Shown here: positions 1 through 64,000 of the stretch, one piece after another
How positions within the stretch are numbered: position 1 is the first letter of the stretch
Layout of the letters: each line of letters starts with the position of its first letter
Source: an uncultured Alphaproteobacteria bacterium
GTDB taxonomy: Bacteria > Pseudomonadota > Alphaproteobacteria > HIMB59
Assembly: GCA_902521155.1 (NCBI GenBank)
Contig: CABYQR010000003.1
Span: forward strand, 602 to 64,601
Length of the DNA: 64,000 bases
Reading direction: 5' to 3'
Translations under genes and position numbers: made by a program
Notes under the pieces: model-generated
The model's input: only the letters and a program-made list of their open reading frames with translations
Database searches by the model: none
What the model was told of the DNA's origin: nothing

Positions 1-668
1 ATATTTAATTTTCCTACCTTAATGCTTTCAGCTTCCACCCATATCTTTTTTTTTAAATTAAAAATTCTTAATTTTTCATAAATAAGTGTTTCAAAATATT
101 TTTGAGTTGGTTGAATTTGATTTGGAATATTTCCCAAAATAGAACCTTTATGTTTAGCTAAACCTTCAAAATCAATAACTTGATACTGTTTAGATAACTC
201 TTTAAGAAATAAAGTTTTTCCTACTCCTGTTATGCCCATAATTTGATTATAATTATAATTTGGTGCATCTTTCTCTAAAAAATTGACAACAAACTTTCTA
301 TATGATTTGTACCCACCATCTAGCAGAAAAACTTCATAACCAATTTGCTTTAATACTAAATATAGACTAAGAGACCTGAGTCCACCTCGCCAACAATAAA
401 TTAAGATTTTATCTTTTTTTTCAAATTTAATTTTTGAAATTATATTAGAAATATTAGCACTAATTAATTGTGCACCTATTTTTTTAGCTAAAAAAGAATT
501 TTCTTTATATTGAATACCAATTTCATGTCGTTGAATATTACTTAAAACTGGCAGATTTACAGATCCAGGAATATGATCTTCCTTGTATTCAAGTGGTGTT
601 CTTACATCAATAATTACATTATAATTATCAAATATTTTATTTTTATATTCTATTTTGTTAATGCGCAT
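1..668 (-). CDS. mnmH: tRNA 2-selenouridine synthase (5' part; runs off window start)
   Basis: Not in the ORF track. Manual translation from ATG 668 gives MRINKIEYKNKIFDNYNVIIDVRTPLEYKEDHIPGSVNLPVL..., a rhodanese domain with YCWRGGLRS, then a P-loop GITGVGKT and IDFEGLAKHKGS. Confidence 0.9.
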   Translation of the reverse strand, partial: MRINKIEYKNKIFDNYNVIIDVRTPLEYKEDHIPGSVNLPVLSNIQRHEIGIQYKENSFLAKKIGAQLISANISNIISKIKFEKKDKILIYCWRGGLRSLSLYLVLKQIGYEVFLLDGGYKSYRKFVVNFLEKDAPNYNYNQIMGITGVGKTLFLKELSKQYQVIDFEGLAKHKGSILGNIPNQIQPTQKYFETLIYEKLRIFNLKKKIWVEAESIKVGKLN

Positions 669-1410
669 ATTCTTCATTTTATTAGCAACACTATATCCAT
701 ATTATCTCCACTCTAAAGATATTAATCTACAATATGAAATTGACTGGAATTCAATTCATTTAGCAGATATTTTTTGGAGTATTAGCATTGATAAAAATGA
801 ATATGAAATTGATTTTTTAATTAAAAGCTATGGTTTAACTGACAAAATATATAATTATGAATCTTTGACATCAGTAAACGGTTATATTCAAAATAATCAC
901 TTAAGGCCTTTAAAATATTCTAGTAAAACAAAGAGCTCAAATCAAGATGTCTATTCAAATATTGAATTTGATAATGATGGTAAGATAGCAAGCTTTGATA
1001 TTTCAAAACAAATAAGTGAAGATCAAGTTCAAATGCAAAAAAAAATACTAGACAAATATCTTTATTTTACAGATCCAATTTCTCAAATAACTCAATATTT
1101 TATATATAAAATTAATTCAGATAGAAATATAGTAGATGGTCTAAATATATATGAGCTTATTTCTGAAGTACTACCTTCTTATAAGTTTAAAGATAATAAT
1201 CCTACTATTTATCAAGGCAAAGCAGATATTTTGAAATTAACTTTTCCTTTCTTTCAAGGTCTTCATAAAAGTGAAAAAAAAAATAACCTACAAGAAATCA
1301 AAATGTATAATGCAAATATCAAAAATACAAATATTCCTGTAAGATTTGATATAATTTCTAAGAAATTTAATGCTAAACTCTACTTAAAAAGTTTTGAAAT
1401 AAATGAATGA
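661..1410 (+). CDS. Exported protein, DUF3108-like
   Basis: N-terminal signal peptide, beta-rich body starting LQYEIDW, and TDPIS motif. ATG 661 preferred over TTG 655. Confidence 0.55.
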   Translation: MRIFFILLATLYPYYLHSKDINLQYEIDWNSIHLADIFWSISIDKNEYEIDFLIKSYGLTDKIYNYESLTSVNGYIQNNHLRPLKYSSKTKSSNQDVYSNIEFDNDGKIASFDISKQISEDQVQMQKKILDKYLYFTDPISQITQYFIYKINSDRNIVDGLNIYELISEVLPSYKFKDNNPTIYQGKADILKLTFPFFQGLHKSEKKNNLQEIKMYNANIKNTNIPVRFDIISKKFNAKLYLKSFEINE

Positions 1411-1838
1411 TGATAATTACCAAAAAAAGATCACTTATAAAATCTCTAACATGGAGGTTATTAGGGTCAATTGATACTTTTATTCTTAGTTTAATTATAA
1501 TCAATTATTCCTCAGAGAAATATACTTACGATTTAGCTTTGTATATTGCATCTTTTGAAATTATTACAAAAACAATCCTTTACTATTTTCATGAAAGGAT
1601 TTGGAATATCTTTAAGATTGGAAGACTTAAAGAGAAGGTAAGAAGAGGTAGATCCCTTTTTAAAGCAATGACATGGAGAGTAATAGCCTCTTTGGATACT
1701 TTTTTCCTTAGTTATATTATAACTGGACGATTTGACTGGGCTACAAGTATTGCAATATTTGAAATTATCACTAAATCTATAATATATTATTTCCATGAAA
1801 GGGCTTGGAACAGAGTTAAATGGGGTAGGGTAATATAA
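1407..1838 (+). CDS. Membrane protein with two tandem DUF2061 domains
   Basis: Two copies of RSLxKxxTWR...DTF...EIITKxIxYYFHERxWN. Confidence 0.85.
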   Translation: MMIITKKRSLIKSLTWRLLGSIDTFILSLIIINYSSEKYTYDLALYIASFEIITKTILYYFHERIWNIFKIGRLKEKVRRGRSLFKAMTWRVIASLDTFFLSYIITGRFDWATSIAIFEIITKSIIYYFHERAWNRVKWGRVI

Positions 1839-1839
1839 A

Positions 1840-2184
1840 ATGAATAAAATATCTATTTTAGAATTAAATCTTCTTAAATTATTTAAAGGTGATTTACCCC
1901 TTTATAAAAGCTATTGGATCTATTATGTCTTAGGTAATTTTTTGATATCCGCTCCTTTACTTTTGGTGACAAAATTTCAAATACAAAAGTTTATCTATTC
2001 TTTTTCCTTGTATTTAGTTATTAATCTCATTTATTATTTTAGCTCCTGTATTGGTGTGTGGAGAAGTTCCCAAAGTTACAAAGGTAACAAAATATTAGCT
2101 TTTTTAGCTAGATTTGTTGTTGTAATAGGTATAATTACTACTGTTCTAGAGTTAAGAACAGTAATTTCAATTATTTATAGTTAG
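1840..2184 (+). CDS. Hypothetical membrane protein
   Basis: Three hydrophobic segments, LYKSYW and IGVWRS motifs, operonic spacing. Confidence 0.65.
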   Translation: MNKISILELNLLKLFKGDLPLYKSYWIYYVLGNFLISAPLLLVTKFQIQKFIYSFSLYLVINLIYYFSSCIGVWRSSQSYKGNKILAFLARFVVVIGIITTVLELRTVISIIYS

Positions 2185-2239
2185 TTATTAATAATCAATT
2201 TATCTTCTAATCTAAAAAAAAATCCATATTATATTTTTA

Positions 2240-2419
2240 ATGGATGACAATACCCAACTCCAAGTTAGAAAATTTCTAAAAAGATTAGGTATAAATTCAC
2301 AAGATCAGTTGTTAAAATATATTCAAGATAATCCGGGCTCAAAAGATATACCTATCAAAGTTATTTTTGAAATTGATGGTAAAGAATATTTTAAATTTGA
2401 AGATAAAATAGAAGACTAA
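2240..2419 (+). CDS. Small protein, DUF6494-like (59 aa)
   Basis: Missed by the ORF track: MDDNTQLQVRKFLKRLGINSQDQLLKYIQDNPGSKDIPIKVIFEIDGKEYFKFEDKIED*. The RKFLKxxGxxSQ motif matches this family and the ORF fills the gap in the operon. Confidence 0.75.
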   Translation: MDDNTQLQVRKFLKRLGINSQDQLLKYIQDNPGSKDIPIKVIFEIDGKEYFKFEDKIED

Positions 2420-2428
2420 TCATTTAAG

Positions 2429-3082
2429 ATGAAAAAAATTCAAAATTATTTTTTTAGTGGAATTTTAATTGTTGCTCCATTAGGTCTTTCAGTTTATGTG
2501 GCTTGGATTGTAGTAGGACTAGCAGATAGAATTTTTAGACCTTTTGTGCCTTTAGAGCAGCTAGGCATACCCTCTGAAATTCCTGGAGTTGGTTTAATAG
2601 TCGCTTTTCTTTTTTTCACAATTTTAGGTGCAATAGCAGGAAGTTTTTTTGGGAAATTTTATCATAAAGTAGTAGATGGAATTCTGTCAAGAATACCTGG
2701 TTTAAATTCAATTTATAGTACTGTTAAACAAATCATCGATACGTTCGCTACAACACAATCAAATGCCTTTAAGGAAGTAGTTTTAATTGAGTATCCTCAT
2801 AAAGATATATATGCACTTGCTTTTTTAACAAGTGAAACAAAGGGAGAAATAGCAACTAAAAAGAAAATTAAGATGATAAATGTTTTTATGCCATCTACCC
2901 CTAATCCAACTACTGGTTTTTTAATGTTTGTTCCCTTATCAAAATGCATACGACTTTCTATGTCAGTTGATCAGGCTATTAAATATATAATATCTGCTGG
3001 CCTAGTTACACCAACAGCACCTGCTATTAAAAAAACAATTATAAAGAAGAAAACTTCTCCAAAAAAATTAGCTAAAAAGTAA
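2429..3082 (+). CDS. DUF502 family membrane protein
   Basis: IPGxG, SIYSTVKQI, VLIEYP and VFMPSTPNPTTGFL motifs. Confidence 0.9.
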   Translation: MKKIQNYFFSGILIVAPLGLSVYVAWIVVGLADRIFRPFVPLEQLGIPSEIPGVGLIVAFLFFTILGAIAGSFFGKFYHKVVDGILSRIPGLNSIYSTVKQIIDTFATTQSNAFKEVVLIEYPHKDIYALAFLTSETKGEIATKKKIKMINVFMPSTPNPTTGFLMFVPLSKCIRLSMSVDQAIKYIISAGLVTPTAPAIKKTIIKKKTSPKKLAKK

Positions 3083-5137
3083 CTTTATAGCTTCCTGTTG
3101 TTTGAAAAATAATAATAATTTATAGATGTTCTTTTTGAATTTATCATTTTCATATTCATGACTTGTAATAATTTCTTTTACATATTCTAGGGAATCTATG
3201 ATGAGTTCTTGATCCTGTGATGGATTAACATATTTAAATAGTGAGTCACCACTTTGACGATATCCTAAAATATCTCCTGTTCCTCTTATCTCTAAATCCT
3301 TTTCTGCTAACTTAAAGCCATCAATATTATTTTTAAAAATTTGAAGCCTCTCCGAAGATATTTCTGTGATTTCTTTGCCATAGATTGAAAAACAATATCC
3401 TTGAAGGTCCCCTCTGCCAACTCTCCCTCTTAATTGATGTAATTGAGAAAGTCCAAACTTCTCAGCATTCTCAATAACAATAAAATTAGCATTTTTATTA
3501 TCTATGCCAACCTCTACAACTGTTGTAGCTACTAAAACTTTAATTATCCCTTTTTTGAATTTGTTAATAATTAATTCTTTTTCTTGAGATTTCATTTTAC
3601 CATGCAACATTTGAACGTCTTCACCAAAGATTTTTTTAAGAGATTTATATCTACTATCCACATCCTTATATACTAGGTTATCCGATGCTTCTACTAAGGG
3701 GCAAATCCAATAAGCTTGATTTAGTTCATTGACATTCTTTTTTAAATAAAAAGCTAGATCATTAATTTTAGAAGTATTAGAAACTTTGGTAATAATTGGT
3801 TTTTGAAATGCTGGCCTTTCATTAATGATTATTTGTTCAATTTCTCCATATTGAGCTAAAGCTAGAGTTCTGGGGATGGGAGTTGCAGACATAAGAAGAA
3901 TATTTGTATCAATTCCTTTTTCTGCTAAAAAAAGTCTTTGTTGAACTCCAAATCGATGCTGCTCATCAATAATAACATAAGATAAATTATTAAATTCTAA
4001 ATTTTCTTGAAATATAGCATGTGTCCCCACTATAAAATTAAATTTATTTTTAGAAATCTTGGAATAGATGTCAGTTTTATCCTTTGTACTTCCTGTTAGT
4101 AAAACAACTCTCAAATCTTGATTTGATAAAAAATTAATTACGTTTTCATATATTTGCTGAGCTAATATTTCAGTAGGTGCCATATATGCTACTTGTAAGT
4201 TTTTATTTAAAAAGGGAATAGATGAGAGAAGAGCTACAATAGTCTTACCAGATCCCACATCTCCTTGAAGTAAAATGGTCTCTCTATATTGAGAATTATT
4301 TAATTTGTTAATATCACTAATGGCATTTTTTTGTTTATTAGTTAATTGAAAAGGTAATAGATTTGAGATTTCAGCCTGTTTAGAGTAATTTAAGTTTAGA
4401 GATTTTAGCTTTTTTTTAGTTTTTTCTTTTAAATATCTAATAGCAAAATAATTTGAAACTAATTCATCAACAGCTAACCTCTTTCTAAATACTTCTTTCT
4501 TAACCACTTCTTGTAAATTATCTGGAAAGTGAATTTTTTTTAAAGAATATTCAAAGCTATGAAATTGATATTTGCTAATTAATTTTTCATTTAGCCATTC
4601 ATCAAAATTATTTATATGATCTTTGCCATTATTAAGAATTTTTTTTATATCTTTTAAAAGAATACCTCTAGTTAATGGATAAATATTTTCTAATCTTCTT
4701 AAATTTTGTTCATTTTCAACTTCTTCTATATAATCAGGATGTGCAATACTAAGATTGCTTTTATAAAAAGATATTTTACCACTAATAATGAATTCTTTAT
4801 TTTCAGGATATTTTGTTCTTAAAAAATTACCTTTCATGGAAAAGTAGATAATATTTACTATTAGAGATCCTTTAGTACACTCAATTACATAAGGAAGTCT
4901 TGGGTTAAAAGGAGGGCGATGTTTTTTTATCTTAACTAAAGTTGTTATAACTTGGCCTTTTTCTAAAGTTTTAAAATCTATATCTTGAGTTCTGTCAATT
5001 ACTCGGGTAGGTAAGATATAAAAGGCATCTAAGACAATTTTGATACCTAAATTTTTTAAATATGATGCTTTTTTAGGCCCAATACCTTTAAGTTTATCTA
5101 CATTTTGATATAAGGGGGATAAGTCATTACTAGTCAT
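3068..5137 (-). CDS. recG: ATP-dependent DNA helicase RecG
   Basis: LQGDVGSGKT, MAPTEILA, IIDEQHRFGV, MSATPIPRTL, QLHQLRGRVGRG, DLEIRGTG. Confidence 0.97.
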   Translation of the reverse strand: MTSNDLSPLYQNVDKLKGIGPKKASYLKNLGIKIVLDAFYILPTRVIDRTQDIDFKTLEKGQVITTLVKIKKHRPPFNPRLPYVIECTKGSLIVNIIYFSMKGNFLRTKYPENKEFIISGKISFYKSNLSIAHPDYIEEVENEQNLRRLENIYPLTRGILLKDIKKILNNGKDHINNFDEWLNEKLISKYQFHSFEYSLKKIHFPDNLQEVVKKEVFRKRLAVDELVSNYFAIRYLKEKTKKKLKSLNLNYSKQAEISNLLPFQLTNKQKNAISDINKLNNSQYRETILLQGDVGSGKTIVALLSSIPFLNKNLQVAYMAPTEILAQQIYENVINFLSNQDLRVVLLTGSTKDKTDIYSKISKNKFNFIVGTHAIFQENLEFNNLSYVIIDEQHRFGVQQRLFLAEKGIDTNILLMSATPIPRTLALAQYGEIEQIIINERPAFQKPIITKVSNTSKINDLAFYLKKNVNELNQAYWICPLVEASDNLVYKDVDSRYKSLKKIFGEDVQMLHGKMKSQEKELIINKFKKGIIKVLVATTVVEVGIDNKNANFIVIENAEKFGLSQLHQLRGRVGRGDLQGYCFSIYGKEITEISSERLQIFKNNIDGFKLAEKDLEIRGTGDILGYRQSGDSLFKYVNPSQDQELIIDSLEYVKEIITSHEYENDKFKKNIYKLLLFFKQQEAIKLLFS

Positions 5138-5381
5138 GGTTAATATTCAAGATAGATTAAAAAAAATAAAATATCGATGCCAAACATTAGGAATTAAAGA
5201 ATTAGATGTCACGTTCTCTAAGATCTATAAAAGAATTGAAAATTCAAACAACACTTCAATTATAGATTTAATGGAAGATCTATTAGAGAATGAAACACAG
5301 TATATCTTCGATCTTTTTTTTAATGAAGTCTCAAAAAAAGATAAACAAAAATATTCACCCATTATTGATTTATCAAAGTAG
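5136..5381 (+). CDS. sdhE: Succinate dehydrogenase assembly factor 2 (SdhE/Sdh5)-like, divergent
   Basis: KYRCQTLGIKELD resembles YRxxxRGxxExD. Conserved position between recG and mfd in Alphaproteobacteria. Confidence 0.65.
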   Translation: MVNIQDRLKKIKYRCQTLGIKELDVTFSKIYKRIENSNNTSIIDLMEDLLENETQYIFDLFFNEVSKKDKQKYSPIIDLSK

Positions 5382-5395
5382 AAAAGTCTAATTTT

Positions 5396-8300
5396 ATGTC
5401 TAATTCTAAATTTATTCTTTTATGCGAAGATGATAAAATAGCTTTAGACTTTTTAAATATATATAAAGCGCAATATCCTTCTATTAAGATTTGCTATTTC
5501 CCAGCTCATGATTCACTTCCATTCAGTACTGAAAAATCAAGTGAACAAATACTTTTAGATAGATCTAAGAGTTTAATAAATATTAACAAAAATGAAGTCA
5601 TCATAATAACTTGTAATAATCTTTTAAAACTAATTGAAATTAATAAAGGTGTTGATCACTATTTTAAGATTAAGACTAATCAACAATTAAAATTAAAAGA
5701 AATTGTAAAAAAATTAGTTGAATTTGGACATAATAATAATCCTAATGTTTATAATAAATTAGAGTTTTCGCAAAGAGGTGACATCTTAGATATTTATAAT
5801 TGCCAAACAAATCCATATAGAATTTCTTTCTTTGATAATACGATTGAGTCTATCAAACAATTTAATCCTCAAAGTCAATTAACTAACAAAAAAGAAATTG
5901 ATGAAATAACTATTGTAAATCCTTTTATTGAGTCTACTGAAACTAATCATAAAAGTACAAATATTCTAGAATTGCTTGAGGGTTATGATATCAAAACATT
6001 AAATAGAGGTGATTTAATTTTATATGAAAGAATTAAATTTTTTAAATCAATTTATAAACAAAGTGGCATAATAGATCCATATGAGAATTTTTATTTAGAT
6101 GAAGAAATCTTTAAAAAAATCAATTTTGAAAATATTCAAATATCAACTCCAAAGATTTATTTAGATACAAAAAATGTATCTTTGGACTCACTTACTGGCA
6201 TTAAATCTAAAATCATTATACATGAAGGATCTAATGAAACTTCTTTTAAGAAAGAATATTTTGAAAAAATTAAAATAGAACCAAACTATGCCAATAACAT
6301 AACATTTGTAGATACGGTAATTTCTAAAAACTTATCTAGTAATGGGTATATCCACATTAATGCCTACAATAAACCATCCAAGAATGCATTCACAGAGAAT
6401 GTTGTAAGTTTTAATGAGTTAAGTCTTGGCGATGCAATAGTTCATCAAAAACATGGTATAGGAAGATTTTTATCCATAGATAGTATTGAAATAAGTCATA
6501 GAATTAGAGAGTTTGTAAGATTGATTTATCGAAATAATGATAAATTACTACTACCTATAGAAAATTTAAATTTAATATCTAGATACGGTTTTGATGATAG
6601 TGGTGTTATTTTAGATAAATTAGGTAGTTCTGATTTTTCTATTAGAAAAAACTCTGTAAAGAAAAAGATTAAATTTCTTGCCAATAAGTTGCTTAAAAAT
6701 GCCGCCAGAAGAGAGACTTTATCTATTAAATCATTTGACTATTCTGAAAGTAATCTTGAAAAATTTAATAAACAGTTTGGTTTTATTGAAACTGAGGATC
6801 AATTAAATTCTATTGATGTCTCTTTATCAGATCTAAAATCTAATAAACCAGCAAATAGATTAATATGTGGAGATGTTGGTTTTGGTAAAACTGAAGTAGC
6901 TCTCAGAATTGCCTGTGCTACTTATCTATCTGGTTTTCAATTCATAATAGTTGTTCCTACTACTTTATTAGCATTACAGCATAGTCGAACATTTTCTGAT
7001 AGATTTTTAATTTTTAATGAAAGAGTCGCTACTCTATCAAGGTTTACTTCACAAAAAGAAAAAAATGAAATACTTGAAAAGCTTCGAACTGGCGATATTC
7101 AAATACTCATAGCTACACATAGTTTATTTAAAAAAGAAATAGAATTTAATAACCTCGGTACTTTAGTAATAGATGAAGAACAAAAGTTTGGAGTAGATCA
7201 AAAAGAATACCTAATAAATAAATATCCTCACATCCATCTATTTTCACTATCTGCAACTCCCATACCTAGAACACTTCAAATGTCTTTGTTGGGATTAAAA
7301 GATTTAAGTGTAATTGGAACACCGCCCTCTAATAGGTTAGCCATTAGAACTTATGTACAAAGATATGAGCAGGTTTCTTTTTTAACTGCTGTTAATAATG
7401 AAATTTCAAGAAATGGTCAAATTTTTATTGTTGTTCCTCGAATAAGTCATATCCCATTTGTTGAAAGTGAGATTAAGAAATTAAATTTAAATATTAGTTA
7501 TGGGATAGGACATAGCAAAATGAAAGAAAAAGATATAGAGGAAGTCTTTATGTCATTTTCTGAAGGTAGAATACAATGTTTAATATCTACTAATATTATT
7601 GAGTCAGGCATTGATATTAAAAATGCTAATACACTTATAATTTTTAATTCTAATTTATTTGGTTTATCGCAACTTTATCAATTAAGAGGTAGGGTAGGTA
7701 GGTCTGATATAAGAGCTTATGCTTATTTATTTCATGATAGCGAAAAACTTATTAATAAAACGGCACTTAAAAAATTACAAGTGCTAGCAAATTATGAAAA
7801 TTTGGGATCCAATTTTCAATTAGCAAATGAAGATTTAGAGATTAGAGGAGCTGGTAATCTTTTAGGTGATGAACAAAGTGGTCATGTTAAAGAAATAGGA
7901 ATTGAACTCTATCAAAGCATGCTAAGGGAAGAAGTTGAAAGACAAAAAAACAATACATCACCTGAACAAGAAAAATATGAAGATTTTGAATTTAATGCCT
8001 ATTTTGAATATTATATTTCGAAGAATTATATAAAAGATGATATATCAAGATTAATTATTTATCGAAAATTAACAAACGCTCAATCATCACTGGAATTAAA
8101 AAGCATCCTTAATGAAATGTATGATAGGTATGGTAACTACCCACCTGAGGTTACAAATCTTATAAATCTCTTACAAATTAAATTAAAATCCATATCAGTA
8201 GGAATTATCAAAATTAATATTCAAAAAAAATATATAGATCTCTCTTTTATTAAAGTATCTGAAGAAATTTCTAAAATACTAATAAATATGGTTCAAGATA

Positions 8301-8404
8301 AGATTATCAAAATGAAAAGTTCAAAGGTTATAAAAATAAAAAATGCAGAAAAGGAAGATATTTTTTATACTATAAATTTATTCTATAAAAAGTTAGGATT
8401 ATAA
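5396..8404 (+). CDS. mfd: Transcription-repair coupling factor Mfd (compact, 1002 aa)
   Basis: EFSQRGDILDI, CarD-like VHQKHGIG, CGDVGFGKTEVA, IDEEQKFGV, SATPIPRTL, LYQLRGRVGRS, C-terminal TRCF domain. Confidence 0.95.
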   Translation: MSNSKFILLCEDDKIALDFLNIYKAQYPSIKICYFPAHDSLPFSTEKSSEQILLDRSKSLININKNEVIIITCNNLLKLIEINKGVDHYFKIKTNQQLKLKEIVKKLVEFGHNNNPNVYNKLEFSQRGDILDIYNCQTNPYRISFFDNTIESIKQFNPQSQLTNKKEIDEITIVNPFIESTETNHKSTNILELLEGYDIKTLNRGDLILYERIKFFKSIYKQSGIIDPYENFYLDEEIFKKINFENIQISTPKIYLDTKNVSLDSLTGIKSKIIIHEGSNETSFKKEYFEKIKIEPNYANNITFVDTVISKNLSSNGYIHINAYNKPSKNAFTENVVSFNELSLGDAIVHQKHGIGRFLSIDSIEISHRIREFVRLIYRNNDKLLLPIENLNLISRYGFDDSGVILDKLGSSDFSIRKNSVKKKIKFLANKLLKNAARRETLSIKSFDYSESNLEKFNKQFGFIETEDQLNSIDVSLSDLKSNKPANRLICGDVGFGKTEVALRIACATYLSGFQFIIVVPTTLLALQHSRTFSDRFLIFNERVATLSRFTSQKEKNEILEKLRTGDIQILIATHSLFKKEIEFNNLGTLVIDEEQKFGVDQKEYLINKYPHIHLFSLSATPIPRTLQMSLLGLKDLSVIGTPPSNRLAIRTYVQRYEQVSFLTAVNNEISRNGQIFIVVPRISHIPFVESEIKKLNLNISYGIGHSKMKEKDIEEVFMSFSEGRIQCLISTNIIESGIDIKNANTLIIFNSNLFGLSQLYQLRGRVGRSDIRAYAYLFHDSEKLINKTALKKLQVLANYENLGSNFQLANEDLEIRGAGNLLGDEQSGHVKEIGIELYQSMLREEVERQKNNTSPEQEKYEDFEFNAYFEYYISKNYIKDDISRLIIYRKLTNAQSSLELKSILNEMYDRYGNYPPEVTNLINLLQIKLKSISVGIIKINIQKKYIDLSFIKVSEEISKILINMVQDKIIKMKSSKVIKIKNAEKEDIFYTINLFYKKLGL

Positions 8405-8405
8405 A

Positions 8406-8603
8406 ATGGAGAACATGGATCAACAACTTCCTAAGACTAATGCAGATTGGGCTATATATTATAACTCTATTCTAGAAGAACTGACAGAAAATCAAAAAGA
8501 AATTGGTCAACCTATTTCTGTAGATGAATTTCATGCGCTTCCTATAAAACGAAAGCAAAAATATATGAAAAAATTATATTTAAAAATTGGCGATGCAGAG
8601 TAA
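8406..8603 (+). CDS. Hypothetical protein
   Basis: 65-aa ORF packed tightly between mfd and the next gene. Confidence 0.6.
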   Translation: MENMDQQLPKTNADWAIYYNSILEELTENQKEIGQPISVDEFHALPIKRKQKYMKKLYLKIGDAE

Positions 8604-9561
8604 AGATTATATTCCTAATATTGATTTATCAGAAATATTAGAAAATAGTAAATCTGAAGCTATTATAAATAAAATTAAGTTGGCTTCTGAAGAGGTTGGT
8701 TTTTTTACAGTCACCAATCATGGAATTCCTCTTTCTCAAATAGAAAATTTATTAAGCACTTGTAAGAAATTTTTTTACTTACCTAAGAAAGAAAAAATTA
8801 AAATTGCTCCTAAAAAATGGAACCGTAATACCGATACAATTTATAGAGGATATTTTCCAAGTGAAGTTAATGGTAAAGAAGGCCTTGATATTGGTGATCC
8901 CAAATTAACAATTGATATGAATGAACTTCTAGTTAAAGAGAAATTCGAAGTTAATCATGATATGTCATTTCTTGATCCTCAATGGCAAATAACTATCAAT
9001 GAATATTTTGATAGTATCCATAATCTTGGAATTTTAATTTTTAAAGCAATTATAAGCTCTTATTCAAGTAATACTATTTTAGCAGAAAAGGCTTTTATAA
9101 GACCTAAAACGTTATCAACCCTTAGATTTAACTATTATCCTAAGCAAGAGAAACCTGTAGAGGTATCTGCTCAAGATGGAGTAGCACTCGGTTGCGAAAC
9201 CCATGTTGATAGTGGAATTATGACTATTTTGTATCAGGATAAAAAAGGAGGTCTTCAAGTCCAAAATAGACATACGCTCGAGTGGCATGATGTACCTCAT
9301 GATCCCAATGCTTTTGTAATTAATACTGGTCTTGCTTTAGAATGTCTTACAAATGGTAAAATGAAAGCAACTAATCATCGAGTCTTATTTAACCAAGAAG
9401 AAAGAGTATCTATTCCTTTCTTTTTTGAGCCTTCTTATGATTTTGTACTAGATCCTAAACATTTAAATATTTCAGAAGAGAATAAATATGATATTGATAA
9501 CTATGAGAATTTTTTAACTAATTCTCTTAAAAAATTTGTTGAATATGACAGGGCTAATTAA
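8593..9561 (+). CDS. Isopenicillin N synthase family 2OG-Fe(II) oxygenase
   Basis: IPNIDLS, GFFTVTNHGI, LRFNYYP, HVD...H facial triad, RVSIPFF. Confidence 0.9.
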   Translation: MQSKDYIPNIDLSEILENSKSEAIINKIKLASEEVGFFTVTNHGIPLSQIENLLSTCKKFFYLPKKEKIKIAPKKWNRNTDTIYRGYFPSEVNGKEGLDIGDPKLTIDMNELLVKEKFEVNHDMSFLDPQWQITINEYFDSIHNLGILIFKAIISSYSSNTILAEKAFIRPKTLSTLRFNYYPKQEKPVEVSAQDGVALGCETHVDSGIMTILYQDKKGGLQVQNRHTLEWHDVPHDPNAFVINTGLALECLTNGKMKATNHRVLFNQEERVSIPFFFEPSYDFVLDPKHLNISEENKYDIDNYENFLTNSLKKFVEYDRAN

Positions 9562-10006
9562 AAAACTTTTTATTTTATCAGTGTTTGGACTTTTGGGTTG
9601 TAACAACATGATAGACGGAGTTAATAAATCTGATACTCAAAGAATTAACACAGTAAAATATGGCACTTTAGTTGCCGCAGAACCAGTTAAGATTAAAGGC
9701 GAAGATGATGGTCTAGGTGCTATTACAGGGGGGTTATTAGGCGCTGTTATAGGCTGTGGTGAGGGCATATTTGATGATGAATGCAGAGACACTGTAGCTG
9801 TAGTAGGAGCTATTGGAGGTGCCATTATAGGTAATGCTGTAGCTTCAAGATTGGGTGATCATAATGGTTTTCAATATGTTATTGACGTAGAAGACAGTGA
9901 TGAAGATATTTCTATAGTTCAATCTGGCGATGAACAAATTCCCATAGGTTCAAAAGTTACTGTTTCAATTGGAGCTAATACTAGAATTATTCAATCTGAT
10001 AGTTAA
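9545..10006 (+). CDS. Glycine-zipper outer membrane lipoprotein (SlyB/Pcp-like)
   Basis: Lipobox LLGC; GAITGGLLGAVIG and GAIGGAIIG glycine zippers; ISIVQ. Confidence 0.85.
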   Translation: MTGLIKKLFILSVFGLLGCNNMIDGVNKSDTQRINTVKYGTLVAAEPVKIKGEDDGLGAITGGLLGAVIGCGEGIFDDECRDTVAVVGAIGGAIIGNAVASRLGDHNGFQYVIDVEDSDEDISIVQSGDEQIPIGSKVTVSIGANTRIIQSDS

Positions 10007-10038
10007 ATAAATTTAATTTTAAATAAGGAGAAACTTAG

Positions 10039-10341
10039 ATGTTTATTGCAATGAATAGATTTAAAGTGAAATTAGGTGAAGAGTCTTATTTTGAAGATAT
10101 TTGGAAGAATAGAGATACTCACCTAAATGAAGTTCCTGGTTTTAAAAAATTTAACTTGATAAAAAGTGAGTCTAGTGAACAGTTTACATTGTACGCTTCG
10201 CACAGCGAATGGTCATCAAAACAAGATTTTATTAATTGGACAAAATCTGAAGCTTTTAGAATGGCTCATAAAAATGCAGGTGGACATAAAAGTGTTTACC
10301 TAGACCATCCACAATTTGAAGGATTTGAAGTAGTATTATAA
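10039..10341 (+). CDS. Antibiotic biosynthesis monooxygenase family protein (IsdG/HmoA-like)
   Basis: MFIAMNRFKV, VPGF, WTKSEAFRMAH; AGGAG ribosome-binding site upstream. Confidence 0.9.
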   Translation: MFIAMNRFKVKLGEESYFEDIWKNRDTHLNEVPGFKKFNLIKSESSEQFTLYASHSEWSSKQDFINWTKSEAFRMAHKNAGGHKSVYLDHPQFEGFEVVL

Positions 10342-10348
10342 ATTTTAA

Positions 10349-10708
10349 TTAGAAGGAGTAAGTTAACTCTCCGCCAATACTAAGACCTTTACCATACTGT
10401 TCTATAATTTTTCCAAATTCGAGAAAATAATCATTTTTTTGTGCATGATCTTCATGTCTCATTACACTTTCCATTGAAGAAAATTGTTCGTTAATTGTAA
10501 AAATCATACCTCCGGTTTCGCCAGAACTGGGATCTAGTGAATTATTGTACTCTGGAGCTTTTGTAAAATATCCATGCAATAGGTGTTCTTTATCATCACC
10601 ATAGAAGCTTTTCATCCAGTCCCCATGCTTGTTAAAGATTTTTTCTACTTCTTCTACTTTTTCTTTAGGTGCAATTACAGTTAAGTTTATGCATTTAATG
10701 TCACTCAT
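10349..10708 (-). CDS. Hypothetical protein, possibly dimeric alpha+beta barrel
   Basis: 119 aa with GGAG RBS; INEQFSSMESVMRH resembles the ABM-type E...H pattern. Confidence 0.65.
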   Translation of the reverse strand: MSDIKCINLTVIAPKEKVEEVEKIFNKHGDWMKSFYGDDKEHLLHGYFTKAPEYNNSLDPSSGETGGMIFTINEQFSSMESVMRHEDHAQKNDYFLEFGKIIEQYGKGLSIGGELTYSF

Positions 10709-10789
10709 ACGAATTCTCCATAAATTTTTATAATTATTAAATTATATTTATAAAATTATCTATTTAAGAAAAAAGAAATTTATTAGCTT

Positions 10790-10879
10790 TGGCGGAGAGA
10801 CTGGGATTCGAACCCAGGAAGGGCTTGCACCCTTGTCAGTTTTCAAGACTGATGCGTTCAACCGCTCTGCCATCTCTCC
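10790..10879 (-). tRNA. tRNA-Ser(UGA)
   Basis: Reverse complement folds as a cloverleaf: GGAGAGA acceptor stem, TCAGT-CTTGAAA-ACTGA anticodon arm, long variable arm, GGTTCGAATCC T-loop, encoded CCA. Confidence 0.97.
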
Positions 10880-10951
10880 GAAACTAAATCAGCTTCTAAA
10901 ATGTATATATTACAATGTTTTTAATTCAAATATAAATTTAACCATTATCTC

Positions 10952-10984
10952 TTGACCACAATTTGTCCACAATCTGACCACAAA
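10952..10984. repeat. Three tandem imperfect 11-bp direct repeats
   Basis: TTGACCACAAT / TTGTCCACAAT / CTGACCACAAA, located between tRNA-Ser and the VTC gene. Confidence 0.8.
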
Positions 10985-11033
10985 TCAGAATGAATAAACA
11001 TTATTTATTCAATATAAATAAGGTTTATTTAAT

Positions 11034-11735
11034 TTAAATTCTTAATTTATCTATTCCAAAAACATACTTTGAACTTTTAGTTATCCTGAATGGAAAATGG
11101 TTAGAAATATTAGATGCATCTTTGTCCATAATTTTATCATATTTAATTTCAAAAATTCTTCTATTTGATGATTTTAAGATATTATTAAAATTATTATTGT
11201 AATTTTTAATTAATAAAAATTGAAGACCATAATCATATGTTATTCTAAATTTCTTGTTATTTGAAATATAATATTTTCTATTATATCCATTCATTAAAGA
11301 CATTCGAAGTTTCAAAAGATATTTTTTAATAAGAGGTGATATTTTTAACCCGTTAAACTCTTCATAAATTTTTTCAATATTCAAGTTATAATCAATAGTT
11401 ATATTATTTAATTTAATAAAAAACTTTTTTCCAAGATTATTATTTTTAATTTTGAATTCTAATATAGGGTTCTTAATGAGACCATATGTATTTCCATACC
11501 ATCTTATTCTAACTTTTATTCTTTTTGATAAACCATTAACATTATCCCAATAAAAGTCTAAAGCTGGGGTATCAAAATAAATATTATTAATAAATCTATC
11601 AGAATATGATTTCTGAAAAATAAGAGGATGTTTTTTTAAACAAAAATAAAATTTATTTTCATTTAAAGATGAAATTACATATTTCTTTTCATATCTCTGA
11701 TCATTAACTGAAAAAAAATTTAAAATGTTATTCAT
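11034..11735 (-). CDS. VTC (polyphosphate polymerase) domain protein, CYTH/TTM superfamily
   Basis: RYEKKY, NIYFDTP, RIKVRIRWYG, LEFKIK, YNRKYY, FRITYD, FEIKY and SKY motifs. Confidence 0.88.
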   Translation of the reverse strand: MNNILNFFSVNDQRYEKKYVISSLNENKFYFCLKKHPLIFQKSYSDRFINNIYFDTPALDFYWDNVNGLSKRIKVRIRWYGNTYGLIKNPILEFKIKNNNLGKKFFIKLNNITIDYNLNIEKIYEEFNGLKISPLIKKYLLKLRMSLMNGYNRKYYISNNKKFRITYDYGLQFLLIKNYNNNFNNILKSSNRRIFEIKYDKIMDKDASNISNHFPFRITKSSKYVFGIDKLRI

Positions 11736-11785
11736 CTTATATTATGCTGTAATAGATTATTATTATAAATAAAATTTTTGTAACT

Positions 11786-14407
11786 TTACTTTATAATTTT
11801 TGAGTTTATAGATAAAAAAGAGTTGTCCTCTACTTTATATGGTATAGCTACATCTTTAATATCTAGCCCATTAATTATAACTGAGGCAGGTCCAAACTCT
11901 GGTTTTTTTTTAAACACATATACTCCTATATTAGTTGAATTTATTGTTAAATCACTCACTACTGTTTCAGAAAAATCTTTATTTGCTATGCCTATATTAC
12001 TACCTGTTATTAATGTGTCATTAATGTCAACAAAACTTTTTTCACCTATACTAATACCTTTATCAGAGGCTTTATTAATATAAATCTTATCTAGACTTAC
12101 TATACTTCCTGATAAATCAATACAATCACCATTATTATTATCAAAACCGCAATTTAGAAATTTAGAGTTTTTAATATTTCCGTTACTAAAATCTATATCA
12201 ATAGCATCTGAGTAAGAGTTTAAAATTGAGGAGTCATTAATAGAAAAATTTGACCTTATTATATTTATATAATCGTCTCCATTTGCATTTGTGTTAAAAT
12301 GAGTCTCATGCATATGTACAGGAGATTTATAGAAGTTGATAGAACCTGATAGTTCAAATCCAGACTTAATAGGATTAGATAAATTTTTAAACTTTACATA
12401 CTTTATAAGAGATGCTTTTTTTGCATTAATTAGTGTTATCCCTTGTCCAGAATTATCTGAGCTAAAAATTTTTATGTAATTTTCTTTTGAACCAACAATT
12501 GATAATGGCGAATATGACAAAATCATTGCAGAATTAATTAAATCTAAATTCACACCTTCTGGTATTATTAATTTATGATTTGGTGGAACTATTATATCTT
12601 CAGAGATTTTCCAATCTCCTTTTTTAAACTTAATTTCATTATTTATTTTATCCAAATCTAGAAAAGAAAAATTACTTACATTAAAATCTTTTCTAATAAA
12701 ATCTAATTTTTTTTCTTTACTATCAAAAGATTTGTAAGGGAAAATCTCTGTTGAAAATAATTTTTTAGTTCCGACAATACGATAAGTAATTTTTAATTTA
12801 GATAAATCTTCAATTAAAAAATTATTATTAGTTGCAAATTCAAATAAATGTGAAGAATGGACTACTGGTTCCATATATTTCCTATTATTTATAATTATTG
12901 GCTCTTGTTTTATTAAAGGATTATAAATTTTAGAATCCTTATCACTGATGAAAAGTACTTCCATAGGGATGGAATGATTATTTGCAATTGATAATTCAAT
13001 AATTCCTTTTTTATCCAAATTTTTAATATGAGCTTGAATACCTTTATGATAATTAAATTTGTCACGTAATCTTGACGCATTGCTGTATATGTTACTCTTG
13101 CTTTCTAATAGAAAATTATATAACGGATAGTCTTTAGCTAATATATTGGACAATTCTATTATTTCATTATTAAACTCCAAAAATAGATTATCTAAATATG
13201 TATCATCAGAAATTCTAACTAACTGTTTCATATATTCTTCTACAAAAGTGTGATCAGAAAATATATTTCTCAAAAATATACTATTATTATAAAGATCGTT
13301 TAGACGAAATAATCTAAAATCAGCAACATAATTTAAGGATTTTTCATTAAAATCATCATCAGGCACCGGTTCAAATTTTGACGTTATAGGATTATAATAA
13401 AATCGCATATTATTAAAACTAAAGCCATGCCAAGCTCCCATTACATCAGAAATAGCAGTCCACTTAGCTAGGAGTTTGATATCAAATACTTCACTTGTTC
13501 TAATTTGTCCTAACCTAAATTTTTCCATTAGGTTTTTAGCAGAAAAAAATTGCTCTCTAGAAAGATCATCTTTTAAAATATTGTCTAAATCAAAAGCAGT
13601 CAGATCCATGGAAAGATAGTAATTATCATAATCAATTAGATGAACTTTATCCGCAAAGAGAGGAATAGTATCTACTTTCATAACAGGTCCTTCTTTTCGA
13701 TGATTTCTTTCTAGCATTATTTTGTCGTATCTTTCATCAATCACATAAATCCCTTTATCTTCTCCATTCAAGATAAGTTTTATGAAATTATATTTTCTAG
13801 TTATTAAACCCTCTTTTTCATAAGCTTTTCTTATGAACCATTGTCCTAGAAAATTTCTTCTAGTTGGGTCCATTACTGAAAATTCTCGCATTCCAAATAT
13901 TGTTTCATCTTTTTTAAGTTTTAATCTAAAAGACCACTTTTCATCAGCTAAATGTTGATCTGCAATAGCACCCTTTAATCTAATTTTTGCATTATGTAAT
14001 TTTTCACTATTATGAACAGTAGCTTTTATCCATTCATTTTCGACTCCTCTGGTAGTTCCCGCAATTATTGAATTTTCTCTATTAAACATTAATTTCAAAT
14101 GATTTTCATATTTCAAATCAATCTTTAAAATTTCTGGATTGCTGAAGTATGAAAAGAATTTTCTCTTTAATATTCCTGGTGTATCTAAAATTATTGGTTT
14201 AGCTATCATATTTGAAAAACCAAAGTTTCTTTGAGCAATTATGCCTGCTGTGAAAGCACATAAAATTAAAAAAACTAATAATAGACTTAATAAGAACTTC
14301 CTATCTAGTATTTTAATTATTCTATTAAAATTGCTTTTATTAATTTTTGTTGAAGCTAAAGAAAAAGGAGAGACCCTAGATTTTTTTTCAACCCATTTAA
14401 ACTTCAT
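11786..14407 (-). CDS. Membrane-anchored CotH-family kinase with C-terminal right-handed beta-helix
   Basis: TM helix at about aa 38-58; KIRLKG...KWSFRLKL, NGEDKGIYVIDE, NNMRFYYNP...FEPVPDD; C-terminal repeats GDDYINI, SDAIDIDFS, GDCIDLSGS, DKGISIGE. Confidence 0.85.
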   Translation of the reverse strand: MKFKWVEKKSRVSPFSLASTKINKSNFNRIIKILDRKFLLSLLLVFLILCAFTAGIIAQRNFGFSNMIAKPIILDTPGILKRKFFSYFSNPEILKIDLKYENHLKLMFNRENSIIAGTTRGVENEWIKATVHNSEKLHNAKIRLKGAIADQHLADEKWSFRLKLKKDETIFGMREFSVMDPTRRNFLGQWFIRKAYEKEGLITRKYNFIKLILNGEDKGIYVIDERYDKIMLERNHRKEGPVMKVDTIPLFADKVHLIDYDNYYLSMDLTAFDLDNILKDDLSREQFFSAKNLMEKFRLGQIRTSEVFDIKLLAKWTAISDVMGAWHGFSFNNMRFYYNPITSKFEPVPDDDFNEKSLNYVADFRLFRLNDLYNNSIFLRNIFSDHTFVEEYMKQLVRISDDTYLDNLFLEFNNEIIELSNILAKDYPLYNFLLESKSNIYSNASRLRDKFNYHKGIQAHIKNLDKKGIIELSIANNHSIPMEVLFISDKDSKIYNPLIKQEPIIINNRKYMEPVVHSSHLFEFATNNNFLIEDLSKLKITYRIVGTKKLFSTEIFPYKSFDSKEKKLDFIRKDFNVSNFSFLDLDKINNEIKFKKGDWKISEDIIVPPNHKLIIPEGVNLDLINSAMILSYSPLSIVGSKENYIKIFSSDNSGQGITLINAKKASLIKYVKFKNLSNPIKSGFELSGSINFYKSPVHMHETHFNTNANGDDYINIIRSNFSINDSSILNSYSDAIDIDFSNGNIKNSKFLNCGFDNNNGDCIDLSGSIVSLDKIYINKASDKGISIGEKSFVDINDTLITGSNIGIANKDFSETVVSDLTINSTNIGVYVFKKKPEFGPASVIINGLDIKDVAIPYKVEDNSFLSINSKIIK

Positions 14408-15089
14408 TCAAATCTTGATAATCCATAAGATTTATAGAAATATTATTGCCCATCTTTTTAATTTTATCAGTAAAAAAGCTAATATCGTTTGGATTTTTAA
14501 TATCTATTATAAATGAAATTTCAACAACATCTTCGCTTGAGTCATATCTTTGAAGGTCTATTCCATCACAATATTCTTGTAATATTTGAGTGACATTGTT
14601 TAATTCAATTTTATCCTTCCTTGAATTAATAACCAAAAGCATCCCTCTACCGCTCTTAATAGTAGTTTTTTTTCCTTTATAGGTAATGAATATAACCAAG
14701 GCAATCATGATAAAAGCAATTAATGTTATTAGTCTTTGACCTGCGCCTAAGCCAAGCCCAATTGCTATAGTTAAAAATAAATAAACTAGTTCTTCAGGTT
14801 CTTTAATTGGAGCTCTAAATCTTACAATTGACAAGGCCCCGACAAGGCCAAGGGATAGAGCGAGTGAAGACTTAACTACAGTAATAATTAACATTGTTGT
14901 CATTCCTAGTAAAACAAAGTTATTTGAAAAATATTTTTTATTAGAGTTTGTGTTAGCAAAAGAAATAAACATAAACTTTAAAATGTAAGTAAGAATAGCA
15001 GTTAGTATTAAATTGGTTGCAAATTGAATTAAATCGACTTCTATGCTTTGTGAAGATAAAAACTGCTGAAAAGAATTAGATTTATCCAT
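14397..15089 (-). CDS. DUF4956 family membrane protein
   Basis: SSLALSLGLVGALSIVRFRAPIKEPEELVYLF signature, several TM helices and a soluble C-terminal domain. Confidence 0.9.
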   Translation of the reverse strand: MDKSNSFQQFLSSQSIEVDLIQFATNLILTAILTYILKFMFISFANTNSNKKYFSNNFVLLGMTTMLIITVVKSSLALSLGLVGALSIVRFRAPIKEPEELVYLFLTIAIGLGLGAGQRLITLIAFIMIALVIFITYKGKKTTIKSGRGMLLVINSRKDKIELNNVTQILQEYCDGIDLQRYDSSEDVVEISFIIDIKNPNDISFFTDKIKKMGNNISINLMDYQDLNEV

Positions 15090-15120
15090 AATAAATTTAC
15101 TAACTTAAATAATATATTTT

Positions 15121-15504
15121 CTAACTTTGTAAGCCATTTATGCGTTTAACACTATATACAGCACCAAGCATGAATGTAATTATACTGCTAGGAAATAGAA
15201 TATAACCTATAGTGTAAGTGTCAGGATAATACTGCATACCGAAGTAGAGAACAAATGCATTTAAAAGACATAAAAGCAAAAAAGTATAATTAGTGCCAAT
15301 TTTATCAAAAAACTCAGCTAGAGGCTTTAAAGTTACTATAGCTGCAGCAAATATAAAAATAATAGCAGGTATTATATTCATCATTATACCTGCTGACTCT
15401 AAATATGTGTAATCCGCAAGAGACTCCCAGGGTAAAACCATTGAAAGTGTCATAAAAAGAATAGAAACATAAACAAATCTTTTCCCTATAGATGTCAAAA
15501 CCAT
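15121..15504 (-). CDS. Hypothetical 4-TM membrane protein
   Basis: Hydrophobic 127-aa ORF, 31 bp upstream of DUF4956 on the same strand. Confidence 0.6.
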   Translation of the reverse strand: MVLTSIGKRFVYVSILFMTLSMVLPWESLADYTYLESAGIMMNIIPAIIFIFAAAIVTLKPLAEFFDKIGTNYTFLLLCLLNAFVLYFGMQYYPDTYTIGYILFPSSIITFMLGAVYSVKRINGLQS

Positions 15505-15612
15505 TGAAGTAATATAACTAATTAATGTAATAATTCCATATTAAGTTCTTATGTTTGAGGATCTACTTGAAAGTATTTATTGCAAGATTTTATGTATAAT
15601 TAGAGTCATATA

Positions 15613-16671
15613 ATGGAATCAAGATTATTTAAATTATTAACTACAATTGCTCTTTTTTTATCGTTCAACCTATATGCCCATCACTCTAGTAATTGCGATG
15701 CCTTAAAAGACTATGATTTTTCAAAATTTGAAGAATGGAAAGGGGAGGTAATATCTAAATCCCCTGAATACAATCTAGATAGTAACTTTGTATCTAATTT
15801 AATTGAACCATACTCGGTCAATAAGAGCGTAATTGGTAACGATAAATGTCAGCCTGAATTTACACTTACATTTTCAGAATATTTAGAAAAGAGAATATCT
15901 GATTTAAGAATTGAAAATGGATTAAATAAAAAGAATAAATACAATTATTTATTAAAGAAAATTGAGAATAAATATAATGTACAATCCAGGTTTATTCTTT
16001 CTATATGGGGTCTTGAAACAGCTTATGGCGAAATCACAGGTAATTATCCTGTGATAGAGAGTCTACTTACAATGTCTTATGATGAAAGAAGGAGGCGATA
16101 TTTCACTAAAGAATTGTTTAATTCTTTTAGAATCATCAAAGAAGGTCATATAGATATTGATAATTTTAAAGGTTCATGGGCAGGAGCAATGGGGCAAAAT
16201 CAATTTATGCCTTCTAGTTTCCTCAATTACGCTCAAGATTTTAATAATGACGGTAAGAAAAATATCTGGACAGACATTGAAGACTCCTTGGCATCTATAG
16301 CTAGATACCTAAATGGAGTTGGTTCTAATAAATGGGATTCCAATTTCACCTGGGGAAGGGAAGTCATACCACCACAAAATATTAAATCAATTGAACCTGA
16401 ACTTTTCATAAAAAGAGAAAAAGGATGTCTTGCAATCAAGAAACTCTCAAAAAGAATACCTTTAAAAGAATTTAGATCGTATGGTTTCAAAAAAATGGAT
16501 GGAAGTAACCTATCTAATTTAGACCTAGATAGTTACTTATTAAGAATGGGGAGAAAAGATGGCGATTATAGGTATTTCATTGTTTATAGAAACTATTTAA
16601 ACATTTTATCTTATAATTGTTCTAATTATTATGGTCTCTCAGTTGGTTTATTAAGTGATCAATTTAAGTAA
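15613..16671 (+). CDS. mltB: Lytic murein transglycosylase (MltB/SLT_2 family)
   Basis: SIWGLETAYG, GSWAGAMGQNQFMPSS, DFNNDGK, YNCSNYY. Confidence 0.9.
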   Translation: MESRLFKLLTTIALFLSFNLYAHHSSNCDALKDYDFSKFEEWKGEVISKSPEYNLDSNFVSNLIEPYSVNKSVIGNDKCQPEFTLTFSEYLEKRISDLRIENGLNKKNKYNYLLKKIENKYNVQSRFILSIWGLETAYGEITGNYPVIESLLTMSYDERRRRYFTKELFNSFRIIKEGHIDIDNFKGSWAGAMGQNQFMPSSFLNYAQDFNNDGKKNIWTDIEDSLASIARYLNGVGSNKWDSNFTWGREVIPPQNIKSIEPELFIKREKGCLAIKKLSKRIPLKEFRSYGFKKMDGSNLSNLDLDSYLLRMGRKDGDYRYFIVYRNYLNILSYNCSNYYGLSVGLLSDQFK

Positions 16672-17428
16672 TTTAAATAAATTACTAATTTTACTGATTT
16701 TATCTTCATGTACAGTAACTACTAGCGATGTAAAGAAAGATAAAAAAAAAATCTTATCTACCAAAGATGAAAGTTACTTTCAAAAATCTAATATTGATAT
16801 TTCTCCCCTTGAGGACTACGAAACTGAGCTATTTGTATCTGAAAAATTTTATGTTGATGAAAATATTAAAGGAAATCAGGTATCACATATATCACTTCCT
16901 TTTCCAAGTGTGGTAAAAATATCAGATCCAGATAATCTCAAAAATTATTTAATAGCAAGAAACGTTAAATCTAATAATAACTCGAGATTTTCAATTAGTT
17001 CAGAAATATTTGATAAATTACAAGCAAAAACAAATATTTATATTGAATATCTTAAAGAAGAGTCAATTATTTTAAGAAAAGTAGAAGACTCCAAAGAAGA
17101 GAGTAAAATTAAAATGGACTCGACTATTATATCCGCTGAAACTCTTGACGATGACCAATCAGGAATTAGTTCTAAATTAGATTATAGTAAAATAAAGAAT
17201 TTAGAGGCCAAAATAGATAAATATAGAAATTTGTTATTAATAGATAAGTTTAATGACCTAAATAGCGCTAAGCTCCAAACAAATAAGATCAAAAACTTAG
17301 GCTTAATTATTGAAGAAATTGAAAATAAAATTTTTGTTTTTGCTGGCCCATTTAATGACAATAATATAAATCTTAAATTAGATTTTCTTATAAAAAATGG
17401 ATACATAAATGCAAAAATTTACCCTTAA
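16655..17428 (+). CDS. Degenerate RlpA-like lipoprotein with C-terminal SPOR-like domain
   Basis: Lipobox LSSC; SHISLPFPSVVKIS resembles RlpA AHxTLPLPSxVRV; VFAGPF SPOR motif; syntenic between mltB and dacA. Confidence 0.65.
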   Translation: MINLSNLNKLLILLILSSCTVTTSDVKKDKKKILSTKDESYFQKSNIDISPLEDYETELFVSEKFYVDENIKGNQVSHISLPFPSVVKISDPDNLKNYLIARNVKSNNNSRFSISSEIFDKLQAKTNIYIEYLKEESIILRKVEDSKEESKIKMDSTIISAETLDDDQSGISSKLDYSKIKNLEAKIDKYRNLLLIDKFNDLNSAKLQTNKIKNLGLIIEEIENKIFVFAGPFNDNNINLKLDFLIKNGYINAKIYP

Positions 17429-18536
17429 ATTATTAATTTTAGCCTTTTTCCTTACTATACCTAAAAGTCTCTTCAGTATCGAGAGTTTGGCTAAAACAGC
17501 TTTAATTATGGACTTATCAACAGGTGAGGTTCTTTTAGAAAAAAATTCTGATGAAAGAACATATCCTTCAAGCATGACAAAAATAATGACTGCTTTGGTT
17601 GCCTTTGAAAAAATTAAAAACGGTACACTTGCTATAGATCAGGAGTTTTTAATAAGTAAAAAAGCTTGGAAAATGGGTGGATCCAAGATGTTCATCGAAG
17701 TAGACAAGAAAGTTAAGTTGTCAGATCTTCTATTAGGTATTGTCGTCCAAAGTGGAAATGATGCATCTATTGCAGTTGCTGAGGGTATTTCAGGCACAGA
17801 AGAGACATTTGCTATAGAAATGAATAATTTAGGTAAAAAAATTGGTTTAACAGGTACTAATTTTGTTAATAGCAGTGGTTGGCCTAATGATGATCATTAC
17901 ACTTCAGCAAAAGATTTAGCTTTAGTTGCCAAATACACTATTGAAAATCACCCAGAACTCTACCAAATGTATAGCCTGACTGAATTCACATATAACGGTA
18001 TTAAACAAGATAATAGAAATCCTCTTTTATTGACGTTTGAAGGGGCAGATGGTTTTAAAACTGGATATACTCAAGCTGCTGGATACGGTTTAGTTGGATC
18101 TGCTGAAAGAGGGGATAGAAGGCTAATAATTGTTCTTAATGGCCTAGAATCATCAAGATCTAGGGCTCAAGAGTCTTTAAGATTAATGGATTGGGGATTC
18201 AATAACTTTGAATTAGTTGATTTCTATAAAAAAAATGAATTTGTTTTTGAAGCAGATACCTGGCTAGGAAAAGATGAAAAAGTAAATTTAGTTAGTGTTG
18301 AAGATATCAATGTTAGCATACCAAAAGGTCAACTTTCTTCAACTTCTGTAGATGTTCTCGTAGAGGAGCCAATTGAAACACCTATTCAAAAAGGAGATCT
18401 ACTAGCTACACTCCAAGTATCTTACGGTGATAAAAAAATAGAATTTCCTTTAGTTGCTGGAGAAGATATCGAGCAAAAGGGTTTCTTTTCAAGAATAACT
18501 TCAGCTCTTTACTATATTATTTTAGGATCTAATTAA
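17409..18536 (+). CDS. dacA: D-alanyl-D-alanine carboxypeptidase (PBP5/6 family)
   Basis: SMTK, SGN and KTG motifs. Confidence 0.93.
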   Translation: MQKFTLKLLILAFFLTIPKSLFSIESLAKTALIMDLSTGEVLLEKNSDERTYPSSMTKIMTALVAFEKIKNGTLAIDQEFLISKKAWKMGGSKMFIEVDKKVKLSDLLLGIVVQSGNDASIAVAEGISGTEETFAIEMNNLGKKIGLTGTNFVNSSGWPNDDHYTSAKDLALVAKYTIENHPELYQMYSLTEFTYNGIKQDNRNPLLLTFEGADGFKTGYTQAAGYGLVGSAERGDRRLIIVLNGLESSRSRAQESLRLMDWGFNNFELVDFYKKNEFVFEADTWLGKDEKVNLVSVEDINVSIPKGQLSSTSVDVLVEEPIETPIQKGDLLATLQVSYGDKKIEFPLVAGEDIEQKGFFSRITSALYYIILGSN

Positions 18537-18551
18537 TAGAGTTCTTATAGT

Positions 18552-19151
18552 ATGCATGTAATCAGCTTTGAAGGTTTTGAATATTCAGGGAAATCAACAC
18601 AAATAGCTTTATTAAAAAAATTTTTTATTAAAAAAAAAATAGTATCAACTTTTACTAGAGAGCCAGGTGGAAATAAAGATTTAGAAAAAATACGAAAGAT
18701 AATACTTCAATCAGACTTTGATAATCTAAGTTTAATATTATTTTTCTTTGCATCTAGATTTTCTTTATTATCTAGTTTTAAATCTAATGGTATTGTGGTG
18801 TTTGATCGTTTTTTTGATTCTACGTATGCTTACCAAAATTTTACAACTCGAGATAAGCAATTAATTTTAAATTTAATTAAACAAATTCATAAAAAATATA
18901 TACCAAGGCTGACATTCTATTTCAAAATGAATAGGAAAACACTTTTGGAAAGAAAAAATAAAAGAGGTGCCTTAAATAAATTTGATAAAAAATATTTAGG
19001 AGATTTTGCTAGAATTCAAAAAAACTATAATGACCTATCAAAAGTAAAGATAGGTAAGAGGATTTTTATTACAATTGATGCATCCCAATCAAAAGAATTA
19101 ATTCATGAGGAAATTATTAGAAATTTGAAAAAATGGAAATTAATCAAGTAA
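18552..19151 (+). CDS. tmk: Thymidylate kinase
   Basis: SFEGFEYSGKSTQ, TREPGG, DRFFDSTYAYQ. Confidence 0.92.
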   Translation: MHVISFEGFEYSGKSTQIALLKKFFIKKKIVSTFTREPGGNKDLEKIRKIILQSDFDNLSLILFFFASRFSLLSSFKSNGIVVFDRFFDSTYAYQNFTTRDKQLILNLIKQIHKKYIPRLTFYFKMNRKTLLERKNKRGALNKFDKKYLGDFARIQKNYNDLSKVKIGKRIFITIDASQSKELIHEEIIRNLKKWKLIK

Positions 19152-19918
19152 TAACTAAAATTAAATCAGAAAATCATGGGTTTTATATTATTGAAACATC
19201 AAGCTTTAACTTGGATGCAATAGAAGAGTGCATTAAAAATTCTTTTTATAAAAAACAATACGAAATTGATACTTCTTTTATTAATTTAGCTGCAGAGGGA
19301 GGGACTAAACAAATTTCTATTGAACAAATTAGGAAATTAAAACGGGAATTTCTTCATACAAATGTTTTAAATATAAGCAGAGTTATTTTAATTAGTGAAA
19401 TAAATACTCTAAATAATAATTCAATTAATGCTTTACTAAAATTAATTGAAGAAATCCCATCCAATACTTTTTTTATATTTTGCACCTCTAATCTTTTAAA
19501 AATACCTGAAACTATTATTTCTAGAGCGAGATTATTAAGATTAAATGATTACCAAGATCAATCTAATCTTGAATTGCTTGCTTCAGATATAACTAATCAA
19601 AATCAAAATATTCCAGAAAATGTAATTCAAAATATTATTAATCCTTTTTTAAAATTAAAAAAAGCAGATTTTTTTGAAAGTGTTAAATTTTTCAATAAAG
19701 ATCAATTAGATATTTGCTCTGTAATTTTTTTGAGAATTTTAAACTTTTATTTAAAATTAAATTTTAATAATAAAAAATTATATAAATACCTTTGTGAACT
19801 TCACTCTAGTTACATTTACGATATAGACGAAAGTATTAAATTTAATACATTGACTAATGATTTAATTGCTATTTATTTTACTCGTTTAAACTCTAATTTA
19901 ATTAAATATGCTAAATAA
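19133..19918 (+). CDS. holB: DNA polymerase III delta-prime subunit, shortened
   Basis: ISIEQIR, NALLKLIEE, IPETIISR; position between tmk and metG. Confidence 0.8.
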   Translation: MEINQVITKIKSENHGFYIIETSSFNLDAIEECIKNSFYKKQYEIDTSFINLAAEGGTKQISIEQIRKLKREFLHTNVLNISRVILISEINTLNNNSINALLKLIEEIPSNTFFIFCTSNLLKIPETIISRARLLRLNDYQDQSNLELLASDITNQNQNIPENVIQNIINPFLKLKKADFFESVKFFNKDQLDICSVIFLRILNFYLKLNFNNKKLYKYLCELHSSYIYDIDESIKFNTLTNDLIAIYFTRLNSNLIKYAK

Positions 19919-21428
19919 ATATTTCACAACTCCCATTTATTACGTAAATGATAAACCTCATATAGGTCATGCATATACATCTTTAGCAGTTGATATTTTA
20001 AAAAGATTTTATATCAGCAGGGGAATTGATAGTTTTTTTCTTACTGGAACCGATGAACATGGTCAAAAAGTAGAAAAAGCAGCTATTGATCAGGGAATAG
20101 ATCCTTTAAAATTCACTAATGGGGTATCTCAAAATTTTAGAGATTTAAGTGATTTGTTAAACCTTTCTAATGATGATTTTATTAGAACAACCGAAGAAAG
20201 GCATAAGATATCTGCTCAAAATTTATGGAAAGTACTATTAGAAAAAGATGAAATTTATTTATCAAAGTATAGTGGGTGGTATTCAGTAAGAGATGAAGCC
20301 TTTGTTTCTGAGAATGAAATTGTAGAAAAAGATGGCAAAAAATATAATGGATTTGGCTCTGAACTTTCTTGGGTAGAGGAAGAGTCTTACTTTTTTAGAC
20401 TCTCAAAGTGGCAAGATAAGCTTTTAAAATTTTATAAAGAAAATACTGACTTTATTGTTCCAAAATCTAGGGCAAATGAAGTAATTAAATTTGTTGAGTC
20501 GGGTCTGAAAGACTTATCTGTATCTAGAACTACTTTTAAATGGGGAATAGGGGTTCCTAACAACAAAAACCACATAATTTATGTGTGGTTGGATGCTTTA
20601 ACTAATTATATCTCAGCTCTTGGATACCCAGAAACAGAAGCAGACCTGTTCAAAAAATATTGGCCTGGTATCCACGTGGTAGGCAAAGATATAATACGTT
20701 TCCACGCCATTTTTTGGCCTGCTTTTCTTATGGCCGCTGATTTAAGTCCTCCTAAACAGATAGTTGCCCATGGTTGGTGGACCAATGAAGGTCAAAAAAT
20801 TAGTAAAAGTCTTGGGAATGTTATTGATCCTAATGAATTAATTAATGTTTATGGACTTGACTCCATAAGATACTTTCTTTTTAGAGAGGTTCCTTTTGGC
20901 AATGATGGGGATTTTTCAAAATTAGCTATAAAGAATAGGATTAATGGAGAGTTAGCCAATAATTATGGAAATTTAATACAAAGAATAATTAGTTTTATTT
21001 ATAAAAACTTAGAACAAAATATTGAATTAACAGCAGAAAATTATGATTTTGATATTTTGAAGCAAATTAATAAATCTGAAGCTGAACTATTTAAATTTAT
21101 TGAAAATTATAAGTTTGATGAGTATTTAAAAAAGCTTTTCTTATTTATGAATGATCTTAACAACTATGTAGATAAAACTGCACCTTGGGCCCTTAAAAAA
21201 ACTGACCCAGAGGAAATGAAAAGGGTTTTAGCTAACATCAGCCTTTGTATTATTAGGGTTACCCAGTATTTAAGTCCTTTTATGCCTTTAAAATCAAAAG
21301 AAGTATTTAAACTATTTGACAATTTAGATGATATTGACCTTTTTCATTTTGATAATTTTGAGAAAATAAAAAGTCTAAATCATTTTAAAATCAATAAGCC
21401 AGAGCCTTTATTTACAAAAATTGAGTAA
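19908..21428 (+). CDS. metG: Methionine--tRNA ligase
   Basis: TTPIYYVN, HIGH, GTDEHGQK, YVWLDAL, KISKS. Confidence 0.97.
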   Translation: MLNKYFTTPIYYVNDKPHIGHAYTSLAVDILKRFYISRGIDSFFLTGTDEHGQKVEKAAIDQGIDPLKFTNGVSQNFRDLSDLLNLSNDDFIRTTEERHKISAQNLWKVLLEKDEIYLSKYSGWYSVRDEAFVSENEIVEKDGKKYNGFGSELSWVEEESYFFRLSKWQDKLLKFYKENTDFIVPKSRANEVIKFVESGLKDLSVSRTTFKWGIGVPNNKNHIIYVWLDALTNYISALGYPETEADLFKKYWPGIHVVGKDIIRFHAIFWPAFLMAADLSPPKQIVAHGWWTNEGQKISKSLGNVIDPNELINVYGLDSIRYFLFREVPFGNDGDFSKLAIKNRINGELANNYGNLIQRIISFIYKNLEQNIELTAENYDFDILKQINKSEAELFKFIENYKFDEYLKKLFLFMNDLNNYVDKTAPWALKKTDPEEMKRVLANISLCIIRVTQYLSPFMPLKSKEVFKLFDNLDDIDLFHFDNFEKIKSLNHFKINKPEPLFTKIE

Positions 21429-22200
21429 TTTAATTGATAGCCATGTCAATTTTGGGCATGATCTGCTCAAAAATGATGTCAAAAGAATTTATGAAGAATC
21501 CCTCAATGAAGGAATTGAGAGAATGCTATGTATTAACTCAAACCTTCTTAACTTTCAAAAAGATTTTGAATTAGTTAAAAATCATAAATTTATTGATATG
21601 AGTGTTGGTCATCATCCAAATAGCACAGGGGAAATTGAGTCTAGTGAAATTCCTAAATTTATTGAAAAATATATTAAAGATTCTGATAATAAAATTGTTG
21701 GAATAGGGGAAACAGGACTAGATTATCACTATCAGGTCCCAAGAATAAAACAGATAGAATGTTTCGAACTACATTTAGAATTAGCCTCTAAGTATCATCT
21801 GCCTATTATCGTTCATATGAGAGATGCTGAGGAAGATATGATAGATATACTGAGTAAATACAGGGCAAAACTTTCAAATATTCTCATACACTGCTTCACA
21901 GGCAGTCAAAAATTTGCAAATCAGTGCATTGAAATGGATTGCTATTATTCATTATCTGGAATTATAACCTTTAAAAATGCTGATATTTTAAGGAATGTTA
22001 TTAAAACACTTCCTTTAAATAGGATAATATTTGAAACAGATAGTCCTTATTTAACTCCGGATCCTTTCAGGGGAAAAACAAATGAGCCAAAGTATCTGAA
22101 AACAATTATTGAGAAATATTCAAAAATTATGTCTACTGACCTAGATAATATCAAAAAAGAGAGTACTTCAAATTACAAGAAATTATTTCAAATATTTTAA
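21421..22200 (+). CDS. tatD: TatD family hydrolase
   Basis: IDSHVN, GIGETGLDY, VHMRDA, HCFTG, ETDSPYL. Confidence 0.92.
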   Translation: MSNLIDSHVNFGHDLLKNDVKRIYEESLNEGIERMLCINSNLLNFQKDFELVKNHKFIDMSVGHHPNSTGEIESSEIPKFIEKYIKDSDNKIVGIGETGLDYHYQVPRIKQIECFELHLELASKYHLPIIVHMRDAEEDMIDILSKYRAKLSNILIHCFTGSQKFANQCIEMDCYYSLSGIITFKNADILRNVIKTLPLNRIIFETDSPYLTPDPFRGKTNEPKYLKTIIEKYSKIMSTDLDNIKKESTSNYKKLFQIF

Positions 22201-22204
22201 ATAA

Positions 22205-22987
22205 ATGACTGATAAAATTGAATTAACTGTACTAGGTTGTGGCTCTAGCTTCGGAGTGCCATTATCACATAATATATGGGGAAATTGTGACAGCACTAAC
22301 CCCAAAAATTATAGAACAAGACCTTCAATTTATTTAAAAAAGGGTGATAAATCTATCCTGATAGACACTAGTCCTGATTTAAGACATCAGTTAATTACTA
22401 ACAAAATAGATACAGTAGACGCTGTTATATTTACTCACGCCCACGCAGACCATACCCATGGAATTAATGATTTAAGGTCAATTGCACTAATAAATAAGAA
22501 AAAAATCCCTGTATTTGCTGATAAAAATTCATTAAATACGATTAAAAATAGCTTTTCATATCTATTTACAAAAAATGATAAGCATGGGTATGAGCCTATT
22601 CTTCAAAAAAACATTATTGATAATGAGATATTAGATTTAAATGGATTTAAAATTAGAGTTGTTAAGCAAAATCATGGAAGTACGGACTCATATGGCTTCA
22701 TTTTTGATGATAAATTAGCTTATAATCTTGATATTAAACACTTTTATGATGAAAATTACTTAGAAGGAATAAAGGGCATTAAATGTTGGTTCGTAGGGTG
22801 TTTAAGGTATGAAGATCATCCTTCTCATGCCAGCTATGAGGAAGTTATGAATTGGACCAATAAAGTTAATGCTAAACAAACATTTCTAAGCCATATGACG
22901 GCTATAATTGACTATGATACGGAGTATTCAAAGTTAAGTGCTAAGAACGTGTATCCGGCATATGATGGTCTTAAAATTAGTTTATAA
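22205..22987 (+). CDS. MBL-fold metallo-hydrolase (PhnP-like)
   Basis: LGCGSSFGVP, IDTSPDLR, THAHADHTHG. Confidence 0.9.
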   Translation: MTDKIELTVLGCGSSFGVPLSHNIWGNCDSTNPKNYRTRPSIYLKKGDKSILIDTSPDLRHQLITNKIDTVDAVIFTHAHADHTHGINDLRSIALINKKKIPVFADKNSLNTIKNSFSYLFTKNDKHGYEPILQKNIIDNEILDLNGFKIRVVKQNHGSTDSYGFIFDDKLAYNLDIKHFYDENYLEGIKGIKCWFVGCLRYEDHPSHASYEEVMNWTNKVNAKQTFLSHMTAIIDYDTEYSKLSAKNVYPAYDGLKISL

Positions 22988-22995
22988 ACTTAGTT

Positions 22996-23220
22996 TTAAT
23001 CATGGTCGTGACTAGAGATTTTTTCCTTTAAATTAGTGCAAATCTCATCAGACTCTGCCATTAAAATTGTACTACTTATTTCACACGGAAAATTATAAAG
23101 CTGAGTTTCTGTATTTTCATTCTCTCCATCATTATGAGTAGAACAATTACTAGCTAGTGACAGATTATAAAAACCTGGTATCAATAAAAAAATAATTGTT
23201 AATATTCTGAATAATTTCAT
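22996..23220 (-). CDS. Small hypothetical secreted protein
   Basis: Signal peptide, acidic mature part with 3 Cys, C-terminal HDHD. Confidence 0.5.
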   Translation of the reverse strand: MKLFRILTIIFLLIPGFYNLSLASNCSTHNDGENENTETQLYNFPCEISSTILMAESDEICTNLKEKISSHDHD

Positions 23221-23281
23221 TTTTTACCTATATTATTATTGTCATTAAAATAGTTATTGGATTAAGTTTTTTTTTATTATT

Positions 23282-23309
23282 TATTCCTATAATATATATT
23301 ATGCAACAA
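23282..23309 (+). other. Candidate dif (XerCD) chromosome dimer resolution site
   Basis: TATTCCTATAA-TATATA-TTATGCAACAA has the 11-6-11 architecture with inner ATAA/TTAT. It is intergenic and close to the gene-orientation switch. Confidence 0.65.
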
Positions 23310-23321
23310 ACATATGTATAA

Positions 23322-23783
23322 ATGACAATAAAATCAGTAAGAGCAGAATTAAAAATAAAAGCCCCTAGTTTAGAAATAATTGAGCATAAAACCTCAACAG
23401 CATCAGTTGAACAAGCAGCATTGGCTCATAAAGTACATCCAGGACAGATAGTAAAAACAATAGCCTTAATGGTAAATAAGCCAATATTATTAATGATGGC
23501 TGGGGATATGAAAATAGATAATAAAAAATATAAAGAATACTTTAAAATTAAAGCCAAAATGCTCTCTTCTGAAGAAACTGAAAGGTTCACATCCCACCCT
23601 ATTGGAGGAGTTTGTCCATTTGGACTACCTTCAAAATTAGATATTTATAGTGATATTTCTCTAATAAATTACGATATTGTTATTCCGGCAGCAGGTTCAA
23701 GAAATAGCTCAGTAAAAGTAGCAAGAAAGCTTCTATTAGATATTGTAGACGCAAAACAGATAGATATTTCTGTAAAAAAATAA
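23322..23783 (+). CDS. YbaK/EbsC family aminoacyl-tRNA deacylase
   Basis: QIVKT, HPIGGVCPFG, PAAGS. Confidence 0.88.
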   Translation: MTIKSVRAELKIKAPSLEIIEHKTSTASVEQAALAHKVHPGQIVKTIALMVNKPILLMMAGDMKIDNKKYKEYFKIKAKMLSSEETERFTSHPIGGVCPFGLPSKLDIYSDISLINYDIVIPAAGSRNSSVKVARKLLLDIVDAKQIDISVKK

Positions 23784-23801
23784 TACTGTAAAATTAATAA
23801 C

Positions 23802-24074
23802 TTAATCTATATTCTTAAATTTGGACCTTACTATTTTTGGTGCAGTAGCAAAAGTTGCAGCAGTTATAAAAGTGCCAAAAATTAGCAGAAAGTGAGCTGC
23901 AGCGGTAATCCCAAAAACAACAAATGATCCGAAATATAAGGAGAAAATAATACACCACATCCAAGCTAAAACCTGCATAATTAGGTGTCTAAGGGCCAAA
24001 TCTGGTATTTTTCTTAGAGGATTCCAGTCAGCATCCATAACTCCACTGTACATTTGATATAACATTTTTTTCAT
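23802..24074 (-). CDS. Conserved hypothetical 2-TM membrane protein
   Basis: WNPLRKIPD...RHLIMQVLAWMWCIIFS motif. Confidence 0.7.
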   Translation of the reverse strand: MKKMLYQMYSGVMDADWNPLRKIPDLALRHLIMQVLAWMWCIIFSLYFGSFVVFGITAAAHFLLIFGTFITAATFATAPKIVRSKFKNID

Positions 24075-24153
24075 GATACTTTATACATGCGACAGGAATG
24101 ACCAGATCAAATAAAACTTTAAAAAAAATTATTATTAAATATTCTTGATATAT

Positions 24154-24744
24154 ATGAGAAAAATTGAATTTTGGTACTCTATAGGAAGCACTTACACTTA
24201 CCTCTCTACACAAAGATTACTAAATGTTGAACAGCAAAATAAAGTTGAATTTGAATGGTTCCCATTTAGCGTTAGGGCAAGAATGATTGAAATGGAGAAT
24301 GTTCCATTTATGGCAGAAAAAAAACGTCATAAGATTGATTACATGTGGAGAGATGTTCAAAGAAGAGCAGGTTTTTACGGTTTTGAAGCTAAAGTTCCTG
24401 CACCCTATCCTCTAAAGGAATTTGATTTGGCTAATAAAGTTGCAATATTGGGTAAAAAAGAGGGTTGGATAAATGAATATACAATTTTAACTTATAAAAA
24501 ATGGTTTATGGACCATCAAGAGCCAGGTTTGGAGCCCAATTTAAGCTCAACTTTAAATGAGATAGGTTTAGATGCAGTTAAAACTATAAAATTGGCTCAA
24601 ACAGATGAAATTGAAAAAATATACCTTAAAAATACTGAAATGGCGAAAAACAAGGGTATTTTTGGAAGCCCCTCTTTTGTTGTTGATAATGAGGTATTTT
24701 GGGGTGACGACAGGTGTGAAGATGCCATCAAATGGCTATCTTAA
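24154..24744 (+). CDS. 2-hydroxychromene-2-carboxylate isomerase / DsbA-like (GST kappa) protein
   Basis: IEFWYSIGSTYTYL, YMWRDVQR, GIFGSPSF, FWGDDR. Confidence 0.88.
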   Translation: MRKIEFWYSIGSTYTYLSTQRLLNVEQQNKVEFEWFPFSVRARMIEMENVPFMAEKKRHKIDYMWRDVQRRAGFYGFEAKVPAPYPLKEFDLANKVAILGKKEGWINEYTILTYKKWFMDHQEPGLEPNLSSTLNEIGLDAVKTIKLAQTDEIEKIYLKNTEMAKNKGIFGSPSFVVDNEVFWGDDRCEDAIKWLS

Positions 24745-25281
24745 ATAGTCCTTAAAAAGCATTTTTTTGCGTTTTCAGCTATGTTAAATTTAAAAGTAAT
24801 GCAATTACCTATGAAAAATTATTAAATTTAGTATTGATTTTAATTATATAATGTTGATAATATTTGATCTTCAAAAATAGATTTTTCAACACTTTTCATG
24901 CATGTCGTAATTTGCACGTGTTATTAATCTGAAAATCCCTGATTTTTATTGTTCTTTTATTAAAAACAACAAAATTAACAGTTTAAATATCTAGAATTAT
25001 AATAATTAATGTGGAAATAAAGAACATTATTAAAAAACCTACTAAATTTAATATTTTTTCATATGTCATTTACTCGTACACACAAATAAACTTCAAAAAA
25101 TGTTGTTTTTTGGCAATGCGCTCTCTTTTGCTGGTTTACACTCAATAATTTTACCAACATCGGCTCATTTCCTTTTAAAAAAAATTTAATATAGAAAAAA
25201 AATATATTAAAATAAATTCAGTTAAAACAGTGTTTAATTCAATATAATTATAAATATTATAACTATTAAAAGTACTATATC

Positions 25282-27099
25282 TTAAAAATTTCCAGCTTTA
25301 GAATATTTTTTTCTTTCGTTAGGATCTAAATATTTTTTTCTAAGCCTTAAATTAATTGGCGTAACTTCTAATAGTTCATCAGAATTAATATATGTCATCA
25401 TTTCTTCTAAAGACATGGTCTTTGGAGTTGTAAGATTAACAGCTTCATCGTTACCCGAAGCTCTAACATTGGTTAATTGTTTACCCTTCAATACGTTTAT
25501 CTCTAAATCGTTATCTCTGCTGTGTTCTCCTACGACCATACCTTGATAAACTGGGGTATTATGTTTTACAAACATCACACCTCTGTCCTGAAGCTTCCAA
25601 ATAGCATAAGCAATTGCTTTACCATCACCAGTTGATATTAAAGCCCCTGCTCTTCTCTCAGTAATATCGCCTTTAAATGGCTTATAAGTATTAAAAACTC
25701 TATTAATAACACCAGTTCCTCTGGTATCAGTAAGGAATTTACTTTGATATCCTATTAGGCCCCTTGAAGGTGCAATGAAAAGTAGTCTCGTTTTATCACT
25801 ACCTGACTGCCTCATATCTAACATTTCAGCTTTTCTTTGGTTCATTCCATCAATTACGATGCTGGAGAACTCCTCATCAACATCTATAGTAACCTCTTCG
25901 TATGGCTCGCTTTTAATGCCATCTATATCCTTGTAAACAACTCTTGGTCTAGAAAGAGTTAACTCAAAATCCTCTCTCCTCATGGTCTCTATCAAAACAC
26001 CTAGTTGAAGTTCTCCTCTTCCACCAATTTCAAATGAATCTTTATTTTCATTTTCAGAAAATGTTATGGCCACATTTGTCTCGGCCTCAGCCATAAGTCT
26101 ATTTCTAATTAATGTTGATGTTACTTTTTTACCTTCAGTTCCAGCTAATGGAGAGTCATTTACCATAATATTAACAGACATAGTTGGTGGATCGATTGGA
26201 GTAGACTTTATGGGGGTTGTGACTTCCGTTGAACAAATCGTATCTGCCACTGATGTAGCCGATAAGCCAGCAATACAAACTATATCTCCAGTATTGACTT
26301 CATCGACAACAATTTTTTTCATCCCCTCAAATTTTAAGAGTTTCGTTAATCTTCCTGTTTCAACTATTTTTCCTGATAAATCTATGGAATGGACGCTATC
26401 ATTAATCTTTGCAGATCCCTGTTCTACTCTTCCGACTAAACATCTGCCTAAATAAGGATCTGAGTCTAATAAGGTAGAAAGCATTGCAAAAGGCTTAGAA
26501 TTGTCAACGTCAGGAGATGGAACATGATCAATTATTTTATCTAAAAGAGGTGTTAAGTTTAATCTGTCTTCATTAAGTTCATTAACACACCATCCGCTTC
26601 TACCAGAAGCGTAAAGCACTGGAAAATCTAACTGCTCAGAACTAGCGTCTAAAGAAACGAATAAATCAAATACCTCATTGAGAACATCATCTGGTCTGGC
26701 ATCAGATTTATCTATTTTGTTAATAACAACTATTGGCCTAAGTCCTTGTTTTAAGGCTTTGCCTAAGACAAATTTTGTTTGTGGCATTGGTCCTTCAGAA
26801 GAGTCAATTAGAAGAATAACTCCATCAACCATTGAGAGAACACGTTCAACCTCTCCTCCAAAATCAGCATGTCCAGGTGTGTCTATGATATTAACCCTGG
26901 TGTTATTAAAAATTATAGAGGTTGGTTTAGCTAATATTGTAATGCCTCGCTCTTTTTCCAAATCATTTGAATCCATTATTCTCTCAGTAACCTCTTGGTT
27001 TTCTCTGAATATCCCACACTGTTTTAAGAGGTTATCAATAAGTGTGGTTTTTCCATGGTCAACATGGGCAATAATTGCAAGATTCTTGATTGTGTTCAT
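25282..27099 (-). CDS. typA: Translational GTPase TypA/BipA
   Basis: AHVDHGKTT, ERGITI, DTPGHADFGGEVER, NKID, GRGELQL. Confidence 0.97.
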   Translation of the reverse strand: MNTIKNLAIIAHVDHGKTTLIDNLLKQCGIFRENQEVTERIMDSNDLEKERGITILAKPTSIIFNNTRVNIIDTPGHADFGGEVERVLSMVDGVILLIDSSEGPMPQTKFVLGKALKQGLRPIVVINKIDKSDARPDDVLNEVFDLFVSLDASSEQLDFPVLYASGRSGWCVNELNEDRLNLTPLLDKIIDHVPSPDVDNSKPFAMLSTLLDSDPYLGRCLVGRVEQGSAKINDSVHSIDLSGKIVETGRLTKLLKFEGMKKIVVDEVNTGDIVCIAGLSATSVADTICSTEVTTPIKSTPIDPPTMSVNIMVNDSPLAGTEGKKVTSTLIRNRLMAEAETNVAITFSENENKDSFEIGGRGELQLGVLIETMRREDFELTLSRPRVVYKDIDGIKSEPYEEVTIDVDEEFSSIVIDGMNQRKAEMLDMRQSGSDKTRLLFIAPSRGLIGYQSKFLTDTRGTGVINRVFNTYKPFKGDITERRAGALISTGDGKAIAYAIWKLQDRGVMFVKHNTPVYQGMVVGEHSRDNDLEINVLKGKQLTNVRASGNDEAVNLTTPKTMSLEEMMTYINSDELLEVTPINLRLRKKYLDPNERKKYSKAGNF

Positions 27100-27125
27100 T
27101 GAGATAACAGTTTTATAGATTAAAT

Positions 27126-27788
27126 TTATTCATTTAAAAGCTTATTCTTTGCCTCTGTAATTAGATTAGAAAGGTAATTATTTCCGTCTTTGTCTGGATG
27201 GAATTTTTTCATTAAGTCATAATAAGCCTTTTTAATTTGCTGAGAATTTGCTCCATTTTGTAAACCTAAAATAGAAAAAGCCTCTTCATCGCTCATTTGA
27301 GATGTAGAAGAACCCTGAGGACCATTATTAGATGTTTGATTTATGATAACATTTAAAATATTAAATCCTTTCGGATCATTTTCCTTTAATTCTATTAAAA
27401 GTTTATCTACTTCATTTTTTGATAAACTAGAAAAGCCCCTACCCTTAAATTCACCATTAATAATTTCAATAATTGCTTGTCTAGTCTGAACAATAATTTT
27501 TATACTCAGATATTTAGTATTAATTTTTGGTTTAAACTTACTACCAAAAGAAGATTTACTAAAAAAATTTAAAATACTTAATAAAGAAGAAATTCTTCTA
27601 AAAAAAAGTAATGCGGGAGCTAATGCCACGGGGAGAAAATTTAATTTTCCTGAAAATATTAATAAAGATCCTATTACTACAATAAAAAAAATTATGAAAT
27701 ATTTTTTATATTTATTTGATAGTTGATTGCCAAAAAAAATATAAATACAAACAGCAATTAAAATAATTAGAACTAAAAGTTTAATCAT
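27126..27788 (-). CDS. Membrane-anchored DnaJ-domain protein
   Basis: Two N-terminal TM segments; C-terminal J domain with HPD. Confidence 0.85.
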   Translation of the reverse strand: MIKLLVLIILIAVCIYIFFGNQLSNKYKKYFIIFFIVVIGSLLIFSGKLNFLPVALAPALLFFRRISSLLSILNFFSKSSFGSKFKPKINTKYLSIKIIVQTRQAIIEIINGEFKGRGFSSLSKNEVDKLLIELKENDPKGFNILNVIINQTSNNGPQGSSTSQMSDEEAFSILGLQNGANSQQIKKAYYDLMKKFHPDKDGNNYLSNLITEAKNKLLNE

Positions 27789-28363
27789 CCAAGATTAACT
27801 CTTAATTCTTTTATTTTTTGCTCTCTCCCACAACTAAATTTATAATAATTATATCTTATAGGGTTAATTTTATAGTAATTTTGATGATAATCCTCAGCTA
27901 GAAAAAAATTTTTAAAAGGTAAAATTAAAACCTCAACTTTTTTATCGTGATTAGTCTCGATTACTTCTATTAAATTACTAGCCTCCTCTAATAGTTTTTG
28001 ATCGTTAGAAAATATTGCACTTTTGTATGAATAACCTCTATCACAAAATTGACCACCACTATCAAATGGATCAATATTTAAAAATAAAGATTTTAATAAT
28101 TTTTTGGTGCTTATTTCGTCAGAATTATAATCAATTTTAACAGCCTCTATATGACCAGTTTGCCCTTTAACAACTTGCTCGTATGTTGGGTTATCAAGAT
28201 GTCCACCTGAATAACCGGAGTAAACTTCTTCTACTCCTTCCAACTTTTCAAAAACCTCTTCAACACACCAAAAACAACCGCCAGCAAAATAAACTGATTG
28301 AACACTACTAAATGCTAAAAAGGGTATAAGAATAATTCCTAAAAAATAAAAAAGTATCTTCAT
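27785..28363 (-). CDS. msrA: Peptide-methionine (S)-S-oxide reductase, probably exported
   Basis: FAGGCFWC, GYSGG, GHIEAV, AEDYHQNYY; N-terminal signal peptide. Confidence 0.93.
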   Translation of the reverse strand: MKILFYFLGIILIPFLAFSSVQSVYFAGGCFWCVEEVFEKLEGVEEVYSGYSGGHLDNPTYEQVVKGQTGHIEAVKIDYNSDEISTKKLLKSLFLNIDPFDSGGQFCDRGYSYKSAIFSNDQKLLEEASNLIEVIETNHDKKVEVLILPFKNFFLAEDYHQNYYKINPIRYNYYKFSCGREQKIKELRVNLG

Positions 28364-29202
28364 ATTGAATTTATAAATTCCTTTCTAAGCCTTTGGCTAA
28401 ATGAACCTGGCTTTCCATTAGATATTTTGTAACTATCTACTTTGATTATGGGCATTATAAAATTGGTAGCACTAGTCATAAAAACCTCATCGGCATCAAG
28501 AAGGGCTTTTTTTGAAAATAGTTTTTCTTTAAATTTAAATTTATGGGCTTTTAAAATAGTAATTAATTTATTTCGTGTACAACCTTTTAATATTCTATAA
28601 GTCAGGGGATGTGTGTAGCAAATATTCTTTTTAATAATCCAAATACTTGAGGAATTACCTTCGGTAATATTGTTCTTATGATCAAATAGTATCGCTTCAT
28701 GAGAGTTATTTTTTTTTGCATGATTGGCAGCCATTACATTACCAAGTAAAGAAATACTTTTAATATCTGACCTTAGCCAACGTATATCTGGATATAATGA
28801 TGTTTTAACTCCTTTTAAGGCAAGTTGATCTAGTTTTTTAAAATCTTTTTTAATTGAGTAGATTACTATGTTTGGTTTCATAATATTTTTATATTTATGG
28901 TCTCTTGGATGCTGGTCACCTCTTGTAACTTGAAGATAAATAATACCGTTTGAAATTTTATTGAGTTTTTTAATTTTATGGGAGATATTTTGAATCTGTT
29001 TGCTAGAAAGATTAATTTTAATATTCAGTTTATTTAAGGATGTTCTCAATCTATCAAGATGAAGATTTTCATCGACAAATTTATTATTATAAATTGCTAT
29101 GACTTCATAAACTCCATCAGAAAATTGAAAGCCTCTATCAGTGACACTGATTGATGATTGGCTAAGTTTTTTGTATTTTCCGTTAATATAACAAGCTGTC
29201 AT
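28360..29202 (-). CDS. dat: D-amino-acid transaminase (PLP class IV)
   Basis: DRGFQFSDGVYEV, YLQVTRG, RWLRSDIKS, EGNSS, ILKGCTR. Confidence 0.85.
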   Translation of the reverse strand: MTACYINGKYKKLSQSSISVTDRGFQFSDGVYEVIAIYNNKFVDENLHLDRLRTSLNKLNIKINLSSKQIQNISHKIKKLNKISNGIIYLQVTRGDQHPRDHKYKNIMKPNIVIYSIKKDFKKLDQLALKGVKTSLYPDIRWLRSDIKSISLLGNVMAANHAKKNNSHEAILFDHKNNITEGNSSSIWIIKKNICYTHPLTYRILKGCTRNKLITILKAHKFKFKEKLFSKKALLDADEVFMTSATNFIMPIIKVDSYKISNGKPGSFSQRLRKEFINSI

Positions 29203-29230
29203 GTGAATGTGTTTTGATTATACTAATATC

Positions 29231-30031
29231 ATGAATCTAAAAAGACGAGATTTTATTAAAAAATTTTCTTGTTGTTGTTGCGCTCCCCTATTGCTCTCTT
29301 CCTGCACTGAAGTGGCAATTACTAATAGAAAGCAGCTTTCTTTTGTCTCTGAGGATCGCATTAATAATAAGGCTATTCAAGCTTACGAAAATATTAAAGA
29401 AAATGAAAATTTAATTAAATCAGGTTCTGAATTTAGGGCCTTAAATGAGGTTGGAAAAAGAGTAACAGGATCTGTTGAGCAGTATTTTAAAAATATGGGG
29501 CAGTTAGATACCCTTAAGGACTATAATTGGGAATTTATTCTAATTGACGATAAAGAGACCTTAAACGCATGGTGTATGCCAGGAGGTAAAATAGCATTCT
29601 ACACAGGTATTTTAGATATTACGGCCAATACAGATGGATTAGCCTCCGTTATGGGCCACGAAATAGCACATGCTGTTGCAAAACACAGTTTAGAGAGAGC
29701 TAGTCAAGCATTAGCAATAAATGTTGGCACAACTATTTTAGATATAGCTCTTGAGGGGGCTCTTTCTAGTTCGTCAGCAGATGATTACTTAGTTAGCTTA
29801 GGATTATCATTGCCCTTTAACAGATTACAAGAATCTGAGGCTGATTATTTAGGATTAGCTTTTATGACAATGGCAGAATATGACAATAATGAGGCATATA
29901 AAGTTTGGGAGAGAATGAAAAAAGCACAGAAAGGCTCACCCCCAGAGTTCTTATCAACCCACCCCTCGCCTAAAAACAGGATTCAAAAAATCAAGAATTG
30001 GATACCTGAGGTAAATGCACGCTTCTCCTAA
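29231..30031 (+). CDS. M48 family metallopeptidase, Tat-lipoprotein
   Basis: KRRDFIK Tat motif, lipobox LSSC, NAWCMPGGKI, HEIAH, ESEAD, FLSTHP. Confidence 0.92.
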   Translation: MNLKRRDFIKKFSCCCCAPLLLSSCTEVAITNRKQLSFVSEDRINNKAIQAYENIKENENLIKSGSEFRALNEVGKRVTGSVEQYFKNMGQLDTLKDYNWEFILIDDKETLNAWCMPGGKIAFYTGILDITANTDGLASVMGHEIAHAVAKHSLERASQALAINVGTTILDIALEGALSSSSADDYLVSLGLSLPFNRLQESEADYLGLAFMTMAEYDNNEAYKVWERMKKAQKGSPPEFLSTHPSPKNRIQKIKNWIPEVNARFS

Positions 30032-30071
30032 ATCATTAAATATTTAATAAAAAACTATGCTAATATGAAAT

Positions 30072-30272
30072 ATGACCAATACTAAAAAGAAAATTACAAA
30101 AAAAACTATTAAAAATAAAGACAGTGAAATCAAACGCTTAGAAAAGAAAATTGATCACCTTTATAAGAGATTAGATGGTCATATAAATAAAATTGATACA
30201 GTTTATGCAAGACTTGAAGCAAACTTTTCTGGCATTGAGAGACTTCTCTCCTTTTTTAGACTAAAAAAATAG
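30072..30272 (+). CDS. Hypothetical basic coiled-coil protein
   Basis: 66-aa ORF filling the spacer. Confidence 0.5.
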   Translation: MTNTKKKITKKTIKNKDSEIKRLEKKIDHLYKRLDGHINKIDTVYARLEANFSGIERLLSFFRLKK

Positions 30273-30275
30273 CAA

Positions 30276-30845
30276 TCAAACCTCTGAGTAATTAATACTT
30301 ACTGATAAACTATCTAAAATGCCAAAATAATTATCAGAAAACCACTGTTTGACTAATTTTTTAGGCACAATCACTGGGCTCCTGTCATGAATATGTTTTA
30401 TATTTTGCTCACTAGCCTTTGTTAAAATAGAGTATTCATTACCCTCATTTGTTTCTCTATAGACTGCTGCGAAATAAGAAATCTTCTCTTTTGTTTGTAA
30501 TATAAATTTTTTTTTAAGGGGTGAAATATTTTGCCATTCAAAATAAGAGTTAAAAGGTACTAAACATCTTTTTTTCATTATTAAATCTTTACTAAAATTT
30601 TTATCTGACACGGTTTCTGATCTCAAATTAAATAAAACTCTACCTTTCGAAAGCCAATCATAAGACAGACCCCATTTGAATAGTTCAAACAGGTATTCTT
30701 TGTTGTTAAAAAAAATTACAGGGTTTTCGGATGAAGGGCTAATATCAGTGTTTTTAAAAGAAAATATTTTTGGAAATTTAGTTACAGTATCTTTTTTGAA
30801 ATTAGATTTTGAATTTTCTAAGTTAAGTGAGTATCTACCACACAA
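30276..30845 (-). CDS. SOS response-associated peptidase (SRAP/YedK)
   Basis: N-terminal MCGRY, FNLRSET, RCLVP..YFEW, IHDRSP. Confidence 0.9.
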   Translation of the reverse strand: MCGRYSLNLENSKSNFKKDTVTKFPKIFSFKNTDISPSSENPVIFFNNKEYLFELFKWGLSYDWLSKGRVLFNLRSETVSDKNFSKDLIMKKRCLVPFNSYFEWQNISPLKKKFILQTKEKISYFAAVYRETNEGNEYSILTKASEQNIKHIHDRSPVIVPKKLVKQWFSDNYFGILDSLSVSINYSEV

Positions 30846-30853
30846 TGTATAGG

Positions 30854-31939
30854 TTATAGTTTTCTAAAATTAAGGTAATTAGAAATATCAAAATTGTTAT
30901 AGTTAGTTCTAAGATTTAAAAAATCAAAGTAACTATCTCTAATTCTATTACCAATTTCCGTATCAGCATAACTATCTAATACACCTGTAACATTTTTCTT
31001 AGCTTCTAAAACTATATCTTCAGGAAGTTTTCTAAAATTAACACCTAGTGATTTTAATTTATCTATAGCCCTGACTTCTTTATACATGAAATCGGATAAC
31101 ATTTCTTGATTTTCTGACTGACAAGCATATTGGATTATGCTTTTAGTACTATCATCAAAAGAATTCCATTTATCTAAGCTTATCCCTAAGGAAATAGAAA
31201 CAGTTGGTTTTTTAAAATCTGGGTAATAACAATATTTTGTAACTTTATAAAAACCAAAAGCCAAATCCATCACAGGATTTGACCAATCAGCAGCATCTAT
31301 AGCACCACTAGATAATGCTTGAAGAATTTCTCCTCCGGGGATATTTACAGGTGTTGCCCCCATACTCTTTAACAAGTCACCCCCCATACCTGGACTTCTA
31401 ATTTTAATTTTAGATATATCATCAACACTGTTAATTTCATTTTTAAACCATCCAAATAAAGTTGAACCAGTGTTTCCTACAACAAAATGCTTGAGGTTAT
31501 AATTAGATCCTAATTCGTCCCATAACTGTTGCCCTCCACCTAAATAAATCCATGAATTAAACTCTTCTGCAGTCATACCGAACGGAACTGCTGCGAAAAA
31601 TGGATAGGCTTTGTTTTTTCCACCCCAATAAAATTCTGCAGAATGATACATATCAGCAGTCCCAGATGAAACAGCATCAAAGACTCCAAAAGGTGGTACT
31701 AATTCTCCTGCTGAATAAACATTAACTTTAATTTTGTTGTTTGATAATTTTTCTATTCTTTTGGCCAATCTATTAGCACCTAGACCAATACCAGGGAAGT
31801 TTTCAGGCCAGGAAGTAACCATACTTAGTTCATTTATGTTACTAGCATGAACATTAAAACTGCTTATGGAAGCAGCACCTATTACAGGAATAGCTACTTT
31901 TTTTATAAAACTTCTTCTATTAATTTTATTTTTTTTCAT
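30854..31939 (-). CDS. TRAP transporter substrate-binding protein (DctP, TakP-like)
   Basis: Tat signal NRRSFIK, MVTSWP, AGELVPPFGVFDAVSSG, GNTG, GWFKNEI. Confidence 0.9.
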   Translation of the reverse strand: MKKNKINRRSFIKKVAIPVIGAASISSFNVHASNINELSMVTSWPENFPGIGLGANRLAKRIEKLSNNKIKVNVYSAGELVPPFGVFDAVSSGTADMYHSAEFYWGGKNKAYPFFAAVPFGMTAEEFNSWIYLGGGQQLWDELGSNYNLKHFVVGNTGSTLFGWFKNEINSVDDISKIKIRSPGMGGDLLKSMGATPVNIPGGEILQALSSGAIDAADWSNPVMDLAFGFYKVTKYCYYPDFKKPTVSISLGISLDKWNSFDDSTKSIIQYACQSENQEMLSDFMYKEVRAIDKLKSLGVNFRKLPEDIVLEAKKNVTGVLDSYADTEIGNRIRDSYFDFLNLRTNYNNFDISNYLNFRKL

Positions 31940-31967
31940 ATTTGTGTATTTATATTAACTATCAATA

Positions 31968-32486
31968 ATGAAATTAGAAGCGGTAAATTTACTCACCCTA
32001 TTAGATGATAATAGCGTTAATTACAAACTATTTGAGCATGAAGCTTTTTATACAGTTGAGGAGTCTAGTAAATTAAAAATAGACATGGATATGCAAGGAG
32101 CGCATACAAAAAATCTTTTTTTAAGAGATAAAAAAAGAAATTTTTTTTTAATTTCATGCTTAGATAATCAATTAGTTGATTTAAAAGAAATTAAAAACCT
32201 TATTTCTTGCCAGGGTAATCTATCTTTTGGAAGTGCTGATTATTTATTTGAAAAACTTGGTGTAAAACCAGGATCTGTCAGTCCTTACGCATTAGTAAAT
32301 GATTTAGAAAAAGATGTAACTTTTTATTTAGACAAGAGTATAACAGAATTTGATTTATGTAATTTTCATCCGTTAGATAATACTAAAACAATACAGGTTT
32401 TAACAAAAGATTTTCTTTCATTTATAAATACGTTTACAAAAATAAAGTTAATTGATTTTGAAAAAAAAGAAATATTAGAAATTTAA
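31968..32486 (+). CDS. ProX/PrdX-like prolyl-tRNA editing protein (YbaK superfamily)
   Basis: HTKNLFLRDKK, LGVKPGSVSPY, FHPLDN. Confidence 0.9.
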   Translation: MKLEAVNLLTLLDDNSVNYKLFEHEAFYTVEESSKLKIDMDMQGAHTKNLFLRDKKRNFFLISCLDNQLVDLKEIKNLISCQGNLSFGSADYLFEKLGVKPGSVSPYALVNDLEKDVTFYLDKSITEFDLCNFHPLDNTKTIQVLTKDFLSFINTFTKIKLIDFEKKEILEI

Positions 32487-32968
32487 TCTCTAAAGTTTTG
32501 ATATTGAAGAGGAACACCAATATCATTTTGTTTTAATAAATCTATCATGGACTGAAGGTCATCACGTTTCTTTCCAGTAATTCTGACTTCGTCCCCATTA
32601 ATGGATGCTTGGACTTTAGCTTTAGAGGATTTGACTAAGTTTGTAATTTTTTTGGCATTTTCTTTTGAAATACCATTAAGAATATCAACAAATTGTCTTA
32701 CTCTATTGCCTGAAGCGGTTTCTGTAGATTTAACATGAATGAATTTTGGATCTACCTTTCTTCTGACTATATTATTTTTTAAGATGTCATTAAATTGATT
32801 AAGCTTTGTATTATCAGTTGTTTCAATAGTAATTGAATATTCTGATCTATCTATGGTTGAATTTGTATTTTTAAAATCAAAACGATTATCAACTTCTCTT
32901 TTGGTATTATTAATGGCATTATCGATTTCCTGCAAATCTGGAGAAGAAACAACATCAAATGAAGGCAT
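32483..32968 (-). CDS. yajQ: YajQ family nucleotide-binding protein
   Basis: MPSFDVVS, RFDFK, RITGKKRDDLQ, LQYQNFRD. Confidence 0.95.
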   Translation of the reverse strand: MPSFDVVSSPDLQEIDNAINNTKREVDNRFDFKNTNSTIDRSEYSITIETTDNTKLNQFNDILKNNIVRRKVDPKFIHVKSTETASGNRVRQFVDILNGISKENAKKITNLVKSSKAKVQASINGDEVRITGKKRDDLQSMIDLLKQNDIGVPLQYQNFRD

Positions 32969-33843
32969 ATTTTAACTCTACAGTATTTTTATTTATAGCA
33001 ACACTATTATGTTGGGGGCCAACTTGGTATGTCATTAAGTTTCAGTTAGGAATAGTTGATCCAATGGTATCTGTATTTTATAGATTTTTTTTATCCTCGA
33101 TTATAATTCTACTTTTTTGTGTCTTAAATCAAATTAATTTGAAGTTTTCTTTTAAAGAACATGTCTATATTGCTATTTTAGGTATTACCTTATTTAACAT
33201 AAATTACGTTTTATTTTATCTTTCAACACAACAATTAATTAGTGGTTTCGTTGCTCTCTGCTTTTCATCAATATTATTTATGAATGTTATAAACAATATT
33301 CTCTTTAAGCAAAACTATCCAAAAATAATGACTGTAATTGGGGGATTAGTTGGAACATTGGGGTTGGTATTTATTTTCTATGAGGAAATTATTAACTTTG
33401 AATTTTCAAAAGGCACTAGTTATGGAATATTTATAGGAATATTAGCTACTTACTTTGCATCAATAGGAAATTTAGTATCAGAGTATACTTCAAAAATAAA
33501 AATGAATGTAATTTCTGTAACAGGATATGGAATGCTCTATGGATCAATAACACTGCTTCTGTACCTTCTTATAACAGGCATAAATCTAAACTTTGATATG
33601 AGCTATAGATATATTTTATCATTAACTTATTTGTCTATTTTTGGAAGTGTTTTTGGTTTTATTTTATATCTAACGATTATTAAAAATATAGGTGCAAATG
33701 AAGCTGCCTACATAGCAATTATTATGCCTTTAATAGCCTTAGTAATTTCAACTATATTTGAAGGACTAAAATGGGATTTAAGCTTATATATTGGTGCTGC
33801 ATTAGTAATCTTTGGAAATATTTTAATTCTTAAAAAAAATTAA
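32959..33843 (+). CDS. EamA/DMT family transporter
   Basis: About 10 TM segments; WGPTW, SVFYRF, YLSIFGS. Confidence 0.9.
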   Translation: MKAYFNSTVFLFIATLLCWGPTWYVIKFQLGIVDPMVSVFYRFFLSSIIILLFCVLNQINLKFSFKEHVYIAILGITLFNINYVLFYLSTQQLISGFVALCFSSILFMNVINNILFKQNYPKIMTVIGGLVGTLGLVFIFYEEIINFEFSKGTSYGIFIGILATYFASIGNLVSEYTSKIKMNVISVTGYGMLYGSITLLLYLLITGINLNFDMSYRYILSLTYLSIFGSVFGFILYLTIIKNIGANEAAYIAIIMPLIALVISTIFEGLKWDLSLYIGAALVIFGNILILKKN

Positions 33844-34982
33844 TTTTTAAATAATTTTTTTTGAAATATTACAATTATACTTATCAATAAAAACAAAATT
33901 AACATAGGGGTGTAAACATACTCAATACCAAATATATCAGCTACATAGCCTAATGTAGGTGGTGCAATCATAAAAACACCATATGTTCCAATAGTAATAA
34001 TAGTAATACCTACTGTTGGATTTAAATTTTTTATAGAAGCTCCAAATGTATAACAAATTGGGATAATGGAAGAGACAGAAAAACCTGCAATTACAAAACC
34101 TAAAATAGCAAACAATAAAGAGCTACTCGAGGCAATAAATATTGAACCTACAAAAGACCCAATAACTGAAAAAACTAAGAAATTATAAATACCAAATATT
34201 TCTTTTAGTCTATCGCCTATTAATCTTCCTAAGACCATACTTCCATTAAATGCAATTGCCGCAAGACCAATATTAAATCCTTCAGCTAGTATATAGTCTC
34301 TCATATATAACGATCCCCAAGAGTCAGTTCCTCCCTCAAGAAAAACTGCTGTAATAGCTAGTAAAAATAAAATAATTAGAAATAAGGGCCATTTAAAAAA
34401 AATTGAAAGAAAAGATAGAGTGTCTGATTGAATATTTTTAATAGTCAGACTACTAAAATATAAAATTGGAGAAATCATAATAATAAAAATTAATGAATTA
34501 ATAAAAAAACTTATTTTATATTCAAGAAAAAGACTAGTCAGCAGAGAGCCCGATAACAAACCAATGCTCCAAAAAGCATGGAATCCAGACATCATAGGTT
34601 TATTGAATTTTTTTTCTAGTGAAGTAGCTTGTAAATTAAGAATGATTTCAAATAAGCCATAACAAATACCAAAAATAAAACTCAGAACCCCCATCAATTT
34701 AAATGAATTAGCAAAAGGTATTAAAATCCATAAAAAATTAATAATAAATCCTGAGATAAGAGCTACTCTCTTTGGTGAAAATAAATGTATTAATTTAGGA
34801 GCTACTACCATTGTTAAAACTGATCCGATTGAAAATATTACAAAGAGGTATCCCAAACCTGTATATTCAACTCCAATTTGATCTTTAATGTCTGGTATTC
34901 TAACTGCCCACAGTCCTACAAAAAAAGAAATTGAGAAAAATAAAGCCTTACATGCGTTGATATCTGAAATTTTAATATTCAA
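33840..34982 (-). CDS. MFS transporter
   Basis: About 12 TM segments; WAVRIPDIK, MSGFHAFWSIG, EGGTDSWG, GRLIGD. Confidence 0.9.
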   Translation of the reverse strand: MNIKISDINACKALFFSISFFVGLWAVRIPDIKDQIGVEYTGLGYLFVIFSIGSVLTMVVAPKLIHLFSPKRVALISGFIINFLWILIPFANSFKLMGVLSFIFGICYGLFEIILNLQATSLEKKFNKPMMSGFHAFWSIGLLSGSLLTSLFLEYKISFFINSLIFIIMISPILYFSSLTIKNIQSDTLSFLSIFFKWPLFLIILFLLAITAVFLEGGTDSWGSLYMRDYILAEGFNIGLAAIAFNGSMVLGRLIGDRLKEIFGIYNFLVFSVIGSFVGSIFIASSSSLLFAILGFVIAGFSVSSIIPICYTFGASIKNLNPTVGITIITIGTYGVFMIAPPTLGYVADIFGIEYVYTPMLILFLLISIIVIFQKKLFKN

Positions 34983-35007
34983 TTTAAAAATGAGGGAAGT
35001 TATTTAC

Positions 35008-35445
35008 TTACCATCCACCCTCATCGCTGGCTAATTTTTCAGTGATAGTTTTTGATTTTTTCCAGTTTACTAACTTCCAAATACCACTTCCAGATACTAT
35101 TAAAATTTTTTTTGAAAAGACTTGGCATTTTACAAATGAAAGAGTTTTAGTTTTTTTTTCAATAATAGGAATTCCTATTAACTCATCTCCCTCAACAGCT
35201 GAAAAGGTAAAATGAGTATTCATAGATATTGTTACACAAGGTGTATTGTCGAAACTTTTATAAGCCGCATTACCCATAACATTATCCAGAAAGGACATAA
35301 GGAAACCACCATGAGCAAAATTACCTGAATTTAAATGAGACTCTTTTACAAACATTCTAAAATAGTCTTTCCCATTTTCGTTTTTAGTCTCGAGTGGCCC
35401 TAATAATTGAGAATATGGAGAATTTGAAATTGACTTCCAGTTCAT
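35008..35445 (-). CDS. PaaI family thioesterase
   Basis: HLNSGNFAHGGFLMSFLD hotdog-fold motif; ATG 35445 preferred. Confidence 0.85.
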   Translation of the reverse strand: MNWKSISNSPYSQLLGPLETKNENGKDYFRMFVKESHLNSGNFAHGGFLMSFLDNVMGNAAYKSFDNTPCVTISMNTHFTFSAVEGDELIGIPIIEKKTKTLSFVKCQVFSKKILIVSGSGIWKLVNWKKSKTITEKLASDEGGW

Positions 35446-35522
35446 ATATGACTTTATAGAGCAATATACCAAAAAATAAATGATTTATGATTTTATAGTT
35501 TTCTTTAGGGCGATCTCTTCTT

Positions 35523-37295
35523 ATGAGGTTAAAAAATATTATGGTGAATAGATCTTTTAGAGTTGATGCTAACGATATCAATAGTTTTACCCCTAGCTAT
35601 TCAGGCACCAATGGGTCAATAGCAACTCACTCAAACCTTTCAGCAACAACAGCTTACTCTATCTTAAAGGAAGATGGTGGGAATGCCTTTGATGCTGCCG
35701 CTGGTGCCATGTTAGTAGAAAGTCTTGTTAATCCTCAAATGTTTAGTATGGGGGGCGAAGGCGTTATGATATTAAAGCCTAATTCCAAAAACCCTATTGT
35801 GCTCAATGGAAATACTAAATCCCCTCATAATTTTAATTTTTTAAATTTAGTAACAAAAGGTTTAAGAGAGATACCCGATCAAGGGATACTCAGTGCTGGA
35901 GTTCCCTCGGCTTTTTCCTCTATTTTTAGGCTCTTGCAAAATTATGGCAAATTAAATTTTAGAGATATAGCAAAATACGCCCATCAATATGCCAAAAACG
36001 GTTTTCCCATTCATAATGGGATTATAAATCAAAATAAATTTGGATTAAGAGATTTAAAAGAAAAATTTACAAAGGAGTGGAATAATTCTGCCAATCTCTA
36101 TCTTAAGAAGGGTAAATTACCAATAGTTGGAACTCTTCAAAGAAATAAATCCTTTAGCAGTCTTCTTGATTATCTATCAAACTACGAAAAAAAATTATCA
36201 AGTAACAGAAATAATAATTTTAACAATCTTCATGATGCCTTCTATAAAGGAGACATAGCTAACACAATAATCAAACATTCAAATAATCTTAATGGCTTAC
36301 TTACTAAGGACGACTTAAGTAATTATGATGTAGAATTTGAAAAAACAGTATTTGCAAAATTTGGTGATTACCACATACATAAAACTGATATTTGGGGTCA
36401 AGGATTGACAAGTTTAATGATGATGAAGTTATGTGAGAAGAAAAAAGTAAAATCTCTTGATGATGAAGAGAGTTTTCATAAATTTGTAGAGTCATTAAAA
36501 CTTACATTTGCAGATAGAGAAATGTATTTTAGTGGTCAAAAAAATCCTAAAGTCAAAGCCAAACATCTCTTAAACAGTAACTACTTAAATAAAAGGTCTA
36601 AGCTCATAACCAACAAGGCAATCGAAGCTATCATACCAGGTGATCCTTTAACTAATAAATCGCTCCTACCTCTCGATAATGAAATTAAACCGTGGGGGGC
36701 AGGAACAGTTCACATTAGTATTATTGATAAAGATAATAATGCTATTTCGTGTACACCAAGTGGTGGTTGGATAAGGTCCAATGAAGTAATAAAAGACTTA
36801 GGTTTTCCTCTTGGAAATAGACTTATGACATTTTATTTGTCTAAGCCCGGTCATGTTAATTTTATAACACCCTCTCAACAGCCTAGAACAACCCTAAGTC
36901 CCACCCTTATAATTAATAAAAAAGGTAAAGAGATAATGTCTTGTGGAACTATGGGGGGAGATGCACAGGATCAGTGGCAGGCACAGTTTTTAATAAACTA
37001 TATATTTGCAAATAAACCAATTGATATAGCTCTCAATGAGCCAAGAGTTTCTTCAGAACACCTTCCCGCCTATTTCCATCCACATGAGCCTAATAATAAA
37101 CATTTACTCCTAGAAGAAAGACTTTCTCCCTTAGTTAAAAAACTGAATAAAAGAGGACATATAACTAACCTTGTTACTGATTGGAGCGAGGGATTTATTC
37201 TTTGTGCTAGAAAGAAAGATAAAATTTATGATGCATACGCTGACATTAGAAGTTATAAAAGTCAAATATTTCAAGCCCAAGCTATATCATGGTAA
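35523..37295 (+). CDS. Gamma-glutamyltransferase family protein
   Basis: GGNAFDAA, GVPS, FYKGDIA, N-terminal nucleophile G/TVHISIID, PRTTLSPT, GTMGGD. Confidence 0.9.
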   Translation: MRLKNIMVNRSFRVDANDINSFTPSYSGTNGSIATHSNLSATTAYSILKEDGGNAFDAAAGAMLVESLVNPQMFSMGGEGVMILKPNSKNPIVLNGNTKSPHNFNFLNLVTKGLREIPDQGILSAGVPSAFSSIFRLLQNYGKLNFRDIAKYAHQYAKNGFPIHNGIINQNKFGLRDLKEKFTKEWNNSANLYLKKGKLPIVGTLQRNKSFSSLLDYLSNYEKKLSSNRNNNFNNLHDAFYKGDIANTIIKHSNNLNGLLTKDDLSNYDVEFEKTVFAKFGDYHIHKTDIWGQGLTSLMMMKLCEKKKVKSLDDEESFHKFVESLKLTFADREMYFSGQKNPKVKAKHLLNSNYLNKRSKLITNKAIEAIIPGDPLTNKSLLPLDNEIKPWGAGTVHISIIDKDNNAISCTPSGGWIRSNEVIKDLGFPLGNRLMTFYLSKPGHVNFITPSQQPRTTLSPTLIINKKGKEIMSCGTMGGDAQDQWQAQFLINYIFANKPIDIALNEPRVSSEHLPAYFHPHEPNNKHLLLEERLSPLVKKLNKRGHITNLVTDWSEGFILCARKKDKIYDAYADIRSYKSQIFQAQAISW

Positions 37296-38059
37296 AAAAA
37301 AATAAATTAGAAGACATAATTGGAGTTGTGAAAAGACTCCGTAATCCTAAAAATGGTTGCCCATGGGACATTGAGCAAACATCAAAATCTTTAGCTAAAT
37401 ATACATTAGAAGAAGCCTATGAAGTAGTTGAAGCAATAGAAAAAGGAAACTTTAATGAATTAGAAGATGAATTGGGAGATTTATTATTACAAGTCATTTA
37501 TCACACTGTCATAGCAGAAGAAAAAAAGAAATTTACGATTAATAATGTTATAGAAAAAAGTGTTGAAAAGATGAAATTAAGGCATCCTCATATTTTTTTA
37601 AAAGATAAATCAATTAAATCTATTCAAGATGTAAATAATTTTTGGGAATACCAAAAAAAAATTGAAAGAAAGAAAAAAGGATCAAACTCTGCTCTAGATG
37701 GAGTTAGTACTAGTTTGCCAGCTGTAACTAGATCTCTCAAACTACAAAAAAGAGCTTCAAAAGAAGGTTTTGATTGGAATAATGCTCAAGATACATTGAA
37801 AAAAGTAAAAGAGGAATTATCAGAGTTGACTACAGAAATGAAAGGCAATAACAAAAAAAGAATTAAAGAAGAATTAGGAGATTTACTATTTTCTTGTATC
37901 AATTTATCAAGAAAATTAGGGCTTGATACTGAGACAGTTATAAGAGAATCTAATAGAAAATTTGAAAAAAGATTTAAAAAAATGGAAAAAAATATGAATT
38001 CTAAGAAACTTGATTGGAAACTTAAAAATTTGGAGAAGGAATGGGAAAAATCAAAGTAA
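37289..38059 (+). CDS. mazG: Nucleoside triphosphate pyrophosphohydrolase MazG
   Basis: GCPWDIEQT, EEAYEV, DELGDLL, RHPHIF, EELGDLLF. Confidence 0.95.
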   Translation: MVKKNKLEDIIGVVKRLRNPKNGCPWDIEQTSKSLAKYTLEEAYEVVEAIEKGNFNELEDELGDLLLQVIYHTVIAEEKKKFTINNVIEKSVEKMKLRHPHIFLKDKSIKSIQDVNNFWEYQKKIERKKKGSNSALDGVSTSLPAVTRSLKLQKRASKEGFDWNNAQDTLKKVKEELSELTTEMKGNNKKRIKEELGDLLFSCINLSRKLGLDTETVIRESNRKFEKRFKKMEKNMNSKKLDWKLKNLEKEWEKSK

Positions 38060-39315
38060 TTTTCTTTTTAATTATAATAAGTTTTTGTATAAGTTCTGCA
38101 AAATCTTATGAAATTTCTGATCTAATAAAAATTCTAATTGAAAAAAATAATACAAACTCTTCTTTTAAATATGATGATTTAATTGACAATAAAAATCTTC
38201 AAAATGCTGATACTATTTATATTCCACAAATAGATTATTCTTATAATTTTTCTAATAGCACAACCTCTACTAACACCACTGATACTCTTAACTCACATAC
38301 TAACACTATTAGTGCTACTCTTAATTTATATAATGGTGGTTTTAGTCAGCTAAACTTACTTACAACTCAAACTCGCAATCAAGCTTACGACTACCTAAGG
38401 CAGTATCAAAAGGAATTATTAATTAAGGAGTTAATTAATGGTTATAATAGTCTTCAGGGTTTAATTATTAAAAAAGGTAATCAAGAACAAAATTTAGAGT
38501 TTTATAAAAAAAAGGTTCAAGAAGCAGAAATACTCTTTCAAGCTAATAGAATAACTAAAATGGATTTACTTGATTTTCAAAATGAATTAATTAATGCAGA
38601 ATCCTTACTTTACGATTATGACAGACAAATTGATAATTTAATGCTTCAAGTAAATAAATTATTAGACTTAGAAATCACAGATGAAGATGTTAATTTTTCA
38701 TTTAGTATTATTATCCCAAATCAACTAATAGAAAAAAAAATATTTTCTGAGCTTATGAATTCTTCCTATGGAAATTATTTAAGTTATTTAGAAAAAACAT
38801 ATGTGCCTGAATTAGAAATGTCTAAAAAAGAACTTCTTCCATCTGTTGATCTTTCCTATTCTCTTTCTGATACAGATAAATTTTCTAGTAGTATCAATCA
38901 TAGAAGAAGTTCTGCTCTATCATTGACTATGACAATTCCTATTTATGATGGGTACAAAGATGAAAATAACTTTGATGTTGATAAATATGAATATCAAAAA
39001 AAACTACTTGAGCAAAAAGACTTAAAAAAAGATATGCTTAACACTTATCTTGAGTCTTGGAACAACTATGATTTCTATAATCTTAAAATAAATAACCAAA
39101 AAAAAATTATTGAAACCCTTACCTTAAAACTCAAAGGTGATGAAATTCTTTATAAAGCTCAAAAAATTAGTGTTACGAGATTTATTGAAACAAAGAATGA
39201 ACTCAATGATGCTAATAATAATTTATTGGACCTAATGACTCAACAAAAATACTATTTACTTGATATAATTATATTAAATAACGATCTTGAAAGTGTAATC
39301 AATGGACTGGGATAG
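38041..39315 (+). CDS. TolC family outer membrane efflux protein
   Basis: Signal peptide; two OEP repeats (YIPQIDY...LYNGG and LLPSVDL...IPIYDG). Confidence 0.75.
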   Translation: MGKIKVIFFLIIISFCISSAKSYEISDLIKILIEKNNTNSSFKYDDLIDNKNLQNADTIYIPQIDYSYNFSNSTTSTNTTDTLNSHTNTISATLNLYNGGFSQLNLLTTQTRNQAYDYLRQYQKELLIKELINGYNSLQGLIIKKGNQEQNLEFYKKKVQEAEILFQANRITKMDLLDFQNELINAESLLYDYDRQIDNLMLQVNKLLDLEITDEDVNFSFSIIIPNQLIEKKIFSELMNSSYGNYLSYLEKTYVPELEMSKKELLPSVDLSYSLSDTDKFSSSINHRRSSALSLTMTIPIYDGYKDENNFDVDKYEYQKKLLEQKDLKKDMLNTYLESWNNYDFYNLKINNQKKIIETLTLKLKGDEILYKAQKISVTRFIETKNELNDANNNLLDLMTQQKYYLLDIIILNNDLESVINGLG

Positions 39316-40195
39316 GCTTAAAACTTTTTATCACGTAGCTAATGCTGGAAGTATATCAAGAGCAATGGATACAATCCATCTTAGTCAATCAGCTATAACC
39401 AGACAAATTCAATCTTTAGAACATAGTTTAAAAACTAAACTTTTTAAAAGACATACAAAAGGGATAACTTTAACAGAACAAGGAACTTATCTATTTGAAG
39501 AAACTGAGAAAATATTTGCAGATTTAAACTCTATTGAAAAAAAAATAGTTGAATTTAAATCTATACCCACGGGTAACCTATCTATAAATACTACAGTGGG
39601 TTTTGGCTCTATGTGGCTAAGCCCTCGAATTAATGAATTCATTCATGGATATCCAGAAATTAATCTTAAATTGAATTACTCCGAAGATGAACAGGATATG
39701 TTAAGACAAAATTATGATATTGGGATTTGGATGAGAAGACCTAAACATTTAGATTTAATCTCCAAACATATAGCAACTATTAAGTATCATATGTATGGTT
39801 CTGCTCACTATATCAATGAAATGGGAATGCCTATAAGAAGAAGTGAATTGAATAAACACCGTTTAATTACCTATGGAACTGGCAAACCCTCACCACTATC
39901 AGATACTAATTGGATTTTAAAAACAGGAGTGGCAAAAAATCAAAAAACAAGGAAACCCCATATTACAATTAATAATTTATATGGCTTATTAGTTGCAGTT
40001 GAGACAGGTGCTGGCTTAGCCGCCCTTCCTGATTATATGGTTCAGCATAAAGCTCATTTAGTAAAAGTATTACCAGAAATAGAAGGCCCAAGTTATGAAG
40101 TTCACATGGTTTATCATGAAAATCTTAAGGGAAGTTTAAAATTAATAGCTTTTAGAGACTTCCTCATGAAAAAAATAGATCAGTGGAGATTTTAA
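39302..40195 (+). CDS. LysR family transcriptional regulator
   Basis: MDWDRLKTF...SQSAITRQIQSLE...LFKRH helix-turn-helix. Confidence 0.93.
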   Translation: MDWDRLKTFYHVANAGSISRAMDTIHLSQSAITRQIQSLEHSLKTKLFKRHTKGITLTEQGTYLFEETEKIFADLNSIEKKIVEFKSIPTGNLSINTTVGFGSMWLSPRINEFIHGYPEINLKLNYSEDEQDMLRQNYDIGIWMRRPKHLDLISKHIATIKYHMYGSAHYINEMGMPIRRSELNKHRLITYGTGKPSPLSDTNWILKTGVAKNQKTRKPHITINNLYGLLVAVETGAGLAALPDYMVQHKAHLVKVLPEIEGPSYEVHMVYHENLKGSLKLIAFRDFLMKKIDQWRF

Positions 40196-40239
40196 ATCTC
40201 TAGTAATTTTTTCAAAAAAAATTAAATATAAACTCTTAA

Positions 40240-41400
40240 ATGAATAATTTATTAAAAACATATAACTTTAGTAACTTTGTAATTGTTAAAGGAAATGGAT
40301 GTTATTTATACACAGCTGACAATAAAAAATTATTAGATTTTTCTGCTGGAGTAGCTGTAAACTCATTAGGCTACAATCACTCTACTGTTAAAAAAACTAT
40401 TCAAGAACAATTGAAAACAGGTATTACCCATCTCGCAGGATCACAAATACACTTATATAAATACAAATTATCTCAATTACTCTCTAAAGAGAGTAACAAA
40501 GGTGATGTTTTCTTTTCAAATTCTGGGGCAGAAAGTATTGAAGCTGCTTTAAAAATTGCTCGTAATTTTGGAAGTAGCAAAGGAAGGGATGAAATTATTG
40601 CGATGACTTCTTCTTTTCATGGAAGAACTATCGGTGCTTTATCTGTAGGAAGTAATAAAGCATATAAGTCTAATATAGGTCCAGTACCAGGAAAAGTTAA
40701 GTTTTGCAAATTTAATGATAGTAAAAACTTAAAACAATTGATCAATAAAAAAACTCTAGCAATTATTATAGAATTTATTCAAGGGGATGGAGGAATAAAT
40801 ATTTGTAATAAAGAATTTGCTAAAACTATTAAAGAAATTTGCAAAAAAAGAAAAATTTTATTGATTGCTGATGAAATACAAGGTGGCATAGGAAGAACGG
40901 GTAAAATTTTTGCTTATAAACATTATGGAGTATCTCCTGATATTATCACATCGGCTAAAGGATTAGGTTCAGGAATACCTATCGGAGCGACTATTGTAAA
41001 AAAAGATATAGCTAAGAACATATCTGTAGGTTTTCATGGCTCTACTTTTGGTGGAGGAATGTTGCAAACGAGAGTTGCCTTAAATGTTCTCAAAACTATA
41101 AATAAGATTAGTTTTTTAAAAAACGTTACATCTAAAGGTGTTTTATTAGAAAAACTTTTAAAAAAACTTAAATCTGACCACCAAGTTATAAATGACGTTA
41201 GGATAAAAGGACTTATGGCAGGTATTGAGTTTAAAAACAATAATACAGCATTAAAAATTTATAAAGATGTCTCCAAAAATGGTTTAGTCACTACGCTTGT
41301 TAAAGGAAATATTATTAGAATTACTCCCCCACTTATTATTAAAAATGAAGAACTTAAAAAAGGGATTGCAATTATCTCAAGCTGTTTAGAACAAATATAA
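40240..41400 (+). CDS. argD: Acetylornithine aminotransferase (PLP class III)
   Basis: DFSAGVAVNSLG, FSNSGAES, FHGRT, DEIQGGIGRTG, SAKGLGSG, HGSTFGG. Confidence 0.8.
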   Translation: MNNLLKTYNFSNFVIVKGNGCYLYTADNKKLLDFSAGVAVNSLGYNHSTVKKTIQEQLKTGITHLAGSQIHLYKYKLSQLLSKESNKGDVFFSNSGAESIEAALKIARNFGSSKGRDEIIAMTSSFHGRTIGALSVGSNKAYKSNIGPVPGKVKFCKFNDSKNLKQLINKKTLAIIIEFIQGDGGINICNKEFAKTIKEICKKRKILLIADEIQGGIGRTGKIFAYKHYGVSPDIITSAKGLGSGIPIGATIVKKDIAKNISVGFHGSTFGGGMLQTRVALNVLKTINKISFLKNVTSKGVLLEKLLKKLKSDHQVINDVRIKGLMAGIEFKNNNTALKIYKDVSKNGLVTTLVKGNIIRITPPLIIKNEELKKGIAIISSCLEQI

Positions 41401-41402
41401 GA

Positions 41403-42365
41403 CTAATCATTATTGATATATTTTGTAGTTCCAGAACCATTAATCCAATTCCAGATTAAATCTTGCAAACTATTACCATCAAATTCTTTATAATATAAAT
41501 CAGTAGCAGTCATGACATGACCCCATTCGACATTTCCTTTTAATTTTCTTTTTTCAGCGTTAATTGAAAATCCAGCATTATAAAAATTTGAGTCATTTGT
41601 TATTGATTGTCTAACTTTATTTAAATCACCTTTAATATAAGGGTCACCTATATTCCATATAAAAAATATTTTATTCAAATTATTTCTTTCAAATAACATT
41701 CGAGAAGGAAAACAATTTGACCAATGTGAGTCTTTACAATGATCAACTCGATCATCATATAAAAATTTAACTATTTTTGGCCATGGACCTTCATTCCATT
41801 GTAAACGAACATTATGAGACTCTGTATCCAACCACCAACTATCGGCAATCAAGTAAGGATTATCATATTTTTTTATTAGATCGACATTTAAACCTAAAGC
41901 TAAAGATCCTGCACTATATCCTGCAAAAACTAATTTATCAGCATTTGCAAATTCATTGTCAAATTGTTCAAAGATATCTTCAATAATATAACGTCCATGA
42001 TAATAAACTTCTTTACCATCAATCGTATGTGTATGAGTTCCTTGATGAATATCATTGCTGCAGTAAGGAACAAACAAGACATTAAAACCCCTCTGAATAA
42101 AATCCTCAACCATATGAGTTTTACCCCTATCAGGTGAAACTGCAGGAGATTTCAACCCACTATCCCTTGATCTGTACTGATCCTCATTAGCAGCAACACC
42201 CCCTCCTTGGATATACATTAACCAATTATTTGATTTGCCTTCAAAAAAAGTAAAAGTAGCTTGCTCGCCGTTACTACAAAGAGCTTTAGGGTTTTTAGTA
42301 CTGATTAACTCAGCATTTAATGAATTAAACAAAAAGAAAAAAAATAAAAAAAATAATTTTGACAT
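41403..42365 (-). CDS. Secreted pectinacetylesterase/Notum-family serine hydrolase
   Basis: Signal peptide; ALCSNG, YIQGGG, FVPYCSND, nucleophile GYSAG, C-terminal His. Confidence 0.75.
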   Translation of the reverse strand: MSKLFFLFFFFLFNSLNAELISTKNPKALCSNGEQATFTFFEGKSNNWLMYIQGGGVAANEDQYRSRDSGLKSPAVSPDRGKTHMVEDFIQRGFNVLFVPYCSNDIHQGTHTHTIDGKEVYYHGRYIIEDIFEQFDNEFANADKLVFAGYSAGSLALGLNVDLIKKYDNPYLIADSWWLDTESHNVRLQWNEGPWPKIVKFLYDDRVDHCKDSHWSNCFPSRMLFERNNLNKIFFIWNIGDPYIKGDLNKVRQSITNDSNFYNAGFSINAEKRKLKGNVEWGHVMTATDLYYKEFDGNSLQDLIWNWINGSGTTKYINND

Positions 42366-42401
42366 CAAAATATAATATTAAAATTATATTATTTTAACAG
42401 T

Positions 42402-43253
42402 TTAATAGTCTAAAGATTGTTTTTGAAATACAGTTCCAATGCCCTCTTCTGTCTCTAATTCTGTCAGCAAAGCATTTTTAATTTCACCACTAATTATGTG
42501 AATTTTTTGAACTCCTTGATTGAGAGCTTTTAGAGAGTTTTCAACTTTAACAACCATTCCATTAGTAATAATTTTTTCATCAAATAATTTTTTTGCTACG
42601 TTTTCATCAACAGCAGATATTCTCTCACCCTTGAGATCTTTAATAAAAGGGACATCAGAAATAAAAATTAATTTACTAGCAGATAAGTTGACTGCTAACT
42701 CTGTCGCAATAGTATCTGCGTTAACATTTAATACCTCAGCGGTATTTTTGTCTAAAACTAAACTTGGCATTATAATCATATCATGTTCTTTAAATAATTT
42801 TTGAATTTCTAGTGCATCTACAGAGACAACATCACCTACTTGACCGTAGTTTACTCCATCAATAATTTCTCTTCTTTTTGCTGATATAAAGTCTTTTTTG
42901 GATATAGGTATTGGAAAATTTCTAATGTTATATCTTGAGCTTAAACTAAAAATATCAATCAATATTTGACCAGAAATTTTTTTAGCTGCTTCAATATCAT
43001 CACCTGATGTAATTCTTCTTCCATTAATTTTTTTAGGTTCAAGATTATGAACATTTTTCATGTAATTATCTAATTGTCTTCCAAAACCAAACACTAAAAC
43101 GACTTTTAATTTTGAAATCGTAGATAAAAGTTCTTTAATATCACTGATAACATTTTGTATGTTTTCTTGGTTATCACATATTTTACCACTGACTTTTACG
43201 ACTAATGTCGAATTTTGTAGAATAGACTGATAAAAAGATTGCGTTTTGCTCAT
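42402..43253 (-). CDS. argB: Acetylglutamate kinase, divergent
   Basis: VVKVSG, GRRIT, GQVG, NVNAD, SDV, GMVVK. Start reassigned to ATG 43253, which gives an ATGA overlap with argC. Confidence 0.8.
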   Translation of the reverse strand: MSKTQSFYQSILQNSTLVVKVSGKICDNQENIQNVISDIKELLSTISKLKVVLVFGFGRQLDNYMKNVHNLEPKKINGRRITSGDDIEAAKKISGQILIDIFSLSSRYNIRNFPIPISKKDFISAKRREIIDGVNYGQVGDVVSVDALEIQKLFKEHDMIIMPSLVLDKNTAEVLNVNADTIATELAVNLSASKLIFISDVPFIKDLKGERISAVDENVAKKLFDEKIITNGMVVKVENSLKALNQGVQKIHIISGEIKNALLTELETEEGIGTVFQKQSLDY

Positions 43254-44242
43254 AAATATAAAGGTAACATTTCTTTTAGACCAAGTGATTGGTCTTCTGA
43301 AAACATTAAGTTCATACACTCAACTGCATTACCTGAAGCACCTTTAATTAAATTATCTAAGCAGGTCTCAACTACAAAATTGTTCTCATCTTTTATAGAC
43401 ACTGAAAGATCACAATAGTTAGAGCCAACAACATTAGAAAGCTTTGCCTGTTGTTGAAATCTAACAAAAGGCATATTTATAAAGGTTTTTTGAATTAAAC
43501 TATTAATTGAATTTACATTAATTTGTTCAGATGTCTGTATATGAGCAGTTAGATAAATGCCTCTAGTAAATGGTCCAGATAAGGGAACAAAGGACAATTT
43601 ATCACTTAAATTTGGATAGGATTGAAAAATTTCAGCTAGATGTCTGTGCTTATTGATATTGTATGAAAAAATATCTTTTGAACGAATAGAATGATGATTT
43701 TTTAAAGAAGATAATTTTCCTCCACCGCTAGAACCTGTAATAGCAGTTATTGAAATTTTATTAATAAGTGAGTGAAATGGAAGTATTGCTAATTGGCTAG
43801 CCAGTGCAAAACAACCTGGGTTTGCAATATTTGAAGATTTTTTAATTTCATCTAAGGAAGACTCGATAAAACCATAAGTAAATTTTGATTGAATACTAGG
43901 GTCAAAAGAAGTTTTATAATAAGACTCATATGAACTAACATCGCTAATTCTAAAATCAGAACTTAAATCAATAATTTTTACTTTATTTAATAATTCTTTT
44001 ACATATTCATGAGCTGAACCATGTGGTAAAGATAAAAACACACAATCTAATTCTTTAAAATCATCTAAATTTGATGTTTGAAGTTCATTTAATTTTAATG
44101 AAGTAAGATGAGTAAACTCATCTTCAATTTCAATTTCTCTTTTTAGAATTTTTAAAATTTCAACTTTAGGATGAATTGATAAAATTCTAAGTAGTTCTAA
44201 TCCTAAAAAACCATTTGCGCCTATAACTCCAACTCTAATCAT
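43250..44242 (-). CDS. argC: N-acetyl-gamma-glutamyl-phosphate reductase
   Basis: VGVIGANGFLG, FLSLPHG, IDLSSDFR, IANPGC, GSSGGG, HRHLAEI, DNLIKGASG. Start reassigned to ATG 44242. Confidence 0.9.
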   Translation of the reverse strand: MIRVGVIGANGFLGLELLRILSIHPKVEILKILKREIEIEDEFTHLTSLKLNELQTSNLDDFKELDCVFLSLPHGSAHEYVKELLNKVKIIDLSSDFRISDVSSYESYYKTSFDPSIQSKFTYGFIESSLDEIKKSSNIANPGCFALASQLAILPFHSLINKISITAITGSSGGGKLSSLKNHHSIRSKDIFSYNINKHRHLAEIFQSYPNLSDKLSFVPLSGPFTRGIYLTAHIQTSEQINVNSINSLIQKTFINMPFVRFQQQAKLSNVVGSNYCDLSVSIKDENNFVVETCLDNLIKGASGNAVECMNLMFSEDQSLGLKEMLPLYL

Positions 44243-45281
44243 TATTAATCCTATTAATAATTTTTGCAAAAACGTTTACATGATTAGATGAATTATAAAT
44301 ATTTAAGTAATCTGAATTATCTAGAGTGAATTTCTCAAAAGATTGTTTAAAAGCAGAGACATTATTAGTAACAGGACCACTAATTATTAGAAGTTTATTT
44401 TCTAAGTTATTAGATTTTAAATTTTCGATAATATTAACCGCTCCAGAGATATCGTATGCACATATAATGATAACTTCAATGGAATTGGTAATATCTTTAT
44501 TTTGAATGATCTCTTTTGTTCCATAATCGCCATGATAACCATCTCCTAACTCCATTAGCAAAATATCTGCTCCCTCTGATATATGATTAATTATGGACGA
44601 AGAGCACTCTTGAATAACAGATTTATCTGTCATGCAAGTACTTGGAAGGCCATAATCTACGAAATCAGATGTTTTAAATGCTCCATTGTCTTCATAGGAG
44701 TAAAGGTCTTTTTGGGATGCTGTGCCAGCTAGTTTGCAAGCATTAATCTTCTCATAATACTTACTTAAAGTTTTGATAATGAATGATGTGACGGTAGTTT
44801 TTCCAGAGTCAATACCAGTGCCAATTACAGCAATTGAAGGAACGTGACTAACATTTTTATTTATTTTAATTTTTGAAAAATCTTGTAGATTCAGTTGTTT
44901 GTTAGAATTATCTATAATTGATCCAAGCACTTCACATTCTGTTGCGGGCCCTAAAAGAATATTAAAATCTTTACATGCACCAATAACGCCGCCCAGATTT
45001 AATACATGAATTTTATCATGTTTATTCAACTCTTCTGGAACTGTGCCAGTCATTCCTGATGATGCTATTCTATTGCCTAACGCTCCTATGATGACGTCTC
45101 CCTCGGTTAATTCAGTAATTCTTCCAGATACTAGCTCTAATTTATTGTAATTAGGATTTACAGAAATTACCTTAACTGCAATTAACTGACCTATTTTACA
45201 GTCAATTTCATCAAAAATACTTAGTTCATCTATATTATTGATGTTCTTAAGAACTGAGCCAATTTTTTTTGTATTAATCAT
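44235..45281 (-). CDS. DUF1611/DgcN-like protein with P-loop C-terminal domain
   Basis: LELVSGR...GDVIIGALGNR, LGGVIG, IAVIGTGIDSGKTT, ACKLAG, DFVDYGLPST, ELGDG. Start is ATG 45281 or TTG 45311. Confidence 0.75.
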   Translation of the reverse strand: MINTKKIGSVLKNINNIDELSIFDEIDCKIGQLIAVKVISVNPNYNKLELVSGRITELTEGDVIIGALGNRIASSGMTGTVPEELNKHDKIHVLNLGGVIGACKDFNILLGPATECEVLGSIIDNSNKQLNLQDFSKIKINKNVSHVPSIAVIGTGIDSGKTTVTSFIIKTLSKYYEKINACKLAGTASQKDLYSYEDNGAFKTSDFVDYGLPSTCMTDKSVIQECSSSIINHISEGADILLMELGDGYHGDYGTKEIIQNKDITNSIEVIIICAYDISGAVNIIENLKSNNLENKLLIISGPVTNNVSAFKQSFEKFTLDNSDYLNIYNSSNHVNVFAKIINRINND

Positions 45282-45357
45282 TTTAAGGTTTGTTTTTATA
45301 TAATTATCCAAAATATAAGCAATATTTTATTTATGAATATTTAATAAAATAGCCAAT

Positions 45358-46545
45358 TTAGAGGTTCAAATTACGAACATTTTTAGCAGCTTGCCTTATT
45401 CTCTGTTCATTTTCTACCAAGCCTATTCTAACAAAACCTTCACCATATTCACCAAACGCAATACCTGGAGATACAGCCACATTAGCTTTTGTCATCAAAT
45501 CTTTTGCAAACTTCAGAGATCCTTTATTTTGATATTTTTTAGGTACAGGGGCCCAGGCAAACATACTAGCTTTCGGGCTGGGTATTTCCCATCCTGACCG
45601 AGACATCGACTCCACCATAACATTTCTTCTACTTTCATAAATAGATCTAATCTCAGAAACACAAGACTGAGATGCATTAAGAGCCGTTGCAGCAGCAACT
45701 TGAACAGGAGTAAATGCTCCGTAATCTAAATAGGATTTTATTTTAGTGAGAGCTTCAATTAGTTTTTTATTGCCTACTGCAAAACCAATTCTCCAACCAG
45801 CCATAGCATACGTTTTAGACATTGAGGTAAACTCAACGGCAATTTGTTTAGCTTTACTAACTTGTAAAATAGATGGGGGTGGGCTTTTGTCAAAATATAT
45901 TTCAGCGTAAGCTAGATCTGATAAAACATAAACGTTATACTTTAAGGCAATTTTAATAATTTCTTTATAAAAATCTAAATCCACTACTTGCGCAGTAGGA
46001 TTTGAGGGAAAGGATACTATTAAAGCAACAGGTGTAGGTGAGCTATGCCTTATGGATCTATCCAGTCTTTCTAAGTAAGACTCAGGATCAAATTTCCCAT
46101 CTGTCATTGTTTGAAGATGTCTTAAAGAGGCACCGGCTATAATAAAACCATAAGGATGTATAGGGTAAGAAGGGTTAGGAGAAACAATTATGTCTCCTGG
46201 TGAAGAAATTGCCTGTGCTAGGTTAGCTAGCCCCTCTTTAGAGCCAAGTGTTACAACAACTTCATTTTCAGGGTTTAATTTGACACCAAATCTTTTTTCA
46301 TAATATTTAGCTTGAGCTTTTCTTAGACCAGGAATTCCCCTACTCATTGAATATCTTCCTGTACCTGGTTTATCACTAACTTCTTTTAACTTATCCCTAA
46401 TATGTTTAGGGGTTGGCATATCTGGATTACCCATACCAAAATCGATTATATCTTTGCCTTCTTTTCTCAACTTGGCTTTAAGTTTATTAATCTCACCAAA
46501 AATATAGGGAGGCAATCTATCAATACGATTAAATTCTTTTTTCAC
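45358..46545 (-). CDS. PLP class I aminotransferase (AlaC / LL-DAP aminotransferase-like)
   Basis: RLPPYIF, DFGMGNPD, FPSNPT, DLAY, SMSKTYAMAGWRIG. Confidence 0.88.
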   Translation of the reverse strand: MKKEFNRIDRLPPYIFGEINKLKAKLRKEGKDIIDFGMGNPDMPTPKHIRDKLKEVSDKPGTGRYSMSRGIPGLRKAQAKYYEKRFGVKLNPENEVVVTLGSKEGLANLAQAISSPGDIIVSPNPSYPIHPYGFIIAGASLRHLQTMTDGKFDPESYLERLDRSIRHSSPTPVALIVSFPSNPTAQVVDLDFYKEIIKIALKYNVYVLSDLAYAEIYFDKSPPPSILQVSKAKQIAVEFTSMSKTYAMAGWRIGFAVGNKKLIEALTKIKSYLDYGAFTPVQVAAATALNASQSCVSEIRSIYESRRNVMVESMSRSGWEIPSPKASMFAWAPVPKKYQNKGSLKFAKDLMTKANVAVSPGIAFGEYGEGFVRIGLVENEQRIRQAAKNVRNLNL

Positions 46546-46602
46546 TCTTTTAAAATAGTTATTTTTTAAGATTTCTGAAGTATAAAAACAAAATTATGTA
46601 AA

Positions 46603-47790
46603 TTAAGTGTATTGACCAGCAACATAACCTGAAGACCAGGCCCATTGAAAATTATACCCACCTAAATGACCAGTTACATCGACTACCTCGCCAATAAAAA
46701 ATAAACCTGGATACTTTTTTGACATCATAGTTTTAGAAGAAAGTTCATCAGTGTTAACCCCACCTAGGGTTACTTCAGCAGTTCGATATCCTTCTGTTCC
46801 AGTAGGTTTAAGTTTCCAAGAGTTTAAAAATGATGCTAGATTTAATAATACTTTATTAGGTATCTCTGAAATTTTTCCTTTAATATTTAAGTAGTTACTT
46901 AAAGAGATTGCTAATCTTTTAGGGATAATATCTGAAATTATTGATATTAAATCTTGTTTGGAATGAGATTTTTTTTTGTCTTCTAGAAATTGATAGACAT
47001 TTAAATTAGGACATAAATTGATATCAATTTCATTAGTTAATTTCCAATAGGAAGAAATTTGTAAGATAGATGGACCGCTTAATCCTCGATGGGTAAAAAG
47101 CATTCCTTCTTTAAAAAAAGTCTTACCATAAGAAACAATAGCGTCTTGAGATATTCCAGTAAGTTCTTTACACATCTTTAAAATATTATCACTAAATGTT
47201 AATGGAACTAATGCGGCTGAAGGATCAATGATTTCTAAATCAAATTTTTTTGCTATATCGTATCCAAATTTTGTAGCACCAATTTTAGGTACAGAGAGCC
47301 CTCCTGTTGCAACTACAAGAGATGAACTGATATAATGAGTGTCTCCTAAATCGATAGAATAAAATTTTTCATTTTTGATAATATTAGATACAATTTTTTC
47401 TTTGAAAAGTGTTACACCCGATTTTTCACATTCAGCTAATAGCATATCAATTATGTGTTGAGAACTCTCGTCACAGAAAAGTTGCCCTAATTTTTTTTCA
47501 TGAAACTTAATATTATGAGACTCAACTAATTTTATAAAATCATACTGTGTATATTGACTTAAAGCGGAAACCATAAATTTATCATTATTTGATATAAATT
47601 TAGAATCATGAGTATTGAGATTTGTGAAGTTACACCTACCTCCTCCAGAAATTCTTATTTTCTCACCTATTTTTTTTGAATGATCAATTAGGAGAACGCT
47701 CTTTCCTCTTTTACCAGACTCTATAGCACAAATAAGACCTGCAGCACCAGCGCCAATGATTATGACATCAAAATGATTATCTATTTTCAT
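46603..47790 (-). CDS. HI0933 family flavoprotein (YhiN/BaiN/RdsA-like)
   Basis: GAGAAG, KIRISGGGRCNFTN, ATGGLS, LFTHRGLSGP, VTLGGV, GGYNFQWAWSSG. Confidence 0.92.
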   Translation of the reverse strand: MKIDNHFDVIIIGAGAAGLICAIESGKRGKSVLLIDHSKKIGEKIRISGGGRCNFTNLNTHDSKFISNNDKFMVSALSQYTQYDFIKLVESHNIKFHEKKLGQLFCDESSQHIIDMLLAECEKSGVTLFKEKIVSNIIKNEKFYSIDLGDTHYISSSLVVATGGLSVPKIGATKFGYDIAKKFDLEIIDPSAALVPLTFSDNILKMCKELTGISQDAIVSYGKTFFKEGMLFTHRGLSGPSILQISSYWKLTNEIDINLCPNLNVYQFLEDKKKSHSKQDLISIISDIIPKRLAISLSNYLNIKGKISEIPNKVLLNLASFLNSWKLKPTGTEGYRTAEVTLGGVNTDELSSKTMMSKKYPGLFFIGEVVDVTGHLGGYNFQWAWSSGYVAGQYT

Positions 47791-47814
47791 GAGAATAAAA
47801 TAATTTTAAAGAAA

Positions 47815-48606
47815 TTATAATACTTCAATTTCCCCTCTTAAAAATGTGACTGCTTCTCCACCAATTGATACTCTGTCATGTTTAAAGTTACAATAAACCA
47901 TACCTCCTCTTTCTGATAACTGATATGCAATCATTTCTTTTTTATTAAGTATTTTAGACCAATAAGGTATTAATTCACAATGAGTTGATCCAGTAACTGG
48001 GTCCTCTGGAATACCTAACTTAGGTGCAAAATTCCTTGATACAAAATCTACATCTCTGCCTATAGCTGTAACTACAATTGAAGGAAATTTTAATTGTTTC
48101 AACTTTTCCATATCAGGGCAAATTGCTCTAATGTCATCTTCGCTATCATAAACGGCTATTAAATCTCTATATGCAAAAACTTTAACTGGTTTTTTGCCTA
48201 AAGCATCTTTTAACAAAAATAAATTGAAATGTTCCTGCAATTTAGGAGGCCTTGCTGGAAAATCCATGTGATAGAGATTATCTTTAGTTGTTACATTTAA
48301 AGTGTCACCAAGTTGAGTTTTAAAAGTTATTTTTTTTTTGTCACTTTTAAATTCTCTTAAGATAATATGTGCTGAAGCAAGTGTAGGATGCCCGGCTAGA
48401 TCCATCTCAGCTTTAGGTGTAAACCATCTAATATGATAGATGCCCTTATCTTTTATATAAAATGCAGTTTCAGATAAATTATTTTCCATAGCTATGCTTT
48501 GCATTATTTGATCAGGTAACCATTCTTTAAGTGGGCATACAGCTGCTGGGTTTCCTTTAAATATTTCAGAGGCAAAAGCATCTACTTGATAAAGAGGAAT
48601 TTTCAT
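47815..48606 (-). CDS. PhzF family isomerase/epimerase
   Basis: YQVDAF...GNPAAV, NLSETAF, RWFTP, EDPVTGS. Confidence 0.92.
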   Translation of the reverse strand: MKIPLYQVDAFASEIFKGNPAAVCPLKEWLPDQIMQSIAMENNLSETAFYIKDKGIYHIRWFTPKAEMDLAGHPTLASAHIILREFKSDKKKITFKTQLGDTLNVTTKDNLYHMDFPARPPKLQEHFNLFLLKDALGKKPVKVFAYRDLIAVYDSEDDIRAICPDMEKLKQLKFPSIVVTAIGRDVDFVSRNFAPKLGIPEDPVTGSTHCELIPYWSKILNKKEMIAYQLSERGGMVYCNFKHDRVSIGGEAVTFLRGEIEVL

Positions 48607-48643
48607 AAATTTAAAGAATAAAGAGTAATTTTAATAAAAATTA

Positions 48644-49285
48644 TTAAAATCTGTGTTTACCGCCTACATAATCATGATTTATTATAACTTCATTTTCTGG
48701 GATAGATGACCAATGATCAGTATGTTTATCCATTCTATTATATTCTTTAGGTAACCATAATTGATTTAGCGGGGGTTTAAAATTGTTAAAAGCTAAATCT
48801 AAAATTGGATCATTATTTTTTTTTTCTTTTAATGAGGATGTTATCTCAATCCATCTAATTAAAAGCTCAATAGCTGGGGCTGTATATGCAAACTTTTGAA
48901 CACCACCTGCACAAAATAATTTTTCAGAATTAGGATCATAAGATATTTTACCATCTAAATGATGATTATTATCTGCTAACCAATTATAAATAGCGAAATC
49001 ATAGTTTTTAAAAAGTAAATTAGGAAAACTCCAAATTTCAGTATCAATATCAAGCCAAACAACAGATTTTCTAAATTTTAGTAAATTGGTTAGGATAAAT
49101 CTAGGTTTATAAGCAACACCATCCTGCCAAGAATTGAACTTATTAATTTTTTCAATACTATATTTTAAATTAAATTTATTTAGTGATTTTTCTAACTTTT
49201 CTTTTAAGGATGGATAATTGCCGTCAATAGAGTAATAAGAAATAAATATAGTGTTTTCTGTATTATATGTTTCAGAGGTATTCAT
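48644..49285 (-). CDS. Putative nucleotide-diphospho-sugar transferase (GT-A fold)
   Basis: YKPRFI and VVWLDID (DxD motif), WLPKEY. Confidence 0.65.
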   Translation of the reverse strand: MNTSETYNTENTIFISYYSIDGNYPSLKEKLEKSLNKFNLKYSIEKINKFNSWQDGVAYKPRFILTNLLKFRKSVVWLDIDTEIWSFPNLLFKNYDFAIYNWLADNNHHLDGKISYDPNSEKLFCAGGVQKFAYTAPAIELLIRWIEITSSLKEKKNNDPILDLAFNNFKPPLNQLWLPKEYNRMDKHTDHWSSIPENEVIINHDYVGGKHRF

Positions 49286-49294
49286 AAATTTAAA

Positions 49295-50851
49295 TTAATT
49301 ATTATTAAAAAAACCTTCAACCCAATTATGATCTTTAGACTGATTAGTAATATTATTATATCCAAATTTATATACAAAAGTAGGTGTTGAACAGTGAAGG
49401 CTTATTGGGGTGTAGTCTAGAGGTTTAATTAATTTATAACATTCTCTAAAGCTATCAATATTTTGATGTTCAATTATAATAATAGGATGATATTTAGATA
49501 TAATTTTCATAGAGCCGGAGAGGACTTCATACTCAAAACCCTCTGTATCAATCTTTAACAAATCAACTGATTGATTTAAATCAAAAGATTCATCCAAGGT
49601 TTTGATCAATAATTTATTGGTTTCTTTATAATTATTATTAGATAAAAAACTTCCTGATCCCAAATTATCTGAGGTAGCTTTATAAAAGTTTTCATATCTT
49701 TGATGGCTTCCGAGACCATATGTAAAGATTTCACCATCAATTTTATTTAATTCAAGATTAATTTTTAAAATCTCTGCAATGTCTGGGTCTGGTTCATAAC
49801 AAAAAACTTTATAACCATCAATACCTGAAAACCCAATTGCATGATTTCCAATATTTGATCCTACATCAATAACATATTTTGGATGAAAATTCCTTTTTAT
49901 ATAACTAATCAAATCTTCTTCATAGAATTTTTTAGTTTTTAAAATATGTTGACCAATATGATCATTTTCTGTTTGAAGAACATGGCCACTAATTAATTTT
50001 ATTCGTTTGTTATCTTTTAAATGTTTTATAGAATTATTAATTACATTTTCAAGTGACTTGGGCATGCCAAATCTTTTGATCATATTATCAATTTGAATGT
50101 CATTATTGATCTTATTTAACTCCCATAGAGAACTTTCATTTGGATTGTTTAGGTTTAAAAAATCACGTCTTCCAATCAATGAGGCAAATTTATTACTTTC
50201 CAAATGGTTAAAATAATACCAAATATCATCTGCTGTTGGACATAAACTAATTGCTAATTCCATATCAAAAATTCTCTCATTAAATGAATTTGGGGGATAT
50301 AAAATCCCACCAACCCCAGTGGGAAAAATAATAGGATTATTTAATAAACAGTAATTATCTAATGGAGATTGGGCAACCCAATCATTATAAGGTTGAATAG
50401 ATCCAGATTCATTAAATTGTAATAAATGTCCCCTATGTGCTATTATCCCTCCAATTTTTTTATAGGACTCTACTAATTCTTCTAACCACGTTGGTTTATA
50501 TGCTACATCATCATCAGCAACAACTATATATGAATCAGGGAATTCTTCTAAAGCTGGAATTAACTTAAGATATTGTTTCAAATTTTTAGGATATAATCTA
50601 ATTTCTAATTTATTTCTTTTTAATAATTTTATATTTTCAGGGAGTTTTTTAAAATCTTCCTCCCATAGCCATAAAATAACTTTGTCAGGGCTCATACTTT
50701 GATTTAACAATGATAAAATACTTACATATAGGCAACCAAATCTATTTGGATAAGAAGTCAAATTAACAATAAGATTTTTAGATAAACCATGGTTTTTAAA
50801 AGTGGATGGCCTCATTAATAAAATTAGGTTTATAAAATTTTGATAATTCAT
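49295..50851 (-). CDS. Glycosyltransferase (GT-A)-FkbM methyltransferase fusion
   Basis: N-terminal LTSYPNR, SLLNQS, VADDD, ADDIW; C-terminal IDVGSNIG, YEP, LKIDTEGFE. Confidence 0.8.
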   Translation of the reverse strand: MNYQNFINLILLMRPSTFKNHGLSKNLIVNLTSYPNRFGCLYVSILSLLNQSMSPDKVILWLWEEDFKKLPENIKLLKRNKLEIRLYPKNLKQYLKLIPALEEFPDSYIVVADDDVAYKPTWLEELVESYKKIGGIIAHRGHLLQFNESGSIQPYNDWVAQSPLDNYCLLNNPIIFPTGVGGILYPPNSFNERIFDMELAISLCPTADDIWYYFNHLESNKFASLIGRRDFLNLNNPNESSLWELNKINNDIQIDNMIKRFGMPKSLENVINNSIKHLKDNKRIKLISGHVLQTENDHIGQHILKTKKFYEEDLISYIKRNFHPKYVIDVGSNIGNHAIGFSGIDGYKVFCYEPDPDIAEILKINLELNKIDGEIFTYGLGSHQRYENFYKATSDNLGSGSFLSNNNYKETNKLLIKTLDESFDLNQSVDLLKIDTEGFEYEVLSGSMKIISKYHPIIIIEHQNIDSFRECYKLIKPLDYTPISLHCSTPTFVYKFGYNNITNQSKDHNWVEGFFNNN

Positions 50852-50947
50852 TTTTATAATTAGAGGTTAAACTACTATAATTAGGTTTAATTTTAAAGAT
50901 CAGAAGCACTTTGAAGACAAAATATAAAAATTAAGTATTTTAAATAA

Positions 50948-52591
50948 TTAATTAAAAGAATTAAAAAAGTCGTAATCTTCATCAAAAAAGGGTTTAAATT
51001 TTTTCCAATAATCAGATTTATTTTTGAATAGTTTTTTTCTTACTTGGACACTTGAGGCTGTAGAGACATAATTTTTATTTTTTTCAGGATAGAGACAATT
51101 TTCATCCCAAGGTAATTCCAAATAATTCAATAAATTTCTAGTCTCATAAAGTTGATTAGATACTAATTTTTCATAATTCAATGAATATATCTTATTTTGA
51201 AATTTCATGTTCCAGAAATTCATTAAATCATCGTAAAGTTTATAATAATGAATTATATCTTTTAAACTATTAGAAAAATTTAAGTCTTTATTAGGAAAGT
51301 ATTTTGTGAAAATACTCCAACAAACTGATGGTGGATTTCTTTTTGTGTGAATAATTTTTATATCTGGAAAAACTTTTAATAATAAGCCAACATATAGAAA
51401 GTTAAATGGCATTTTATCAGTTACAAATGGTTTTTCATTGCTATGTTTAATCAAGTTATTTAAATAATTTGTTGAAAAATTGGAGAATAAATTATTAGTT
51501 AATTTTTCATTATTTAATAAATCTTGGCCAAATTTTTTGACATAATTTAATTCACCACCTGCTGATATATCTTTATGAGATGATAGTATTTGTTCAGTAA
51601 TTGTCGAACCAGATCTAGGCATGCCTAAAATAAAAATAGGCTTTTTAACAAAATTGATGTTGTTTGAATATTTATAATTTTCATAAATAGAAAAATTATC
51701 TTTAACTTTCTTAAAGAGTTCTGAGTCGTTAATTGGGTTATAATTAGATATTTTTTTACAAATAATGTTAGCTTGGTTATAGAATTTATATGATTCATTG
51801 AAGTTATTAGTATCTTCAAGCGTCTTGGCTAATGAAAATAGATAATGAAATTGTTCTTTATTGCTATTATTTTTATTTTTAGATAAATGTGTTAAATTTT
51901 TAAAATATTTATCATTAGTATCAAAATGTTTAATAAGAGATAAATTATAATAAGCAACTGCATTATTAGGTTTAAGTGATATTGACTTAATAAAGTTAGT
52001 TTCAGCTTTATTAAAATCACCAGAATTCTTATATGATATTCCTAAATTGTTATAAGATTTATAATTATTTGGATTAATTTTTATTGAATTTATAAAAAGT
52101 TTTATTGCTTTATCAATTTTATTAAAGTTTAAGTAAATCAGTCCTAAGTTATTATATGAGTTAGTGTGCTTTGGATCTATTTCAATTATTTTAAGGTAGT
52201 TTTTTTTAGCTTCTTCAATCCTTCCTATAGAATTATATAAAACTGCTAAATTATAAAGCCCATCTATATGATTTTTATTTAATCTAATTAATTTTAGGTA
52301 GTTGATTTCTGCTTTCTCATGGTCCAAGTTCAGTTGATATAAGATAGCTAAATTAAATATTATTTCCGTATCATCAGATTTAATACTTAAAGCTTCATTA
52401 AAGTTTAAAATAGAATTTTGAATATCATTCTCATTTTTAAAAATAAATCCCAATATTTTAAATAGAATTAGTTCCTTTGGATATTTTTTGAGTAAATTTA
52501 AAGATATTTCTTTCGATTGAGTATAGTCTCTTTCATGAAATAATTTATATAAATTATTTAGTGCTTTTTCTTTATTTAAGTTATGATTCAT
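50948..52591 (-). CDS. TPR-repeat sulfotransferase family protein
   Basis: Several TPRs (YNNLG); PIFILGMPRSGST PAPS-binding loop; DKMPFNF; TASSVQVR. Confidence 0.9.
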   Translation of the reverse strand: MNHNLNKEKALNNLYKLFHERDYTQSKEISLNLLKKYPKELILFKILGFIFKNENDIQNSILNFNEALSIKSDDTEIIFNLAILYQLNLDHEKAEINYLKLIRLNKNHIDGLYNLAVLYNSIGRIEEAKKNYLKIIEIDPKHTNSYNNLGLIYLNFNKIDKAIKLFINSIKINPNNYKSYNNLGISYKNSGDFNKAETNFIKSISLKPNNAVAYYNLSLIKHFDTNDKYFKNLTHLSKNKNNSNKEQFHYLFSLAKTLEDTNNFNESYKFYNQANIICKKISNYNPINDSELFKKVKDNFSIYENYKYSNNINFVKKPIFILGMPRSGSTITEQILSSHKDISAGGELNYVKKFGQDLLNNEKLTNNLFSNFSTNYLNNLIKHSNEKPFVTDKMPFNFLYVGLLLKVFPDIKIIHTKRNPPSVCWSIFTKYFPNKDLNFSNSLKDIIHYYKLYDDLMNFWNMKFQNKIYSLNYEKLVSNQLYETRNLLNYLELPWDENCLYPEKNKNYVSTASSVQVRKKLFKNKSDYWKKFKPFFDEDYDFFNSFN

Positions 52592-52675
52592 AATTTGAAA
52601 TAAATATTTTAAAAACCTTTGCTAACTTAATAATAATTATAACAAAATCATTTATTATTTTCACACTTATATATA

Positions 52676-52882
52676 TTAATAGTGAGGTGGAATTTGACTT
52701 ACTTTATCAATATTAGTCTCAAATACAGATTCTAATTCAATAATTCTTTTTTTTAATTTAAAAACCTCATTTTTTAACTTATTAATCTCATTTTGTTGTT
52801 TAAAAACTTCCTCACTTATTTGTGATAATTCTCTTTGGAGAAATGAGGAAATTTCTTCAAATTTTTTAGTATTATTTTCCAT
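52676..52882 (-). CDS. slyX: SlyX family protein
   Basis: Coiled coil ending in PPHY. Confidence 0.8.
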   Translation of the reverse strand: MENNTKKFEEISSFLQRELSQISEEVFKQQNEINKLKNEVFKLKKRIIELESVFETNIDKVSQIPPHY

Positions 52883-52960
52883 TATTTATTCTATTACCAC
52901 TCAATAGTAGATGCTAAAAGTACCATTGTATATCAATCATTCTACCGCCCATTTTAGAAG

Positions 52961-52989
52961 TGTGTAAGTTTTTTGTATATTTTGTGTAA
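52961..52989. repeat. Three 11-bp-periodic motifs (TGTGTAA / TTTGTAT / TGTGTAA)
   Basis: Motifs start at 52961, 52972 and 52983, about 50 bp inside the duplicated guaA end. Confidence 0.55.
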
Positions 52990-53019
52990 TAATTATCTAA
53001 ATAAATATATAATAAAAAT

Positions 53020-53331
53020 ATGAAGTTTATTTTTACAATTATTTTCTTAATTTTTAGTTTAAATTTATATGCAACTAAGTTTTATATAACTGACTTTTCT
53101 TCACAAGCTGATTATAACATTTACATTGCTGATTATGCATCACAAGCTGATTGTCATATATATTTGGTGGATTTCGCCTCTCAAGCAAGAAGAGGTAGTG
53201 GTAATTGGCATCAAGTAAAATTTCAATCTCAAGCTGATGTGAATTTATTTTTAGTGGACTTTGCCTCTCAAGCTGATATTAAAATTTTTATAGTGAAATC
53301 TGCCTCTCAAGCTAAAAACTGTTTTCTTTAA
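53020..53331 (+). CDS. Secreted repeat protein, DUF6150-like
   Basis: Signal peptide followed by six [D/K]xxSQA(D) repeats. Confidence 0.7.
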   Translation: MKFIFTIIFLIFSLNLYATKFYITDFSSQADYNIYIADYASQADCHIYLVDFASQARRGSGNWHQVKFQSQADVNLFLVDFASQADIKIFIVKSASQAKNCFL

Positions 53332-53337
53332 AAAAGA

Positions 53338-56360
<3,023 letters not shown>

Positions 56361-56383
56361 TTAAATTAAAATCAAGAGTTGAA

Positions 56384-56728
56384 CTAGGAAAGCTTTCTTC
56401 CATCATTTAAGCCGGCATCATAGTCTAGTGGATCCACGTCATCCAAGCATCCTAAATTAACACCCATGCCGTTAGGATCTGTTCGTCTGTTGTGATGTGT
56501 ATAGATTCCACAGTTTTTACAAAAGAAATGTTCAGCAAGATTTAAATTAAACTGATAAGTAGAAATATCAGCATCACCTTTTGTTAATTTGAAATTATTT
56601 TTTGGGACCATAATCATCTTTGCATTTTTTCTAATACAAATTGAGCAATTACATTGCATGATTTTATCCAGATCAGATTCAATTTCAAATTCAATAGCTT
56701 TGCAGTGACAAGATCCTTTATGAAGCAT
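56384..56728 (-). CDS. GFA/CENP-V family Zn protein
   Basis: GSCHC, CNCSIC, FCKNCG. Confidence 0.9.
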   Translation of the reverse strand: MLHKGSCHCKAIEFEIESDLDKIMQCNCSICIRKNAKMIMVPKNNFKLTKGDADISTYQFNLNLAEHFFCKNCGIYTHHNRRTDPNGMGVNLGCLDDVDPLDYDAGLNDGRKLS

Positions 56729-57527
56729 TACGATGATCTCTAAAGAAATCTTTTAATAAATTTTTAGTATCACTAGCTGTTTCTAAAATAGACATATGAC
56801 CGGACTCTTCTAAGATTACTGATTTAGAGTTCTTTATTTTAGATGCTAACTCAACTCCCACTTTTTTTGGGGTCATCTTATCGTGTTTACCAATTACACA
56901 TAAAGTAGGATGTTTAACATTTAAAGCTGCAGCTTCACCATTCGTATATTGATCACAAGCATTAAAATCTACTCCAAGTGTTCCGTTATTATTTGAAGAA
57001 ACTAATTGATTTCCCATACCCATATGACTTAATCCTGGTACAGGATGTCCTCCTTTATGTCCTAAAGGTCCATGAACCCAATCCATCATAAGGTCAACTG
57101 CTTTTTGATCTTTATTGACAGCTAATTCTAAAAGTTCAGGGTTCATCTTCATTGATAAAGATCCATTTATCAATGCAAGCAACTCAAGTTTATCAGGATG
57201 TCTTTCAGCAAACTCTAAACCAACCAAACACCCTTGAGAGTGACCCACATAAGAGGTCTTCTCAATACCAAGAGAAGAAATTAAATCAGCGATCCAATCG
57301 GCCATTTCCTCAATTGTATTTAGAGCAGGTCCTTCTGACTCGCCATGTCCAGGTAAATCTACAGCTATAGTATTGTAGCCATGAAAAGCAAAATACCTAG
57401 TTTGAAGAACCCAAGTAACGTGAGTTAAGCCACTTCCATGAACAAAAACTATTGTTGGTTGATTTTTATCTATGTCTCTACCACTGGAGGTGTAGTAAGC
57501 GTCTTTGCCGTTTATTTTTACCTTCAT
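56718..57527 (-). CDS. Alpha/beta hydrolase
   Basis: FVHGSG, DLPGHG, GHSQG nucleophile, DKMTP, GHM. Confidence 0.9.
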   Translation of the reverse strand: MKVKINGKDAYYTSSGRDIDKNQPTIVFVHGSGLTHVTWVLQTRYFAFHGYNTIAVDLPGHGESEGPALNTIEEMADWIADLISSLGIEKTSYVGHSQGCLVGLEFAERHPDKLELLALINGSLSMKMNPELLELAVNKDQKAVDLMMDWVHGPLGHKGGHPVPGLSHMGMGNQLVSSNNNGTLGVDFNACDQYTNGEAAALNVKHPTLCVIGKHDKMTPKKVGVELASKIKNSKSVILEESGHMSILETASDTKNLLKDFFRDHRNAS

Positions 57528-58837
57528 TTAGAAGCAACGAGTCTAGGTCTTTGAGATGCCTTAAAACCAATATCAAAATCAGTTATAATGTCATCCATAT
57601 CTTCCAATCCAACAGAAAATCTAATCATATCTTCAGTTAAACCAGCTAACTCTAAAGATTTTTTATCCATTTGAGAGTGAGTCGCAGAAGCAGGATGGAT
57701 AACAAGAGATTTTGCATCTCCCACATTTGCAAGATGGGAAGTGAGTTTCAGAGCATTAATAAAAGCATGACCCGCTTCTTTTCCACCTTTAATACCAAAT
57801 GCTATCATAGAACCAGCACCTTTTGGCATTAGTTTTGATGCCACTTTATGATCAGGGTGATCGGGTAAACTTGGATGGTTAACCCAAGATACACTTTGGT
57901 TGTTAGTTAAATAATCAAGCATAATTTGAGTATTAGATAAATGTTTTTCCATTCTTACTGATAGAGTTTCTATACCCATTAAAATATTAAAAGCATTGGT
58001 GGGACTCATACAAGGACCAAAATCTCTCATACCTTCTGCTCTAGCTCTCATTGTAAAAGCGGCAGGACCAAACTCTTCTGCGAATGATAACCCGTGATAA
58101 CCTTCATAGGGCTCAGTCATTGTTGGAAATTTATTACCCTTAGTCCAATCAAAATCACCTTTTTCAACAATAATACCACCCATTGAAGTTCCATGACCAG
58201 CCATCCATTTAGTTAGCGAGTGAGTTATGATATCAGCTCCTAAGTCAAATAAATTACATAAGTAAGGTGTATTAAAGGTGCCATCTACCATTAGAGGTAT
58301 ATTTGCTTCTTTTGCAATTTTAGAGATTTCAGGAACATCCATGATTTCAATTCCAGGATTACCAATTAGCTCTCCCCAAATGCATTTTGTATTTGGTTGA
58401 ATTGCATTTTTAAAACCTTCTACATCTCTTGGTTTTACAAAAGTTGTTTCAATTCCAAATCTTTTTAAAGTTAATCTTAATAGATTAAAAGATCCTCCAT
58501 AAAGTTGTGAAGAGGCAACAACATGATCGCCCGCACTACAAATATTTAAAATAGCAAGTGACATAGCACTCATACCTGATGCTGTTGCAAGTGCAGCTGA
58601 ACCACCTTCAAGGGCAGCTACTCGCTCTTCTAATACAGAAATTGTAGGATTAGATATTCTACTATAGATATGTCCACCCTCTTCTAAATTAAATAGAGCT
58701 GCAGCATGATCTGCATCTTGAAATAAGTATGAAGTTGTTTGATAAATTGGCACTGCACGTGAACCAAAATTCTTATCTGGTTGGTGACCACTATGGAGTG
58801 TTTTAGTATTGAAACTGTATGTTTTTGGATCTGTCAT
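57524..58837 (-). CDS. metY: O-acetylhomoserine aminocarboxypropyltransferase (sulfhydrylase)
   Basis: PIYQTTSY, YSRISNPT, HSLTKW (PLP lysine), HLANVGDAKSLVIHPASATH. Confidence 0.88.
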   Translation of the reverse strand: MTDPKTYSFNTKTLHSGHQPDKNFGSRAVPIYQTTSYLFQDADHAAALFNLEEGGHIYSRISNPTISVLEERVAALEGGSAALATASGMSAMSLAILNICSAGDHVVASSQLYGGSFNLLRLTLKRFGIETTFVKPRDVEGFKNAIQPNTKCIWGELIGNPGIEIMDVPEISKIAKEANIPLMVDGTFNTPYLCNLFDLGADIITHSLTKWMAGHGTSMGGIIVEKGDFDWTKGNKFPTMTEPYEGYHGLSFAEEFGPAAFTMRARAEGMRDFGPCMSPTNAFNILMGIETLSVRMEKHLSNTQIMLDYLTNNQSVSWVNHPSLPDHPDHKVASKLMPKGAGSMIAFGIKGGKEAGHAFINALKLTSHLANVGDAKSLVIHPASATHSQMDKKSLELAGLTEDMIRFSVGLEDMDDIITDFDIGFKASQRPRLVASK

Positions 58838-58903
58838 AGTAAAAATATAACAAAAAATGGAATTGTATTAAAGGCTAATTAAGAAGATATTGCTCAGTTA
58901 ATT

Positions 58904-60028
58904 TTATTCTATATTTGAGTAATCCTTCCACCAATGATCATTTGGAGGATTTGATATATCAAAGACTTCTCCTATCATGGGAGTGGAAATATTAACTTCT
59001 CTTCTTTTAGATTCAGTCGTTAATCTAATTATAGGTTCATCCCAAGTATGAATAGAAAGATCAAATTTAGCCCAACTTATTGGAATAAATAAATTTGCAT
59101 TTAGATCTAAGCTAGACTGGACTACTTCATAAGGAAACATATGAACGTCTGCCCAATTAGAGTTGTAACCTCCACATTCAATGAAAGCTAAATCAAATGG
59201 TCCATAATCTTTTCCAATTTCTTTAAAAATATCTGAGTATCCGCTATCACCACTAAAAAATAGGTTCAAGTCTTGAGATTTTATAACCCAAGATCCCCAT
59301 AAGGTTTTGTTTAGATCGGTAAAACTTCTTCCACTAAAATGTTGTGCAGGGGTAAATGTAAAATCTACTCCTTGGTAATTTTTAGTTTCATACCAATCAA
59401 GTTCGGATATTTTTGTGCGATCTATTCCCCAACTCATTAAATGTCCTTTAACTCCTAATGGAACAATAAAATGATCAATTTTATCAGAAAGTTTATTCGT
59501 AGCCTTGGCATCTAAATGGTCATAATGATCATGAGATAAAATAACAACATTAATTTTAGGTAAATCTTCAATGCTAGTTGTATTTTCATATGGAAAAGCT
59601 TTTCCTAAAATAGGTATAGGTGAGGCACGATTAAAAACTGGATCAGTTATAATTTTTAAACCACCAGCATTCATCAAAACTGTAGAGTGGCCTAGCCATG
59701 AGAATTTATCATTTTTAAATTCATTTTTATTAAACAAAATTGATGGAAGAGGTCTTGAGGGATTCTTACCTTCGGGTGGAAAAAACCAATCTTTTAATGA
59801 AGGATCCTGAGATTTAGGTTTATTTTTATCAATTTTAAATTTTGGAATTTTGTAAATATTAACAAAACCATCTTTTACATAATGATCTGAATTATTAATA
59901 TTTAGTTGCGATTTGTTATCTGGGGTTCCTCCAAATTGGTAATAAGTCTTAAAAAAAAGAAATATAATTACAGATAAAATAATTATAAAAAAAAAGACGT
60001 ACTTTAATAATTTAAAAGTTAAAGACAC
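58904..60028 (-). CDS. MBL-fold hydrolase, RomA/NAPE-PLD-like, membrane anchored
   Basis: WLGHST, SHDHYDHLD, PAQHFSGR, FSGDSGY. Confidence 0.88.
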   Translation of the reverse strand: MSLTFKLLKYVFFFIIILSVIIFLFFKTYYQFGGTPDNKSQLNINNSDHYVKDGFVNIYKIPKFKIDKNKPKSQDPSLKDWFFPPEGKNPSRPLPSILFNKNEFKNDKFSWLGHSTVLMNAGGLKIITDPVFNRASPIPILGKAFPYENTTSIEDLPKINVVILSHDHYDHLDAKATNKLSDKIDHFIVPLGVKGHLMSWGIDRTKISELDWYETKNYQGVDFTFTPAQHFSGRSFTDLNKTLWGSWVIKSQDLNLFFSGDSGYSDIFKEIGKDYGPFDLAFIECGGYNSNWADVHMFPYEVVQSSLDLNANLFIPISWAKFDLSIHTWDEPIIRLTTESKRREVNISTPMIGEVFDISNPPNDHWWKDYSNIE

Positions 60029-60031
60029 TAA

Positions 60032-61756
60032 TTAATAGTTTGTAATCCACATAGTTTGATAGGCTTTGAGGGTGACTGTTGATTTAATATCAATGATAAT
60101 TTCATTAGAGATTAAATCCCACCACTCGTTAGAGGAAATTAAATTTAGTTCTGATAAATCTAAATATTGAAAAACATTTGTCACATTGCTTATACAAAAA
60201 ATTGATTGTCTTTTATCATGACTTTGTCTCCAAAAACCAAAAAAATTTTTGCCTAAATTAAATGTAAATTGTGTAGCATTAGGATGGAATGCAGTTTGAT
60301 TTTTTCTAATCTCAATCAATTTTGATAATTGATCAAAAATCCTTGAGTTTTTAGATTCTTTATTAATTAACAATTTATTGATCTCATCATACTTCCATGA
60401 TCTTCTGTTTATAGATCGATTATTATTTGTTTCTTTGACTTTTTCATAATCGTTTGATGAGCCCAAAATACTATGTATATAAAACGCAGGGATTCCCTCA
60501 AGACCCAACATAATTGCATGGCAACAAATAAATCTTTCGATTTGCATATGGTCACTACCTTGAAATGTTCCTTTCAAAGCATCTATTAAAGAAATATTTA
60601 TTTCATATACAGACTCTGTGCTATCTACTTTTTTTCTTTTAGTTGTTCTGGCACCATAGTCAGTCATAATATCAACTAAGGTACCTCTTTCCTTATCCGT
60701 TAATATGCCCTCTGTTGGTCTAAGGCCAATACCATCGTGAGAAGCTATAAAATTAAAATAAGAAGTATGATCTTTTGCAGGAGGCATACCCATAGACCAT
60801 TTTCTAAGAGCGGTGCTGTCTCCCATTACAAGAGTCCATAAAAGCAAAGGTGGTAAAGCAAAATTATATATAGCATTTGCTTCATCGTTTTCTCCAAAGT
60901 AGCTAAGATTTTCTAAATTAGGTAAATTAGTTTCAGTAATAAGTAACGTGTTTTTACTGTAAGCATTTAAAAGTGTTCTGATTAATTTCACTACTTCATG
61001 TGTCTGCGGTAAATTTAAACAATTTGTGCCAAATTCTTTCCACAAAAAAGCAATAGCATCTAATCTAAAGACTCTAATACCATTTTTAAGATATAGGTGA
61101 ATTAATTTAATAAAGAAAAATAGTACTTCAGGGTTTTTAAAATTAAAATCTACTTGATCATGGCTAAACGTGCACCATAGATAATAAATTTCATTATTAA
61201 TTTCAAATTCTTTAAATAAATCTGAACTTCTAGGACGAACCACTTGGTCGTATCCCTGTTTATTTTTTAATTTAATAAAGAAGTTTTGGGACTCATCTTT
61301 GCTATGGGCAAAATCTTTAAAATACTTACTTTCTATAGATGCATGATTAATAACAATATCAGTCATAATCCTAAAGTTTTTTGACAAAGATTTTATATCA
61401 GTCCAACTACCTAAATCAGATCGAACCTTTTCATAATCGGTTATAGAAAAACCATCATCCGAACTAAAGGGGAAAAAAGGAAGGATATGAACATTGTTAA
61501 ATTGTTTTTTACAATACTTATCTAAAAACTTACTAAGTGTTCCAAGTTTATTATTTTTTTTTTCATATATTGAGTCTCCATAAGAAATTAAAAAAATATC
61601 TTTTTGCGACCAATTAGGTTCAGAGATGCTATGATCTTTGTTTTGAAATAAATTTAGGACTCTATTAATAAGTTTTAAAATCTCATTTTGATCTAAGATA
61701 CCCTTATATATAATTTGGAAATGTACGTTTAAATTATTTTTTAATTCTTCTTGCAA
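60032..61756 (-). CDS. GH13_18 sucrose-phosphorylase family, likely glucosylglycerate phosphorylase
   Basis: HILPFFP, WCTFSHDQVD, RLDAIAFLWK, ITETN, ASHDGIG, YEIN; context next to gpgS and gpgP. Confidence 0.82.
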   Translation of the reverse strand: MQEELKNNLNVHFQIIYKGILDQNEILKLINRVLNLFQNKDHSISEPNWSQKDIFLISYGDSIYEKKNNKLGTLSKFLDKYCKKQFNNVHILPFFPFSSDDGFSITDYEKVRSDLGSWTDIKSLSKNFRIMTDIVINHASIESKYFKDFAHSKDESQNFFIKLKNKQGYDQVVRPRSSDLFKEFEINNEIYYLWCTFSHDQVDFNFKNPEVLFFFIKLIHLYLKNGIRVFRLDAIAFLWKEFGTNCLNLPQTHEVVKLIRTLLNAYSKNTLLITETNLPNLENLSYFGENDEANAIYNFALPPLLLWTLVMGDSTALRKWSMGMPPAKDHTSYFNFIASHDGIGLRPTEGILTDKERGTLVDIMTDYGARTTKRKKVDSTESVYEINISLIDALKGTFQGSDHMQIERFICCHAIMLGLEGIPAFYIHSILGSSNDYEKVKETNNNRSINRRSWKYDEINKLLINKESKNSRIFDQLSKLIEIRKNQTAFHPNATQFTFNLGKNFFGFWRQSHDKRQSIFCISNVTNVFQYLDLSELNLISSNEWWDLISNEIIIDIKSTVTLKAYQTMWITNY

Positions 61757-61757
61757 T

Positions 61758-62969
61758 TTAAGAGTTATCTTCCGTAACTGCTACTTTTAAAGATCTCAAA
61801 ATAGATGGATCTGCACTATCAACCCTCCTCCAGGTTGGAATATTTGGATTTTCACTTGGTGACTCTAAGAATATTTTCCCTGCTTCAATAATATTTTGTG
61901 CAAAAAGTTCCACCATCTCCTCTTCTTTATGTACATCAAAGATTAATCCATTCATCTCAGCATCAGTTTTATAGATTTGAACCATATCTAAGGCCAATCT
62001 GTAATAAGTTGCTTTCAAAGATCTAAATTTCTCATTGGAAAATACATGGCCTTGGGTGGCTAATTTTCTAAACAAAGCTTTAGAAATATCCATTGTCATT
62101 TTTGACAATCCCTTTTGACGATTATTTTTAGAGATTTCTTGGTGTTTATGCTCATATGTGTCAGCTATATCAACCTGGCAAATCTTGTTATTAGCAAAGT
62201 TTCTATACATCTCAGATAGAATTCCAATTTCTAATCCCCAGTCATGAGGAATTCTTATGTCATTAAGCAAGTTATACTTAAATGAAAATTCTCCAGCTAA
62301 AGGATACTTAAAAATGTCTAGAAAGTTTAAATATTCATTATATCCAACCATTTTTTGTAATGACTTTACTAAAGGAGTCACAAGTAACCTTGTGACCCTT
62401 CCATTCATGCTTTTATGAGCAACTCTTGGATAGAAACCTTTACAAAAATCAAATGAAAACTTTGGATTTACAACTGGATAAAAAAGTTTTGCTACTAAAT
62501 TTTTATCATATGTAACGATATCGCAATCATGCATTGCAACAGATCCTGACTCTTTCAATGAAATAACAAATCCCATGCAATACCAAATATTTCTACCTTT
62601 TCCTTTTTCGATAGGTGAAAGGTTCATTTTAGATAGTTCTTGGTGAATCTTTTTTAGTTTAGGACCATCATTCCAAAGGATGTAAGTATTTTGAGGAAGT
62701 ATTGAAAAAAACTTTTTAGCTTTTATAAATTCTTGTTTGCTTGCTTGGTCTAAACCAATAACTATATTTTTTATGTATTTTACTTTTTTTAAAGTATTGA
62801 CAATATATGTTAAGGCAGGTTTTTCTAATTCTGTATATAGCGACGGTAAAATTAGTGTCATAGGTGAAGTTTTGGAAAACGATAATAATTCTTTTTCTAT
62901 TTCATCTATAGATTTTGTATTAAAGTTATGAAGAGTAGCTATTACTCCGTTTTGATGAAAATCAGGCAT
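61758..62969 (-). CDS. gpgS: Glucosyl-3-phosphoglycerate synthase (cyanobacterial/gammaproteobacterial type)
   Basis: DFHQNG, GKGRNIW, HDCD, GRVTRL, YPLAGEF, DWGLEIG, YEHKHQ. Confidence 0.82.
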   Translation of the reverse strand: MPDFHQNGVIATLHNFNTKSIDEIEKELLSFSKTSPMTLILPSLYTELEKPALTYIVNTLKKVKYIKNIVIGLDQASKQEFIKAKKFFSILPQNTYILWNDGPKLKKIHQELSKMNLSPIEKGKGRNIWYCMGFVISLKESGSVAMHDCDIVTYDKNLVAKLFYPVVNPKFSFDFCKGFYPRVAHKSMNGRVTRLLVTPLVKSLQKMVGYNEYLNFLDIFKYPLAGEFSFKYNLLNDIRIPHDWGLEIGILSEMYRNFANNKICQVDIADTYEHKHQEISKNNRQKGLSKMTMDISKALFRKLATQGHVFSNEKFRSLKATYYRLALDMVQIYKTDAEMNGLIFDVHKEEEMVELFAQNIIEAGKIFLESPSENPNIPTWRRVDSADPSILRSLKVAVTEDNS

Positions 62970-62971
62970 AT

Positions 62972-63805
62972 TTAAAAAATTTTAACCTCAAGTGTTTTGT
63001 TTAATTTAATAATTAACTGGCTCCAACCATTTGGTGCTAGCATTGAAGATTTATAAATATTTTTTTTATTAGATCGTAATTTAGGAAAAACTCCAGATGG
63101 ATTTTTAATTAAACAAGCGTATTTGGCCGAATTAAGCATATCTATATCATTTTTACTATCGCCTAAAGCAATAGTATTTTTAGAGTATGTATCATGAAAT
63201 TGAATATCATATATATGAGATATTAGCTTTTTAGCTATTCTTTTGTTGCATATAGATGATATTTGCATGAATCTACTACCTTGTATAAGAACTCCATTCT
63301 TTACTGATTTGAGATCATTTTTAAATTTCTTTAAATTTAATGGACTATCTTCCCAAAGAATAATCTGACTAGCCTCTCTATTAAGCATTTTACTCGTATT
63401 CATAAGATTTGTGTATTTTTTTAAAACATTAGAGGGAAGATCTTTGGCTATTAGAAATTTATAAATTTTTTGTTTGTTTAATAAAAATGTATACCAACTC
63501 TTAGATGATAATTTAGCTATTCTGATTTTCCAATATATACCGAAATCAGATGAGTTTTTAATTTTTTTAAATCGGTTTTTAGGAAAATATAAAACAGCAC
63601 CATTCTCAGTACTAAAGGGCATATTAATTAAATTTAATTCTTTTAATAAATATTTACATTCACTAAAAGTTTTACTCGTATTAAAAATAATTTCGTTCTG
63701 TTTACTAATAATACTTGAAATAAGTTTTTTATTATTACCATATGAATAATTTTCATGATTAAGTAAGGTTCCATCGAGATCAGTAAAGATCAAATACCTT
63801 TTCAT
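62972..63805 (-). CDS. gpgP: Glucosyl/mannosyl-3-phosphoglycerate phosphatase (HAD-IIB)
   Basis: FTDLDGTLL, TSKT, ENGA, ALGDSKND. Confidence 0.82.
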   Translation of the reverse strand: MKRYLIFTDLDGTLLNHENYSYGNNKKLISSIISKQNEIIFNTSKTFSECKYLLKELNLINMPFSTENGAVLYFPKNRFKKIKNSSDFGIYWKIRIAKLSSKSWYTFLLNKQKIYKFLIAKDLPSNVLKKYTNLMNTSKMLNREASQIILWEDSPLNLKKFKNDLKSVKNGVLIQGSRFMQISSICNKRIAKKLISHIYDIQFHDTYSKNTIALGDSKNDIDMLNSAKYACLIKNPSGVFPKLRSNKKNIYKSSMLAPNGWSQLIIKLNKTLEVKIF

Positions 63806-64000
63806 TTATATATAATCTTTTTCATTTTTTGGTTTTTATCTAGTGTAATTAAAATATTACAAAAGTCAGGACAAGTTAATGACATCCATTTAGACAATTT
63901 TTCATAATATTGGATAAATAGATATAGTTTCTTTTTAAGATTATTATCACTTCGCAATGAGCGAAGACCTAATTCTTGTTTATATTTCCAATCAATAATA
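63802..64000 (-). CDS. C-terminal fragment of a probable D-glycerate 3-kinase-like P-loop kinase
   Basis: Manual translation ...IIDWKYKQELGLRS...FIQYYEKLSKWM...ILITLDKNQKMKKIIYK*; ATGA overlap with gpgP. Confidence 0.55.
   Translation of the reverse strand, partial: IIDWKYKQELGLRSLRSDNNLKKKLYLFIQYYEKLSKWMSLTCPDFCNILITLDKNQKMKKIIYK

Follow-up and report, generated by a model that had tools for sequence, protein, structure and literature searches.

Three minus-strand genes of a small, AT-rich marine alphaproteobacterium, a Gram-negative organism of seawater, form an accessory cassette in a variable slot at a tRNA-Ser gene. They encode a DUF4956 membrane protein, a membrane-anchored protein in which a CotH kinase fold is joined to a beta-helix, and a VTC-domain protein (Table 1; the window is the whole stretch of 64,000 nucleotides analysed). 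Tentatively, we read the cassette as bringing phosphate chemistry to envelope polysaccharide. The three proteins would act as one transmembrane unit that directs this chemistry to periplasmic or surface polysaccharide: VTC would convert NTP into a phosphoanhydride donor (short polyphosphate) at the inner face; DUF4956 would pass the donor, or couple it, across the membrane; the CotH fold, with a non-canonical site (His327/Asp351/Mg2+), would attach phosphate, or a chain of it, to a glycan; and the beta-helix would hold this glycan acceptor.

Table 1. Features of the cassette and its borders (nucleotide positions in the window)
Feature	Position	Strand	Basis or remark
tRNA-Ser(tga)	10790..10879	minus	ARAGORN; cassette boundary, outside the cassette
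VTC-domain protein, 233 aa, soluble	11034..11735	minus	Pfam PF09359, E 3.2e-22, full length
Membrane-anchored CotH-fold/beta-helix protein, 873 aa	11786..14407	minus	Pfam PF08757
Right-handed parallel beta-helix, aa 567-873	11789..12709	minus	Structural matches, invariant Asp/Lys rungs
CotH kinase-fold domain, aa 90-452	13052..14140	minus	Structural match to 5jd9
Asp351	13355..13357	minus	Equivalent of metal-binding Asp (B. subtilis D251; 5jd9 chain D247)
His327-Gly328	13424..13429	minus	Position of canonical x-Asp (catalytic Asp, B. subtilis D228)
Signal-anchor TM helix, aa 39-57	14237..14293	minus	Hydropathy 2.85; model helix 36-62
DUF4956 membrane protein, 230 aa	14397..15089	minus	Pfam PF16316, E 2.5e-17
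P0001, small membrane protein, 127 aa	15121..15504	minus	Genus-core gene flanking the cassette, not a member

Genomic setting and linkage of the genes

The cassette lies between the tRNA-Ser gene and mltB (SLT_2, 15613-16671), as an earlier note on this DNA had described. That note had also reported a block of four co-oriented genes. Four such reading frames exist, but the unit comprises three. P0001, taken in the note as the first gene of the block, was found in 15/24 same-genus genomes without family matches to CotH (P0003 as query) or VTC, where it keeps its position beside mltB; its GC content (0.312) exceeds the window mean. Three of its four proposed TM segments were clear in a hydropathy scan, the fourth, at the N-terminus, being only possible. 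The reported overlap of 11 nt between the DUF4956 and CotH genes was recovered at 14397-14407 and is also present in L007 and L008. The description of the block as visibly AT-richer proved weak: GC content of the trio was 0.250 vs 0.287 for the window, a value as low occurred in about 4% of equal-sized windows, and the difference stemmed mostly from the VTC gene (0.189). The same tRNA-Ser borders the slot in the relatives L108-L110 and L007; the slot holds the trio here, whereas same-genus relatives carry a TauE-family gene. Within 10 kb of the cassette, neither glycan-synthesis genes nor pel genes were detected, and a search of the 78%-complete genome did not recover PelG.

Co-occurrence of the three families, which the earlier note had proposed to survey, was nearly obligatory for VTC and DUF4956, with CotH as the commonest third partner. 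Of 301 genomes sampled from the phylum, 7 contained VTC, with 10 copies in total; each copy lay no more than about 4 kb from a DUF4956 gene, and CotH stood alongside 7 of the 10. Matches to VTC and DUF4956 fell in the same 3/14 control genomes, and matches to CotH and VTC in the same 6 of 41 relatives. For the CotH subfamily, 45 species-level loci had enough flanking sequence; both partners were co-oriented at 40 of these, 36 with the order DUF4956-CotH-VTC. The linkage, with its conserved gene order, spans bacteria and archaea. The VTC-DUF4956 pair also exists without a CotH or beta-helix partner. In one such case (G172) a PHO4/PiT phosphate transporter gene belongs to the same operon, which ties the pair to phosphate.

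Properties of the encoded proteins

The VTC protein contains no TM segment according to a hydropathy scan, and it retains the tunnel motifs, both as noted earlier. A profile of 25 VTC relatives matched Vtc4 (3g3q) with E 1.5e-5. In the alignment, R14/K18 correspond to R196/K200, R76/R78 to R264/R266 and K95 to K281 of Vtc4; the equivalents of K200, R264, R266 and K281 are invariant in the 25 relatives. The protein is classed as a soluble Vtc4-like triphosphate-tunnel enzyme. Our literature search found no paper reporting an assay of any bacterial VTC protein. PPK1 is present without VTC in 16/24 genus relatives, which means that the cassette is not a requirement for polyP as such.

For DUF4956, an AF2 model (pLDDT 79.7) placed helices at residues 20-44, 58-90, 98-115 and 119-140, followed by a C-terminal beta-alpha-beta-beta-alpha-beta domain at 149-223. 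This domain matched ACT-fold domains with Z values of 9.5-8.9, among them the MgtC C-domain (2lqj, Z 8.9). By its model, DUF4956 is MgtC-like, with four TM helices and an ACT-like domain that is predicted to be cytoplasmic. The stretch V89-E100, with the motif RFR..KEPEE, is invariant (R90, R92, K96, E97-E100). No Pfam match to DUF202, the membrane domain of VTC, was obtained. By descent, DUF4956 is not the channel of a split VTC complex that the earlier note had proposed, as the protein is MgtC-like instead of Vtc1-like.

The CotH/beta-helix protein belongs to a large family, with more than 200 full-length relatives and 2737 clusters at 50% identity reaching E<=1e-30. Its N-terminal tail (residues 1-38) contains 11 K/R vs 2 D/E, and the single TM segment noted earlier was recovered. 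The positive-inside rule predicts an N-in anchor and more than 800 residues facing the periplasm, in line with the extracytoplasmic kinase domain suggested before. The Pfam CotH match covers residues 142-402 (E 1.9e-9, 38 bits vs a cut-off of 23.8). In the AF2 model (mean pLDDT 87.7), the domain aligned with B. cereus CotH (5jd9) over 328 residues (VIA-align, Z 26.7, rmsd 3.3), and Foldseek gave E 9.3e-11. The catalytic-loop Asn is retained, and Asp351 is nearly invariant in alignment A1. Conserved are also His327, which is invariant in 26 sequences, and the phosphate-loop equivalents 'KWSFR' and 'RLKG'. Comparison of alignment A3 with canonical CotH by hhalign (probability 96.8%, E 3e-10) placed Gly328 at the position of D228 of B. 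subtilis CotH, whose substitution by Gln (D228Q) abolishes activity (PMC7821199, also the source for D228 and D251). The His327-Gly328 pair was verified in the translation, and relatives show 'FHD' and 'NHD' at this site. Since the catalytic Asp is replaced by Gly, the domain is not a canonical kinase; loss of this Asp could equally mean no phosphotransfer whatever. To our knowledge, no CotH-fold enzyme uses polyphosphate.

The C-terminal beta-helix with its repeated DxID motifs was likewise recovered (DxI[DN] at 712, 734 and 761), and structural matches assign it to the polysaccharide-enzyme type, consistent with the link to polysaccharide drawn before. Best was AlgG (4ozz; Z 28.0, rmsd 2.5 over 274 residues), followed by AlgE4, tailspike depolymerases, RbmB lyase, GH28, GH87 and NosD (Z 23-26). 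The AlgG-type motif DPH[DE] is absent from the beta-helix. Its invariant residues include D712, N715, D734, D737, D739, D761, D764, D782, K783, E789, K810 and D811; these acidic and basic rungs suggest that a ligand or active site has been conserved.

Alternative explanations

Two observations on DUF4956 weigh against the proposed transfer of phosphate to a glycan: its architecture is MgtC-like, characterised MgtC proteins being described in PMC12345266 as regulators and not channels, and Pfam shows no resemblance between it and the membrane domain of VTC. Moreover, no change was reported on deletion of the VTC gene in S. intermedius (PMC12345266). Regulated glycan remodelling is an alternative, which we consider a doubtful but serious candidate. 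Here the beta-helix would be the catalyst, of epimerase, lyase or hydrolase type, and the CotH fold a pseudokinase binding a ligand or positioning the enzyme; DUF4956 and VTC, the latter binding or hydrolysing tri- or polyphosphate, would monitor the state of phosphate or nucleotides in the cytoplasm and regulate the enzyme through the membrane, with no export. The missing catalytic Asp, the resemblance of the beta-helix to AlgG, lyases and depolymerases together with its invariant acidic rungs, and the ACT-like domain of DUF4956 favour such a reading, as do the action of MgtC through binding of other membrane proteins, cited in PMC12345266, and the lack of a reported phenotype after loss of the VTC gene in S. 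intermedius. However, conservation of His327, Asp351, 'KWSFR' and 'RLKG' would be unexpected in a dead domain, the invariant equivalents of Vtc4 catalytic residues suggest turnover over mere binding, the DPH[DE] motif is missing, and the VTC-DUF4956 pair occurs without CotH or beta-helix.

The existence of this pair as an invariant core, at times CotH-less and once beside a PiT transporter, could also mean that export of polyP is itself the purpose. VTC and DUF4956 would then deliver polyP to the periplasm or the cell surface, where it would bind cations, store phosphate outside the cytoplasm or build a matrix, and the CotH/beta-helix protein would anchor or trim the chain or attach it to a glycan. 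In yeast, VTC couples polyP synthesis to translocation. We regard this as unlikely: DUF4956 has no demonstrated pore, and phosphate is often scarce in seawater, so its export would be costly. Highly improbable is an ordinary ATP-dependent Ser/Thr kinase of the Bacillus spore-coat type acting on envelope proteins. The Pfam match, the fold and the conserved metal-binding Asp agree with it; Gly328 does not, nor does the predicted location in the periplasm, where ATP is not available, and fusion to a polysaccharide-type beta-helix speaks against a protein substrate. Finally, the patchy distribution (of the other 24 genomes of the genus, one has the trio), the slightly low GC content and the variable slot at a tRNA might suggest an island that is decaying or hitch-hiking and serves no function in its host. 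That is hardly credible, as none of the three reading frames is disrupted, the three proteins retain every family-invariant residue, the trio of L007 is 66-77% identical to the orthologues here, similar to flanking core genes (59-75%), and the same joined genes were found on metagenome contigs.

Comparison with known systems

Published accounts mention the trio only among the accessory genes of pel loci in Gram-positive bacteria, namely cotH, a 'poly-phosphate polymerase' (VTC) and DUF4956 (Whitfield et al., 10.1101/768473). In S. intermedius (SIR_1594/1593/1592), deletion of the DUF4956 or the CotH gene altered aggregation and Pel level (PMC12345266). The pel-locus trio shares with the present cassette (i) the same three families, adjacent and co-oriented, and (ii) the prediction of an extracellular CotH protein, a cytoplasmic VTC and a DUF4956 with four TM helices and an ACT-like domain. 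It differs in its neighbouring pel genes, none of which were found near the cassette here, and in its host, which is Gram-negative here. CotH of the pel-locus trio carries an FN3 domain in place of the AlgG-like beta-helix, and streptococcal CotH keeps the catalytic residues according to the authors, whereas the catalytic Asp is absent here. The published absence of the trio outside pel loci is contradicted by our genome survey and by the CotH-subfamily loci.

With the eukaryotic VTC complex (yeast Vtc4/Vtc3 or Vtc2/Vtc1; PDB 3g3q, 8i6v), the cassette has in common the Pfam tunnel domain, the conserved equivalents of K200, R264, R266 and K281, and an obligatory small multi-pass membrane partner. 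Unlike in yeast, VTC here lacks an SPX domain and a fused TM domain, the partner is MgtC-like and not a DUF202/Vtc1-type subunit with three TM segments, and polymerase and translocation activities are putative. The Bacillus spore-coat Ser/Thr kinase CotH (5jd9/5jda) agrees in fold, metal-binding Asp and catalytic-loop Asn; in our protein Gly328, adjacent to the invariant His327, takes the place of D228, and the protein is membrane-anchored, predicted to be extracytoplasmic and fused to a beta-helix. Bacillus CotH is linked to cotG/cotB, the CotH protein here to VTC and DUF4956.

MgtC of Salmonella and M. tuberculosis likewise has a helical membrane domain followed by an ACT-like C-domain (aligned over 86 residues). 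DUF4956 scores below the Pfam MgtC cut-off (13.3 vs 31.4 bits), has its own invariant V89-E100 motif and is almost always paired with VTC. From the mannuronan C5-epimerases AlgG/AlgE and CASH beta-helix enzymes, the beta-helix is set apart by the lack of DPH[DE], an identity of about 10% and different invariant Asp/Lys rungs. The best structural match to residues 567-873 is AlgG, a periplasmic enzyme whose substrate is an acidic polysaccharide.

Arrangement of the cassette and the variable site at tRNA-Ser

The genes of the DUF4956 (P0002), CotH (P0003) and VTC (P0004) families are adjacent and co-oriented in the window. Together with P0001, the gene for a small membrane protein, they form a block of four open reading frames flanked by tRNA-Ser and mltB. 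The DUF4956 and CotH genes share 11 nt, and gaps of 50 nt and 31 nt separate CotH from VTC and P0001 from DUF4956, respectively. The surroundings comprise recG, mfd, a 2OG oxygenase gene, ABM, tRNA-Ser, mltB, dacA and tmk. None of the four proteins has an NCBIfam model, and a scan for promoters and terminators returned sites no more numerous than in shuffled sequence.

Features of the tRNA-Ser/mltB region in the window
Feature	Coordinates	Strand	Remarks
orf119	10349-10708	minus	beside tRNA-Ser; conserved hypothetical without Pfam family; syntenic in all relatives examined
tRNA-Ser(tga)	10790-10879	minus	one flank of the four-ORF block
P0004, VTC	11034-11735	minus	233 aa; Pfam E 3.2e-22
P0003, CotH	11786-14407	minus	873 aa; Pfam E 1.9e-9, residues 142-402
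P0002, DUF4956	14397-15089	minus	230 aa; Pfam E 2.5e-17
P0001	15121-15504	minus	127 aa; without Pfam family
mltB	15613-16671		other flank of the four-ORF block
orf257	16655-17428	plus	between mltB and dacA; conserved hypothetical without Pfam family; syntenic in all relatives examined

The earlier note had placed all four genes in one block. The unit proved to consist of three genes, as close homologues of P0001 (about 70% identity) occur in 15 of 24 genomes of the same genus; a CotH query matched only one of these 24 genomes, and the VTC family likewise one. The GC content of the trio is 0.250 compared to 0.287 for the window, a value equally low in 4% of equal-sized windows. The VTC/CotH, CotH/DUF4956 and DUF4956/P0001 junctions were each bridged independently by seawater metagenome contigs, and the arrangement is therefore not an assembly artefact. 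The depth of the trio in these contigs looked about ten times below that of its flanks; as contig depths cannot rank genes, no conclusion is drawn from this.

In three same-genus relatives that do not carry the cassette (L108-L110), the gene order is mfd, 2OG oxygenase, a glycine-zipper protein, ABM, orf119, tRNA-Ser, a 251-aa gene, P0001, mltB, dacA and tmk. The 251-aa gene (L108:6938-7693, also found in L109 and L110) encodes a membrane protein of the TauE/SafE family (E 2.8e-21), and its place between tRNA-Ser and P0001 is occupied in the window by the trio. Because one is swapped for the other, we consider this slot a site of variable cargo at the tRNA. On the tRNA side, similarity to the cassette-free relatives stops near 10940. 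Just past this point, in the spacer that runs from the VTC stop codon to the 5′ side of tRNA-Ser, lie three tandem 11-bp units (TTGACCACAAT / TTGTCCACAAT / CTGACCACAAA; 10952-10984). A more distant alphaproteobacterium (GCA_028337745.1, locus L007) carries an orthologous trio (7133-11335) with 66-77% identity, its flanking core genes being 59-75% identical. There, the trio fills the interval from the 2OG oxygenase gene to the same tRNA-Ser, on the other side of the latter; this arrangement implies that the locus was rearranged or that the trio was gained separately at this tRNA. Neither direct repeats flanking the cassette nor an integrase were found, and recent site-specific integration is therefore not indicated.

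Properties of the encoded proteins

P0004 matched the Pfam VTC family (PF09359) with 79.7 bits (cut-off 23) over profile positions 1-234 of 235, and this is its sole Pfam domain; an SPX domain and a TM segment are absent. In contrast, the eukaryotic VTC complex has an SPX domain and, on the catalytic subunit or its partners, a 3-TM (DUF202) domain at the C-terminus; neither was detected by Pfam in P0004 or P0002. A profile of 25 VTC relatives matched yeast Vtc4 (3g3q, E 1.5e-5) and paired (i) R14/K18 with R196/K200; (ii) R76/R78 with R264/R266; (iii) K95 with K281; and (iv) Y151/R153 with Y359/R361. All paired residues of P0004 are invariant in the alignment of relatives. The work of Hothorn et al. 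from 2009 reportedly assigned K200, R264, R266 and K281, and also E426 and K458, to the catalytic tunnel of Vtc4. The earlier note described P0004 as a protein that retains the tunnel motifs and has no TM segment; the motif part is supported for the residues that align with K200, R264, R266 and K281. The invariant E196/K198 and S222/K223 are the probable counterparts of E426 and S457/K458; these lie outside the formal alignment, a profile of the C-terminal half giving only weak matches to Vtc2 and Vtc3.

In our literature search, no study described an assay with a VTC protein from bacteria. Searches of the host genome, the assembly of which is 78% complete, yielded no PPK1, PPK2 or PPX. PPK1 is present in 16 of the 24 genus relatives, and the missing genes probably reflect an assembly gap. 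In view of this completeness and of PPK1 in the relatives, we dropped the notion of VTC as the sole polyphosphate enzyme of the host.

The AF2 model of P0002 (pLDDT 79.7) contains membrane helices at residues 20-44, 58-90 (kinked), 98-115 and 119-140, followed by a C-terminal beta-alpha-beta-beta-alpha-beta domain (149-223). This domain matches many ACT-fold domains (Z 9.5-8.9) and resembles the C-terminal domain of M. tuberculosis MgtC (2lqj; Z 8.9, 86 residues), which occupies the same position in its protein; against Pfam MgtC, P0002 scored 13.3 bits (E 0.11), below the cut-off of 31.4. The DUF4956 family is highly conserved (mean column identity 63%), with an invariant stretch V89-E100 that includes R90, R92, K96 and E97-E100 and that would lie on the cytoplasmic side according to the positive-inside rule. 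The fold searches, which barely probed the TM part, listed no match of the model to the membrane domains of Vtc1 or Vtc4, a result that does not count as evidence of absence. P0002 had no Pfam match of the Vtc1/DUF202 type, and DUF4956, which had been proposed as the channel of a split VTC complex, is on this account not related to the VTC membrane part. Functionally, it may still be like it.

P0003 matched Pfam CotH (PF08757) with 38 bits (cut-off 23.8). Its N-terminal tail (11 K/R versus 2 D/E) and single TM helix predict an N-in topology with about 815 residues outside, in agreement with the proposal of a periplasm-facing kinase-fold domain. In the AF2 model (pLDDT 87.7), a CotH fold (90-452) is followed by a beta-rich linker and a right-handed beta-helix (567-873). 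The DxID motifs noticed earlier in the beta-helix recur at 734 and 761, within a ladder of invariant Asp and Lys residues. The best match of the beta-helix was the periplasmic alginate epimerase AlgG (Z 28.0), followed by AlgE4, tailspike depolymerases, polysaccharide lyases, GH28, GH87 and NosD. The DPH[DE] catalytic motif of AlgG-type C5-epimerases is absent from the whole protein.

Searches of PDB sequences with P0003, as a single sequence or as two profiles (A1 and A3), returned only spurious matches to ferritin, ubiquitin repeats and CorC. The link to the Bacillus CotH structure (5jd9) was made by fold comparison (Z 26.7, rmsd 3.3 A, 328 residues) and with a canonical proteobacterial CotH as a bridge. 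Aligned to 5jd9, this canonical protein shows an Asp, four residues, an Asn and then PWDYD, the key Asp pair being 23 residues apart. In B. subtilis, CotH requires D228 and D251, and the D228Q variant is inactive (PMC7821199). A profile-profile alignment of the P0003 subfamily with canonical CotH (hhalign, probability 96.8%, E 3e-10) placed (i) Gly328 at the position of the catalytic Asp; (ii) His327 one residue earlier; (iii) Asn333 at the catalytic-loop Asn; and (iv) Asp351 at the metal-binding Asp. The latter aligns with D247 of the 5jd9 chain, 23 residues past the catalytic Asp, as in B. subtilis. As judged from this alignment, the canonical catalytic Asp is absent from P0003 and replaced by Gly328. 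In support of the register of Gly328 and His327, the relatives L002 and L019 (the latter canonical) have 'FHD' and 'NHD', respectively, at this site. An ungapped alignment had suggested His327 as a direct stand-in for the catalytic Asp; this was rejected, as hhalign and the relatives put His at position -1 and Gly at 0. His327 is invariant in 26 sequences; of the 68 motifs readable across 80 species, 62 contain the His, with Gly, Ala or Ser as the next residue.

Linkage and distribution

Among 301 genomes of the phylum, seven contained VTC genes, with 10 copies in total. DUF4956 was located within about 4 kb of all 10 copies and CotH alongside seven; G172 and G200 carry a DUF4956-VTC pair without CotH, and 18 genomes, mostly of one genus, contain CotH without VTC. 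One VTC-linked CotH protein (G086) is of the canonical kind ('NGDWPDHN ... YDTD'), so the linkage to VTC and DUF4956 covers both CotH types.

The CotH subfamily of P0003 forms 2737 clusters at 50% identity. Its 316 species-level loci are spread over bacteria and archaea, with hosts that include Methanosarcina, DPANN, CPR, Omnitrophota and Planctomycetota. Both partners were co-oriented within 3.6 kb of CotH in 40 of 45 loci with enough flanking sequence, and 36 of these 45 showed the order DUF4956-CotH-VTC. In 14 control genomes, VTC and DUF4956 occurred in the same three, and CotH in these three and in B. subtilis. The three are Bacteroides thetaiotaomicron, Corynebacterium glutamicum and Methanosarcina acetivorans; as they carry all three families, the role of the cassette can be studied in tractable organisms.

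Several loci deviate in layout. In G172 (L016:6621-9772), a PHO4/PiT phosphate transporter gene (E 4e-105) lies 67 nt downstream of the DUF4956-VTC pair and is co-oriented with it; a LysR regulator is located further on. G086 (L014, L015) and G206 (L012, L013) contain two paralogous cassettes each, with differing gene orders, and CotH of the second G086 copy has a His just before the catalytic Asp position. About 1 kb, room for one extra gene, separates CotH from VTC in L024, L025, L034 and L046 (Methanolobus, Methanogenium, a Thermotogota MAG and a Nanohalarchaeota MAG). In L027 (a Nanoarchaeota SAG), another DUF4956/VTC pair, encoded on the opposite strand, comes after a DUF4956-CotH-VTC cassette.

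Possible functions and comparison with pel loci

The identity, topology and linkage of the cassette are well supported. Regarding its function, our tentative preference is that the trio would act as a trans-membrane unit and supply phosphate chemistry for a glycan in the periplasm or at the surface. Somewhat unlikely is a regulated glycan-remodelling enzyme with the CotH fold as a pseudokinase; Gly328 and the AlgG-like beta-helix speak for this alternative, and the conserved His327 and Asp351 and the missing epimerase motif speak against it. Export of polyphosphate might also be an end in itself, an improbable reading for which the DUF4956-VTC pairs without CotH speak. A canonical ATP-dependent protein kinase, in keeping with the CotH fold and its Asp351, appears very unlikely for a protein with Gly328 and a predicted location outside the cytoplasm.

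A more elaborate version of the trans-membrane unit is doubtful, slightly more so than export for its own sake. VTC and DUF4956 would form a prokaryotic polyphosphate synthase-translocase, analogous to yeast VTC with a non-homologous membrane part, and the CotH-fold protein lacking the Asp would be a phosphotransferase that depends on polyphosphate and uses His327 as base or phospho-acceptor to (poly)phosphorylate surface glycan outside the cytoplasm. If true, bacteria and archaea would have a general means of powering phosphoryl transfer in places that lack ATP. Such a mechanism would provide the first Vtc4-type polyphosphate polymerase shown in prokaryotes, add a new way of moving phosphoanhydride energy through the cytoplasmic membrane and extend the kinase fold to a new chemistry. 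Mechanism aside, the cassette is among the more widespread uncharacterised envelope modules.

Published descriptions of the trio are limited to Gram-positive pel loci, of which it forms accessory genes (10.1101/768473; PMC12345266). Deletion of DUF4956 or CotH in S. intermedius lowered aggregation and altered Pel levels, and deletion of the VTC gene caused no reported change; the trio was stated to be absent outside pel loci (PMC12345266). A search for PelG in the host genome (78% complete) was negative. Whereas the trio is contiguous with pelDEADAFG in the Gram-positive loci, the cassette in the window has no pel genes nearby, and our surveys show the trio elsewhere, which contradicts the published statement. 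Independent of mechanism, two further results hold: the cassette also exists outside pel loci, and its 'kinase', as aligned, lacks the canonical catalytic Asp.

Follow-up and report, generated by a model that had tools for sequence, protein, structure and literature searches.

Introduction

The first step of arginine biosynthesis, which is also the step proposed below for the product of gene X, is served by a set of classical synthases comprising ArgA, bifunctional NAGS-K, the short GNAT forms S-NAGS, C-NAGS and Bacteroidetes ArgA2 (BT3761), and bifunctional ArgJ. In the arg operons of Bacteroidetes, the slot of X is taken by the GNAT gene. The folds of the ArgA/GNAT forms and of ArgJ (Ntn-type) are unrelated to that of X. 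Another point of comparison is DgcN, which is acetyl-CoA-dependent and acts on D-glutamate in catabolism. DgcN and other DUF1611 proteins (PF07755 plus DUF1611_N; structures 7XRJ, 2OBN and 2G0T) resemble X in having about 340 aa, two domains and a C-terminal SIMIBI-type P-loop. The reaction proposed for X would likewise be an N-acylation of glutamate, although its substrate would be L-glutamate and its setting biosynthetic.

An earlier note on the DNA studied here, a 64,000-nt stretch (the window) of a HIMB59-clade alphaproteobacterial genome that is 78% complete, had suggested that a DUF1611/DgcN-like gene heading an argC-argB operon takes over the first step of arginine biosynthesis, for which the usual genes are absent, and had mentioned a possible earlier proposal of this kind. 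Such a proposal does exist. In GapMind 2026 (bioRxiv 10.1101/2024.10.14.618325, Appendix 2) the Steroidobacter homologue ACG33_RS14135 is predicted, as a prediction only, to be an N-succinylglutamate synthase. The same preprint describes this hypothetical protein as lying in arg clusters beside argG and argC, never with ArgA, and as showing just weak fold similarity to DgcN (7XRJ); it also reports that Steroidobacter denitrificans lacks ArgE, and uses a bit-score ratio of 25-30% to define functional homologues. Because the idea is already in that preprint, the HIMB59 window provides extension and detail rather than discovery.

Organization of the X-argC-argB locus

Gene X lies on the minus strand (coding sequence 44238-45281; 44235..45281 with the stop codon at 44235-44237, which was read directly) and encodes a 348-aa two-domain P-loop protein with no assigned family. 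Downstream on the same strand are argC (43253-44242; 43250..44242 as a feature; TIGR01850, 280.6 bits against a cut-off of 233.6) and a gene for an argB-type N-acylglutamate kinase that consists of the amino-acid-kinase domain only (42405-43253; 42402..43253 as a feature; PF00696). The kinase scored 125 bits with TIGR00761, below the cut-off of 151, and its best match was the kinase part of ArgA models (141 bits for the kinase part of NF003641). Both overlaps described previously were confirmed by direct reading, i.e. 8 nt between X and argC (ATGATTAG) and ATGA between argC and argB, where the argB start lies on the argC stop. The end of X had been placed at 45311, which corresponds to an upstream TTG. 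As the 348-aa homologues begin MINTKKIGS and do not support that position, we assign the start to the ATG at 45281.

The argD gene for N-acylornithine aminotransferase (40240..41400, plus strand; PF00202; TIGR00707, 395 bits) is convergent with this set and ends 1002 nt from argB, in agreement with the distance of about 1 kb given before; argD adjoining argB is a conserved arrangement in HIMB59 loci. A pectinacetylesterase-family gene (41403-42368) lies between argD and argB. Directly upstream of X is a gene for a class I/II aminotransferase (45358..46545, minus strand; NF006604 (PRK09148), 667.8 bits against a cut-off of 648) that is kept in all HIMB59-clade loci examined and whose cluster is found upstream of X in 53 loci; it is at most a possible member of the arginine pathway. 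Contigs from the RNA libraries of two seawater studies cover X, argC and argB and bridge both junctions, which is weak evidence and no proof of transcription or of a single transcript. A promoter and terminator scan of positions 41300-46700 was uninformative because the counts were the same as the shuffled expectation.

Domains, motifs and fold of X

No Pfam or NCBIfam model matched X at E<=0.01, and these libraries identified neither a GNAT nor an ArgJ domain in it. At E<=10 we obtained weak P-loop matches alone, to CbiA/AAA_26 (E 0.025-0.039), with AAA_26 at 14.2 bits (cut-off 27) and CbiA at 15.0 bits (cut-off 25.4), both under the gathering score. The AF2 model of X had a pLDDT of 92.6. 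Its N-terminal all-beta domain (residues 1-140; 44862..45281, minus strand; pLDDT 93.5 when modelled separately) contains K6, S9, Y45, E49, R54, R71, G97 and G98, all invariant in the family alignment, and we propose that this domain may bind the substrate. When the N-terminal domain alone was compared with the PDB, the best VIA-align Z was 3.2, 0 of 48,161 chains (2g0t, 2obn and 7xrj included) reached Z>=5 and the best Foldseek E was 0.68, although failure to find a match does not prove that the fold differs.

Fold and profile comparison placed the C-terminal domain (residues 141-348; 44238..44861, minus strand) among SIMIBI/dethiobiotin-synthetase-like P-loop proteins. Its Walker A motif GTGIDSGKT (residues 154-162; 44796..44822, minus strand), recognized from the sequence and the family alignment, includes the canonical residues G160, K161 and T162, which are invariant in the family together with K183, D192, D198 and E244-x-G-D247-G. 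VIA-align matched this domain over about 180 residues to the DUF1611 structures 2g0t (Z 15.2), 2obn (Z 13.2) and DgcN 7xrj (Z 12.8), and four dethiobiotin synthetase structures gave Z 15.0-15.2; because of this tie, the P-loop fold match to DUF1611 is not specific. Foldseek with the whole model returned generic SIMIBI matches only (HypB, BioD, SRP), with DUF1611 structures outside the top 50, and a profile search of the PDB with the X family returned BioD P-loop matches only. BioD (PF13500), which we considered along with related ATP-dependent C-N bond-forming P-loop enzymes (CobQ/CobB, CTP synthase N-domain), is both the best sequence-profile match of X in the PDB (E 0.0075) and the tied best fold. 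The two proteins share a GxxxxGKT Walker A, a conserved Lys that follows strand 2 and an acidic segment of the form ExGxG. They differ in that the Pfam scores of X are far under threshold (14-15 bits versus 25-27), X has an additional 140-aa N-terminal domain, and its genomic context is arginine rather than biotin.

The label 'DUF1611-like' did not survive this comparison. PF07755 failed to match X even at E<=10 and found nothing in the genome, and hhalign against 15 DUF1611 proteins gave a probability of about 1%, with 36 P-loop columns aligned. Sub-threshold PF07755 matches (E about 3e-4) were seen in a few X-family and X-like proteins. In the alignment of the 15 DUF1611 proteins, the Walker A ends in GK[M/R] (GTDCxxGK without Thr/Ser), in contrast to GTxxxSGKT in X, and ATGQTG and EGQGS stand where X has AxKxxG and ELGDG. 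We conclude that the resemblance of X to DUF1611/DgcN is remote and confined to the C-terminal P-loop domain. What is new here is that X, judging from these alignments, keeps apparent ATP-type motifs that are absent from DgcN-type proteins.

Distribution of X and its exclusion of ArgJ and ArgA

The X family comprises 594 clusters at 50% identity (E<=1e-30). Homologues with 33-37% identity to X sit in argR-argG-X-argC-argD-argF-argB-argH operons, and among 29 diverse loci, which represent at least nine phyla, 26 have X beside argC. These operons contain ArgB, ArgC, ArgD, a carbamoyltransferase, ArgG and ArgH, with no first-step enzyme in any of them. An M20 deacylase was found in 10 X loci, and in four an M20D amidohydrolase is located just upstream of X. 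One protein (P0167), identical in four metagenome samples, is an in-frame fusion of X to an amino-acid kinase and mirrors the classical kinase-synthase fusions ArgA (kinase-like domain plus GNAT) and NAGS-K. Three long fusions (P0267, P0268 and P0269) were set aside as singletons that might be artefacts of reading through from one gene into another that overlaps it. Prediction of an X-ArgB complex gave a score of 0.28 (mark 0.32), which is evidence neither way.

The absence of argA and argJ noted for the window extends to the whole 78%-complete genome, in which PF01960 found no argJ and TIGR01890 matched just the argB kinase domain. Because of this incompleteness, the case for their absence rests mainly on relatives. 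Within the HIMB59 genus, X was present in 22 of 25 genomes and ArgJ in none of the 25. The sister family showed the reverse pattern: 15 of 16 genomes carried ArgJ, and the sole genome without it (G038) was the one with X. The anticorrelation that had been suggested as a check was also observed in an unrelated sample of 101 Acidobacteriota, where strong X matches occurred in 25 genomes, ArgJ in 23 and both in 0, compared to 5.7 expected. ArgJ was likewise found in 0 of 27 diverse X-containing genomes, and classical ArgA exceeded its cut-off in 0 of 32. These co-occurrence counts overstate the significance since kin are not independent. In one genome of the same genus (G021, 94% complete), X, ArgJ and argC are all missing together. 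Small stand-alone GNATs, detected as weak matches in some larger X-containing genomes, are possible synthases there; no GNAT-region match was obtained in the HIMB59 genomes examined.

Relationship to the Steroidobacter protein

X shares several features with the family described in the preprint, i.e. a place in arg clusters, the absence of ArgA and a weak fold likeness to DgcN. In loci of other family members that have an ArgF' neighbour, the residue spectrum at position 92 of ArgF' also agrees with that in the preprint. The protein encoded in the argG-X-argC-argD cluster of Steroidobacter flavus (L274) is 30% identical to X over 312 aa (about 147 bits, E 4e-46); family identity rests on this congener, which was used for the comparison in place of S. 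denitrificans A0A127FCT3. The match shows clear homology, but its score is about a fifth of the self-score, under the 25-30% ratio of the preprint, and the HIMB59 clade lies on a long branch of the X family tree (2.64 changes per site). For both reasons, transfer of function to the HIMB59 protein must reach further. On the evidence of this alignment and tree, HIMB59 X is a divergent family member, and the detail on this branch is new here. The preprint concerns ArgA, whereas the enzyme displaced in HIMB59 would be ArgJ.

Remaining steps of the HIMB59 pathway

A tblastn search of the genome for OTCase, ArgH, M20D, ArgJ and ArgG identified ArgG alone. Both OTCase and ArgH are present in more complete HIMB59 genus-mates, and the gaps in our genome for genes present in genus-mates are attributable to its 78% completeness. 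The genus-mate carbamoyltransferase is a classical OTCase (PRK00779, 286.7 bits, versus 102.8 for AOTCase), and a classical OTCase is also found in four other X loci. All 17 ArgF' neighbours of X lack Glu at position 92 (A in nine, V in three, and S, T, I, P and Q). Taken with the preprint, these neighbours indicate that succinyl is probably the acyl group for most of the X family. This argument cannot be transferred to HIMB59 because this lineage has a classical OTCase instead of ArgF' and has no ArgE; the classical OTCase is compatible with acetyl and succinyl alike. The HIMB59 branch shows that X can also occur outside the ArgF'/succinyl route.

The HIMB59 genomes examined contain no dedicated ArgE or M20D deacylase, DapE being the sole M20 enzyme. 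As replacement of ArgJ requires a deacylase and HIMB59 offers none but DapE, the reconstructed pathway has a gap. The pectinacetylesterase-like gene between argD and argB was considered for this role and rejected; its product has a signal-peptide-like N-terminus, and the gene occupies a variable slot and occurs in about 1 of 40 HIMB59 loci. We also rejected a LysW-carrier route, for there is no recurring LysW-like small gene and the scores of the kinase fall far short of those of the LysZ models.

Discussion

The most likely explanation for these results is that X is the missing first arginine enzyme, an N-acyl-L-glutamate synthase that replaced ArgJ or ArgA by non-orthologous displacement. 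We give this reading a probability of roughly 70%, based on operons that contain all steps except the first, the exclusion of ArgJ and the X-ArgB fusion. The first-step replacement put forward in the earlier note thus gains from the operon position across phyla, the empty first step, the exclusion of ArgJ and ArgA, and the fusion, but loses its premise of DUF1611 membership. The preprint's independent prediction for the Steroidobacter homologue points the same way. The reaction itself is one that we infer; the enzymes with the nearest folds, DgcN and dethiobiotin synthetase, each catalyse C-N bond formation on an amino group. X would acylate L-glutamate at its alpha-amino group, after which the N-acyl-glutamate would pass to the translationally coupled ArgB-type kinase and then to ArgC and ArgD. 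Either an acyl-CoA, by analogy with the remote relative DgcN, or a free acid together with ATP, which would be compatible with the dethiobiotin-synthetase-like motifs, could serve as the donor.

The latter chemistry gives the same product and is nested within the synthase reading. X would act not as a DgcN-like acyl-CoA transferase but as an ATP-dependent (ADP-forming) amide ligase, turning succinate or acetate into an acyl phosphate and coupling this to glutamate at its amino group, a tentative alternative that we regard as possible but as the lesser prospect. Acyl-phosphate activation and joining to an amino group is the chemistry of dethiobiotin synthetase and CobB/CobQ-type enzymes, and the dethiobiotin synthetase residues corresponding to the invariant X residues described above bind Mg-ATP and substrate. 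In an alignment that also spans the P-loop, HMMER placed K183 on the conserved Lys of 'CKPVQTG' in the Mycobacterium tuberculosis enzyme (3fgn), a segment for which the DUF1611 proteins have ATGQTG, and the fold match to dethiobiotin synthetases equals that to any DUF1611 protein and exceeds that to DgcN. However, DgcN, the sole characterised enzyme of comparable function in this fold class, is named an N-acetyltransferase in PDB entry 7xrj, and motif conservation does not separate ATP from the ADP moiety of CoA. Acetyl-CoA dependence of X is suggested by analogy only, and the GKT Walker A and dethiobiotin-synthetase-type lysine would fit ATP-dependent ligation equally well.

Two other roles would leave the first step to a different enzyme. 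The universal activity of ArgJ is that of an ornithine acetyltransferase, and the exclusion that we observed is with ArgJ. X might replace this activity, removing the acyl group from N-acylornithine or N-acylcitrulline at the fifth step, possibly by transfer back to glutamate, while some unrecognised enzyme acylates first. The lack of a dedicated ArgE or M20D deacylase in HIMB59 genomes would fit this role, as would the lack of ArgE in S. denitrificans (10.1101/2024.10.14.618325). We nevertheless consider it very unlikely, since at least 14 X operons have an M20 or M20D deacylase beside X, so that the function would be duplicated and the first step left empty. Furthermore, classical ArgA accompanied X in none of the 32 genomes, a hydrolase or simple transacylase needs no P-loop NTP-type site, and the X-kinase fusion ties X to step 2 rather than step 5. 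It is also quite unlikely that X is an accessory NTPase, i.e. a metallochaperone, assembly factor or regulator of arg enzymes, with a small GNAT or promiscuous enzyme carrying out step 1. The best Foldseek matches are the HypB, UreG and MeaB-type metallochaperone GTPases and SRP GTPases, and the M20 deacylases of X operons are metalloenzymes, yet X is also found in operons without any M20 enzyme. Such a role leaves the strict exclusion of ArgJ and ArgA and the empty first step unexplained, there were zero GNAT-region matches in the HIMB59 genomes, and the conserved N-terminal domain with its invariant Arg, Lys, Tyr and Glu resembles a small-molecule site.

Returning to X as the first-step synthase, one speculative version for the streamlined HIMB59 pathway is that X would ligate glutamate to succinate or acetate at the expense of ATP rather than work as a CoA-dependent transferase, combining a dethiobiotin-synthetase-like P-loop domain with a beta domain that has no solved relative, and that DapE, the desuccinylase of lysine synthesis, would strip N-acylornithine before the classical OTCase. 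This combination is unlikely; if true, arginine and lysine synthesis would share succinyl-handling enzymes.

Should X make N-acyl-glutamate, the first step would have one more solution besides the GNAT-type enzymes and ArgJ, with an unrelated structure, and hundreds of species from at least nine phyla would use it. Automated reconstructions based on ArgA or ArgJ would then miscall HIMB59/AEGEAN-169-type bacteria as arginine auxotrophs, and such miscalls bear on nutrient-dependence models of streamlined ocean bacteria. Bacteria of the HIMB59/AEGEAN-169 type recur in seawater read sets.

Organization of the X operon

X, a candidate N-acyl-L-glutamate synthase gene, lies on the minus strand of the window at 44238-45281 and heads an operon with argC (43253-44242) and an argB-type kinase gene (42405-43253). 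The argC product matched TIGR01850 at 280.6 bits, which is over the cut-off. An amino-acid-kinase domain only was recognized in the third product; it scored 125 bits against TIGR00761, under the cut-off of 151, and its top match was the kinase half of ArgA models. The three genes are translationally coupled: the stop of X and the start of argC share the 8 nt ATGATTAG, and the stop of argC and the start of argB share ATGA. Both overlaps claimed in an earlier note were read in the sequence, and argD (40240-41400) was found 1 kb from the operon and convergent to it, also as claimed. We conclude that the reported gene arrangement is real. The span of 42402-45311 given in that note includes the three genes, but 45311 is an upstream TTG, and the 348-aa homologues fit the 348-aa reading frame of X that starts at the ATG at 45281.

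The window has a G+C content of 25-34% and is part of an assembly of 1.11 Mb in 41 contigs from a member of the HIMB59 clade. Among the matches listed, the closest public loci were from single-cell or metagenome genomes labelled HIMB59 or Pelagibacteraceae (95-98% identity). RNA-library contigs from two seawater studies are 92-99% identical to the three-gene operon, which they cover, and bridge both gene junctions as well as the intergenic region upstream, which is no proof of transcription or of a single transcript.

X belongs to a large family encoded in arginine operons

A word-indexed search identified 291 X relatives, every one annotated as hypothetical. An exhaustive profile search yielded 594 clusters (50% identity) at E<=1e-30 and 1,356 at E<=1e-10, and pattern scans of contigs from one genome per species each confirmed at least 571-592 relatives. 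Three homologues (33-37% identity) are encoded inside argR-argG-X-argC-argD-argF-argB-argH operons. All ORFs were clustered in 82 loci, 29 of which lie outside the HIMB59 clade and represent Acidobacteriota, Planctomycetota, Armatimonadota, Spirochaetota, Gemmatimonadota, Myxococcota, Bdellovibrionota, two candidate phyla and other Alphaproteobacteria. The companions of X in these 29 loci were argC (26), argD (22), a carbamoyltransferase gene (21), argB (20), argG (20), argH (18) and argR (11). Ten of the loci have an ArgE/DapE-family M20 deacylase gene between argB and argH, and an M20D amidohydrolase gene lies directly upstream of X in four. Thus, all of the arginine steps except the first are encoded there. 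Two alphaproteobacterial X operons also carry a gene resembling DDAH/arginine dihydrolase, of the guanidino-modifying superfamily, between argD and the gene for classical ornithine carbamoyltransferase (OTCase) (L001:12303-13298 and L080:12277-13371), which is odd for a biosynthetic arg operon.

One family member, P0167 (626 aa), joins X in frame to an amino-acid-kinase domain. The frame was read through, and the protein is encoded identically in four metagenome samples (L118:5848-7881; L119-L121). A kinase is likewise joined to a synthase in ArgA and in bifunctional NAGS-K, and the fusion links X with the step adjoining the kinase. The KIGS motif is missing from the N-terminus of P0167, and Ala takes the place of Cys274 of most family members; the P0167 gene is divergently oriented to an adjoining arginase-family gene. 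Three longer fusions of X to ArgC, ArgG or ArgD domains were singletons and may be artefacts.

Core X and ArgJ exclude each other in the genomes sampled

The distribution of X was compared with that of ArgJ and ArgA, known enzymes of arginine step 1. Of 41 genomes related to that of the window, 25 are from its genus, and X was present in 22 of these and ArgJ in none; argC was also missing from all three genus genomes without X, one of which is 94% complete. ArgJ was found in 15 of 16 genomes of the neighbouring family, the sole genome without it (G038) being the sole one with X. ArgJ was also not found in any of 27 diverse X-carrying genomes, nor was classical ArgA in 32. The ArgA search gave kinase-domain matches and, in larger genomes, weak small-GNAT matches only, with no GNAT-region match in HIMB59 genomes. 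In an independent set of 101 Acidobacteriota, strong X occurred in 25 and ArgJ in 23, with an overlap of 0 compared to 5.7 expected under independence (hypergeometric probability 5e-4, a descriptive value that ignores relatedness); the outcome was unchanged without G240, one of the 25. G038, of the same order and 92% complete, has X-argC-argB and two M20D amidohydrolase genes. OTCase and ArgH were not found in this genome, where the matches were to an aspartate carbamoyltransferase and to lyases of other kinds; its pathway may stop at ornithine, or the assembly may lack the two genes.

Among 401 Pseudomonadota genomes surveyed, core X was found in only one besides the window's own. Distant X-like proteins (143-178 bits to the X profile) were found in 2 of the 401. 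Neither of the distant copies at L125:1441-2463 and L126:1378-2487 is near arg genes, and this subfamily has a sub-threshold PF07755 match; one copy immediately follows an M20 peptidase gene and the other is upstream of an ABC transporter gene. A distant X-like protein also shares an Acidobacteriota genome with ArgJ. Thus, the proposed arginine role should be assigned to the core X family only.

X is distinct from DUF1611

The earlier note had labelled X as DUF1611/DgcN-like, DgcN being a D-glutamate N-acetyltransferase of DUF1611 (PF07755). Pfam and NCBIfam scans placed X in no family, giving P-loop matches only (E 0.025-0.039), and PF07755 had no match anywhere in the window's genome, which is 78% complete. 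Alignment of 30 family members revealed 37 invariant columns, among them two arginines of the N-terminal portion (R54, R71) as well as G160-K161-T162 (Walker A), K183, D192, D198, S214-T215 and E244-x-G-D247. The AlphaFold model of X was confident (pLDDT 92.6) and predicts a SIMIBI-type P-loop domain at residues ~141-348. A structural search against representatives gave tied top matches to the DUF1611 protein TM0796 (2g0t, Z 15.2) and four dethiobiotin synthetases (Z 15.0-15.2), followed among DUF1611-type proteins by 2obn (Z 13.2) and DgcN (7xrj, Z 12.8); these matches covered ~180 residues of the P-loop domain only. Foldseek returned HypB, BioD and SRP GTPases. Residues 1-140 are all-beta and were modelled alone at pLDDT 93.5. 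For this domain the best PDB match was Z 3.2 with VIA-align (0 of 48,161 chains at Z 5) and E 0.68 with Foldseek. As modelled, it does not recognisably resemble a DUF1611 N-domain, a result that does not by itself prove a new fold.

Comparison of the X family with 15 DUF1611 proteins, all of them genuine members by their PF07755 scores (228-271 bits), by hhalign gave a probability of ~1% over 36 columns round the P-loop. The DUF1611 motifs are GTDCxxGK without Thr/Ser, ATGQTG and EGQGS, whereas those of the X family are GTxxxSGKT, AxKxxG and ELGDG. Because of the low hhalign probability and the differing motifs, X is best classed as a remote relative in the same superfamily rather than as a member of DUF1611, and the label is not supported. 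A few X-family members and the distant X-like group do match PF07755 below threshold (E ~3e-4); the latter subfamily is possibly a bridge between X and DUF1611. Profile alignment placed the invariant K183 with the Lys of the CKPVQTG segment of Mycobacterium tuberculosis dethiobiotin synthetase, and the X motifs are at least as close to those of this ATP-using enzyme as to those of DUF1611. The chemistry of X could be ATP-dependent, a motif-based argument that the HIMB59 case adds.

Relation to an earlier prediction

The earlier note mentioned a similar proposal, and one exists as a prediction: the GapMind 2026 preprint describes a hypothetical arg-cluster protein, a predicted N-succinylglutamate synthase, as a very distant DgcN homologue (bioRxiv 10.1101/2024.10.14.618325). 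It cites the neighbouring genes, the exclusion of ArgA, a Foldseek match to 7XRJ that is weak, and a residue of ArgF', the N-acylornithine-type carbamoyltransferase. Our literature search found the X protein mentioned nowhere else. Steroidobacter flavus, a congener of S. denitrificans, the source of the preprint's protein, has argG-X-argC-argD with an X of 360 aa without a family, and many Steroidobacteraceae and Woeseiaceae are among the X family members. Since S. flavus X shares 30% identity with window X across 312 residues (147 bits, E 4e-46), the latter is, by homology, assigned to the preprint's family as a divergent member, although its bit-score ratio is lower than the 25-30% applied in that work. 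Other proposed ArgA substitutes, i.e. the Bacteroidetes GNAT ArgA2, the M20D 'ArgA3' (reinterpreted as a deacetylase) and C-NAGS, have unrelated folds.

The best available reading is that X is a predicted replacement for the enzyme of arginine step 1, to which we give a probability of about 70%. The functional idea has already been published as a prediction. What the HIMB59 case adds is a divergent lineage that has X in place of ArgJ, a classical OTCase and no recognized deacylase.

The acyl group

Acetylornithine carbamoyltransferase of Xanthomonas campestris has Glu92 in MDGDT-E-EHI, and variants with Ala or Ser at this site (E92A, E92S) are in the PDB. The corresponding residue was not Glu in any of 17 ArgF' enzymes encoded beside X (nine Ala, three Val, and one each of Ser, Thr, Ile, Pro and Gln), which matches the residue spectrum of the preprint. 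The consistent lack of Glu suggests succinylated intermediates for most, ArgF'-linked, family members. The acetyl group and acetyl-CoA dependence proposed in the earlier note are not supported, and the HIMB59 lineage may use either acetyl or succinyl. The OTCase of HIMB59 genus-mates is of the classical kind, scoring 286.7 bits with PRK00779 versus 102.8 for the acetylornithine type; ArgH is also present in genus-mates, and ArgG in the window's own genome. Four X loci from other Alphaproteobacteria and Pseudobdellovibrionaceae likewise contain classical OTCase, and their X proteins group in a single clade (100/99 support) that lies inside the ArgF'-linked diversity. The X proteins of HIMB59 make up a separate clade, whose long branch measures 2.64 changes per site, and their composition is biased. 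No M20D enzyme was found in HIMB59, and the sole M20 enzyme found was a bona fide DapE (TIGR01246, 372.9 bits, over the cut-off) encoded next to dapD; in the window's own genome the dapE gene is at 21686-22792 of contig 11.

Flanking genes

A class I/II aminotransferase gene (45358-46545, minus strand) lies 77 nt upstream of X and occupies this position in all HIMB59-clade loci examined. Its product is over the cut-off of NF006604 ('LL-diaminopimelate aminotransferase'), despite which the window's genome also has dapD-dapE of the succinylase route (contig 11). Further upstream, 46603-50851 (minus strand) encodes an HI0933-like flavoprotein, a PhzF-family isomerase and ORFs of 213 and 518 aa. 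Between argB and argD is a pectinacetylesterase-family gene (PF03283; 41403-42368, minus strand) whose product has a signal-peptide-like N-terminus. Across ~40 HIMB59-clade loci this gene was found in the same slot at one other locus only; elsewhere the slot was empty or held an unrelated ~507-aa gene or a small ORF, and it resembles a minor hot spot for insertions.
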